Below are positions 1 through 64,000 of a stretch of DNA of 64,000 nucleotides, in pieces. The notes under the pieces were generated by a model that saw only the letters and a program-made list of their open reading frames with translations, was not told the DNA's origin and made no database searches. Within the stretch, counting starts at the first letter, position 1. Every line of letters starts with the position of its first letter. This DNA is from Octopus sinensis (Eukaryota): NCBI RefSeq assembly GCF_006345805.1, contig NC_042999.1:166284001-166348000 (forward strand), given 5' to 3'. A program made the position numbers and the translations under genes.

Positions 1-330
<330 letters not shown>

Positions 331-639
331 AACGGGAAGGTTTACGAAAATAAACAAAAGACGAAGGCAGGTGGAGTACAAACAAACAAATGTATTAGTA
401 TGGCGCTCAGGAATAGAAATAGAACAAGTCTTTTACGTTTCGAGCCTACGCTCTTCGACAGAAAGATACACAGAAAAAAAACAAGGAGAGAAAAAAAATG
501 CGTGTTGGAGCTAACGAATATATATATACAGAGGTGGGCACCGTTAATCGAAAAGTTAACTTCGTTAATCTTTAATCCGTTAATTCTTTGAAGACGTAAC
601 GGAAGTCAACGTTAATCCGTTAACGTTAACTTTTATTGA

Positions 640-1000
640 AGAGTTGCTTAACTACAGTTTAATACCCCCACCGATTCTGTTGCCTCATAAATTCTAGAAT
701 AATGGATACTTTTTAATGACGCTTTCACCAAATAATCTCTTATATCCTGTAGATTGAGTGTATATAAAGATTTGCTCGAAAAAATTTTTGAAGGGGTTGG
801 GGAAAGGAGTTTCGGAAAATTCACAGGACCCGACATTCCCCTCCCCCATAACTTTCTGGAAAATAAGTATTTTTTAATGAAATTTTATACAAATACCTTT
901 CAAACGGTGCAGATTACGATTACAAATAAATTTATGGGTAAAAGTTTTGGAAGAGGGCGTGGGGAGGGGTTCTGAGAAAACGGAGTTTCGGATCAGACGG
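640..1000. mobile_element. degenerate internal fragment related to the GGCAT MITE family
   Basis: Shares TTAATGAAATTTT..AAATA and GATTACGATTA motifs with 11466-12447; termini not found. Confidence 0.4.
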
Positions 1001-1387
1001 CCCACATAAGTTGGAATTTCTCCGCTTTGAGAGGTTTTTTTCCAGTGTTTTTCACAAAAGTCTTCAGAAAGATGGGAGGCATGTTTTCACGGAAAAAACA
1101 GAAAAAAATTTTGAAAATTTTCTTTTTCACTTCCGTCACCCCTCACCACCCCAGTCCGAAACGATTTTTGCCATTTTTTCTATTCGCTACGCTCTTAAAA
1201 TACGTGAGAGAAATATTTTCGGTTTAAAAAATATTGTTAATAATTTCAGAGGAAAATGTGTGATTTAAAGGAGATCTGGCTGTTGTTTCTAGCACATCCC
1301 AAAATGTCCCTCCTCATTTCTTTCTCACTCACACATCTATTGATATTTTTCATAATTTTTTCTCCATAAACAAATCTTATGGAATGA

Positions 1388-3260
1388 CTAGCAAACGCAC
1401 CCGTCCTTTGGACGGTTTAACTTGCTTTGGTGGTATTTTTTTCACCAAATAATCGAACTACCGAGAAGGTTTATGGGTAGCACGCAATCTATGTTCCCGA
1501 TTAATTTAGGAGCAGAAAACTAAATTGAAGGCTTATTATTGTAGAGGTCGTTGCACTTTGATTATCATAGAACATATAAGTCTGCAAGCGATGCAAAGTC
1601 GAGCTACTAAAGTGTTTTGGGAGTAGATTACGGATAATGGCTATAAAATATAGTTGTTTTACACGAAAGCGAAATTTCTTGTCAGAATCAGCCACATAAA
1701 TGGTGTAAGGAAATTAAAGGAAGACGGCGAAAGTTCCCCTCTGCGAGTTTATTTTATTCAACAGAGAAGGGAGCTTTTTTTTTTTTTTTTTTGGAGAAAA
1801 GTATGATAGGTACGTTCAAAAATAGCAATATTTGAAAAAGTAGAGTTAAAGGAATATATTTGCTACATGTTTACAGTGTACGACCAATCTGAAATTGACT
1901 TCAGGTAACGAAAAAGGAATCTTTAGCAGTTCGCAGTGAAAAGATGTCGCGTTGAAATCAGACATAGTTGTGAAGTTGTAATGACGGTAAAAGTGAACAA
2001 GAAACACCTATATACGTACTCAAAATAGCCAGCATGAATCTTATTGTGAATAGAGTTTTAATTAGAGTTGCCCCCTGCATATAATGACAGTCACTAATGC
2101 GCTATCATGAAGGATTAAAAAAGGATAATGTCCACCCGTAACGCACAATGAAAATTGAAGAATGATTGTAGAGTATTCAAGCTTTTAGCCATTCAGACCA
2201 TAGTCAGAACGTTGCCCAGTCCACACCATGAGGATGTAAAAACTCTTGTGGACCATCCCACGCCATCCCACGTCGGTGTGTCGAAACAGCTGCTAAAGAG
2301 TTGACATGAAAAAACATGTTGATGTATTAGTTAAAGACGTGGCCGTGTAGTCGACGGTATGGCTTCATCGGGACGGCAGAGCAGAACTGAAATTTCGTTA
2401 TTTGGGGGCTGGTTAAAGCATCCTTGGTGCTCTCCAATAGGAGTTTGGTCATTCCTTATGATAACTTTGAAGTTGGGCACGTCTGTATGTCGGCGTTGTA
2501 TAACAGTTTTGAAGTCCCTGACATATCGGTTAGTGGTGAGGGGCATTTCCAGAAGTTCATTCAAAAGAGGCATTTTTGTTCCAGGTGCCACCTGAGCTCG
2601 GCAAACCGTTTGCTCAGCGGTATCTCCCATGAAGTAAATTTGAAGGAATCGGTGTTCAGTGTTGTTGACAGGAAGAATAGAGCCTATCCGATGATAGGTT
2701 TGGCCCTGAATTTTGAACATTGGCATATAGGATTCTTCATGAATGGGTTTGTGACCGAAATTTTTCATCTGTATAAATTGCCGCGAGTCAGGGTGTTGAC
2801 CAAGGAGCAAAGAGAACAAAGGCTGAGGAGTGTTTTGCAGGTCAGGTAAACGAATATTTCCGTTTGAGTAGCTTGGGCCACTGGATTCTCCAGCCCACTT
2901 GAGGGCCTTGTAAATTGGACATATTACAGACATGTCCCCCGCAACAGTCTCTCGATGAGTGGTGTAATCCTCGGCAGGTTCATAGTTGAGCGCCTTTGAT
3001 GCCCATCGACTATCACTGGCTTCCAATAGCTATGGGTAAGAGGCTTCCGGTGAATATTAGACTGAAGTCTCATCATCCGATGGTTATCGTTATCTGCCAA
3101 CCTCGCGGCAGAAGTGGATGCAGCGTTGCGTGCCCGACAAATAGCAGTCTTTTGTGAGGTTTCTGCGGCCCTTGCAACAGCAGAACACACACGATAGCTT
3201 CCACACTGCTGGAGTAGATGTAGCTCAAGCAGCGGCAGCTTTTCTCAGCAGTCTACAGGA
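1388..3260 (-). mobile_element. deleted Helitron (RepHel N-terminal remnant plus 3' end)
   Basis: ORF 2331-3026 has FKIQGQTYHRIGSILP..FLQIYF and P.GEH..FN.P...EI motifs. The 3' terminus is the hairpin CCGTCC-AAA-GGACGG plus CTAG|T ending at 1388. The 5' boundary is uncertain. Confidence 0.8.
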
Positions 3261-3457
3261 CCTCTAGTCTTCAGTTAGCTTAGCCTTTAGTCGAACAAAT
3301 CAATCCTAGGACTTATTCTATCGCTCTCTTTTGCCGAACCGCTAGATCACGGTGATGTAAACACACCAACATTGGTGTCAAGTGATGATGAGGGGACAAA
3401 CATAGGACACACAAATACATACATACATACATACATACATACATACATACATACATA

Positions 3458-3560
<103 letters not shown>

Positions 3561-3732
3561 AATTGAGATAGGGGTTGTAAATGCAACCCTCCATGGGATA
3601 ACATATATCCAATATACTGCTAGTGAAGTACCCAACAAAGTTAATACATAAATGTTAAGGATTGCGATGCAATCAATTCATTTACTGTATTATATGGGCA
3701 AAGGTAAAATGATTTACCACAATTACTAATAC

Positions 3733-4172
3733 AAGATAAGAAAATGGAGAAATACATCTAAATCAAATATCAATTATCAGATAATACTCAATCACAGACT
3801 TTATTAAACCACCACATAAGAGACTGTAGGGTTAAACATAAAAAAGCAGAACAAATCAGTGTACATAAAGGAATGTACATAAAAAAGTGTACATAAAAGA
3901 GTAATGTTGAATAATAAGTAGAATATATATAAAAAAGAGAATATAAATATAAGTAAATATAAATATAAGTATAGATTACATCTTGCAGCTGTTTCGGCCA
4001 TGTAGATAAATATGTCTCATTTTACCAATATTAGCCTTTTTATGTACACTGATTTGTTCTGCTTTTTTATGTTTAACCCTACAGTCTCTTATGTGGTGGT
4101 TTAATAAAGTATGTGATTGAGTATTATCTGGTAATTGATATTTGATTTAGATGTATTTCTCCATTTTCTTAT

Positions 4173-4175
<3 letters not shown>
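3733..4175. repeat. long inverted repeat (arms 3733-3869 / 4039-4175)
   Basis: About 137-bp arms with about 2 mismatches by eye. Confidence 0.9.
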
Positions 4176-4201
<26 letters not shown>

Positions 4202-4205
<4 letters not shown>

Positions 4206-4368
4206 GACGGGCTTCTTACAGTTTCCGTCTGCCAAATCCACTCACAAGGCTTTGGTTAGCCCGAGGCTATAGCAGAAGACATTTGCCCAAGGTGCTATGC
4301 AGTGGGTATGAACCCGAAACCATGTGGTTGGGAAGCAAGCTTCTTACCACATAGCCACTCTTGTGCCT
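4202..4368 (-). mobile_element. SINE family A 5' half; other partial or diverged copies at about 3309-3410, 18305-18640, 46250-46450, 54250-54420, 54700-54860, 57990-58215 and 59620-60045
   Basis: Recognisable GAAGACA.TTGCCCAAG and GCCGAACCGCTA motifs. Confidence 0.75.
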
Positions 4369-4990
4369 GTATGTATAAAATTTCACAAGGGAGTCTTCCG
4401 ATTATTCGATAAACTACAGAACCTACTCATTGTGCTTTGTGTGTGTGTGTGTGTGTGTGGAAAGTGGAAATTTTTTGGTAATATTTATTCTTCATTTCTC
4501 GAGTTCATTTGCTAATAGGAATTACATAGAAATACATGTCTATCTAACATGTAAATCTTTGTAATTCCTATTAGTAAATGAAACGCGTGTAATGGAGAAT
4601 AAATAATACCCAAAAGATTTCCTCCTTCCTGTTTTGCTATATAATAACTCTGCAAATAATATTTCCATAATTCCCTATTTTAGTATGTATTTTGACTAAG
4701 ATAAAGCAGTAACTATGGATGCGTATTGGCAGTAACAATGGAATAAGCAGATGTGTTTCAAGTGAAAATAGCTATGATTTACTCTAACTATCGATCTAAT
4801 ATATGTATATATGCACGCGCGCGTCTGTGTAATAATAAAATTTCATAAGTGAGTGTTCCGGTTATTCGGTGAATTATACAAGCTGCTCATTGTGTTGGCA
4901 TGTAAGTGACTGAATGTATATATATGAATGTCAAGGCCGACTGGCGAGCTGGCATGCGTTCGGTCCGCCTTCCTGCGCATGTATTATGAT

Positions 4991-5407
4991 CTCTTTTTAC
5001 TCTCTTTTTACTCTTTTTACTTGTTTCAGTAATTTGACTGCGGCCATGCTGGAGCACCGCCTTTAGTCGAGCAAATCGACCCCGGGACTTATTCTTTGTA
5101 AGCCCAGTACTTATTCTATCGGTCTCTTTTGCCGAACCGCTAAGTGACGGGGACGTAAACACACCAGCATCGGTTGTCAAGCAATGCTAGGGGAACAAAC
5201 ACAGACACATATTCACACACACTTATATATATATACATATATACGACAGGCTTCTTTCAGTTTCCGTCTACCAAATCCACTCACAAGGCATTGGTCGGCC
5301 CGGGGCTATAGCAGAAGACACTTGCCCAAGATGCCACGCAGTGGGACTGAACCCGGAACCATGTGGTTGGTTAGCAAGCTACTTACCACACAGCCACTCC
5401 TGCGCCT
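4991..5407 (-). mobile_element. tRNA-derived SINE family A, full length
   Basis: A box TGGCTGTGTGGT, B box GGTTCAGTCCC, CTTGGGCAAGT core, internal microsatellite, (GTAAAAGA)n tail. Confidence 0.9.
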
Positions 5408-5759
5408 ACATAAAAAAAAACATGCATACACACGCATGCGCACACGTAAGAAACATGAACACAAGAAGTACATATAAACTCAATTAAACCCACCGTCAAC
5501 AAAATTCATATAAATATCAGACACCCTTGGAGAAAGACAATCGCAAAGAAATCTTTGTAAAGGCTATTGTCATATTCTTTAATTAATTAATTAATTAAAA
5601 TGAACTAAAATACAGCCCTGTGTGTGTTGTTGTTGTTGTATGACGTAAAAAAAAACGGCCGATTACTAGAGAAAACTGGTAGAGAGCGCGCATCCTGGAC
5701 GAACCAGCGAAAACACCGAACTTGAACAAACACTTTGAAAGCCTGCAAATGTCAAGCAC

Positions 5760-7320
5760 TTAACAAGCTGCTAATCCCATTTGAAAAGTGTATTCTTTAG
5801 GTTATCAAACAGATTAAATTCATAAATTCCAACCTCACTTTCTAGAAACTTTTGGCTAACAAAATTAAAGCCTTTACAAAAAAAAAATCGAGTAACGTCT
5901 TCAAGATATATTAAAGATCATATATGAGACTCCATCACAAACGTATATCTAACAGTACCACTAGAAAAGAAATAAATAAAACTGGAACACCCTTAACGGC
6001 ATTAACCAAAAGGATAAAATTATTATTTCCGGTTCAAAATAGAAGAAACAGAACTGAGATTTTGAACTCCGATCAACCGTTCTTTCTCTTTATCGGCAAC
6101 AAGGATAATTTCAACTGTAAAGCTTCCATAAGACTTAACAAGCGCATAAAAAAAAAAGCATAGATAAACTTAGCAAGCACTTACTATCAGGTCATCCCAT
6201 AAGATCTGTCCGAATTTTGAATAAAGAAAACAAGTGATCAAATGTTATATTTAATTGAAATTTAACCATCAATGTACTTTCCCTGATTATCTATTTACAA
6301 GCTTTTTAATCCCATCAATGTAAAATTCTTTTGGTTTCAAAGCGAAGAACTCTGAAATGTCAGTTTCGACCTCCTCCTGGCTTGCGAAAGTTATGTCCCC
6401 CAAATGATTCTGTAAACTACGAAACAAATGGTAGTCTGAAGGAGCATGGTCGGGATTCTAAGGTGGATGAGGATTTTTTTCTCACCCAAGCTCTTCGATC
6501 TTCTGTGATGTGATCTTTACAGTGTGGGGTCGCGCATTGTCCTGATGAAATATCACTCCTTTTCGGGTCTTTTTTTCTTCAAAGCTTGGTCCTGTTCGAT
6601 CTTCATCTTCAAGGCTGAAATCTCCACTTCTGAAGTTTGCAAACCATCTTCTGAGAGTTCTTTCATTCAAGCATTCTTTCCCATAAACTGAGTGTGTGTT
6701 TCGAGTCGCTTCAGCTGCAGAGTTTCCTTTTTTTGTACTCATAAAGCATTATGTGCCTCAAATGCTCTTTGGATACTTCCATGTTAGAAAGGGCTTTAAT
6801 CAAAGTAATATTAATTCTATTATTCTGTAAAATAATATTTAATTTTTTTTAAATCTACACAAATGCATAAAAATAATTTTCAATTCCATTAGACATTCTA
6901 AAATACTATAAAATTTCATTCAATTTTAAAAAAGGTAAAATCGAACAGAACTTATGGGATGTACTGATAGAATCATTTCAAGAAGGTATCATGTTTACTA
7001 TTATGGATTAACACATTAGAAATCATCGATCAATTAAGCGTGGTATGAAGTTTTTCCAGTTTGATATCAATAGCTACCACTCCGCCATTACTAATCCACT
7101 CCTTCTCAAAGTACTTGACTGTTGAAAACATCACTCAAATCTCAGGCCAAGAAATTTGCATCAACCTGTTCACTTGCTAACATTTCTTTGAGCAGAACAA
7201 TTATATCTGGATTAAAAATCCCTCCAACGTGCTTTCCAACAATAGTATAGGTATCAGCGACTCGGCAGCCTTATCGACGTGTACTTCCTGTGCAACATCA
7301 ATGGCATATTCCCAAGTTTC
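5760..7320 (+). mobile_element. Penelope-like RT remnant interrupted by a mariner
   Basis: KDNFNCKASIRL (about 6100-6135) before the mariner; FFQFDINSYHSAIT and YIWIKN after it. Confidence 0.55.
6187..6967 (-). mobile_element. internally deleted mariner transposon
   Basis: Imperfect TIRs TCAGGTCATCCCATAAGATCTGTCCG / CGAACAGAACTTATGGGATGTACTGA; TA at both flanks (6185-6186, 6968-6969). The ORF at 6482-6742 fuses the HTH (AAEATRN..VYG..WFANFRSGDFSLED) to FHQDNARPH. Confidence 0.9.
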
Positions 7321-8223
7321 ATAGGAAAGGCAACAGCCTTCTTACATTTGCAAATAGTAGCTCGCAACTCACCAAAAGATCCCAGGAAAGCTGTGTAACG
7401 GAAAAGTTTTTAGTTGTAGTTTTTAGTTGAAGTCGAGGGACACCAATTGTAACGGTAGAAATTGATTGGTAAACAATGTTATGAAATGTCGGTGGAGGCA
7501 GTGGTAACCATAATAATTTGTGGTTATAATTGTTTACTGTTGGATGAGAAAGATGAACAATGCATGAAGTTTTAAGGAAATGTTTATTTACCGTTACCTT
7601 ACAATATCCTTGCCTCGACGGGCAGGTTAATGATAAATCCAAAAGCATGCGAAGTAAAGTTTGTGTTTGTGTCCTCTTCATTGTTTAGTAGTAATTACAG
7701 AGAGAGATAGAATGATGTTGTAAGAGAACAGAATTAGAGCAAGTGAGAATTGTAGGGTGTGGAACGTTGTCTCACAGTTGCTGGCAGTGAACTTCATTTC
7801 TCCCTCTGACCAATGTTCTCGCTGGTCAGCCAGACTTCGTTGTCACCGAAATGGCTACTTGGAAAATGTAAAACTGCTGTCAGAGAAAAACCATTGTTCC
7901 ACCGTGGGAATAGTTCTGTAGCAGTGTTAATTTAAATTTGGCTATGGTGGATCAAATCCACTTCATGCATGCAAGATCCACTCCACCTTGTACGGCTTTT
8001 TCGAAAGATTATGTCATCAAATCGCTGTAGAACACAGCTGCACCAAGCTCAATTTCCTTGATGTTATTTACACCGGACCTTTTTAACTTTCGTTACTATT
8101 TGTAACATAAACAGACAAATCCTTGAACTACATATACCCAGACCATTCTAGAGACATCATGAAACACCAGATGCCCAACATTTCCAGCAACCTAGCCTAT
8201 TTTTCTCCAACAGATAAATTTTC

Positions 8224-8541
8224 TTAGACGCAGGACTTTACTGCGAGGATGTATCTCTCAGAAGCAACTACGAGGGAAAAGTCTCTTACATAAAATCCAC
8301 ACCTAAACCACAAGTATGCTGTATCATTTAACTTAGAAAGGTTTTGGCCAGTATTGGCCCAGGCCATGTCTAACTTAATGGCGAAGTCTTTCAATTCAGG
8401 ATTTGGGCACCGAGGCCCATTCGAGCAGAGAGTTATTGCTTGCGGAGACATATCCAGTCGACCCCAGTAGTCGAGGTCTGACATGCCATCTATCTTTTTC
8501 GTGATTGACCTTTGGAGAGCTTCAACTTTCATAACATCCAC
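8224..8541 (-). mobile_element. CR1/L2-like LINE RT C-terminal remnant
   Basis: KVEALQRSITKKIDGMSDLDYWGRL matches the LExVQRxxTK...L.Y.xRL motif. Confidence 0.6.
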
Positions 8542-8749
8542 AAAATAAATATTACCTGGATTATATCTCCATACAGTAACAACACCTGCAGTAACAACAC
8601 CTGCAGTTAAAACTCCTTTGCTCTACATATAAAACATTTTCTTCCACAATACTATAAAATACTTAAGAAAATACTATCAAAATTTCACACTTCACCACTC
8701 CTAACTTAGCCCAGCGAAACAAGCTAAAATTACTCCTACATGTCAACGT

Positions 8750-9011
8750 GTGTGTATGTGTGAGTGTGTGTGTGAGTGTGTGTGAGTGTGTGTGCGTGTG
8801 CGTGTATTTCCTTTCAGTTCCATCTCAGTCAAAAATCTCCTTTACTGAGAGAGAGAGAGAGAGAAAGACAGAGAGACAGAGAGAGAGAGAGACAGAGAGA
8901 CAGAGAGAGACAGAGAGAGAGAGACAGAGAGACAGAGAGAGACAGAGAGAGAGAGAGAGACGGGCAGACTGATGGATAGATAGACAGACAGACAATGAGA
9001 TAGATAGATAT

Positions 9012-9073
<62 letters not shown>

Positions 9074-9074
9074 C

Positions 9075-9137
<63 letters not shown>

Positions 9138-9146
9138 CGATCGATC

Positions 9147-9179
<33 letters not shown>

Positions 9180-9275
9180 TTAGATAGATCGATAGATAGA
9201 TAGATAGATAGATAGATATAGATAGATAGATGATAGATAGATAGATTAGATAGATAGATATAGATAGATAGATAT

Positions 9276-9312
<37 letters not shown>

Positions 9313-9347
9313 AGATCGATAGATAGATAGATAGATAGATAGATAGT

Positions 9348-9445
<98 letters not shown>
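8750..9445. repeat. compound (TG)n-(GA)n-(GACA)n-(GATA)n microsatellite
   Basis: Direct reading; a similar block lies at 11020-11285. Confidence 0.95.
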
Positions 9446-9746
9446 CGCTATTAAGCTGTATTGTGGTAAATTTTCGCTGTTTTTGTATCAAGGCGAAACT
9501 TCATTCGAAGCAGCTCTCTGTTCAAAAGGTGAACGAGCTTGGTCCTCCTGTCATTTCGTATATCAGGGACTACATTATATAATATGCAGTTCCGTTTTTA
9601 AGAGTGAAGTTTGAGAGACACTACACTTCGGTTTTCAGCAAGTCGAGCAACCACATGGCTTCCTCGTAGGCAAATTGTTTTATATCTATATATAGATACC
9701 CGAACAGATAATATATGTAGGGGTGTGGTAACTAGACACAAAGAGG

Positions 9747-9790
<44 letters not shown>

Positions 9791-9934
9791 GAAGAAAGAA
9801 AGAAAGAAAGAAAGAAAAAGAGGGGAGTAGAAAGAGAGAAAGAATGAATGAAAAAAAGAGATTAGGAGAAAATGAAAGGAATGTTTAGTACTAAGAATGA
9901 CTTAAATGCGGGGATGGTGGGGGAAGCTAAGCGT

Positions 9935-9944
9935 GTGACGTCAC
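9935..9944. promoter_or_regulatory. palindromic CRE-type site GTGACGTCAC
   Basis: 10-bp perfect palindrome containing TGACGTCA about 215 bp upstream of the cPLA2 ATG, with more GTCAC half-sites just downstream. Function is unproven. Confidence 0.3.
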
Positions 9945-10157
9945 TTGTCACATTAAAAAAAAGACATTTTGTCACCCTCTATATATACATATTCATTCAT
10001 TTCTACTTAGTAGCAGAGTTTGTGAAGACGTGCAACAGGCTGTATATTATTTTTCATATTTATTATCATACAGAACTGATTCCTGATAGCAAACACGTTT
10101 CTTTGTTTACAATTATCAAAATTTTAAATTTTCTGGTTGTCAAATAATTCTCAGTTC

Positions 10158-10435
10158 ATGTCTACACTGGCAATTACCCCAAACATGCGTAACAATATGA
10201 AAACTTGTCCTAATTACACGGAGCGCGTAGATGCTAATACTAACAAAATGTCGCAATTAGCAGTTTCGGGTGACACATCTCAAATAACAGTTAATGAAGA
10301 TAATCATTCACCGTTGGGCAGAAGGAAAGTATCAACTGGTTCGGCTTTTTCTCAGAGACATAGGTCGCGCCCAGCGAATCTCTATATTTCTTCTACGCCG
10401 AAACATCAAATGATGAACGACGGTTTTAACGCGAC
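10158..10435 (+). CDS. PLA2G4A: cPLA2-like gene, first coding exon (N-terminal extension, MSTLAITP...GFNA(T))
   Basis: ATG at 10158; open frame to a GTAAGT donor at 10436 in phase 2 (AC|). This joins the 37086 exon (A TTT GAT CCC) to give T-F-D-P-Y. A possible upstream acceptor CAG lies at 10152-10154. Confidence 0.75.
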
Positions 10436-10478
10436 GTAAGTAACAATTTAATTTAATTCTAATCTATTTTACACAAAT

Positions 10479-10527
<49 letters not shown>

Positions 10528-10625
10528 ACTCTCTCTCTCTCTCAAACACACACACACCACGCTCGCAGCCCCAGGAACATCATTCAAAATGCATCCCAGG
10601 GTATCCATGATTTGTTTAAATTATA

Positions 10626-10995
10626 TTCTTTTATTCTTTTATTCCTTTACTTGTTTCAGTCATTTGACTGCGGCCATGCTGGAGCACCTCCTTTAATCAA
10701 ACAAATCGACCATAGATCTTATTCTTTGTAAGCCTAGTACTTATCTTATCGGTCCTTTTGCCGAATCGCTAAGTTACGGGAAAGTAAACACACCAACATC
10801 GGTTGTCAAGCGGGGGTGGGGTGGGGACAAACACAGACACACATACCACACATACATATACATATACGACGGGCTTCTTTTAGTTTCCGCCTACCAAATC
10901 CACTCACAAGGCTTTCGTCGGCCCGGGGCTACAGCAGAAGACACTGAACCCGGAACCATGTGGTTGGGAAGCAGGCTTCTCAATACCCAGCTGCT
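10626..10995 (-). mobile_element. SINE family A with internal deletion
   Basis: Same halves, with part of the head region deleted near 10940. Confidence 0.8.
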
Positions 10996-11022
10996 CTTGT
11001 ATATATTTGATATGTATGTAAA

Positions 11023-11061
<39 letters not shown>

Positions 11062-11074
11062 CTGTGTATATGGA

Positions 11075-11106
<32 letters not shown>

Positions 11107-11147
11107 CAGACAGACAGACAGACAGATAGACAGACAGACAGACAGAC

Positions 11148-11178
<31 letters not shown>

Positions 11179-11215
11179 TATATAGACAGATAGACAGATA
11201 GACAGATAGATAGAC

Positions 11216-11282
<67 letters not shown>

Positions 11283-11465
11283 CAGATATGCACTCTTATT
11301 CCCACACATACACGATATTATTGGCACGTTGGTGAAAATATCTTTTATGTCTTGTACACGTAACGGGAATTATGATGATGATGATATTTATGCTTGCTTT
11401 TTAACGGTAGTTATTAACAGCCAAAGTAAAGTGGGCTGAAAACTGCAAGGAGGCTTAAACCTGGG

Positions 11466-12447
11466 GGCATACCTACAAATGTGTGACCTCTACCCTGGAC
11501 TTTGTTTCCTCATAACTTCCAGAAAATTGAATCGTTTTTAATGAAATTTTCTATAAATATGCTTCAGATGCAGTAGATTGCGATTTACTGGTATTGTGAA
11601 TTTTTTTTCCTGTGGGTGGGAAGAGGAGTTTGGGAAAATTCACACGAGTCAGCTTCATTTCCTCGAAACTTTCAGGAAACTGAGTATTTTTAATAAAATT
11701 TTCTACAAATACTTTCCAGAGTGTGAAAATTACGATTATATTGGAATTTGGTGTGGAGAAAAAAATTATAATAATCATTTCTACTATAAAATTTGGGAGA
11801 AGGGACTAGGTCGATTACATCGACTTGAGTGTGTGACTGGTACTTATTTAATCGACCCCAGAAAGATGAAAGGCAAAGTCGACCTCAGTGGAATTTGAAC
11901 TCAGAACGTAGTGACGTACGAAATACCTATTTCTTTACTGCCCACAAGGGGCTACACATAGAGGGGACAAACAAGGACAGACGAACGGCGGAATTTGAAC
12001 TCAGAACTTAACGGCAGACGATATACCGCTAAGCCTTTCGTCCGGTGTGCTGCACACATGACAATTTTTTCCGATATTTCAAGCTTCATTTAATAGATAT
12101 ATGTGACGTGTGTCTGTATGTACGAGCGCACCAATTTTTTTTTATTTGAAATTCAGATATAATCATAATCTACACACACTGAAAAATATTTATAGAAAAT
12201 TCCATAAAAAATTTCTCATTTTTCTGGAAGTTATGAGTAAAGAAAGTCGACTCGTGTGCATTTTCCGAAACTCCTTATCCCATCCACGGAAAAAAAATTT
12301 TCTTTTTCACCACAAACTCCGATATAATCAGAATCTTCAGCATCTAAAGTGTATGTGTAGAAAATTTCATTTAAAATTACCCATTTTTTTCTGCAAGTTA
12401 TGAGGAAACCAAGTCGGTGGGTGGGGGTGCACCTGCGGAGGCATGCC
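11466..12447. mobile_element. MITE with long imperfect TIRs (GGCAT...ATGCC) and 8-bp TSD; contains a nested SINE
   Basis: TSD AACCTGGG at 11458-11465 and 12448-12455; subterminal GACTTTGTTTCCTCATAACTT motif inverted at both ends. Confidence 0.8.
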
Positions 12448-14457
12448 AACCTGGGCTCAGTCACAGCTACCTGACAACTCACCAAATAACAAAGAAGACA
12501 GAAACAAGTCAAGCACTTCTAAAATGACAAACTCCCACCTAGGTCTATAAAAGGGCAGTTTAGCCGGTACATTGGTTTGGGATAGAAGAATCAAGAAGGG
12601 ATTTGTGAGCAGATGAGTCCCTATCTTAGAAAGAGAAGTGGGTAAAAAGCTCCCAAGAATTTTGAGAGGCTCCCGGAAAAGGGGTGAAAGCAGTTTTATT
12701 TCACCTTTTTAAATGCCCTGTCGGAGACACTAGTCGTACCTGTTCTATTTTACTACTGAATATTTGTGAATTGTGGCTTGATCGAAATACGATATGAACC
12801 ACTGATCCCTTGACTGGTTGCTTTGTATTTTGTTGAATCGGTTTTGTGCATACATTATTCTCGTATGATAAATGAAATCTAATTGTACTCACGACAGCTT
12901 TCGAACTCAGTATTTCTAGCAAAGGAAAATATTCGTTCTTTATTCAGTAAGTCGACTGCTTTACAGTAATGAATTAACCCTTTATCTGTCCAAAACTTTT
13001 CATAAGTTTGTTCTCAACGTCCATGTTTGTTTTGAGATCTTTAGCAAGCCCTTGTTTCATATGTTCTAAATAGTATAGAGCTTTCCTTTCAGAAGTCTGA
13101 AGTTATTCTGGTGGTTGAAAAAACTTAGGAATGTGTATCATATATGATACATAGACGCCAGGGAATTATGTTCTGTGAATTACATTAGATATTTAGGACA
13201 GTGAAGGGATTTGTGGCGCTGCTGCTGATGGAGCCTATTAACTGCTTGGAGGACCGAGAAGTTGGTAAACTATGTGGGTTGCAAAATATAATACAAAATA
13301 AACACAGTATGAACGAAGCGATAGAAACAACAGGCCTATCAAAGAGCTTCAATACTATCGCCGGACCTGTCATAAATTACTGCGAAATTTCCTCTAAATC
13401 ACACCTTATCGTTAAGAAAAAGATACTTAAGATAATACAGTCCCTGTTATACAAAATATACAAGAAAGATGAGATGGTCACAGATGAAACGCCTTTATAA
13501 CGAACCAGCTCCATCTGAACTGTCATTCGGTTAAACGACAAACACTCTCCATCAGACGTTGATCTAATTTCACTGTGAAATGGTTTCTTCCGCTGACTGC
13601 TTCCCTTTTCCACGAGAAACATAAAAACAAAGCCCTTGTTGTGACAAGAATTTTCTTTAAATTTTCGCTGATAAACAATTTTTTCCCGTCGCTATTTACT
13701 ATTAGTTCCCAAACAGCATTGCTATTACGTAACTTAACATATAGTGTTACTATCATGAGTTACAGGATCCTGTTCTCGGTTAGAAGAATAAAATATAGAT
13801 AAAAAGAAAAGGACACTCGTATAAGCACAAATGTTTGCTAGACTCGGTTAACAGCTGTTCAATAAATAAAACATACTGACCTATATTGTACTATTCTGCC
13901 TAAAAATATTTTCGTCAAATAATTAAGCAATGTTTTTATGAACTGTTGCACGAACACTCGGTTTTTCTATGCTGTTCAAAAACCTTAGTTTCTCATTCAC
14001 TAACTTTTATTCGTTGTTAAAGAAGTAACACAGAGCAAGTGATGGCTTACTGACATTTGCAATTTAAAACACGCGCACGCGAATATGTGTGTGCGCGTGT
14101 GTGTTCGTGTGCGTATGCGTGTGCGTGCGTGTATTTTACACACACACACATGCACACACGTACACACGATTATGTACATGCGTGTATATGTGGCCATGTA
14201 TGCATATGTGTATGCACGTGTGTGTACGTGAAAGTATGTGTGTATATGTGTACGCACACTCACACAGACACACATTTACATTTATAAGCAGTAGGATTGT
14301 ATGTGTATATACATGTGCGTATGTGTATTTATTCCAATATCCGTTTACGTCCGTATTTCTATGCTTGCACGGCTTGGACGGGACTTTTTCAACACAGTTC
14401 GTCGCCATTAGCTGTGATCCATCATCAACTCCTTCGTTTCATCTTCTGAGATCAGAC

Positions 14458-14551
14458 TCTTCTTCTTCTTCTTCTTCTTCTTCTTCTTCTTCTTCTCTTC
14501 TTCTTCTTCTTCTTCTTCTTCTTCTTCTTCTTCTTCTTCTTCTTCTTCTTC
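14458..14551. repeat. (TTC)n microsatellite
   Basis: Direct reading. Confidence 0.95.
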
Positions 14552-14740
14552 CCATCATCCCCTTCTCTGCAGATTCTCTCAGTTTGGATCACTTGCTACT
14601 TCCTTACCCAAACGTCATCTCCCAAACGCACTTTATGTCTTTACCAGCAAAGTCTTCTCATTGGTACACCAAAACAGATTTCTCTTAAACTCGGTTTTCC
14701 TCTCAACTCAACTGTGCTCCATCGTTCATGTGCACTAACA

Positions 14741-15443
14741 GGCATTCCTACATAAGTGTGTCCCACCGACTTTGTTTCCTCATAACTTCCAGAAAAATGG
14801 ATCTTTTAAAAATGAAATATTCTGCAAATACGCTTTAGATGGTGTAGAATCCGAAATTTGTAGTGAAAATGTTTTCCGAGGATGAAGTGAGCAGTTTTGT
14901 AGATTCACATGACTTGGCTTTGTTTCCTCATAACTTTCAGAAAAATTGGGGTTTTTTTAATGAAATTTTTTATAAATGTCTTTCTGAGTGTGTAGGTTAC
15001 GATTATATTGGAATTTGAAATGAAAAGATAAATGCTGGGCGTGCACACATACATACTGACACATATCACGAAATGAAACTTGAAATTTTGAAAAAAAAAA
15101 AAAAAGAATTGTAATGTGTGTCAGTATGTATGTATCCATGACCACCATTTTGTTTCACATTAAATTCTGATATAATCGTAATCGACACACTCTGAAAGAT
15201 ATTTGTAGAAAATTTCATTAAAAATCCTTTCTTTTTCAGTTATGAGTAAACAAAGCTGACTCGTGTTAATTTTCCTAAATTCTTTTCTCCACCTCCGGAA
15301 ATAATTTTCGCAATAAATTCCGATATAATTGGAATCTACACCATTTGAAGCGCATTTATTGAAAATTTCATAAGAAATATTCGTTTTTCTGAAAGTTATG
15401 AGGAAATAAAGTCGGTTGTGGGGAGCACTTGTGTAGGTATGCC
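14741..15443. mobile_element. second MITE of the same family
   Basis: TSD CACTAACA at 14733-14740 and 15444-15451; GGCATTCCTAC / GTAGGTATGCC termini. Confidence 0.82.
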
Positions 15444-15574
15444 CACTAACATTTCACATCCAATGGAGCATATTCGTTCCATTTCTCTGCAATTCTCGTA
15501 CAACTCCGCACTTAATAGCTATATTTCGCAGCAATGCAATGTCGCACTTTGCATATAAACATCATACTATCCAC

Positions 15575-15980
15575 TGGCTGTGTGGTAAGTAGCTTGCTAA
15601 CCAACCACATGGTTCCGGGTTCAGTCCCACTGCGTGGCATCTTGGGCAAGTGTCTTCTGCTATAGCCCCGGGCCGACCAATACCTTGTGAGTGGATTTGG
15701 TAGACGGAAACTGAAAGAAGCCTGTCGTATATATGTATATATATATAAGTGTGTGTGTATATGTTTGTGTGTCTGTGTTTGTTCCCCTAGCATTGCTTGA
15801 CAACCGATGCTGGTGTGTTTACGTCCCCGTCACTTAGCGGCTCGGCAAAAAGAGACTGATAGAATAAGTACTGGGCTTACAAAAAGAATGAGTCCCGGGG
15901 TCGAGTTGCTCGACTAAAAGGCGGTGCTCCAGCATGGCCGCAGTCAAAATGACTGAAACAAGTAAAAGAATAAAAGAAGA
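15575..15980 (+). mobile_element. SINE family A, near full length
   Basis: Near-identical to 4991-5407 in the opposite orientation. Confidence 0.9.
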
Positions 15981-16499
15981 ATTCGATCAGAAAAGAAATC
16001 CTTTTGTTACCAGCCGATATAATAGCTCTCCGAACTTTTCCACCCGAGTTTTTACTATATTTTCGCAACACTTTCTCCGTCTCATTGCTGATTAAGTCAC
16101 CAAGGTTACAAGCGACCAATTATTTCTTGGCAGCCTTCTGGGTATTTGAAAGATTTCATGCCACTCTGGCTGCTAAGCACTCTTGTACAACTACTATGTA
16201 TTATAAAATCATTCCTTCAAGACAGTCTGTCAGTAATTCTATTGTATTTCTTGAGCACTCGTAGTTTAGGGCTCACTGTGTATAATTTCTACCAACACCT
16301 TTTCTATGCACCGAATATGGCCATTTCTTAGATGACAATAGAACTCTGTATTCTGTATACAAAACATGATCGCTTTCTTCTGAACCTCTCTCTTCTTCAC
16401 GTATCCATTACCTACTTGCTCTCCTATTTCTCTAATTTTTACACGGATCACTAATAAAATATATCTTGAACTCGCAGTTATTTGATTCCCACTGTGAAT

Positions 16500-16535
16500 G
16501 TATGTACATGTGTTTGCGCGTGCGTGTGTGTGTGA

Positions 16536-16604
<69 letters not shown>

Positions 16605-16625
16605 TATGTATGTATGTGTGTGTGG

Positions 16626-16664
<39 letters not shown>

Positions 16665-16685
16665 ATGTATCTATCTATCTATCTA

Positions 16686-16726
<41 letters not shown>

Positions 16727-16880
16727 TATATATATTATATACGCATACATAAATATATTTATATACACATACACGATAATACGTACATGCATGCATACAT
16801 ACATGCATGCATACATACATACATACATACATACATACATACATACATACATCATACATACATACATACATACATACATA
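16500..16880. repeat. compound (TA)n/(TG)n/(TACA)n microsatellite
   Basis: Direct reading. Confidence 0.95.
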
Positions 16881-17039
16881 CAGGTTCAAAAGGTGAATTT
16901 GTTTTTATTATCTACGTTCCAATGGTGGAGCTGTGTATCTTTGTTAGAAAATCAACTCTTTCTTTACAGAAAGATTTCAAATAATTAAAAATAGATGAGA
17001 ACATATGTAGACATTAACTATTATGCAAAGTGCATTCCA

Positions 17040-17660
17040 GGAGTTTTCAAACTTTTTCAAAGAGGTCCAAAACTCTAATTTCTTTCAGAGTAGGATCCTC
17101 TGAAATTCACTGCGCCCCAGCCGTTTTGTAAAGGTCCCTTGTGAGAGCCTCGTTTATCTTCAAAACGACTGGCCCCGAGTGTCTCCTTCAGCTTGGGGAA
17201 CAACCAAAAGTCACAAGGAGCAAGATCTGGATAGTAGGGTGAGTGACGGGCGGCTTCGATGCCCATCTCTGCCAAGTAGTTGGTTACCAGGATGATCGTC
17301 ACTTAGCACCCGAGGAAGAAACTTTACACAAATGTTGCGTATGTTCACATTTTCATGAACACTTCAGTGTACAATTGTCACACCAACTCCAAACTGAACA
17401 CTTATTGTCTTTATAGACATACGTCGGTCTTCATCCAGAATATTGCGAATTTTCTCAACCAGTTTTGATGTTCTAACGTCCCTGTCACACCCACAGCCTC
17501 TTACCGCCTCTTCACCGTCCTTGAACCTCTTCTGCTACCGAAAAAGTTTATCCATAAGCAATCTAGAGCATTTCATAAGTTTCTCTAGTGTTTTTGCCCA
17601 GTTTAACACAAAATTTTATTGCATAGCGAGCTTGCATGTATTCCGACTGCATTCTGCAAA
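17040..17660 (-). mobile_element. mariner transposase remnant
   Basis: HSPYYPDLAPCDFWLFPKLK (YSPDLAP motif) at 17075-17302. Confidence 0.8.
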
Positions 17661-20019
17661 CTAGTTGGCCGAGACAAGCAGTGTTTAAAAGGGTGGTGTT
17701 CGATGTGCTGTTAAAGCCGGCTCTTTCAATCTGCAATAACGAAGGTCAGTTTATTAGATGTATAGTCGTGATAGACTAAAATCACAATAATCCAGAACAG
17801 TTATAAATGCTTCTCCTAAAAAAGTCTCAAAACATCTGAAAAGCAACGCGTTCATGTCACTTTGTTTTTCAGTCATCACGTTCCTTAATAATCAGATTCG
17901 TTACAACGTTGGTAGAAAAAACTTTTGCGGTATTTAGTTACGGCCGTATGTTAAAATCAGAAAGAATTATTATAATTGTTAGGTGTTCGGTTAATCAGAG
18001 TCGGCAGGTTCTCGGTAGTTGGTATGTTTCATCCCTTAAATTCCATCCCAAAGTATTTTTCATCCCTTAAAATTTGCATCCTCCTTGCACTTTTTAGGAA
18101 AATCCAGCAGCGTGCAGAATGCGAAATATGATAAATTTTCCTACACACACCCAACAAATAAATTCTATACTCCTCTGTACGTTGCTTTGCCTTGGGGTCC
18201 TAGAATATTGCTAAGTTTTCCCTGTCTTGTGGGCCCAATAATCAAAAGGGTTCCAGCTATAACTGTCCAATATTTAATTCGGAGTATCTGAATTTTATCT
18301 TTTACATGTTTCAGTCATTGGACTGCTGTCGTTCTGGGGCAATGCATTCAAGGGATTTTAATCGAACGAATCAATACCAGTACTTATTTTTTAAAGCCTG
18401 CAACTTATTCTGCCGGTATCTTGTGATGAACCGTTAAGTTAAGGGAACGTAATCAAACCAACACACATACAAATACGATGGACTTGTTTCAGTTTCCATC
18501 AACCAAATCCATTCGTAAGTCTTTGGTCGACCCAGGACTGCAGTAGAAAACACTTGCTCAAGATGCCGCGCAGTGGAAGGGACTGAATCCGGAACAATGT
18601 GGATGGGAGGCAAGCTTATTAACACCCAGCCACGCCTGCAGCTATATCTAAAGTTGACCCTATTTAATGTATCCTTACTCTAATGTGTGAGTTGAGAACG
18701 ATTTGTCAGTTATTTCTAACAGATCGAACTACTGTGTCGATGCTCCCTTATGGTTGAGATGTCACAGTGAATGGATTTAACATCTGCTACTTGCTGAAAA
18801 AAAAAAGGGATGACCAAGGACCGTATCTTGTCAAAACATACTTAGAAAATATGCGTAAAGCCAGGGTCTCAGTCCGTCTATACGTAATGGAGATACAACG
18901 CCTAACTAACATATGTTAACGAAGCATTGTTTATTTTTATTTTTTCATCAGGCTCTCCGTCGGTTACGATGAGGAGTGTTCCAGTTGATCCGATCAATGG
19001 AACAGCTTTCCCGTGAAATTAAGGTGCAAGTAACCGAGCACCCCATAAATACCCTTTACGTGATTCTCGGGGAGATTCAGCTTGACACTGAGTGTGACAA
19101 GGCTGACCCTTTAGAATACTGGTAAAACTCCTTTTTGCCAGCTGGGTGGACTGGAGCTACATCAAATAAAGAGTCTTGATCATGGACACAACACACCACC
19201 AGGTTTAGTTTTATGCTACAAAAGCTTAAAGATTTTTAAATCGAAGTCTCTCCACGGTCATATAGGAGGCCACTTGGAAATGACTTCAGTACACAGTCTA
19301 TGACGTCACTCTATGACTATGACATCTGCTTTATAGCTACTATCACTTTTGAGAATATAGGAAATCGTTTAATGTATGCGTGGGCGCTAATTGTCGCGGT
19401 ATGAGTAGAGCTAAATGGGGGAGTATATATGTTGGGGTGCGTAGGAAGATTTGGTGGGTAAAAATTAATATTTGTGTACTTTTGAAGGTGACGAGCGGGC
19501 GGAATCGTTATCACGCCGGGCCAAATGCTTAATAGCATTTCATCCGTCTTTACGTTCCGAGTTCAAATTCCGCCGAGGTCGAATATGCCTATTATCCTTT
19601 CGATGAAATAAGTACCAGTTGAATACTGAGGTTGATGTAATCGATTTACTACCATCCTCGAAATTACTGGCCTTGTGCCAAAATTTGAAAGCCATTTTTT
19701 GTTACTACTATAGTATATCTACCAACTGCAGGTAGAATGAAATATGTTAAAAATCATTAAACATTTATTCTACAAAATTTTAAAAAATCATCAAATATTG
19801 ATTTTAATGTTTGTAAACTGATCTGATATCATTAAAAAAAAAGTAGTGAACACGTCATCGTTTTTCATGTGCACTTTCCAAAAATAATGACCGAAATGTG
19901 ATTGAAAATGTCGAGTAGGTACGTCCCTTTTTTCTCGAGTATTTCAATCTTGGCATCAAGCCACAATCGCTCAATAACTCGTGTATGATCTCCTGATATC
20001 GGGTCCACACAATATTAAA

Positions 20020-20343
20020 CTAGTCTGCCGGCGACTTTCCAGTAAAGGTTTCTGTAGTACTCATCGGGATTTCGTGAATAAAATAGTACACTAATTCTAA
20101 AATTCCACACACTGCTATTGATCTTTCCATTTCAGTCGGTAGAGTGGAAAAACTGATTTCTTTTCCGAACTGAGCGATATGCTTGACAACCCTGAAGTTA
20201 ATTTTTTTCGGACATCTCAATATTGGCCGAAATTCTCCCGTTCTATTCCTCTTTCTTTTTTCTTGCATTTGTGTTCCGCATTTATGACAAGAAGGCACAT
20301 TTCCTACCTGGTCAATAAGACTGTACTCTGTCAAAAAGAACAC
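20020..20343 (-). mobile_element. Merlin/ISXO2-like transposase N-terminal remnant
   Basis: CHKCGTQM...LRCPKK zinc-ribbon-like start and ILELVYYF, resembling Merlin/IS1595-family N-termini; no DDE part seen. Confidence 0.45.
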
Positions 20344-21652
20344 CGCTTCATTATCTCTTCAGATTATTTTGTAAAAATTTCTGGCCAGCCTGGTGTTGGT
20401 GTGAACAACTAAATGGGCTGGAATTAATTACTGAATGCCGTAAGTAGGGGAGGGTGCATTGTCATTTACGGTAGGTCGCAAATAGCAAGGTAGATATCAT
20501 ACTATAGCAGCACCTATATTTTTGCACTCTGCATGCTTGCTGTATTTTTCTTAAAGAGTAAAAAGGACTCGGAGTTTTAAAGGATGAATAAATCTAAATA
20601 CCGAGGTCCTGTCGATTCTGATAAACCAAATACCTAGCAACAATGATCCTTTCTGCCGTAGTCACAAGTCTGAAATTTTATTTTATTTATTTGAGATGGG
20701 GATGAGTCGATTTTATCGAGTCCAGTCTTCAACTGATACTTATTTCATCAACTCCGAAAGGATGAAATGTTAAGTCGACCTCAGCGGGAAAACAACAACA
20801 TTAATTTCAAATTTTAGCACAAGGCCAGTAATTTCGGGGAAGAGGTAAGACGTTTCCATTGACCTCAATGTTCAACTAATACTTATTTTAATATATATAT
20901 ATACGACGGGCTTCTTTTCAGTTTCCGTCTACCAAATCCACTCAATTTCTGTGGGCGAGAGTCGTAGTAAGCGTTGGTGTGTGAATGAGGGGGCTCTGGA
21001 AATGTGTGCGGGCTTGGTAAAAGAAGCTATTTTGGGATGAATAGAAACTAAATATAGGATGTTTTATTAGTGGTTTATCGTAAAGCAGTCATGGGAAAAC
21101 TGTAGCCCGCGGGATCTTCTGAGTGACACTCCTAACTTCACAAGGAAAATAACGTTTATTAATTTTTTTGTTTTTAGTAGTGGGGTCACCTGATGACTAG
21201 CCGTGTCTCATGCAACCTGCTTCTCGGAAAAGTTGACCATACCTGTTATAAAGTCTAAAGGGCCAGAGTTCGAAGCATACAGTTGAAAATAGATAGATGA
21301 TAAACTATGGGGAGAAAGAAGAAAGAACTGCATGCCGAAAAATGAAGGAGGAATTCCTGAAAGGGATCATATATTTGAATGTGCGTGTATGGTAAGGGAA
21401 ATTTTGTTGTGGGTTTGTTTGTGTATGAGTATTCAAGTGTATACATACAAGTTGGCTTGTATTTACCGGTGTTTCTTATGGGGAGAGACAGCGCCTTACC
21501 TCGCGCCTATAACGTTTGCTTGCATTGGAAGGAGGCGGAGAAACTGTTATATTTATTAATATTAATTCCAAACTTTGGCAGAGTAAGTCGATTACACTCT
21601 GTGTGTGTGTGTGTGTGTGTTGTGTGTGTGTGTGGTGTGTGTGTGTGTGTGT

Positions 21653-21685
<33 letters not shown>

Positions 21686-22187
21686 ATGCGTGCGCGCACG
21701 TGTAGTTTTGATTGTGGTGTACAAAAACAATGGAGAAATGTCGTCAGACACTCCTGGTTATATCCGCATATTTGAACAATAAGGCCGGAACTGAGTCGAT
21801 ATAATAGAAGACGAAACAGGAATACCGATAGGGAGAGAGAGTGCGAGAGATAGAGAGAGGAAGAGAGAGAGAGAGAGAAGAAAAAGAAAGAGGAAAGGAA
21901 GAAGAGAGAGAATGGATATAAAAACAAATCAGAAAGGACAGAGTGGGGGCATGATAAAAACGTACAGAAGGAAGAAGAGATAGTGTGAGCCAATTGGCAG
22001 AGAGATAAGCGAGAAAGCAGAGATCGTGTAACGAAATGAGAGATTAGCTGGTGTAGATTTAAAGGTTCAAATAACAAGCAAAGAAAGAAAAAACCATACA
22101 AAACAAAGACACAGGAGGGAGAGAGAGAGAGAGAAGGATATTTAATATTTTCTCTCCATTCTGTATCAGAATGTTTTCACTGTTACT

Positions 22188-22235
<48 letters not shown>

Positions 22236-22297
22236 TAATAAAATAATAATAATGATAATAATGATAATAATGATAATAATGATAATAATAATAATAA

Positions 22298-22852
22298 ATG
22301 CCCTGATGCAGTACCAGGCAGTGGCTCTCATGGCTTCTGATCTTAACTGATTGGAAGTGTTATCATGTACATTGTTTTGTCTTGGTATAAAAGATGGGCT
22401 ACAGCAAATATTCTGCTCAATACCACAGATTTGCTTGTCAGTTGTTTGACCTTAACCAGTTGAGCATGTCCCTTAGTGGCTGACGATATGTACATCTCTG
22501 ATCACGAGCAGAAGTAGTGGGGGAGCATCATAGCCATGTGTTCAGAGGGATTCTTTGGGGTTTGAATAGTTCACCTCTGGAAACATGGGTGGTTCTTTCA
22601 ACATCCTTAAACAACCCTTATTCAGGGACCGTTTGAGTGGGATGGGCTACTCACCTGAAGAAAATTCTAACTGGGCCCCACCTGCAAGGTCATGTGCTGT
22701 TTATTTTGATATGAGATCACCATGTCGCGCACATATGGTTGTGATGCATGTGCCTAGTGTACCCTTATCAGATGGGTAGTCATGTTGGGTATACTGGGCT
22801 TCGTATATTTTACCCCGGTGACACTTTGATGGCATGCACTGCTCTCTCACTC
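22298..22852. mobile_element. ~555-bp non-coding interspersed repeat inside an (AAT)n array; partial second copy at about 59055-59218
   Basis: (AAT)n on both sides; about 160 bp is shared with 59055-59218. Confidence 0.6.
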
Positions 22853-22869
22853 AATAATAATAATAATAA

Positions 22870-23640
22870 TACTTTATTGGCCACCAGGGCTGAATACAGA
22901 ACTTAGAGGACGATACAGAGACGAGGGAGAGTGATGTTAAACGTGTAAACAACCAACAAAAACAACTATTAACGAAGAGATTAAATCAACAATATGCTTC
23001 CCCAATAGGAGGGAGTTCCACCGTAAGGTGACCAAAAAGATCTCACGCACTTTGGACCCCTTAACACCGAAGGTTCCTCAAGAAGGCACCTTCTCCTCTC
23101 CTTTCCATCCGGCCTACAGGCGCACATTTAGAGTAGGCCCATTCACGCGAGCCATTCTTGTCACATTCACCCACCTTTTCCACGAACTTACTGGGTGACC
23201 GTACCTCCCTCTCCAGCCTCACTTCCTTTTCAGGTGGAACCTGAAAAAGTCAATGAGGCCTCGGCCTGAGAGGAAGGTCCTCGTCTTCAACATTTTCAAT
23301 CGCGTCCACCACACAACCTCTTTTGCCATAGTTACCAAACGGACATGCTCGACTGGTTAAGGCCAAGTAACAGACAAGCAAATCAGTCGTCAGCTTGGAA
23401 CACATTGATCACGTTCTAACCATGCGATGTGTCCTGATTGTAAACCAATCTTGCAGAGATATCATGCCATGTCATGGAACATCATCGAATGTCCTTAAAG
23501 TTCAGGCGCTTTTCCCAGTGTTAAAGCATTCCCATGCCAAGAATAATGCCAGAGGTTTGAGAGTCACAAGAGAACATACACCTCACCTCGCGTCACAAGC
23601 ACGTAGAACGTAACCTAATATGACAGGAGAAACGCAAAGT
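22870..23640 (-). mobile_element. L1/Tx1-like LINE 3' remnant
   Basis: The - strand ends in AATAAA followed by (TAT)n; degenerate C-terminal ORF2-like peptide (WKRWVNVTRMARVNG). Confidence 0.5.
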
Positions 23641-24419
23641 TTTCCTCCCTACATTCCAGCCAGAAACATAGGGGTTTCTTGTATAATGACAATCCAACTC
23701 TTTTCGGCATTGGTAATCATTATTATATTAACCTGTTACACTGAGCTCGATATCTAATCTCGCTATATTACCACTAGCAACCAATTGAAGTTAATATTCA
23801 ATTGTTCTCCTGTTCAATAAATCTTACAGTAAAAATACTACGTTTGACTATTATGGTTTAACTCAAAATCCAGAGTATGCCAATAAGTAACATGCCAAAA
23901 CAGTGATATTGCTGACAACAAAACCCTTTTCGGTGCGACAGTGGTGGCAGGACATCACATTCAGTGCGGCAGATAGTTATCATGTGGTTTACGGTCGTAA
24001 AAAAAAAGTGAAAGTAAATTGCGCTAAAGACCAGAAGTGTCGACACTGACATCCCATAATTTCATGTAAGCGATGTGTGTGACACTCTCTTAGCCACATG
24101 TATATTAGTTGTATCATATTAGTGGTTAAATAACTCTTCTCGAAAAGGGAATTGGCTCGTATTGTCCAAGTGTATTCCAAGAAGTACGCCACGGCTTCCC
24201 GCTGATTCTTTTTGTAAAACCGAGTAACTATCATGCGTCGACATTAAAGTCATGGAATTGCTTTCTAAGTGGTGTTGTCCGTTACTGGGTATTCAACAAT
24301 TGGAACGATGTACTTCAGCTGCTATTTCTGAAATACATACTTAATGTGAGACGGGACAAAAACATCTAAGATCTGGACAATTTATGTTAATAGAATACTT
24401 TTCTGTTGGTAAAAATGTT

Positions 24420-24463
<44 letters not shown>

Positions 24464-25080
24464 GCTTGCTTAGTGCAGGGTGGGGTATTAAAAATTAAGA
24501 TTATAAATTTTTGTTGTTGTTGCTTAAATCCCAGCAATGGACTTCCACATCATCAAACTACACAATGTGCTTATAGGGAGAAAAATATTTAAAAAGCATC
24601 AGTGTATGGTGACGAAGAAACGAGGAAGTCATGAGATGTACTAGAAACAATAGCTAAACCACATTTAAATTACACATCTTTGCGTCTGAAAATAATTTTG
24701 AAATTATAAACAGAAACAAATTACAGATTCGGACTGACTGTATTTTAAAACCAGGATTTTTAAAAATTAGCAAAAAGCCGAAATTTTGGGATTTATAGGG
24801 AGGGGGGGGGGGTTAATGAAAGGGTTTTTAAAATTTTACTATTGTTTTAATATTAAGTTTCATTTTCTGTTTGAAAATAAAGGAAATGGGGATTGTCATG
24901 GTAACCGCGGATTTCATCTTTTTTTTATTTAACCTTCAAGGCTTCTCCCATCGTCATTAAAAAAAAAAAAAAACAAAAAAAAAACCAAAATCGGTTCTGA
25001 GCGGAAAAGTGGAATTTTCAAAGATTTATTTAAAAGCATCGTTTTTAAGTTGCGTAATGCAAAAAAAAAAACAAGAAGAA

Positions 25081-25122
<42 letters not shown>

Positions 25123-25256
25123 CATACATACAGACATACATACATACATACAGACATACATACATACATACATACATATGTAATTACCTGTGGATTGTTG
25201 GTAAGTTTTTCCCCTCCATCTTCTTTTTCTCTTGGACTTTCCTCTGTCTCCTGTTT

Positions 25257-25283
25257 CTGAAGAAGAGCTGTGCTCGAAACATA
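25257..25283 (+). ncRNA. minimal hammerhead-ribozyme-like motif in a Penelope-type terminal repeat
   Basis: CTGAAGA-A-GAGC-TGT-GCTC-GAAAC; a related degenerate motif lies on the - strand at 435-461. Confidence 0.45.
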
Positions 25284-25389
25284 AAACCCCCCTTCTTTCC
25301 TTTTTTAATACTTTGCATGTACCACGTCCTCGCGTTGTTGTTTTTCACCCCGTTTTGGGGGGTTTGAATTCATTGTGTGTGTGTGTGTG

Positions 25390-26187
25390 TTAGCAAAACG
25401 GTCCACGAGTGACGTGGAGAAGCTTGTGGGGAAGGTGCAGGCATACGCCATTCCAGGCAGGCCGATCCTGGACAATCTTCACCTTATACACTACACATTA
25501 CAACAAAGGTCCATTGAGACCAAAATAAAGCGTTTGATAGGGTAGACCACCAGTCCTTGGCGGCGGTCTTCGAAGCGGCTGGGCTGGGCCCGGACTTCCG
25601 TAGCTGGATCTCCGCAATGTATAGCGGCATCAAATCCACCGTTCAGATAAACGGCTACCTGTCGGAGATTCAAACGGCTACCTTGAAGAGATTCAAACCC
25701 GGTTTTATTAAAAGACGTAATCTGACAGAATGGCAAAAAGAGTGCCGACAAGTACTCGTGCTAATCCACGAGGCCGGCAGTGGGAATACCACCTCGGTTT
25801 TGAATAAAGTGCTGGTTGAGTTTTAAAATGATGACGTCCTTGGGGGGGGGGTCCGACGAGAACCAACTTGCCAACCTGTTCCAAAAAAACTTTCAGGCCG
25901 GGGTATTTGGATAATTACCAAAAATCCCTGACCTGGCACTGCTACAGGAACGCTTTACCTGCTCGCGATAAGTTACCCAGGTACGGAATGTCAGTGCCAA
26001 CAGCATGAAACCATCCAGCACGCTTTTGTAGAGTGCCGGAAACTTTCAGGCTTGATAATTTACTTTGAATACGTGTTGTCACACCTAGGCAGAGTACAGC
26101 TATCAGTTGAGTCTATAATAAAGATTGTGCCGCCAACCGGACTCTCAAAGGTGAGGTATGTTTTCTCTGTTCAGTGGCAATGTTGAA

Positions 26188-26219
<32 letters not shown>

Positions 26220-26620
26220 GACGTCCAGATTGCAAGGACTCGTGACGGGATCCTTCATCTCTGGCCCTGGTTTGCTGACATACTTCAGATACCATCTGAA
26301 GAACAAGATAGGGCTGGAGAAGAGATGCATGCCGCGAGGTGTGTTCGAGAAAAGATGGACGGTTGTGGTAAGAAAGGTGGGTGCAAGTGACCCTGCTTAT
26401 CTTCATGGGAAAAGGAAAAGGTATAGTCGCTGGACTTTTCACCCCATCAGGCTTAATCCCCACCCCAAAAAAGTCAAATTTTATATATCATTCAATATTT
26501 TTAAAAAACTAAGTATCATACGAACTCATAATAACAATAAATCTTTGTATTGTCTTGTTTTGTTCCCTCTATGTACGATATTAATTATCCCAATAAAAAA
26601 ATTCATCTCTACCAGACTCG
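25390..26620 (+). mobile_element. L1/Tx1-like LINE ORF2 3' remnant with deletions
   Basis: PGRPILDNLHL, DQNKAFDRVDH and WISAMYSGIKSTVQINGYLSE RT motifs; C-terminal zinc-knuckle remnant; AATAAA near 26591. Confidence 0.7.
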
Positions 26621-26689
26621 TGTCAGGCTTTTTGGTTGTCGCATATTTGTGTTCGTGAGTTCAAATTTGTTATATATTCAATGTTTTAC

Positions 26690-27420
26690 TGCTGCGCTTG
26701 TTGGAATTGAATTGTTGTTTATTTGTTAACTGTCATTTTCGCCCTCCGGGGCAGAAAATTCTTAACTTTTGAAATATTGCCGTGAAAGCGACAACTGTGA
26801 TTAGAACTGCGATTTTTACCCTTTGCAGGGTAAAAATTATTTTTTGCTTAATTTTATTCCTTTTTGAAGGAATTTGTTTATTGCAAAAATTTTTCACGTC
26901 ATGGATTACATGAACGAAGATTTCCCAGAGATAGAAAAGGCTAAAAATAATGAAAATTTAATGCAAGTGCAAAAGGAAAAGCAAAGTTTTTCGGCCGCGG
27001 TAGGTGGTAACATGATAACGATGGAAATTACAATGGCAGAACTTTTTAAATATAGGAACCTTGTCAAAAAACAGGTAGTGATACAAAACTACTCCCTCCT
27101 GAAAACATCCTGAAGAGGTTTTACAGAATAGTGCGGCAACAACTGTAGTATATAAAACGTACAGCATGAAAGAAAAGAGAATTATAACTGAGGCTATAGA
27201 AAAATGTCTGTCGCTAATCTGGAACAGAATAATTTACGTCGGCCGTGGAAGAAGGAGTACCACGGTCGAAGCTCAATTCACCGATGAAAAAACGGCAAGG
27301 GATTTATCTACCACCACCTTAAAAAATGAAGAGGTGATATTACTGCCGACGTACTTGGGCAGACGAACCGCTAAAATGAAGAGTACTGAAGAGAGGCAGA
27401 AATAGCCCGAAACCAGGCTG
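26690..27420 (+). mobile_element. L1/Tx1-like LINE 5' UTR and ORF1 remnant
   Basis: Broken ORF1-like frames 26874-27113 and 27166-27405 (VEAQFTDEKTARDLSTTTLK..LLPTYLGRR) directly after the ORF2 3' remnant. Confidence 0.5.
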
Positions 27421-28129
27421 GTCTGCTGGTCCCGTCGCTAGAAGGTGGTGGTGATTCGCCCCCCTGTTCGCAATATCTCGGATGCAGCTCTGCATCGTTC
27501 ACCAGCTAGAGGAGTTGTCCACTTGGAGTTAAAAAATCGCAGTAAAGTCTGTTCGAATGGGCAGCCATGTCGAAGTGGCTACAAACATTACTTGTTAGTA
27601 CAACTACTGCATTTTTGTTTATAATATTGTTTAGGCTTTATGAAAAAAAGAAAAGAATTCGTAACATGTATGTGTTTGTAAGTTTCTAATTCTTTTCGTT
27701 TTTTTACATATAAAGCATAAACAATGCAATTTCTATATTTGTCCGTGCATGTCTGGTGTGTATGTATCTGTGTGTGAGTGTATATGTGTGTGTATATTTC
27801 AAGCTGAAAACTTTGACAAGTAATTATTGAAGTTCCTTAGTTTCGAGTTTCGTGCTACAAACATGTCAAGCTTGTTTCATTGTTCCCTATACATGAGACT
27901 TGTTTTGTGTTTATACTTGACAGAGAGAAATATGAAACAGCATATTTCAGTAACTTACTATTGAGGTCTTCACCTTTAAAATAGTTTCAATAGATATCCA
28001 GAACTTTGTGATATTTAATATGACTTTATTCGACATTATTGACCCAATTCATGCTATTGGCCTCCTCTCTGACTTCTTTCTCGTGACTAATTTTTGTTTT
28101 AATTAAACAGAATAGTGCAGACTATGGCC

Positions 28130-28760
28130 ATAAATGTTTTCTCTTCTTTGAGAATAAAAGGTCACCTTGGTTTTGGTTGAATAGGAGTCATTATGATCCA
28201 AGAATTCAGTCTTTGTAGTCTTCATGGTTATTCTTATTTCGAGAACATTAATTTTTGTATATTACTTATCGAAGTCTAGAACTTTCAGAGTAAAAAGGAT
28301 AGTAATATGGAAGGGTAGAAGTCCACCATACCAAACTGGGTGGTTTTGTAAGATGCTTCATTCTCAGTATTGCGGAACTAGTTAAAGACGACGTTGCGGT
28401 TCTAGTCGATTAATCTGGTGGAATTCTGAAACGAGAATCGATGGCTCGATTTTAGAAGGGTTAGTCACTCTGCATTTAAGGTTAGGAAATTGGATATGTG
28501 GTCCTTGAGGACAATGTCCACGCTGTCACTTTCTTATACCTCCTTTCCCACAGATCCGCAGTTCTTCTCGACATCTAAGTCGGATCTTTTGTTTGCTTTC
28601 TTTCCAGTTGAAATTCCTTCGACGAGAATATCACCATCCTGCAACATTCCAATTCATCTTTTAATGTCATGTTTTCACTCACACTTCCTAAAATATCCTA
28701 TGTTATATCAAATTCTAATTCTATTGTTGAAGGAAAACTGTGTCGGAGGCCAGCTGATCG
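28130..28760 (-). mobile_element. Penelope-like element remnant
   Basis: Degenerate RT C-terminal-like peptides on the - strand (DDI..., F..E, LDV); heavily decayed. Confidence 0.35.
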
Positions 28761-29639
28761 TTTAAGAGAATATTTGTTGGACATCTAATACCACACCGGA
28801 CCTCTCAAGTTTGTGGCTCGCGATTTCAGTTTACCAGGCCACTCCTTCTTACATTTCGCTCTTTGCAGAACTACAGAACACCATCGTATACTTGTTTAGT
28901 GGCTTTGATGGAAACATCAGTTCACTTTCTGCATGAACACATCTACTCTGTCTGGTGTCTTTAACTAACTGGCATCTCTGTTAAAATACCTAAGACACCG
29001 ATAAACACCCCTACAAACATTCCACCCCACCCCCTTGTAGACATGCATTTATTCAAACTCTACTACCTACCTACCATTAACTCGCAGCTTATGATAACTT
29101 GCTCATACAATATCACATATGATCATGGCTTATTTGCACCTCCAACACATCTATTCCTCACAATTACACATTCTCGCCCGCAAACACACACACACACACA
29201 CACGTTTGGACACAATTTTGTTTATAAACTCGATTTCTTATTCGTTCATACACTCGCATACTTCATGACTTTTTTTCCGCGCTTATTTCCTTTAACGTTC
29301 GCTCTCCTCTGCTGAAAACCACTAACTATACTCACTTCTTTTCTACCATTCCAGCAACCTTAATTCCCAAATCCCATCATTACAATGGTTTTCTTTGTCA
29401 TGTTAATATATTCATTTTGCAAGGTCCTTGATGTGAAATCCTGTGTTGAAACAGATATTGTTATACTGAGGGATGGTCATATTTTGCCAATTAAACATAC
29501 GCTCTTACATTTCCTTCTAACTTGGCAAATAATTGTCTGCAATGTCGAATCCTCTTCTCCTCCTTACTTTTACCTCACAATTCTACTGACTTTCAACGAT
29601 TGCTCGTTTTTATTTTCTTTCATGCTTCTTTTTCTCTTG

Positions 29640-29963
29640 CCCCGTTTTACTCTTTTACTTGTTTCAGTCATTTGACTGCGGCCATGCTGGAGCACCGCCT
29701 TTAGTCGAATCGACCCCAGGACTTATTCTTTGTAAGCCTAGTACTTATTCTATCGGTCTCTTTTGCCGAACCACTAAGTTACGGAGACGTAAACACACCA
29801 GCATCAGTTGTCAAGCAATGTTGGGGAGCACAAACACAGACACGTAAACATACACACACACACACACACACACAACACACACATATATATATATATATAA
29901 TATATATGTATATATATATATATATAATATATATATATATAATATATATATATATATAATATA

Positions 29964-30028
<65 letters not shown>

Positions 30029-30190
30029 GACGGGCTTCTTTCAGTTTCTGTCTACCAAATTCACTCACAAGACTTTGGTCGGCCCGAGGCTATAGCAGAA
30101 GACACTTGCCCAAGATGCCACGCAGTGGGACTGAACCCGTAACCATGTGGTTCGTAAGCAAACTACTTACCACACAGCCACTCCTACGTC
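29640..30190 (-). mobile_element. SINE family A with expanded internal (CA)/(TA) tract
   Basis: Both conserved halves flank about 190 bp of microsatellite. Confidence 0.88.
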
Positions 30191-30213
30191 TACATTTTGT
30201 TCAAGCTTTTATT

Positions 30214-30544
30214 TTTTTCTAGTGCCTCGTTTTGTTCATGTGGAGTTATATAAAGAAACAGATCAAATCACATCAAAGCTTTGAAATTCATTCAAGTGTA
30301 TCGTATCATGCAGGAAATAAAATTGTATCGTTTTACATCGTAATAAACCATTGTAATGTTGATAAGATATTTATAAAATAGCTGACATTTATTCTCTGAG
30401 CTAATGATACAAATAGAATCGAGTCACAATTGTCGAACAATTATATAGAGATTACCTTTCTGTGATGTAAATTTAACATATTATATACACAGTATAGTGT
30501 TTGTATATGTATGTATGCATGTAAGTAGGTCTCTTGTACTCTCT

Positions 30545-30585
<41 letters not shown>

Positions 30586-30669
30586 TTCTCCATATGTGTA
30601 TGTGTGTGTGCATATATATATATGTGTGTATATATGTGTATATATATATATGTATATACATATGTATAT

Positions 30670-30751
<82 letters not shown>

Positions 30752-31133
30752 GGTTTAAGTAATTGAGATTCAAGTGAATTCTAATGAATTCACATGAATA
30801 TGGTCCTTAACTAGGATGCACCGGAAATCTATATGGTGTTAACCATACGACAAGTGGGGTGATTACAAATAGGAAAAAAGCAACAAGAACTGATTAAAAT
30901 CTCGGTACAATTGTTTCGTACGAGGACATCTTACTGCATTTTTGTAGCTTATTAAAGATGTCCTCGTACGAAACAATTGTACCGAGATTTTAATCCATTC
31001 TTGTTGCTTTTTTCCTATATATAATTTTATTTCCTGCATGATACGATACACTTGAATGAATTTCAAAGCTTTGATGTGATTTGATCTGTTTCTTTATATA
31101 ACTCCACATGAACAAAACGAGGCACTAGAAAAA
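30214..31133. repeat. compound inverted repeat (30214-30324 / 31023-31133 and 30869-30932 / 30955-31018)
   Basis: 111-bp outer arms and 64-bp inner arms, both nearly perfect by eye. Confidence 0.9.
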
Positions 31134-31473
31134 GGAGCACAACAGATGTTAGTTACGAGCGGATCTTCAAAAGCGATAGGAGGCCGAAGGAGTATGCTCC
31201 CACTTTCAGTGTTTTCAAATCCAAACCAGGGAGTTCTGAGCTGATGATAGAAATGTCGAGTTTTGACTAATCTTGAAACGTACGTTCTCAAATAACCTTT
31301 GCATCTGATTTTTTAATGTCTCTACCCCCCATACTTCCGTGAGTTGAATTGAGCAAACACTATATGAGAGAGGTTTTCTTTAAGTATTAGAAATAGTTTT
31401 ATAAATGTTTTTTTAGCTGCTATTTCTAATGAGTTCAGTATGCGGCAAAGTAATTTATTTTACTAAGCCCTTT

Positions 31474-31551
<78 letters not shown>

Positions 31552-31958
31552 TATGCATATACATATATGTACATATGTGTGTGTATGTATATATATAGAG
31601 AGAGAGAGAAAGAGAGAGAGGGGTGATAGGGATGCAGATAAACACGCTTGGGCTTGATATATAAATACACATGTATACATATACACATGTAGAAGACATA
31701 TAGGGATATATAGAGAAACAAAAATTAATCACAACCGTTCGTATGTTTGATTTAATAACTTAGTACTACAGTTATAATTTGCGAAAGTAGATGTGGAAAA
31801 CAGTTTTTTGAAATCCTCTCAAAACAATAAAACACTGTCGAAAGACCAATAAAACTGCTATTCATGTTACTGTATGTATGACATCACTAAACACCATGTG
31901 ATATGTAGTCTATATAGTACAATATATTTTTATGTTTACAACAAATTTAAGTGTACAG

Positions 31959-32234
31959 TGTAGTAGGGATGATGAAAGGAGCACAACAGAACAAGGAAAA
32001 GGAAATAGAAGTGCAATTAGGTCTTACCTGACCGGGGATGAAGTCGGATGGCCTTCAGCCAACTTGCTAACGTCTTGTCGTCTTCGTGCCTTCCTGGGGT
32101 CTGAGCCAACTCGTCGATACCGCACGTGCGTTCTGTCTCTCACTTCCGCTTCCGCCGGCGCATGCGCCCTGCAAGACCTGCAAGCCCCACTTCCGCTCCC
32201 CCATTCCGTCACACTCCTTCATCATCACACCACA
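31959..32234 (-). repeat. 3' LTR (276 bp)
   Basis: Identical to 35419-35694 except at 32119/35579 and 32209/35669; imperfect ~22-bp terminal inverted repeats. Confidence 0.97.
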
Positions 32235-32270
32235 CGCCCCCCTGATCTATAGATCACTGAACCGGCTTCC

Positions 32271-34614
32271 TCACTCGCTCCCGCACCTGAAACTGGTTTC
32301 ATAATCAGCCAACCAGGGAGGAGGGTGCCGCTCCCTCTGTGGTCGCAGCGCGACCCTAGGACTTGTTTCTGGTGTGTTGCTGTCGACCTCGTCATCCTGT
32401 CGGTTGTTTTCGTCTTGCCCACTGTTGCTTGTCCCATCCTCTGGGGCATGGACAATCCTCCGTATGTCCAAAACGTGGCGTGGCATACCATCGATCGAGA
32501 TGTTATTCTTTGAATTTACGGAGGTTATTGTCCCCTTTCCCCATTGCGATGTACACCGTGCGTTTGGGGGTTTTACCCAGACTTCCTCCCCGACCTGCAC
32601 GAAGGCGTGCTCTTCCTCTGCCCCGGGTCGCATTGATGTAGTACACGGATGCCTCCACTCGTACCTGAATATTGCCCTGTGTGGCACCGATTCCTCAGCC
32701 TGTCCGGATCGGGGAGACAAGTTGTACCAAAAAACTGCTTCAAGCGGCTAAATGTGCCCTCTTTCCGCTATGGCCTTGACTGTCCGATGGTGCCTCTCCA
32801 CGATCCCGTTACCGCCCGGCCTATACGCTGCTCTGAACAAGCGTCGCACGTTCCACCGATCAAGCATAACCCTCAATGCTTCCGAACGAAACGCCGCCCC
32901 GTTGTCCATCAGTAGTTCTTCCACGGGACCTCTCTCTAAAAATATCCCGTTCAGGATCTGCACGATCTCGTCAGCAATGCCCGATCTCAACTCCCTCCAA
33001 ATGGCCAGTCGGCCCGGCCCACAGTCGACCATGGAGAAGTACATTCGCTGACGGTAGTGTGTCACATCCACAGCTAGCCTTTTCCAGTTCTGCTCCACGG
33101 AAAGGCTTCCCTGTTCATACCCACACGGAGCAGGGTCGATGGACTGACACCTGTCGCAGCTCCCGACCACCTTCCGGACGCTTCTCCTGGTCACGTCAGC
33201 ATCAATCTTTTTTGCCAGATACAGGGTCCTGTCCACACCCAGGTGATGCATAGCGTGCAGTTTCTTCAGTTCAGAGTCATCCAACCGACACGCCGCAGCT
33301 ATCCCTTTCCGAGCCTCCTCCGGTTCTTCCAACCACGCCCTTTTCACCCTGGTCAGTACGTCCGCCTTGTTTTACTCCGAAGGCACGAAGACCACGTTCA
33401 GCTTCAGTCCGAATTCGGCGATCAATTCACCTAGAACTCCTAGACGGCGCTTCACTAACATCTCCGCAGCACCTTTCGTCCGCACTCTCCTGTCACCGGT
33501 GATCACCGATCCTACCCAGCCAAGCACAGTGGCCGAATCCGTCCGCATTTCAATCGTGCGCAGCCCCCATTTCAAGGCCAAGTTCACCCCTTTCAGCAGC
33601 GCGTCTAATTCGGCGACATTGATGTGGTTGAAATCATCTGCTTTCCGAAGCCAGGCCGCGTCCTCCACCGCAGTGCCTTCGATTGCCAACACCACCCCTA
33701 TCGCTATACTGCTAGCATCACACCAGACAGTCCCGCATTTCGTCCTGGGCACGTACCAGTTCCCCCTGACCGGGTCTTCCGCTCTTGTCCTCTCTAGGAT
33801 CTCCTGCATCATCGCCACCGTCCCTTCTCCCACCTTGTCGCCCCACCTCTCTCCTTCCGCTCGTCTCTTGGTGTAACTACACGCCGTGCGCAGCCATCCA
33901 GCGATCGGGTAGTGACCGACCAACTTCCCACACACCGAGAACAGCTCTCTCCTGCTGACGCTGGAACTCATCTCTTTGATTTCATTTCCTCTCCGGAACA
34001 CCAATTCACCTGATCTATCTCTTCGCAGCTTCAGCCCCAGCGCGGCTCCCCCTTCAATCGACTCCGGTAGCTTAGCAATCAGTCCGAACTTCTCCAGATG
34101 TCTCACCACCTCGTCGGCTGGCACTACAGTTTCGTCCACCAAAATGTCGTATATGTAGGAGCTGACCATCGAACGCCGCCTGAAAGTCTTTGTCCTCGAT
34201 GGTGTAAGCGGCGCAGTCCCTCGCGGGGCTCTGCTCCCTCTGGCGATCCTGACTCGCAGTGCACGACGCCCCCACGCTTCCGAACGTGACATCATTTCCC
34301 ACAACACTGACGCCACCGAGGCAGTTGATGGCGTCCATCCCCATCACCACATCAATTCCATTTATCACGCGTTCGGCCACAATTGCCTGTAGCCTTAGCG
34401 TCGCGCCGCGCACCACTATCTCTACCTTGCTGCTGCCTCTGCAACGGATTTCGCTGCCGTCGACCGCCCGGACACTACACACCCCGTTCCATTCCTTCGT
34501 CACCCTCGAAGTCACCAGGGTGGTCGTACAGCCCGTATCCACAAGGGCCTTGAACGTCTCCCCCTCGGCCTCCACGTCAATCAATGGCAGTGTCTCCAAT
34601 AGCGCCTCTACTCG
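32271..34614 (-). pseudogene. pol: disabled pol: aspartic protease, RT remnant, RNase H, DDE integrase
   Basis: Protease ALVDTGCT and DVVMGMD. Most of the RT is deleted near 34165, with YIYD in place of YxDD. RNase H WCDAS..HINVAEL..TDS. Integrase H-x3-H...CxxC, D...D-x35-E. In-frame stops at 33372-33374 and 32748-32750. Confidence 0.9.
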
Positions 34615-35372
34615 TTAGAGGGGAAAGTTCGAGAGGCAGCAACTTCCCCGCGGTCGTTTCCCTGGCCGCAATCACGGGCAATGTGCCCTGTCTGCCTGCA
34701 TCGATAGCAAACGGGCCCCGGCTGCGTACAGTCCCGCGCCATGTGCGGTCCCTGGCATTTAAAACACCGTCCTGAGAACGGCCGCTCTCGTTGCACGGTG
34801 GGCTTCCGTACCTCTTTCTCGGGACGTCGTCCGTCTTTACGCGCCTCCGTCACCGCCATCGCTATCGCCTTCCGCCCCGAGTGTTTCGTCAACACGCGAG
34901 CATGAGTTACAAGTTCGCTCAATGGCATCTTTTTGACCCCGGGCAGTCGTTGTAGGTGAATCCCTACATCATCGGGGAACCCATTCACGAACGCCAGTCG
35001 GGCTGCTCTCTCCAGTCCTTCTCCGGCAAACCCGGCCAGAGTCGCTAGCCTTCTAGCTTCCGATGCAAAATCATCCACCTGGCCTCCCGTCCACCTGATT
35101 GCACCCAGCTTAGCGAAAGCTGTGTACTCGCATTCCGTGTATGCGTCACACAAGCGCCGCTCTATATTCCCATCGCAGAGCCGTTCTTTTTCATCCATCT
35201 CTAGGTAAAGCGACAACGCACTTCCTTCCAAATACAGCGCCATAAGACTCGCCACGTCGCTTATGCCCTGCAGTCTCGCCACCAGCCTGATTTTCTGAAT
35301 CCAGGCCACTACATCGCCTTCGCCGTTAAAAGGTCTGACGACGTCACTGGCGATCCTAACTTTTGCAGACAT
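34608..35372 (-). CDS. gag: Gag of the LTR element (254 aa, intact)
   Basis: ATG at 35372 (MSAKVRIASD...); no internal stops; two zinc knuckles, CFKCQGPHMARDC and CYRCRQTGHIARDC. Confidence 0.9.
   Translation of the reverse strand: MSAKVRIASDVVRPFNGEGDVVAWIQKIRLVARLQGISDVASLMALYLEGSALSLYLEMDEKERLCDGNIERRLCDAYTECEYTAFAKLGAIRWTGGQVDDFASEARRLATLAGFAGEGLERAARLAFVNGFPDDVGIHLQRLPGVKKMPLSELVTHARVLTKHSGRKAIAMAVTEARKDGRRPEKEVRKPTVQRERPFSGRCFKCQGPHMARDCTQPGPVCYRCRQTGHIARDCGQGNDRGEVAASRTFPSNE
34620..34662 (-). promoter_or_regulatory. -1 programmed ribosomal frameshift signal
   Basis: Slippery heptamer G GGA AAC in the gag frame (34662-34656), a 6-nt spacer, then a stem GGGGAAGTT/AACTTTCCCC. The protease frame is -1 relative to gag. 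Confidence 0.75.
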
Positions 35373-35406
35373 CGTGTTGAAAAAAAAATGTGAACGCTGA
35401 CGAACT

Positions 35407-35418
35407 GCCGAAATAGCT
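35407..35418 (-). other. atypical primer-binding site complementary to tRNA-Phe nt 1-12
   Basis: The + strand reads GCCGAAATAGCT directly against the LTR; this is the 5' end of conserved metazoan tRNA-Phe(GAA), recalled from memory. Confidence 0.7.
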
Positions 35419-35694
35419 TGTAGTAGGGATGATGAAAGGAGCACAACAGAACAAGGAAAAGGAAATAGAAGTGCAATTAGGTCTTACCTGACCGGGGATG
35501 AAGTCGGATGGCCTTCAGCCAACTTGCTAACGTCTTGTCGTCTTCGTGCCTTCCTGGGGTCTGAGCCAACTCGTCGATGCCGCACGTGCGTTCTGTCTCT
35601 CACTTCCGCTTCCGCCGGCGCATGCGCCCTGCAAGACCTGCAAGCCCCACTTCCGCTCCCCCATTCCGCCACACTCCTTCATCATCACACCACA
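35419..35694 (-). repeat. 5' LTR (276 bp)
   Basis: Direct repeat of 31959-32234; lies upstream of gag on the - strand. Confidence 0.97.
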
Positions 35695-35826
35695 TACAGT
35701 AAATTAATCGAGCTCTCTTTAAAGGGATAATTTAGAAAACTTATTCTTTGAGTCTGTATTCACGAATGAAATAACTTTTCATTTAATCTCTGGCGACCCT
35801 CCAACTGGAAGAAGTTGATACTGGAC

Positions 35827-35886
35827 ATGAAGTCTGAGACCTTAAAATACGTGATGCATACAGATGGGGGCACCTTTGATCATATA
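35827..35886 (+). CDS. candidate alternative first coding exon of the cPLA2-like gene (MKSETLKYVMHTDGGTFDHI)
   Basis: ATG plus 20 codons ending at a perfect GTAAGT donor (35887) in phase 0, compatible with the 45714 exon. The TFDHI end resembles TFDPYQLFE. No transcript evidence. Confidence 0.33.
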
Positions 35887-37085
35887 GTAAGTTTACTTGA
35901 TCGGAAATAATCTGGAACCAAAAAATAAACATTAACTGTGACGGCTGACTAAGGAAGTCTCTTCGCTCTCCGTCAGTAGATACCAGGAGGACGTGATCTG
36001 ATACGAAGCTACCAAGAGAAACGGACGGCGTCTTAATCAATGATTATCGCCATTTTTATTTTGTAAATCATAATCTAACATTTAATGCAGCAGATTTATC
36101 AGCATCATATTTTACTTTTCATACTTATGTCTTCTGACAGTTACCGTTTATAATTGTATTAACTTATTGCAGACGGCCAAATATCTATTTATCTATAAAT
36201 CCACCGACTTATTTATATATCTACCTGCCAATCTACCTCTACATCTATCAATCTAGCCATTCTATTTCCTTACTCAACTATGTAATTACAAATCGGTTGA
36301 TCTGTCTATGTATCTGTATACCTATATTCCTAACTATATGCCTGTCTGTTTGCCTGTCTGTCAGTCTATCTATCTGTTGGTCTGTCTGCCTACCTGTACG
36401 TCTGGCTGTCTCACATGACATCAAATTATCTGCTCTCTGTCATCCACTGCGCCTGTTTTGTTTTTTATTAGTTGATGTTTGTATTATACTTCTTTCTCAA
36501 CGTAAGGCGTCCTTTAACGAACCTGTGTTAATTCCACAACAGAAATTTGTTTGCGTCATCAGCAGTTTAAAAGCTATTCCTCAGCCACCCCTACGTTTCA
36601 ATGTAACACCAGCTATGTACGACATCTTGGATGTAACCACAAATACACAGCTCTTTACTTGCCCAGAGATTATGAATTCAAACTGGACAAAATGCCTTGC
36701 GGTATTTCTTCCAGGTTTCTGCATTCTAAGTATCGAAGCAGGTGTGATGAAACTGTCTGTATCTAACAGACAATATGGTGTCTTACACATAATACCGAAA
36801 GGAATGTAACTATCTCTGCGTTCTTCCACGAAAATTCCACGGCAAGCATTTCTCGCTTGTCAAGGAAGTCCCCACGGACCGTTCGTGGAAAGAAAAGGGC
36901 ATCCGTACATTCTTGTGTGTGTGTGTGTGTACGCGCGCGCTTCTATATACGTGCATGCGTGTATGTTTGAGTGAGTGTATGTATTTGCGTATATACATGG
37001 GTTCATTAAATTAGTCTCTTTATGTCGAAATAACAAAAAGAATGTCATTTATTTTATTTGTTTTATTTATTTATTTATTTTTCAG

Positions 37086-37110
37086 ATTTGATCCCTATCA
37101 ATTGTTTGAG
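37086..37110 (+). CDS. PLA2G4A: cPLA2-like gene, 25-nt microexon ((T)FDPYQLFE)
   Basis: T-rich tract and TTCAG acceptor, then GTAAGT donor at 37111. The peptide matches the vertebrate cPLA2-alpha N-terminus FIDPYQHII. Phase 2 in and phase 0 out fit both neighbours. Confidence 0.85.
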
Positions 37111-37939
37111 GTAAGTCAGTTTTCTTCTTTGAAAACAGTCGTGGAGCAAAGTTTTGTGAAGCGCCTATTGTTAAAATCAAAATAACTTGCTTTATGTACA
37201 TAACCTTCGTGTGTATTGAGTCACAACTAATCTTTGAGTTTACATGAAATATCTGCGAGACAGATCTCTGTTGGATTAAAGACATATTTATTTTAAATTT
37301 TTCCTGTCAGTTTAGATAACCTTGTTTTAGATACGACTGTAGAATGGTGCCGAGGATAACAGCTGTTCCGTATATTATGAATGTGCAATACTCCAATGTG
37401 AGTAACACATTTCTAATGCTGGAGTAATTTCTCGCTCTGAAAATGTAGCTTAGCTTGGAACAGTTTACTGTGTTTGAATTTTGTCGACGATGTAATCTTT
37501 TTCATTGTGATAATAATGTTTATTTGTGAGAATATGTATGATTCGGTGGTGCAGTTTTTTACTTGTCCATCTGGGAAACTGTGCTGACAAATTTTATTTC
37601 ATAGTTTCTTTTTATTTTTATTTTTTATTTTATATTCTTTTACGATATCGCGTCAATTATGAAATTTGAAATCATGGAAGACAATTTCAACGAGTTAATA
37701 TTTTTTTTTTTTTTAATATTTAGCAGGGAGACCAAACTGATAGTTTAGTAACCCGCTAAAATAAGCATTAAAAATCGAAAGGAGAAAATAAATTGTTTTA
37801 CAAGTTTAATTCAGTGTTTATTGAACAAGAGAGGTGCGAAATTTAAGAAGCGACTCGTTAGAATATACATGTAAGTGAGGAGACATAAACAAGAATAGCA
37901 AAAATTTCTTCTTCTTCTTCTTCTTCCAATAAGGACGCA

Positions 37940-38403
37940 CGCCATTAGCTACAAAGAATAATTTCTAATTCGAGCCTACTCTAAGCTACTAAGAATGCGT
38001 GTGGCAACTTGAAGATCCACCCACCACACGCGATAGACTGGTGGTTGCACGGGTGCGAAAGCTACGTTGTTATCCTCATTCCGTAAACGGTGGCTTTTAA
38101 TAGGTGGAAAGCTTGAACCATCCTGGGGGTACAGAAGATTCGCAATCTAGACTAGGGTCTGAAAGTTTACCACATCTTAGTGGGTTACACCATGGTTCCT
38201 CTGCTTTGTGGCAAAAGTAGGAAGAAAGAGTGAGAGAAAGAGTGGTGAAAAAGTACAGCGGGGTTCGTACCCCGACCCCGCCGGAGCCTCGTGGAGCCTA
38301 GGTGTTTTTGCTCAATAAACACTGACAATGCCGGTCTGGGAATCGAAACCGCGCTCTTACGACCACGAATCCGCTGCCCTAACCACTGGCCATTGCGCCT
38401 CCA
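37940..38403 (-). mobile_element. SINE family C with tRNA-like head
   Basis: The - strand begins TGGAGGCGCAATGGCCAGTGGTTAGGGCAGCGG...GGTTTCGATTCCC (A and B boxes), followed by a non-tRNA body. Confidence 0.7.
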
Positions 38404-40234
38404 CTGATGTCGTCGTTGTCGGCGTTAGATGCAGTAAGACCCTGTAGCGGCGATATCGGTGGTGTCGGCGGTGATGAATTTCATTGTGTCGTAATGCGAA
38501 GAAAGCGAGCAATAGTTTTCTGGTGGCAAACGTAAGCTAGACTCCTTAATAGGGGAAAAACTCATCTATTTAAGGAAATTGCTGGATGTGTAAGATTTTT
38601 TTCCACCAAGGGAACATGTGATCCATTTGAGCGCATCTGATTGGTTGATCGGATAATTTGGCGTAATTATTTAGGGGACAAATTGCGCCTAAAAAGTAAC
38701 TAATCAGAGCAAATGATTAAAATATGATCTTTATAACTAAGTGTTCTCTGCTACGTCCAAACAACAACTATAAATAAAAGGGAGAGAGAATTTATGCTTT
38801 TGTCAATCCATTCTGGTACAGAACTCCCCAACCAGAACATTTGCGGGACGCAAATGTGCGATAATAGGAAAGATAATTGCAAAAATGGTAGGACAAAATG
38901 ATTGAACATGCTAGTACAGTTATTAGAATGCATGCCGAATTATGCAGAGCAAGAAAAAAAATACAGCATCTTACAACAAAATGTGTGAAAATTCAAACAA
39001 GGTGGAAAAATGAATGTAAGAGATTTGCATATAAATAATAAAGCATAGAAATGCATGCTTTGAACACAAATTAAATATCACATGAAAATACATAGAAAAA
39101 TGCATGATTACAAAAAACACGCGGTCATAGAAATGTTTTGAAATATATACTGTTTTTGCACAGTATTTTTAGGCCAGCAGACTTCGTGGCCATTATGTAT
39201 GGTGGTGGCATGTTCTGATTAGTAAGTTTTTAGGCGTCATTGTTTCCCCATATGATCTTTATAGCTAAGTGCTCTCTGCTACGTCCAAACAACAACTATA
39301 AATAAAAGGGAGAGAGAATAGTTTGTCATTTATGTTTTTGTCAATCTATTCTGCTGCAAGTATGTCAGGAATAGAAGCAACAAAAATAAATAGGAGTACA
39401 AGGTAATTTATTTTACACTGTCAGAAAGGAACAAGATAGTTCAACGTTTCGGATTGAGGTACTTTGCCAAGAAAAACAAAACAACCTGAAAATAAAAGAG
39501 TACAGCGGGGTTCATTAACCGTACATTCGCCTTTTACCCTTCCAATGTTTCATTTTAACGAAGGACTACAGTCCGAAACATTGAAATCTGTGTTGCTTCT
39601 TTTACAGTGTTAAATTAACTGCCTAATCATCTTACTTGTTCTTTGCTTTCATTTTCTTTTGTCTGTAAGATCTCATTATCGCCTTAACTCATATCTCAAA
39701 CCTCAAATGACCCTAGTTTGATTTCATGCTTATTATAAGCTACTAATGACGTGTGTCTGTTGTCTTTGTTACACGCTAAAAACTCGCAGTTTGATCATTA
39801 ACTTACTTATCTGAATACATTTGTGTTATATCAATGTTAGCATGCAACTAAACACTGATCGAATTGATTTGCGTTGCAGCGGTTGCCGTTTCGTTTATTT
39901 TGATAGTATGTATCAGTATTTATTTTAAACTTATTATTGTTGATGTTGATGATGAGAGGGAAGGGGAAAGAGGAGGGGTGGGAGAGGAAGAGGAGGAGGA
40001 TGCTTATTTTCCAACTCAGACAGGATCGTGCTAACCGATTAATTAAAAACATTCCAGCTATGACTATTCTGCTTTTTATGCATGTTTAATTGCTTTAAAT
40101 ATATTTGTGAATTATTCTTGTCTTCCTTACTATATTGTCTGTGTGTATTGTTGAACGTGATGGTTGGTAATGCGGTTTTGGTAGGAACTGATTTGAGTTT
40201 TTATTGTTGAGCCTTGGCTGGGTTACTTAGCTAA

Positions 40235-40451
40235 CTCTTACTCTTTTACTTGTTTCAGTCATTTGACTGCGGCCATGCTGGAGCACCGCCTTTAGTCGAG
40301 CAAATCGACCCCGGGACTTATTCTTTGTAAGCCCAGTACTTATTCTATCGGTCTCTTTTGCCGAACCGCTAAGTGACGGGGACGTAAACACACCAGCATC
40401 GGTTGTCAAGCAATGCTAGGGGGACAAACACAGACACACAAACACATACAC

Positions 40452-40535
<84 letters not shown>

Positions 40536-40687
40536 CAGTTTCCGTCTACCAAATCCACTCACAAGGCATTGGTCGGCCCAGGGCTATAGCAGAAGACACT
40601 TGCCCAAGGTACCACGCAGTGGGACTGAACCCGGAACCATGTGGTTGGTTAGCAAGCTACTTACCACACATCCACTCCTGCGCCTAT
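40235..40687 (-). mobile_element. SINE family A, full length
   Basis: Near-identical to 4991-5407. Confidence 0.9.
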
Positions 40688-42869
40688 AGGTTGGAATTAT
40701 CGTATAACTGTGTCCGGGTATGCCAGGAAGATGAGGTGTGATGTCATCTGTGTGTGAGGAGTCTGTCTGTGTGGTTTATAAAGTTATACGTGCTGGAAGT
40801 TTTTATCTTTTTGAAGCTATTGTGCATTTTCTGTATTAAATTTGTGAATATTGTAATGGTTAATCGTAGTGACCAGAATCGTATTGTGATTTGGAGAGAA
40901 CGTGATGGATGGATTTGTGATGTAAAAGATTAGCCTGAAGTGAGTCGGGAAAGCTAATTGTATTGCCACGGCATAGTACAGTTGTGCTATGGCATACTCC
41001 AGCCAATCAGTGCTGGACGCGTAGGAATGCAAAAGGCAGTTATCTGCCCTAGCAGAGAAGCGGGAATTATTAGACAGTTGTTGAACATTATTAGGCAGCA
41101 ACAGTTCTTCTTCCAACATGAAACAGTGTTTGTTCACCGCCAACTTGGAGTTATATCGGCTCTCGACTTGTCACCTCCAGAACAGCCTGAGTTCATTTAT
41201 GCTAACTTCATTCCTCGAAAGTCTGGATGATATAAGCCACAACTCTCCTTCATAATGAGCTGTATATTTTCGTTTAAGCTAGCTTCGTTCCTGTTAGATT
41301 ACAGCGGCTTCCAACCTCTAGGTACTTGTCAGCGCTCGTTCCTATTTTAATAAAGTTACACATGCTTCTCAAAAGTGCATTTGTCACAAACACTTTCATA
41401 CTTTAAATTAGTGACCACCCTCACGAAAAGCCATTCTAAAATGTTCGAGGATGTGTATACAGAAATTTGGGGCCTATATTCACTTGGATTTCGTTGGGTT
41501 TTAGAAGTGTCACGATTTCATAATAGTTTCCATATTCTGGGGAATTTGAGAGTGCCGGTAAGTGTAGATGTTGGTGATGAGAGCGATCAGAGACAGTAGG
41601 TCAGATAGCTCCACCAACATATATGATATGGAGGAAGTCACTGATTCAAGGAACGAGGGAAGGATAGAGATTATAGGCAGACAGTTTTGACATGAGATTC
41701 GAGTGCCATGTATAGTCGAAGGTTGTTGTTAGTGGCTGTCTTTATCATATTTGAGCTGCTGGAAGTGAATATGATCCGACGATAGACGGCAGAGTCGAAG
41801 AGGCTTCCGTTTTAGAAATAAACAGCAGCATGTTTATTTTTCTTGTTGATTTTTTTCTAAGTTTCGGTTTATTTCTTATTGTCATTTTATAAGATTTTGC
41901 TGGCAAATTCTTAAATTAACAGAAGCATTTATTTACATTAAAGAAAATTACAGTAGAACTTTCTTCTGTTGAGTTTTGTTTCGGTTGTGTCTAATAAAGT
42001 TAATCTTGGTTTTATGAGATTGTTGTTATTTTTGAAATGAATTTATCTATTTCTGATGTATCAGGTGTATTTTTTGTGCTGACTTATGAAATTAGGCTTA
42101 GTTGATGCATTATAATAATCATGTTAAATATATGTACTACAGTATCAAAGTTCCATTCACGGAGGGGGTTTTTTTGTCTTTTTTGTTATATTTTCATGTT
42201 TACAAAAGTGAATTTCTTCGTTGTTGAGTGAATTTATTGTGATTTAGTGAGTTAGTAAGGATAGTTTACGATATGATATGAAAGGATTTAATTTATCACC
42301 ACTAAAACGTGAATGTTCCGTCAAAACAAAAATTACAGCGGTAGTTACCATGAGAGAAACTCTCGTATTGGCTTTTGGTGCAAAAGTGCACTCTTGATAA
42401 TGTCACTAGGATGCATCGAATGGAATTTTAGTTGCGATACTATTTTTATGTTACCTTTTTTGTTATCTGTACAATTTGAAAACCAGAAGCCATCGAATGA
42501 AGTCTCCTATAAATAAAGTGGTTTGTAATATTGTTTACATGTTGTAGATGGTGTGTGTAACCAGGTGGGGCCATTTCTGAGGTCGGAAGTAATATATTTG
42601 TTGCATTAATATGCTTTGTGGTGCTGGCTTTTATTTCGAAAGCCTATATTTCTAGTACAGTGTCATTGCCTATTATTTTACTGTCGATTGTAATATTTAT
42701 ATGTCGTATGCTTCTGTCTGTCCATATTTCTGTCTGTTAACCAAGCGTATATGTTCATATTTCTGCTGGATTAAGTATGTGCCTTTATTTATATCTTCAT
42801 ATATGTGTTTGTTAGCTAAATATATGTCCTCATTTCTATTAGTCAGCAATGTGTGCGTGTGTATGTGTG

Positions 42870-42950
<81 letters not shown>

Positions 42951-43209
42951 GCGCTAACAGTAATACCTGTCGTTGATCGGATAATTACTTTTACTGTTTC
43001 TTGGGCCACCTGTTTCTCCACAAGTGAAGGGGAAGACCTATTTTCACGGTTTCTTCTGACATTTGAATAGGCTGTGTGCCCAAGGAGAATTGAAAGATTC
43101 AGTTTCGAATTTGAACTAGGATAAGACTACTACTACAGATTTAGGTTTACTCGTCCTGCATTATATAAGAGAAAAGCACGTAATAATTGAAGTAGAAAAA
43201 AGATGGATT

Positions 43210-43443
43210 TCATATACGACCTTCTGTTTGTTCTTCAAGTTGCAATCCAGCAACTTTTAGTGTTTGGCCCTGAGTTTTATTAATGCTCACGCCAAAAGAA
43301 AGTGGGAAAGGAAAGTATAACGGCTTAAATTGGAATGGGATATTAGATGATATAACTAGTGTGCGAGGAACGAAGACGGTGTCACCTTTACCACAACCAG
43401 GGATAATATTTGCCTCAGTGCAGTTCCTCATAGGTTTGTGCAC
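43210..43443 (-). mobile_element. Helitron PIF1-like helicase remnant
   Basis: GDTVFVPR..IPFQFK..FP..LSFGVSINKTQGQTLKVAGLQLEE. Confidence 0.85.
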
Positions 43444-44599
43444 AGCTAATGTTGTATCATTACATAAGCTTCCCTTGAACCATTTACTTTCATTTTAAGC
43501 GGACAGAATCTCTCTTTTATCTACTACATATGTGGAAAATCGGTATGTGTTTGTGGCGTTGTTAGCTGCCTCCTCCAACATCGTTTTATTGATTTTGATG
43601 AAACTTGACATGTGAGAAGAACGCATGTCTGGAAACCTCGTGACATACTTAGATTGTTGAAAAAAAATCGATATAAAGGGACCTTTATATCTACCTCATA
43701 TAACTAATTTTTTAAACACCCAAGGGAAATAACCCATAGCACCGGCACAATATTTTTTTAAACACTCAAGGAAAATAACCCATAACACCTGCACTTACAG
43801 CTGTTAGTTTTATCGAAGCGATCAATTTTTGATTCTCACGATCAGCGGACCTAATTTTGATTTTCACTACTCACAATTTTGAACTGCTAAACCTTATTAT
43901 TGCACTTTCTTGATGCATGTACACTTTCAATTCCCATAACTCCGGAAATTCTGCATTTTTCCAGTTAAAATTTTTCGATGATAGTACGTAAATTTTTGAT
44001 TCCAGAACGTATTTAATAAGTGTGTCCCAATACAATGAACTCATATTTTGAATGCTTAAAATTCATAAAAAATTAAACCAAACTTCCACACCACATTCAC
44101 TTAGGACACTCTATCACTTATACTTATTTTACAAATCATAATATTTATTGCTTATTTACAGTTCATGCAGCATTTTCATGAAACTAATTGAGGCATCGAA
44201 TTTAGAAATTCATTGTTTATGCTCGATTACTTTGAATAGTGATTTTTTGTGTCCAATTTCTAATTTTTGCAGACAATATCACTTTTATACTTTATTTGAC
44301 ACATGAGTAGAACCCATGTCTGGATTCCTCGTGACATACTTAGATTGTTGAAAAAATCGATAACAGGGCCCCTCCAATAGAGATCCTTCTATCTACTACA
44401 TATTACTAATATTTTATTTAAACAACCCAAGGGAAATAACCCATACCACCTGCAGTTTTTAGTGAAGCGATCAATATTTGATTCTCACAATCAGCCGACC
44501 TAATTCTGCATTTCACTACTCAGATTTGAACTGCTAAACATTTTTATTCCACAACGTATTTGTAGTGGCTTCATGCAGGCATAGCATGGATTCGATCCT

Positions 44600-44915
44600 C
44601 GATTGCCAAATTTCACTTAACACTTAAACAGCGCTTTTCTCACGATAAAACAATAGTTTTTCTGTGAATGACAGCAGTTATACATTTCCCAGATGCCTTC
44701 ATATAGCAGAATAATGTCTTTGCCACTTGACTCTTCTAACCTCGTCTAGGCCATCAGTGGCTGGAATGGAGATAACAGACCTCCAACCAAATCATTTGTT
44801 CTCAACAATATGTCTATCCTTCTGGCTGTTTTTCCAAAGTTATAAAAACAAGCACTCTGTAAGCTAAAGGCTTCCATCAGAGCGACCATCAGTGAGTGTG
44901 AACGTTATTATTGCA
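44600..44915 (-). mobile_element. RTE-like endonuclease N-terminal remnant
   Basis: Degenerate NVHTL...IDI...LDEVR-like peptide on the - strand. Confidence 0.35.
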
Positions 44916-44961
44916 CTTTCTTCATTTCATTCTTAAACATTAAACACTTCATTCATATATT

Positions 44962-45022
<61 letters not shown>

Positions 45023-45509
45023 CTTTCACAAGAATAGTTTTGACAGAGAATTCGAAGTTTTGGCCAACTAAGCTTCAAAGCTGGGTAAAGCTTCAAAGTC
45101 ACTGTCAGTACAATTCTTGCTAAAGGATAAACAAATTTGTGCTTTTTTACGATAATCAAAGTCTCCCTTGGTTTTACTAAAGAATTGTGTATATCACTGC
45201 ACAATATATTTTGCCTGTTAATTCGTAGAAATAAGTAAAGAAACCAGCTTTAAAATAAGAGTAGAACTTTATTCCAATTTGCGCATGACACTCAACTAAC
45301 CACAACACGGGGCTCAATAAGTGTCCGATAAACTCACATGATGGATATGTTATAACCAGTCACTACAGACTAGCTCGATGAACCTATAAAGCCAACTTCA
45401 TGCTTTCAAAAATGCAGTAATAGAAATTGGTCTCGCTACATACTTTGAAGTAACATTTAGATTAATTGTTTTTATTATAACTGAACAGAAAAACAATATT
45501 AATGTGTGT

Positions 45510-45550
<41 letters not shown>

Positions 45551-45713
45551 CATTTCTGTTGGTTAACAGTGTTAATGTACACAATTATTTAAGTTAACTA
45601 TGTGCATGAATTCATATTTCTATTAGTTATATGTATTGACATGTTAGCTTTTCTTCAATTTCATAAACTGAACTAACATTGTTTCTTTTCTTTTCTTTGT
45701 TGTTCTTCTGAAG

Positions 45714-45795
45714 GTCGAGCAAAAAGCATGTCTGTTGTTATATGTCAATGTGCTGTGTGCCAGAAATGTCTCCAAAGGATGGGCATATGACCTCA
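45714..45795 (+). CDS. PLA2G4A: cPLA2-like gene, C2-domain exon (VEQKACLLLYVNVLCARNVSKGWAYDL)
   Basis: Long polypyrimidine tract and AAG acceptor; 82 nt; GTAAGT donor. Aligns to human [28 protein letters not shown]. Confidence 0.9.
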
Positions 45796-46093
45796 GTAAG
45801 TTTATACACACTAACTTGAATCTTTTATTTTAGTTAATGCTGTATTAATTATTATGGGAATTATAGCTAACATAATAATTATTCTTGTACCCATAAAAAG
45901 TTGTAAAATTAATGCATCCAACATTGTGAGACATCGCCAGTTTGCCTCAGTTATTTCTGTTCTTGTCCAAGGAGACCTTATGCATTTCTGATCTTCCAGT
46001 AATGTCTGATACCTGCTTTTCTAGTGTCTACATTATTGCAATCTTTGTGCTTGCAATGCTATTCTCCGAGAATGGATATACATATACATATAC

Positions 46094-46134
<41 letters not shown>

Positions 46135-46588
46135 CATACACACACATTCATACATACATACATATATATATACACACATGCGTATGTGCACACGCATGTG
46201 TGTGTATGTGTGTGCGTGTGTGTGTGTGTGCGCGCATGCATGTGTATGTCTTTCTGTGTTTGTCCCCTCACCACCACTCCACAACCTGTGTTGAAGTGTT
46301 TGCATCCCTGTAACCTAGTAGTTTGGCAAAAGATATTGATTGAATAAGCATCAGGCTTAAGTAGAAAAGTACTAGGCTTGATTCATTTGACTAAAAATTC
46401 AAGGTGGTGCCCCAGCATGGCCGCAGTATATTGACTGAAACAAGTAAAACATATATATATATATATATATATGAGAGGTTTTGGCATCCAGAAGATCCAA
46501 AAGGCAGATAAGGCTATGTAAGTGGAAGGACCACTGTTGAACTCCTGGTTCAATGATAGTATGAGTGAGGAGTCTAAGATAACAAACT

Positions 46589-46819
46589 AAGGCAATGGGA
46601 TATTTCCAAGACATTTCTAAAGAGAAAAGTGGTCTTATAGCTGTTTCAGGGAAATAAATGATATCCCATCACCAGAGACAAGTTATAATGAACTCTACTT
46701 ATTCCTTCTATTGTAACTCTGCTAACTTGTCTCTATTGATGGGATGTCATTTATTTCCCTGAAACAGCTGTAAGACCATTTTTCTCTTTAGAAATGTCTT
46801 GGAAATATCACATTGCCTT
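46589..46819. repeat. fold-back hairpin (~95-bp arms)
   Basis: GCAATGGGATATTTCCAAGAC...CAAGTTA versus TAACTTG...GGAAATATCACATTGC, with about 6 mismatches. Confidence 0.88.
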
Positions 46820-46899
46820 GGTCTTGTTATCTTATTTTATTTAACATACACACACACATATATGTGTATGTTTCTATATACGGTGTATATATGTGTGCG

Positions 46900-46945
<46 letters not shown>

Positions 46946-46949
46946 AGAC

Positions 46950-47147
46950 AAAACGTCAACAAGAAACTATGACATTACAGCCAGCCAGGAACAGTCTTCG
47001 CTACATTTGTGGTACCTGCCAGAGGGAGTGTTTGTCCAGGATAGGACTACACAGCCACAGCAGGAAATGTATCAGGACATGAAATGTAAAAGCCAGACTG
47101 GACTATTTTATGCGCAACTCCATTGTCTCCCAAGACAAAAAGGATGC

Positions 47148-47160
<13 letters not shown>
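46950..47160 (+). mobile_element. RTE-like LINE 3' end
   Basis: CGTCQRECLSRIGLHSHSRKC zinc finger typical of RTE C-termini, then a short UTR and (CAA)n tail. Confidence 0.7.
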
Positions 47161-47181
<21 letters not shown>

Positions 47182-47689
47182 ACAAAGTGGAGTTGTAGGG
47201 TACCGCACGAGTGGAATTATATACGGAAGAAGGTTTGAAAATGCAATTTTAAAAGATGTTTATTTACTTTACCGGTTTCACTCTTTGGAAAAAGATTGTC
47301 AAAAGTAACATGTAGAAGTTTGGTTGCGTTAATTATTGGTTGTTGCAAATTGCTACATTACATATATACAGTCTTCGCATTTTCAAACCTTCTTTCATAT
47401 ATATATATATATATATAATATATATATATATATATGTATATATATGTGTATGTAATATACAAATATGTATATATACGTATATATATACATATATATATAT
47501 GTGCCAAATTGTATGTAGCACTGCATGGATGAATGAAAAGTAAAACAACACAAACGGAAATTGTAGAAACATAAGAAGCAGGAAAAGGACAACAGCAAAC
47601 AGGATCAAACAGGATACAAAGATCATTCATCATTCGCAGCCAATTGCTTCTTCAGTCAGAGTCTGGAATGTCCGTGTAGTTCACCCAAT

Positions 47690-47739
47690 CTTTGTATATA
47701 TATGTATATATATATGAGTATGTATATGTATGTCTATGC

Positions 47740-47783
<44 letters not shown>

Positions 47784-47802
47784 ATATATATTATATATAT
47801 AT

Positions 47803-47834
<32 letters not shown>

Positions 47835-47841
47835 ATATATA

Positions 47842-47872
<31 letters not shown>

Positions 47873-48095
47873 TCGGAATGATCATATTGCCAGTTTAGCC
47901 AATAAAAACACACGCACTGTATATTTGGTGTTATTTTGCTTCAGTGATATTTATTTTTTACATTAATCTTAATCTTATTTCGGCCAAAGTTCTAAAAAAT
48001 CTTGCACAACAAATATTTAAACGTATATATATATATGTATGTATGTATGTATATGTTTATGTATATGTATATATATATGTATATAAATATATATT

Positions 48096-48146
<51 letters not shown>

Positions 48147-48215
48147 GTATGTATGTATGTATGTATATATATATATATATGTATGTATGTATATATATGT
48201 ATATACGTATGTACA
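47690..48215. repeat. degenerate (TA)n/(TATG)n tract
   Basis: Direct reading. Confidence 0.9.
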
Positions 48216-48515
48216 GATGAGTGACAACCTGGCCACTGGTGGTGGTGTAACACACCATACTAATCATATCTGTCGGGCATGTGGAAGAGAGTGTGATTCG
48301 GCAGGAGGACTTAAACGACATGCAAAGGTACATGAAGCCCAGTTACAACTCCAGCCGGCTATTGTCCGGTAAAGGTTTTAGTTGCCAAATCTGTACAAGA
48401 CATTGTAGATCTTTAGCTGGGCTAAAAAGTCACATTCGATCACAGCACCAGTAACAGTTCAGCTTCGTGCAATGGCCATACTCGATAACGAGGGGGCAGC
48501 CATAATAATAATAAT
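48216..48515 (+). mobile_element. RTE-like LINE 3' end with two C2H2-type fingers (frameshifted)
   Basis: CRACGRECDSAGGLKRHAKVH and, after a 1-nt shift, CQICTRHCRSLAGLKSHIRSQH*; short UTR and (TAA)n tail. Confidence 0.6.
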
Positions 48516-48542
48516 ATATGTATGTATATATATATGTTTGTG

Positions 48543-48587
<45 letters not shown>

Positions 48588-49439
48588 ATATACAATTTAA
48601 AAATAGGATAAAATCTTTATAAGAATTTATCAAGTAGTTAGTGTGAAAAACCTCATAAAAGAAAAATACACCAATTTTTTCTCTTAAATATATTTATTTA
48701 TATTATATAGAGGGCATTGTTATACATAAATGCCACACTAGGAGGGACTCTTAAAGTCAAAACTACCAAAATAAATAGACACATTGTACCGAATGCGAGG
48801 GAATGCAACTCTCAATGCAAGACATTTAAAAACAGAATTCAGCTGCAAATCACATGATTTCATAATTAGTGCAGAAATGCACTTTTTAATCATCAGTGCC
48901 AGCATAATTTAAGATTTATAACGAATGAACAAACCTCAACATACCAGATGAACAACCAATGTATCCAACGTAGCATATAGAAATGTATATATATATATGT
49001 ATGTATATATATATATGTATGTATATATATATATATATATATATATGTACGTATATATATGTATGTCTAAAAATAATAGTAGGGAATATAATTCCAAAAC
49101 GTACAGGGAAAAATTCAATTTAACAGTTTTAAATCAAATTTCACAATATATATGTATATAATTTAGATAAAAACCTCTATAAAACAATTCAATAAAGAAA
49201 GATATTATTCACACCATATAGAAAACATATACTATAAAAAAACCTTATTTTAACAGTCAATAAAGTACAATAAATAGTAAATAGTAGTAAAAAGACTACG
49301 CACATTTCATGGCTATATTTTCAAATCGATAATAATAATAAAATCAATTTGATTTAAAATTAAATCGAACTACAATTAATATACTCCTCCTCCTCCTTCC
49401 CTTAGTGTTCACATTATTCTGCCAAAATTAATGCTTCTT

Positions 49440-49619
49440 CGTCCACATTGTTTTGAACTAATCATTCATTAATCTTGTAGCTATGAGATTTTGATGAGGT
49501 AGCTGTTAATTTTTAAAACGATATTGTAGGGTTGGTGTGAGAGACCAGATCTGGCCAGTTTGAACATAAAGCAGGCAGAATACTTTTGGCCGGATATGGC
49601 CGGTTTAAATGCTAAAGGG
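49440..49619. mobile_element. left-truncated copy of the piggyBac-type MITE
   Basis: Shares TTTTGGCCGGATATGGCC..TTTAAAT.CTAAAGGG|TTAA with 60879-61097. Confidence 0.65.
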
Positions 49620-50262
49620 TTAATCATCATCATCATCATCATAATTTTTCCAGTGTTACTGCTTTCAAGGGCAAACTTTTTCCATTCTTCAGCAAATATT
49701 TTCAGATAAATTAACTAGACTGTTCAAGGGTTATGAACCTTGACCACAGATACAATACTGTATTTGTGACGCTCAACTGTCCTCCCAGATATGGAGTACT
49801 GAACCTATCTGAAGCAACCATATTATTGTGGAGCATTCTCAGAGACCACCTCAGAAAGGGGAAAATGTTTATTTAAAAATTTTTTTATAGTCATTTCAAT
49901 TCCAATAATATGAAGAATATTGTGTCTAAAAGTCCTGCAGAAATAATTAAATTCCAAAGACGTAAGCATATTTAAATTGTGTATAATGAAAAAAATAATA
50001 TCACTATAATAATAGATGCAACTGATATGATGAGATAGAGGCAAGCAAATATCTGATAGACTAAATACCAGGGCTACCAGTATACCAGGGCTGCCACAAT
50101 AAAACGATTGCATTTGCAGACACTGTAACCATACATAACATATTGTCAATAACAACCATTCTTAAGCTGGTACACACTAACAAAAGGAGGAACCAGTTAT
50201 ACTGCAAAAGGACACACACACACACAAAAACAGTAAATAAATAAAATAATAATGATAATAAT

Positions 50263-50302
<40 letters not shown>

Positions 50303-50305
50303 GTA

Positions 50306-50336
<31 letters not shown>

Positions 50337-50338
50337 TA

Positions 50339-50500
50339 GGGGCTGCAATAAGGGTGGAGCACTTGCAGAAAACAGCACTGCTTGGAACTGCTCAAATACT
50401 CTGGATGGTGCTCGAAAAATAAGGAGTGTTACCTTAGTTCACTGGTTGTGGACAGCTGGCACTGTAGTGCATCTCCAGTGTTAGAAGCTGTATAAAGACA
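50339..50500 (+). mobile_element. short 3' end of a second R4/Dong-like family
   Basis: Translates to GAAIRVEHLQKTALLGTAQILWMVLEK*, homologous to the C-terminus of the 50559 ORF; sits between (AAT)n tracts. Confidence 0.7.
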
Positions 50501-50504
50501 ATAG

Positions 50505-50539
<35 letters not shown>

Positions 50540-50540
<1 letters not shown>

Positions 50541-51907
50541 GCTACTTATAGCTACAATGTGTTGAACTGGAATATGAGTGAAGTAAAGAATATAGATAGG
50601 AAAATACGCAAGCTGCTGAGTTGTAATAGGATGCACCACCCAAAGGCAGACGTAGATCGCCTTTACCTTCCCAGAGCCCAAGGAGGTCGAGGCCTGATCC
50701 AATTTGAACTAGCTTACAAAACAACCACAATTGTACTGGCCAAATATCTCGAAATAACGAATGACTGGATGCTAAAGCTCGTGGAAAATCACGAGAGACG
50801 AAAGAAGCTTCATTCTATCATAAAGGAAAGCAAAAAATTTGCTATTGATCTCATGCAGGATACCCAAACTGAACAACCCGAGGGAAGTACGGCAACTATT
50901 GTTGCAAAGAAGGTAAAAATAATGGCAACGAAAAAAGCGCACAAGCAATTGGCTGATAGGTGGGAGGAGAAACCTCTGCACGGCAAATATGTGGCCCGCA
51001 GCAAACAAGCTGATGTTGACCAGAAGCAAACCCATCAGTGGCTACGGAGCTCAGGGCTAAAAGCAGAGAGCGAAGGTTTCATCCTGGCTGCTCAAGATCA
51101 AAGCCTATTAACCCGGAACTACCAGGCCAATGTGATGAAAAATGGAGCAGACCCAAAATGCCGATTCTGCAACGACATGATTGAAACAGTGGACCACCTT
51201 ATCTCTGGATGTAAAGTCTTAGCACCAGTGGAGTATAAATTAAGACATGACAGAGTTGGCCAATATCTACACTGGCTAATAAGTCGGCATTACAATATCA
51301 AAACTGCCGACAAGTGGTATAATCACCGCCCTGAGGCTGTAACTGAAGGAGAAAATGTAACCATTCTGTGGGACTTTCCAGTACATACAGACCGAACCAT
51401 CAAGGCCAATAAACCAGATATTGTTGTGAAAGACCAAAACAATAAAGTTTGCTTATTGATCGACATGAGCATCCCCTGTGACCATAATATCTCAGCGAAA
51501 GAGTTTGACAAGCTCAGAAAATATAAAGACCTACTCATTGAAATTGAGAAAATGTGGCATCTCAAGGCAGTTACAATACCAGTGATCGTAGGAGCACTAG
51601 GAATGATCAAGAAGGGAACCGAAAATTATATGAGAATGATCCCTGGCTTACCATCCATGCAAGAAGTGCAAAAGATTGTCTTAACTGGTACATCACACGT
51701 ATTGAGAAGAGCATTGTCGATGTGAGAACTGTTGCTGCTCATGTATTTTAATTTAACTTAAAAAAAAAAAAAATTTTTTTTAAATGAACGAACTATTGAG
51801 TTTGGTTTAATGGCCTACCAATGTATACTATGAGTTTCTTTGCCCTAGGAGTCGGGAAGACACTCAGCAAGAAATGGAAGCAAATTTGAAAGAAAAAAAA
51901 AAGTAAC

Positions 51908-51908
<1 letters not shown>
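50540..51908 (+). mobile_element. 5'-truncated RLE-type non-LTR retrotransposon, R4/Dong-like
   Basis: 388-aa ORF 50559-51725 with HHPKADVDRLYLPRAQGGRGL, LAAQDQ, a CCHC zinc knuckle (CRFC..ETVDHLISGC) and a restriction-like endonuclease (KPDIVV..LIDMSIP..K..KY). Flanked by (AAT)n on both sides. Confidence 0.88.
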
Positions 51909-51938
<30 letters not shown>

Positions 51939-53360
51939 GCGATGATGATAATGATGATTTCTTTTATTTTCCACAAAAGTGAGAGATAAGGAAACGTTAC
52001 ATGGATGGGGATGTATTTAGAATCAGTATGTGAAAACCAGCATATAAAGCAACAGTATAAAAGAAAAATGAAACAACCCCAAAGGAAAACAGACTCCTAG
52101 AGTCAAGTAAATAGCAATCCTTCGTATTGTGGATTATCCATCCCTTCTGCCTACTTGAGTGAAATTACTATGATTGTCCCTACTTGAGCAAAATTACTAG
52201 AGGATAGCAACTCCCTCTTTACCCACTCAAAACTTCCAAATTCTTAGTTGCACAAGTTGATAAAAAATTAGACTAAGAGGGAAATGTTTACCTTCACTCC
52301 TTGCAGTCTTGTCCATCATATGATCTCTTTCACCATATTCACCCAACAAATGGATGATGGACTCGGCTGTTAACCATATTTTACATACAACAAAACCTGC
52401 TGGACACAACTCCAGGAGTCTGTAATTCCCGGACACAGAAAAGGTTTCATCATTTTATTTTTATCTCAGACTTAGTCCACTGACAGCCTTCCATGCCTGT
52501 AGAATTTAGCTCAAACCAGCGATTCTTCTGGATTGCCTATGGTGATGACAATCTTCCAGCTCAGACTATTCGACTGATCTTCATCGACATCTAGAGTGGG
52601 CATGAACAACCTTTTTCGATAAGTGAGCTGCTTGAGACATGGCTTATCATTTGGTAGGCCACACTACAAAGTTGTACCACTCAATGACTTCCATGGACCA
52701 CAAGTTTCCCCTGACTAGTCTAGAGTTTCCCCAAAAATGTTGTTGCTTTTATCCACAACTAATCTTGTACAGAAAGCAAGGATTATCGTGCTGTCAACCT
52801 CATTGACCAACTGTTCAAGAACTGACCGCTAGACAGCATTCAAAATACCAAACTCCCAGTCTTGGTCTTAACATGATTCATGACTGCAATTCTGTCAAAG
52901 AGGCATGATGTAGGAAGACATGCCTGACAAGGGCAACTACATCTACTCCATAGCCAAGCATCTCTGCAAATACCATAGACTAACTGTATGTCCATCCTTC
53001 ATTATCACCACCACAGAGGATGCTGTCAGTAAATGAACCTCCTGACTAGTGAGACGCATTTCTTTTCATGAAATCTGAAAGAAAGAATGAATGAATGTGT
53101 GTGTGTGTCTCTCTGTACATACATGCATGTGTGCACGCATACACAAACATGACATCTAAATACAAACAGCAAATAAGGAGACAGATACAGAGAGTATATG
53201 GAAACACAAAATATGAAGTTTTAATTATATTCTGATCAATGATGCATTCAGCTTAACGACTGCAACTTTCTATTAGCGGAAATTGAATAAAACAGTGATA
53301 AAGGAAATAAAGAGGAATATAGAACTTTTTTGATATTGCAGTTTAAGAAAGCATAGTGTA

Positions 53361-53446
53361 AGACATCATAGCTTAAGACATCATAGCTTAAGACATCATA
53401 GCTTAAGACATCATAGCTTAAGACATCATAGCTTAAGACATCACAG
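53361..53446. repeat. 15-bp minisatellite (AGACATCATAGCTTA) x5 plus a partial unit
   Basis: Direct reading; degenerate units continue to about 53570. Confidence 0.9.
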
Positions 53447-53646
53447 TTTTTGTTAAAAGAAAAAAAATCATTGTTATGCAATATCTAAAACGTATCAGTT
53501 GTCAAAACATCACAGTTTTAAACGTCATTGTGTAAGTCATCATAATTAAGGACATCGTACTTCAAAGTCTCGAACTCTAAAATATCATATTCTTGTTTAT
53601 GCAGCATTTTTATTTATCTATTTATCTTTTATATATTTTATTTCAG

Positions 53647-53793
53647 TTGACACACCTGATCCATATGTTGTTTTAACGATAAAAACTGCTCCAGCAGGAC
53701 GGAAATGCACCAGTACTATAGACAATAACGCAAACCCAGTTTGGAATGAATCCTTTCTTTTTCTACATGATCCACATGTCAGCTTCAATCTCG
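53647..53793 (+). CDS. PLA2G4A: cPLA2-like gene, C2-domain exon ([49 protein letters not shown])
   Basis: TTTCAG acceptor and GTAAGT donor; 147 nt. Contains the DTPDPYV and NPVWNE signatures of the cPLA2 C2 domain. Confidence 0.95.
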
Positions 53794-54869
53794 GTAAGTA
53801 ATGTATTTGTTTATATCTATTGCTGTTTCTTTGCTGAAGTAGACAAACTCACTGTTTCTTCTGACCATTACATGTTCAGGCTTACATGTAATCACCGGAG
53901 TATAGAAACGAGTGTATGTTGTCCCCTTTGCTTAACAGCTAGTCATCTTTGATTGTACCATCTTTAATAAAAGGCATTCTACTTATCACCATCCAATCTT
54001 TTTTGTATATGTAGAGCTACATTTGACATTTATAAGATGACTGGGTGTGATTTGAGGGAGAGTTGGCTGTTGTTGTTATTGCAAAGTTCCAGCTCAACAC
54101 TAATCAAACAAGCTAATGATCTAAGATGTAGTTCTGACCAGTCCATAACTCTTTTACCTGACAGCGTGTGCTTAGAACTACAAAATCCAATCTACTCTTT
54201 TTTAAGGCAGTAAAAGTGTAATTTGAGGGAAATTCTGCAGCTATTTTTTTTAAGCATGGCTGTGTTAAGAAATTTGCTTTCCAGCTACATGGTTCCTGGT
54301 TCAGTCCCATTGTGTGGTACCTTGGGCAAGTGTCTTCTACTGTGGCTTCTCGTCAATCAAAGCCTTGTGAGTGGATATGATAGACAGAAATTGAATGACA
54401 TTCATCATATATATGTATACATCAAAACTTCTGTAATTGCGAATGTAGTGCATGCAGTGTAACTTAAAAGAAAGAGACTCTAATGAGATTCGTTAATATG
54501 TGGGAGTATTTTTCATAGGTAAAAAGTATATTTCACATCATGGATTATCAAGAATGTAACCAGCCCCAAAAGAAATTGACTGAAAAAGAAATTAGTTACA
54601 ACAGAAATGTATGAATTTATACTGGAGAAAGATTATAGAACAAAATATTAGTTGTTGATAAATGGGGTGTGACAATATATATATATGTATTTATATCTGC
54701 AGGAGTGGCTGTGTGGTAAGTAGCTTGCTAACCAATCACATGGTTCTGGGTTTAGTCTCACTATGTTGTACCTTGGGCAAGTGTCTTCTACTCTAGCCTT
54801 GGGCCAACCAAAGCCTTGCTAATGGATTTGGTAGATGAAAACTGAAAGAAGCCCATCATATATAAATAT

Positions 54870-54870
<1 letters not shown>

Positions 54871-54913
<43 letters not shown>

Positions 54914-57860
54914 TTAGCGACCGCTTTCCATGCTAGCATGGGTCTGTGAAGCCAGAAGGCTGCATCAGGCCCAGTCTGATCTGGCAGTGTTTCTACGGCT
55001 GGATGCCCTTCCTAACGCCAACCACTCCGCGAGTGTAGTGGGTGCTTTTTATGTGCCACCCGCACAGGTGCCAGACGGTGCTGGCAAACGGCCACGGATG
55101 GTGCTTTTACGTACAACCGGCACGGGGGCCAGGCGAGGCTGGCAATGGACACGAACGGATGGTGCTTTTATGTGCCACCGGCACGGAGGCCAGTCGGGGC
55201 AGCGCTGGCAACGGCCACGAACAGATGGTGCTTTTACGTGCCACTGGCACGGGGGCCAGTCGAGGCTGGCAACGGACATGAACGGATGGTGCTTTTACGT
55301 GCCATCGGCACGGAGGCCAGTCAGGGCGGCGCTGGCAACGGCCACAATCGCTGCACCTCTTATGTGTCCATAGCTTACACTTGGTGCACCTTATAGAGTT
55401 TTTGCCTACACCTTTTTTACAGATCGAGCGGGGCCATCTACCTGAAGTCGTTTGTGATTGGTCCACCTTCCTACTTATTAGGACTTTGGTTTTGGCTAGG
55501 CTGATTATAAGGCCCTTCGATTCTAACCCTTGCTTCCACACCTGAAACTTCTCCTCCAGTTCTGATAGTGACTCAGCAATTAGAGTAAGGTCATCAGCAT
55601 AGAGAAGCTCCCAAGGGCATCCTGTCTTGAATTCCTCCGTTATTGCCTGGAGGACTATGATAAATAGGAGGGGACTGAGGACTGAACCTTGTGGACCTCA
55701 ACCTCTACCCAGAATTCTTCACTGTACTTGTTGCCAACCCTCACCTTACTAGCAGCGTCTCTGTACATGGCTCGCACAGCTCTCACTAACCATTCATCTA
55801 TCCCTAGTTTCCTCATTGACCCCCAGATAAGGGATCGGGGGACCCTGTCAAAGGCTTTCTCCATGTCAACAAAAGCCAGGTACAGGGACTTATCTTTGGC
55901 TAGGTATTTCTCCTGCAGCTGTCTTACCAGGAATATAGCATCAATAGTACTTTTCCCTGGCACGAACCCAAACTGCAACTCATCTAAGCTAACTCTCTCT
56001 CTAATTAATTGGGCTATAACCCTCTCCGTAACCTTCATTACCTGATCCAGCAGCTTGATACCCCTCTAGTTATTTGTATCTAGGGCGTCACCTTCACCTT
56101 TGTAGCAGTTGACTATTATGCTGCTACACCAGTCATTGGGTATGACTCCTTCGTGTATCACCTGGTTAACTATACGGGTGACTAGGCTATAGCCGACACT
56201 ACCAGATATTTTGAGCATCTCTGCAGTAATTCCTGATGGGCCTGGGGCTTTCCCTGTTTTCATGCTTGTAATTGCCTTAACTACTAAGGAACTGTTAACT
56301 CGGATTGCTGGTCCCTCTGTTGGGTCGACATTCGGCAGACTCTCTTTATCCCATTCATTTTCCTCATTCAGCAGCCTTTCATAGTGGCGTCTCCAAGCCT
56401 CTCTCTTTGCATCCTCATTTAGCGCAAGTGAACTGTCATCCTTGCGAACACATTTCTCTCCTACCACGTCACGATTCTCTCTCACACACTGTCTTGCAAC
56501 ACGAAATACCTCAAGTCTTTCATCCTCACGGCGCAGAACATTGGCAAATTTTTTCTTATCTGCTTCCCCTCTGGCTAGATAGACCTGTCTCCTAGCTTCC
56601 CTTCTGGCAGTCTGATACACTTCCCTGCTACCACCGTTCTTCCAGTCCTTCCAAGCCTGTTTCTTTTGTCTAATAGCCCTGTCAACAATATTGTCACCAC
56701 CACGTTATTTTGGGTCTTAAGGGGACTTTGCACCAGCCACAGATCTGGTCAGTGGCTTTCAGCAGGTTGTCCCTCAGAAGCGTCCAGTTGTCTTCTACCC
56801 CATGTGTAGCTATACCCCCTTCCATTTCGTCAAAGACTTCAAGTAACATGTCTCTAAATCTCTGTCCGTTCGCAGGGTCTTTAAGCTTCCAGACCCTTCT
56901 TCTCCATGTTGGTCGTCTTCTAGTCGCCCTCTTAGTCCTGATCCTAAAGTCACTAACTACCAGTCTATGTTGTGGGGTGCATTCTTTGCCTGGGAAGATT
57001 TTGGCATTTATAAGCAGCCATCTTTCCCTTTTTCTGGCAAGGATGTAGTCGATTTGGCTAGTATGCCGGCCCGATCGGTAGGTGACCAGGTGGCTTGTCG
57101 GTTTCCTGAAGTTAGTGTTGCAAACCATAAGACTATTCGCATCGCAGAACTCCAGCAGCCTGGTTCCCTCCTCGTTGTGGGAACCATAACCGTAGCCTCC
57201 ATGTACGCCATGGAAGCCCCCAGCATGTTGTGCAACATGCCCATTGAAGTCACCAGCCACAAAGAGAAGGTCCCTGTCGTTCGTCAATGAGGTGATCTTC
57301 AGTAAGGTGTCATAGAAACTGTCTTTCTGTCCATCGGGTAGCCCTGGCTGAGGGGCATAGGCCGATATAATGGTTGCTAATCTATGATGAAGCACTATTC
57401 TAATCTTAAGTATTCTGTCACTTACTCTGATTACCTCAATTACTTTATCTACCCATTTCACAGCGATAAGTATACCCACACCACCAACCCCGTCAGTGTT
57501 CCCTGCCCAGAAAATCTTGTACCTGTGTTCCTTGCCTGTGAGGAACCTAGCAGATCCTCCTCTCCACCTTATTTCTTGCATGCAACATACATCAACACAT
57601 CTCCGTTCAAGCATCTCGACTATCTCACCAGACCTACCTTTCAGTGTGCCAACGTTGAGGGTGCCAACCCTGAGGGTGTGGAAGGTATGGGCCCTAGAGG
57701 CCCAGGGACAGGGAGCAGTGGCGTCATGTACCTGAAAAGAAAGCTCGCATTTGGCAGAATTCATAAGCAAAGCAATGATCTTAAGTTCAACCTGCTACAA
57801 CACACTATCATGTTTTGCGCCGTATGGTCACCACCTTATATAGTAGGGGTGGTATTGGCT
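54871..57860 (-). mobile_element. RTE-clade LINE, degenerate, with an internal 3' RT deletion
   Basis: APE endonuclease (GTLNVGTLKGRS..MQEIRW..GDFNGH..SQIDYIL) at 56694-57770; RT pieces (KAPGPSG, QFGFVPGKST, AFVDMEKAFDRVPR) at 55107-56620 with frameshifts; 3' UTR ending in a (GAT)n tail at 54871-54912. Confidence 0.92.
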
Positions 57861-58408
57861 TAAGGCCTTTAGGTGTTCATGGAAGAAAAGCAAAGGAAGA
57901 CAAGATGAGATAAGGACTTCCGGTACAGGTGGGGGGGAGGGAGGGCAGGATCCACCGCACACTGGGAACGATGGGGTAAGGAATTTAAGCGACAGAAAGA
58001 CCGATATATATATGTATATGTTTGTGTGTCTGTGTTTGTCCCCCAATCAATGCTTGACAACCGATGTTGGTGTGTTTACATTCCCATAACTTAACAGGTC
58101 AACAAAAGAGAACCGATAGAATATGTACTAGTCTTGGGGTTGAATTGTTCGACTAAAGGCGGTGCTTCAGCATGGCCACATTCAAATGACTGAAGCAAAT
58201 AAAAAAGTAAAAAAATAAAAGAATGTATATATATATATATATATATTTCATCATCATCATCATCATCATTTAACGTCCGGCCAGGCAAGAGCTTTCACCA
58301 GATTCTGTATCAGTTTTGGCATAGTTTCTACAGCTGAATGCCCTTCCTACCAACCACTCTGCAGAGAATGTTTCCAGTTACTTTTGGGTACTCCCTCGTA
58401 TGCTGTGT

Positions 58409-58449
<41 letters not shown>

Positions 58450-58548
58450 AAGGGGTAGGGTACCTAAAAGTAACCAGAACCATTCTCTGTGGGACAGAAG
58501 CCACTTGTTGCATCCTCAGGCATCAGTCTCTCTCTCTCTCTCTCCCTC

Positions 58549-58614
<66 letters not shown>

Positions 58615-60122
58615 AAACATTTTGGATACATTTCAATTTAATATTCAGTCATCTAAACAATATGTTTGTATTTCCTTGAAATATGGAGACAGTAAAAGTA
58701 TCACAACTCAGCTGACTAAATGACTTGTCCGTATGTCGATGAAAATCAGATGCAAACACACTGCTTATCATTTTAGTAGATTTTCAATCAGTGAACATTC
58801 ATTTTGTCAAATAATATTTAGACAATAAATACTTAGTCTTCTATCAGATAACACTGTGTAACAAAATTTTAATTATTTTTTTGTCTTTGGTCAGTAAGTG
58901 TTATTTCCTATTTGCTTCTATTTAGAAATCAAAGGAAATGACTACCGTTCCCTTCAGACTTTGTTTTTATGACCTGTTTTGAAACTGACCTATTTTCCAT
59001 TACATCTCAGACAGATTCAGTGTTGAGTTACAGAAGCAGAAATATTGTTATAGTAAATATTCTGCTCAATACCAAAGATTTGCTTGTCAGTTGCTTGACT
59101 GTAATCACTTGAGCATTTCTCTTAGTGGCTGACAATATGTGCATCTCTGATCATGAGCAGAAGTAGTGCGGGAGCATCATAGCCATGTGTTGAGAGGGAT
59201 TCTTTGGGGTTTGAATAACTGTAATAAAAGCAAAGTTTGAAGGAAATATTTGCCATTTTTCATACTTTCTAGGAGTAAGCAAATAGAAAATAACAGTTGC
59301 TACCCAAGGACAAAAGTCATGATACACAGTGTAACCGTTTAAAGATAGCCTGAGATATAGGACCAAGCATTATTTGAACATCCAATAGTTTTCATAAACT
59401 AACAGTTACCTACCAAGCCTACTGCATGAAAAGAATGAATTAATAACCTGGGCCTGCTGACAATGTATTTTAGGTGGTGGTGGTGGTGGTGGTGGAGAGG
59501 GAAAATTGAAGTTACAAGAAGTGTAGGGGGAGAAAAATAAACTTTAGGCAATTTCAATCACTTAAAAATCTCATTTTCAATTTAATCAAACTCACATATC
59601 TTATTAGATTATAAACAGGCTTGGCTGTGTGGTGAAGAAACTTGCTTTGCAACTACAAGGTTTTGGGTTCAGTCTCACTGCACAGCACTTTGGGCAAATG
59701 TCTTCTGAGTAAGTTTCATTGGGCAAATACCTTGTGAGCAAATTTCATTGACAGAAACTGTGAAAACCTACTACACGTGTGTGGTGTGTGTGTGTGTGTG
59801 TGTGTGTGTGTTCACATGTGCACGTGCATACATGTGTGCATGTGTGTGTGATCTCACTGCTTGACAACTGCTGGTAGTTTGTTAAGGTCCTTGTAACTTA
59901 ACACTTTGGCAAAAGAAGCCCATAGAATAGTTACCAGATTAAAGGAAGAAGAACAATACTGGATGCAATTTGTTCAACTAAAACCCATCCGGGCAGTGCT
60001 CCAGCATGGCCATAGTCCAATGACTGAAACAAGCAAAAAGTAAGACAAAAAATAAACTGTAGTCACAAAGCATTTCTTTTTAATCCTTGTTCTTACATTA
60101 TTGTCCTCTTTGGCTCTTTCAG

Positions 60123-60238
60123 GGATCACTTTGATGGAAGCAAACTATACAGTAGACCAGGAAATTGATACCATTACAATTAAAAGCAGCAGTTTACCAA
60201 AAAATAAGTTTGAGAAGAGAACAGTCTATTTCAATGAG
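60123..60238 (+). CDS. PLA2G4A: cPLA2-like gene, C2-domain exon (GITLMEANYTVDQEIDTITIKSSSLPKNKFEKRTVYFNE)
   Basis: Polypyrimidine tract, TTTCAG acceptor and GTATGT donor; 116 nt; phase 1 in matches the previous exon. Aligns to human EITLMDANYVMDETLG...FIFNQ. Confidence 0.93.
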
Positions 60239-60365
60239 GTATGTACACATTAGATATTTGATGCTCAGTTTACATATTCTCTTTATTCATTTGAGTAAAT
60301 TTCATCCTCTTAATCCATTGTCTCTCCTATGCATCACATGTGGTACAGATGGTATATTTCTCTGG

Positions 60366-60601
60366 TGAAAGGTGGCGAGCTGGCAGAAACGTTAGCACGC
60401 CGGGTGAAATGCTTAGCGGTATTTCGTCTGCGTTACGTTGTGAGTTTGAATTCCGCCGAGGTCGACTTTGCCTTTCATCCTTTCAGGGTCGATAAATTAA
60501 GTACCAGTTACGCACTGGGGGTCGATGTAATCGACTTAATACCTATGTCTGTCCTTGTTTGTCCCCTCTGTGTTTAGCCCCTTGTGGGTAGTAAAGAAAT
60601 A
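60366..60601 (+). mobile_element. SINE family B with 15-bp flanking direct repeat; related copies at about 11806-12050 (-), 19488-19690 (+) and 20700-20880 (-)
   Basis: GGCGAGCTGGCAGAA head, GAATTCCGCCGAGGTCGACTTTGCCTTTCATCC core; GGTATATTTCTCTGG at 60351-60365 and 60602-60616. Confidence 0.8.
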
Positions 60602-60878
60602 GGTATATTTCTCTGGAGCCCATGCATCATATATGACACACATTTGCAATTTCTTTCAACCATCAGAGTCATTTAGGCCTTTTGAAAAGAAAGCTTTATA
60701 TTAATCAGAACATATGAAATAAAGGCTAACTAAAAGTCTGAAAATATACATGGATATTTACAACAAACACATGGAAATGCTTTAGACACAGTTAATGATT
60801 TCTAACACAAAGTTTTTGTGAAGATGTTGTCAAATGAATTTTTCAGTTCATGTTTGGTGATTATTTTATAGACCTTAA

Positions 60879-61097
60879 CCCTTTAGTGTCCAGATTATTC
60901 CATCAAACATAATGCCTATTGATTCCCATTGATTTGAATTAATCATGCATTATCTCATATCTTCAAGATCTTGATGGTGTAATTACTTAATGTAGAATAA
61001 CATTGTAGGGTAGGTGTGAGAGCCTGGATCTGGTCAGTTTGAACATAAAACAGATTAGCTATTTTGGCCGGATATGGCCAGTTTAAATACTAAAGGG
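60879..61097. mobile_element. piggyBac-type MITE (219 bp)
   Basis: TTAA at 60875-60878 and 61098-61101; TIR CCCTTTAGT / ACTAAAGGG. Confidence 0.8.
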
Positions 61098-61280
61098 TTA
61101 AAGGCAAAGTTTGAGCACAGAAAATTAAGAGATGTAACTAAATATGACATTCTTTTCTTTGCACTACCAATTCTGCTACCTTGTGGATGAATTAAACAGT
61201 AATGTAACATATTCCCTTCCTTTTCACACTTTCTCCAATGAGGATAACATGTGTCCTTGTCAAGTCTTAAGTGTCACAAA

Positions 61281-61678
61281 TCTTTATATATAAAAGTGAG
61301 GTTGTGTGCTGTCTGTCTCCTACGATTTAGATTCCTAACTACTCCCACATTTTGCAGTGCAGTTTAACCCAAACCGGGTATCTTATAGTCGTGATTCATA
61401 TCGAGCCCTTCTGGATATTAGTGCGCATCTATGATGAGTCTACGATTTAAAAAAAAATTTACCATCAATTTTTCCCATTTTTAATGCATTTTTGGCATAT
61501 ATAAGGGAAGTAACTCTCTAAAAATTTATTATTAAATCTCAGAACGTAAAAAGCTACAGTAACACCCCCCCCCTTTGTGGTTAGCCATATTGAGATGGCT
61601 ATTATACTTTACATCTCTAAAAATGCTTATATAGTTATTTCCCTTACAAACCCGAGCAACGCCGGGCGATACTGCTAG
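61281..61678 (+). mobile_element. complete non-autonomous Helitron (398 bp)
   Basis: A|TC 5' end, subterminal hairpin CCCGAGCAACGCCGGG, CTAG|T 3' end, inserted between A and T. Confidence 0.85.
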
Positions 61679-61939
61679 TGTGTCATAAAAATATTGCTAT
61701 GAATAAAGTCATTTATATGTTAAGTACTCTTTGAAGTCTCTGAGAATGGTCCACAATATGATTACTTGAGGCTGTGGGGTCAGATAAGCACTTGGGTTGC
61801 TCTGCTTTAGATCAAGCCTGAGACTGCTCGATTGCAAAATGGACTTTGTAACCCATTGGCCATCTCTGCATCCATGTATCCCATGCAAATATACATATGT
61901 GGGTACATGCATGGATATTGCATTTTTCAGCTTGAAATT

Positions 61940-62067
61940 GCGTGTGCGTGTGTGTGTGTGTGTGTGTCTGTGTGTGTGTGTGTGTGTGTGTCTGTGTCTG
62001 TGTCTGTGTGTGTGTGTGTCTGTGTGTGTGTCTGTGTGTGTGTCTGTGTCTGTGTGTGTGTGTGTGT

Positions 62068-62101
<34 letters not shown>

Positions 62102-62255
62102 CTGTGTGTGTGTCTGTGTGTGTGTGTGTGTGTGTGTCTGTGTGTGTGTGTGTCTGTGTGTGTGTCTGTGTGTGTGTCTGTGTGTGTGTCTGTGTCTGTG
62201 TGTGTCTGTGTGTGTGTCTGTGTGTGTGTCTGTGTCTGTGTGTGTGTGTGTGTGT

Positions 62256-62295
<40 letters not shown>

Positions 62296-62300
62296 ACATG
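61940..62300. repeat. (TG)n/(TCTG) compound microsatellite
   Basis: Direct reading. Confidence 0.95.
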
Positions 62301-64000
62301 TGTGCAGAAGGCTTTTCAAAGGCCACAGGTAGACAGAAATGACAACAATGCCAAACCTATGCCTTAAGGCATTTAACTTTCCCTCACTCTGACCTTCTGT
62401 AGTTTAAGCCAAGATAAAAATCAAATTTGTCTTCCATCACCCTGTGATGGTTCAGACTAATCAATGGAATTGGAATAGTACCAAATAAAACTCCTTGCAA
62501 TATTCATTTACGTTCCTTTTACATTTTGAATTCACATGTTTCTACAGTCAATATTGTCCTTTGTTATTCCGATGACCAATAAAACTTGCCAGTTAAGTAG
62601 TTGAGATTAATGGAATCTCCTGCAGAATTATTCAAACTTTATAGTCTTGTTCCTATTTTAGAAATTATTATTCATATTGTTGTCTTTTAAATAGCCCTTG
62701 GCATCTCTTCTTGTAAACACCTGCTCTATGAGTGTAGCTAACAAAACACAGAGGAATAGCAAAAGTAACCCACATCCTGGACATTCACATATAAAACGTG
62801 TTGCATCAATTTAGGTTGCGCTCAAACATTTTAGTTGTCATCCACTCTTTTACTGCTGTCTTGAGAATTAATAGATGGCCACTATTTCGTAGATGATTCA
62901 AAATTTATTGAGAACGTTCTTACAAGCCAATAACTGTAACACAATTAGCTTTGTGGCAATAACATAATGAGCATTTTCTTTGAGGTTTTTATTCTGTTAG
63001 TGAACACTTGTGTTCCATACATTTGAATCTGATACTTGGAAACTTGAATAATGGATTCTGCACATGTTTCCCTCTAAACCCCCCAGCATAATCAAGGGCT
63101 GACTTGATGTGGCTAAGGATTTTTCCTTCATATTTCACAAAGGTTGAAGATCAAAAAGGAATCGCAATGAGTTTATGAAAGTATTTTAGTGCATACCATA
63201 AATACAAACTCAAGGTAAAAGTAATTTGATGAAATTTCTAAATGTCAAAAGTCATCAAACTATTTTACAATGCCAAGTTTGTTAACATCTACAACTGAAA
63301 CAAAACTATGAGCCACTGATGAAAGTAGTAATAGAACAAATCTGTGGAGCCACTTTCTAACATTATTCAACACACTGTTGGCATTTTATTTCAAATGAAG
63401 ATCACAGTGGTCATCATAAACGTACTGCAGAATATGAAGCAATAGAGCAGAAATATGAAGCAAGAAACAAATGAATGATTTTGAAGAATATAGAGACCTC
63501 ACAGACTGACCCAAAATGGTTGAAGCCAAATGTTTGGCTAATTTGGCGATTCTGTCATACTGGTAACTTTTGTTAAAAACAGGACAAATGTCCTTTGCCA
63601 CAGCAAAGCAAGGTTTCATTATGGCAGGTGAATAAATTTGAAACAACCTCAGAATACTTTTGTTCAATTTTCCAAGGCAAGGATCAGATTCGAGCCTATG
63701 GTTCCATAGATGAACAAATTGCTTCATTGCAGTGGTTCTAAAAGAAGTGAATGTTAACATCCTCACTCTCAGAGACAGGGCTAAGATTGAGAAAAGAGGT
63801 GATGAAAATGAAAGCTTATGCAAGAAGAGGTTAGATTTAGTGTTACCACTGCCTTTGAATTCTTTGTTATTTATCTTCCTTAGTAGGATATGACCCACTC
63901 TGGATTAGTGTCAAAGAGGCAAGGAGCATAAAATACTTGGAATCTATTAATGACTGAACACAACTTATCAACTTATATTTGGCTGCATAGGTTAATTAGA

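Follow-up and report, generated by a model that had tools for sequence, protein, structure and literature searches.

A compact LTR retrotransposon from Octopus sinensis with a putative primer-binding site complementary to the 5' end of tRNA-Phe

The window, the 64,000-nucleotide stretch of Octopus sinensis DNA that was analyzed (GCF_006345805.1, NC_042999.1, positions 166,284,001 to 166,348,000), holds a 3,736-bp LTR retrotransposon on its minus strand. It is the only copy in the window, and its parts, in window coordinates and in the order in which they are read on the minus strand, are as follows.

35695..35699 (-), 5' copy of the 5-bp target-site duplication, CTGTA on the minus strand
35419..35694 (-), 5' LTR, 276 nt, TGTGGTG...CTACTACA
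35407..35418 (-), putative primer-binding site AGCTATTTCGGC, flush with the LTR
35373..35406 (-), 34-nt leader between the 12-mer and the gag ATG at 35372, not conserved in relatives
34608..35372 (-), intact gag open reading frame, 254 aa, with two CCHC zinc knuckles (Pfam zf-CCHC)
34165..34563 (-), protease (DTG) region of pol (aspartyl protease Pfam hits), ending at an internal deletion that removes most of RT
33372..34175 (-), remaining RT C-terminus (YxDD region), DUF7047 (2.1e-23) and RNase H (RVT_3), closed by an in-frame stop codon at 33372-33374
32295..33371 (-), integrase (zinc-binding and catalytic core; Pfam Integrase_H2C2 and rve) and C-terminal region, interrupted by an in-frame stop codon at 32748-32750
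32235..32248 (-), polypurine tract AGATCAGGGGGGCG, directly upstream of the 3' LTR
31959..32234 (-), 3' LTR, 276 nt
31954..31958 (-), 3' copy of the target-site duplication, CTGTA

The LTR boundaries are fixed by the 276-nt direct repeat 31959-32234 / 35419-35694, whose two copies differ at two transitions, and by the flanking target-site duplication (35699..35695 and 31958..31954). Alignment of an intact relative's pol by tblastn shows that residues about 131-302 of that protein, most of RT, are deleted, with the junction near 34165-34175. The insertion is therefore young but non-autonomous, and this copy cannot carry out any of the steps proposed below on its own. A search of Rfam with 31800-35800 returned nothing.

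The 5' LTR ends ...CATCATCCCTACTACA, its last base being 35419, and is followed directly by AGCTATTTCGGC (35418..35407), with no spacer and no TGG anywhere between the LTR and the gag ATG. The interval 35407-35420, singled out by the original prediction, is therefore the 12-mer plus the terminal CA of the LTR, and the feature seen there is confirmed. The complement, GCCGAAATAGCT, occurs exactly once in the window, against a calculated expectation of about 0.008 on both strands. It equals the first 12 nt of human tRNA-Phe(GAA), as shown by the published forward primer GCCGAAATAGCTCAGTTGGGAG (PMC10505166), and the first 12 nt of Drosophila tRNA-Phe, as shown by the published 5' probe GCTCTCCCAACTGAGCTATTTCGGC (PMC7038984). 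That the host's own tRNA-Phe has this 5' end is inferred from these two sequences, as ARAGORN found no tRNA gene in the window or in the element-bearing loci. One-mismatch copies of the 12-mer lie at 3987-3998 and 61057-61068, and there are 8 matches at up to 2 mismatches in the window against 3 expected, but neither one-mismatch copy has an LTR or gag next to it.

The element has many relatives. The window's gag has 34 homologues at 36-52% identity, and an intact relative's pol has more than 880 relatives at 48-63% identity, almost all on ~4-kb contigs from marine and other metagenomes or from Logan assemblies; one is from the porcelain crab Petrolisthes manimaculis. No relative of the pol was found in the IMG/VR viral contigs. 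Among the encoding contigs that were retrieved (L numbers below denote retrieved contigs), four elements could be read with both LTRs: the window copy, L013 (the crab copy, with 100% identical LTRs), L135 and L136. These are 3.7-4.65 kb long overall, have 5-bp target duplications and share the same polypurine tract; intact relatives are 4.2-4.6 kb. L004 and L005 are the same element assembled in two unrelated ENA assemblies as 4,191-nt contigs that are circular permutations of each other, each with a 119-nt terminal overlap, which reflects either an assembly cycle with one LTR collapsed, as in several of the 4-kb contigs, or sequencing of 1-LTR circles.

Ten other independent elements, with gag 36-52% identical to the window's and 43-57% identical to that of L006, carry AGCTAT-NNN-GGC immediately after the LTR. 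The LTR end, the 12-mer and the next bases read as follows.

Window: ..CTACTACA / AGCTATTTCGGC / AGTTCG
L004/5: ..AACTAGA / AGCTATCTAGGC / AACATG
L006-8: ..AACCACA / AGCTATCGAGGC / GATTAA
L009/10: ..ATCCATA / AGCTATCTAGGC / TTTTAC
L011/12: ..AACTATA / AGCTATCTAGGC / GCCAAA
L013: ..AACTACA / AGCTATCTAGGC / CTAATT
L134: ..GACCACA / AGCTATCACGGC / AATATT
L135: ..TACTACA / AGCTATCCCGGC / CTTGAT
L136: ..TACCACA / AGCTATCTAGGC / AATTAT
L201/2: ..TTGTACA / AGCTATCGAGGC / GTTTCT

Nine of the twelve positions are invariant, and only the three bases opposite tRNA positions 4-6 vary. L001, an old copy that is among the window's closest gag relatives (52% identity over 63% of the query), reads AGTTATTTTGAC, which is the window's 12-mer with three transitions, whereas L002 and L003 are too decayed or truncated at the 5' end for a site to be read. 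All four elements with both LTRs have zero spacer. No element has a TGG site between the LTR and the gag ATG, and the leaders are only 3-65 nt long. Nothing is conserved after the twelfth base, where the sequences cannot be aligned. The LTR end is not complementary to tRNA nt 13 onwards; inspection by eye of its possible pairing with tRNA nt 13-22 found only a 7-bp imperfect match, in the window alone, that is not conserved.

The variable triplet was compared with tRNA-Phe genes in sequence scans. A metagenome scan for tRNA-shaped sequences starting GCCT[A/C]GATAGCT returned mostly bacterial tRNAs, 72 of 118 of them Phe(GAA), and two eukaryote-type tRNA-Phe genes with no encoded CCA. One of these, on L023, starts GCCTAGATAGCT and has the animal tRNA-Phe body; its contig carries intron-split SLC12A9 exons whose best named relative is an insect and whose close relatives are metagenomic sequences, which narrows the host only to an animal. 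The other, on L070, starts GCCTCGATAGCT. In further scans with the eukaryote/archaeal tRNA-Phe body fixed and positions 4-6 left free, eukaryote-type genes were found with GAA, GTG (L150, L152, L174, L176), TAG (L137), TCG (L192), GCG, GGA, CAG and GCT, most on short contigs mis-binned into bacterial MAGs. Eleven of the 64 possible triplets were seen in total. Four of the five primer-site variants (GAA, TAG, TCG and GTG) fall in this set as exact complements, for which a rough binomial estimate gives p of about 0.004; the fifth, GGG in L135, has no matching tRNA-Phe in this limited sample. This co-variation is between pools of sequences rather than within single genomes. Moreover, a eukaryote-looking tRNA-Thr(AGT) on L125 also starts GCCTCGATAGCT, such that the identity of the tRNA as Phe is not proven for the sister families.

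The element belongs to a large, mostly marine-invertebrate clade. At the protein level this clade is neither clearly BEL/Pao nor clearly gypsy. Like these elements it has gag with CCHC knuckles, the order PR-RT-RH-IN, a 5-bp target-site duplication and TG...CA LTRs. The Pfam families that mark BEL/Pao (Pao_retrotransp, PF05380; DUF1759; DUF5641) are absent even at E<=10, although all three are present in a genuine BEL/Pao element at L136 1-4197 (minus strand), about 0.6 kb upstream of the 5' LTR of the clade member there, which served as an internal control. A collinear but weak RT-RNase H alignment to a genuine BEL/Pao pol was found (20% identity, E=3e-7). RVT_1 scores fall below Pfam's cut-off (17-27 bits against 29.6), and there is no hit to the gypsy-type RT_RNaseH family. 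Among solved structures the integrase is nearest to betaretroviral integrase and the RT to MLV RT, both weakly. The clade is instead marked by its small size, by a 60-aa DUF7047 between RT and RNase H, and by an RNase H that matches the cellular/retroviral-type families RVT_3 and RNase_H in L006, L009, L011, L135 and the window copy, an arrangement reminiscent of the tether-plus-acquired-RNase-H layout of retroviruses. DUF7047, the flush AGCTAT-NNN-GGC and the polypurine tract AGATCAGGGGG characterize the window copy and L004-L013, L134-L136 and L201.

The best explanation, held with moderate confidence, is that the minus-strand primer is the 5'-terminal 12 nt of tRNA-Phe, comprising the acceptor 5' strand, U8, A9 and G10-U12 of the D stem. 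What the sequence itself displays is the position of the site, its exact 12-nt extent, the lack of a spacer, the polypurine tract and the target-site duplication; the binding of tRNA-Phe, its cleavage and its use as a primer are inferred from sequence alone. In this view, the zinc-knuckle region of Gag would anneal tRNA-Phe to the site, displacing the tRNA's own 3' acceptor strand and D-stem partner. A cut after U12, exactly where the duplex ends, would give a 12-nt RNA with a 3'-OH paired to the base next to the LTR, and RT would extend it straight into U5. Plus-strand strong-stop synthesis would then copy the short primer to its 5' end, which would explain why conservation stops sharply after 12 nt and would allow the site to be rewritten to the host's tRNA-Phe. 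The only modification expected within nt 1-12 of eukaryotic tRNA-Phe is m2G10, which should not block RT. However, a 12-nt fragment is shorter than the usual classes of 5' tRNA fragments. The most economical guess for the nuclease is the element's own RNase H acting on the RNA:RNA duplex, as shown for Tf1 (Levin 1996, cited in PMC4600332) but in trans, and it is favored because the required 3' end coincides with the duplex end in every family. A host-made 5' tRNA fragment is the alternative.

The interpretation given in the original prediction is partly supported. Its core reading, a site complementary to nt 1-12 of tRNA-Phe that is neither a TGG site nor a self-primer, holds, and two of the three conditions set beforehand as able to overturn it, a conventional TGG site in relatives and a match of the 12-mer to the element's own transcript, were examined and came out in its favor. 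The co-variation with tRNA variants that it called for is also seen, between the sequence pools described above. Its suggestion that the element's RNase H makes the cut remains a conjecture, and the animal tRNA-Phe 5' end that it gave now rests on published human and Drosophila sequences. A further claim, that the downstream RNA echoes tRNA-Phe and could aid strand invasion, is not supported: TTTCGGC is necessarily the complement of the 5' acceptor strand, and the CAGTT and AGCGTT motifs have no counterpart in any relative.

Several other readings were weighed. Self-priming of the Tf1/sushi type, in which the 12-mer pairs with the 5' end of the element's own transcript, is suggested by a site that is flush with the LTR, 11-12 nt long and without TGG, as in Tf1 and Tj1 (PMC4600332), but is very unlikely and was rejected. 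The complement of the 12-mer is absent from the window element's LTRs at up to 2 mismatches and from whole sister contigs at up to 3 mismatches outside coding sequence. When G:U pairs are allowed, the best 12-nt LTR match (9-10 pairs) is reached or exceeded by 55-90% of shuffled LTRs in 8 of 8 elements, and a self-primer would not be expected to keep 9 of 12 bases invariant across families with gag only 36-57% identical. Chance resemblance in a decayed element has only the shortness of the motif to recommend it and is refuted by the comparative data, as the exact 12-mer falls at the single functionally relevant position and recurs in 10 independent elements.

It is also possible, though unlikely, that the primer is a different host RNA whose 3' end or 5'-terminal 12 nt reads GCC-NNN-AUAGCU, such as another tRNA (Thr, Lys or Asn) or a non-tRNA small RNA, with the match to tRNA-Phe partly coincidental. 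U8-A9-G10-C11-U12 and a GCC start are shared by several tRNA species, and tRNA-Thr, Asn, Lys, Arg and Met genes with the TCG or TAG 12-mers exist in metagenomes, including the tRNA-Thr(AGT) of L125. On the other hand, tRNA-Phe is, to our knowledge, the only animal tRNA that starts with the window's own variant (PMC10505166, PMC7038984), Phe(GAA) is by far the commonest among tRNAs carrying the TAG or TCG 12-mer (72 of 118), and four of five variants have a eukaryote-type tRNA-Phe counterpart. Equally unlikely is a role of the 12-mer in binding tRNA-Phe or in some other cis function (packaging, dimerization, translation control), with priming by an unrecognized route. Direct evidence of priming is lacking, and since intact tRNA has no 3'-OH at nt 12, an extra cleavage step must be assumed. 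However, the motif sits exactly where every LTR element has its primer site, no alternative site exists in the short leaders, and the conserved block ends precisely at the tRNA's nt 1 and at the LTR end, as a primer copied to its 5' end predicts.

Three primer types are listed for LTR retroelements: the 3' end of a whole tRNA, a half-tRNA cut in the anticodon stem, and a self-primer (Neumann et al. 2019, PMC6317226). The site described here fits none of them. In conventional priming (retroviruses, Ty1, Ty3, gypsy, BEL/Pao) a host tRNA is, as proposed here, the source of the primer, and a site directly downstream of U5 tracks a specific tRNA, but here there is no TGG and no complementarity to the tRNA 3' end; the site in fact has the same sense as the tRNA's 3' acceptor strand (TTTCGGC). 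In copia, 1731, Ty5 and the plant Osser/Bryco/Bianca lineages the primer is, as proposed here too, a 5'-derived fragment of a host tRNA produced by internal cleavage, not the CCA end (Kikuchi 1986; PMC6317226). Those Ty1/copia elements use tRNA-iMet or tRNA-Ile cut in the anticodon stem, giving a fragment of about 39 nt whose 3' part (about nt 25-39) pairs with the site, whereas here the tRNA would be Phe, complementarity covers nt 1-12 and stops there, the cut would be in the D stem, the domain order is PR-RT-RH-IN rather than IN before RT, and there is no RVT_2 hit. In Tf1, Tf2, Tj1 and the Tf1/sushi group the site is similarly short, flush and without TGG, and the primer is the 5'-terminal segment of an RNA that must be released by an endonucleolytic cut at the end of an RNA:RNA duplex, made in Tf1 by the element's RNase H (Levin 1995/1996, cited in PMC4600332). 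Here the complementary 5' end belongs to a host tRNA and no complementary segment lies in the LTR; the pol is not chromovirus-like, with no chromodomain and no gypsy-type RNase H Pfam hit.

The proposed mode would be tRNA-fragment priming with a new tRNA, a new cleavage position and a new clade, working like a hybrid of the copia and Tf1 modes. Full-text literature searches, including searches for the site sequences themselves, found no description of this site or clade, although older subscription papers on BEL-like and other invertebrate elements lay outside their reach and prior description cannot be excluded. A bolder and only tentative reading is a fourth class of primer for LTR retroelements: a whole clade of compact invertebrate retrotransposons would anneal the 5' end of tRNA-Phe, cut it after U12 with its own cellular-type RNase H, in effect Tf1 chemistry applied in trans to a host RNA, and copy the 12-mer back such that the site is continually re-set to the host's tRNA-Phe acceptor sequence. 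Such a mode would link the two exceptions mechanistically, using a host tRNA as in copia and a 5'-terminal ~12-nt segment released at a duplex end as in Tf1. Annotation pipelines that look for TGG-type sites would score these elements as lacking a primer site, and the defense by 3' tRNA fragments that target such sites would not recognize them. tRNA-Phe and a 12-nt site would also offer a defined substrate for asking how a retroelement RNase H can cut RNA in an RNA:RNA duplex, and the variable acceptor-stem triplet might serve as a marker of the host lineage of such elements in metagenomes.

The scans for tRNA-Phe also recovered eukaryote-type genes in a tandem array with a 3,738-bp period (L142/L144/L160, contig CBDDFR010000002.1, labeled as a Gracilimonas MAG) and a cluster of four copies that includes pseudogenes (L155, a 1.37-Mb contig labeled as a Denitrobaculum MAG), probably eukaryotic host DNA mis-binned into bacterial MAGs. 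The tRNA-Phe of Thermoplasmata archaea (contigs within L138-L200) starts GCCGTGATAGCT and shares the D-arm and anticodon-arm sequence of eukaryotic tRNA-Phe almost exactly. In the window, two pairs of direct repeats, 29708-29826 / 40303-40421 and 30042-30199 / 40536-40693 (93% and 89% identical), lie about 10.5 kb apart, each next to long (AT)n/(AC)n microsatellites that fill much of 25-50 kb; they look like copies of a dispersed SINE-like repeat or a segmental duplication that brackets the neighborhood of the retrotransposon.
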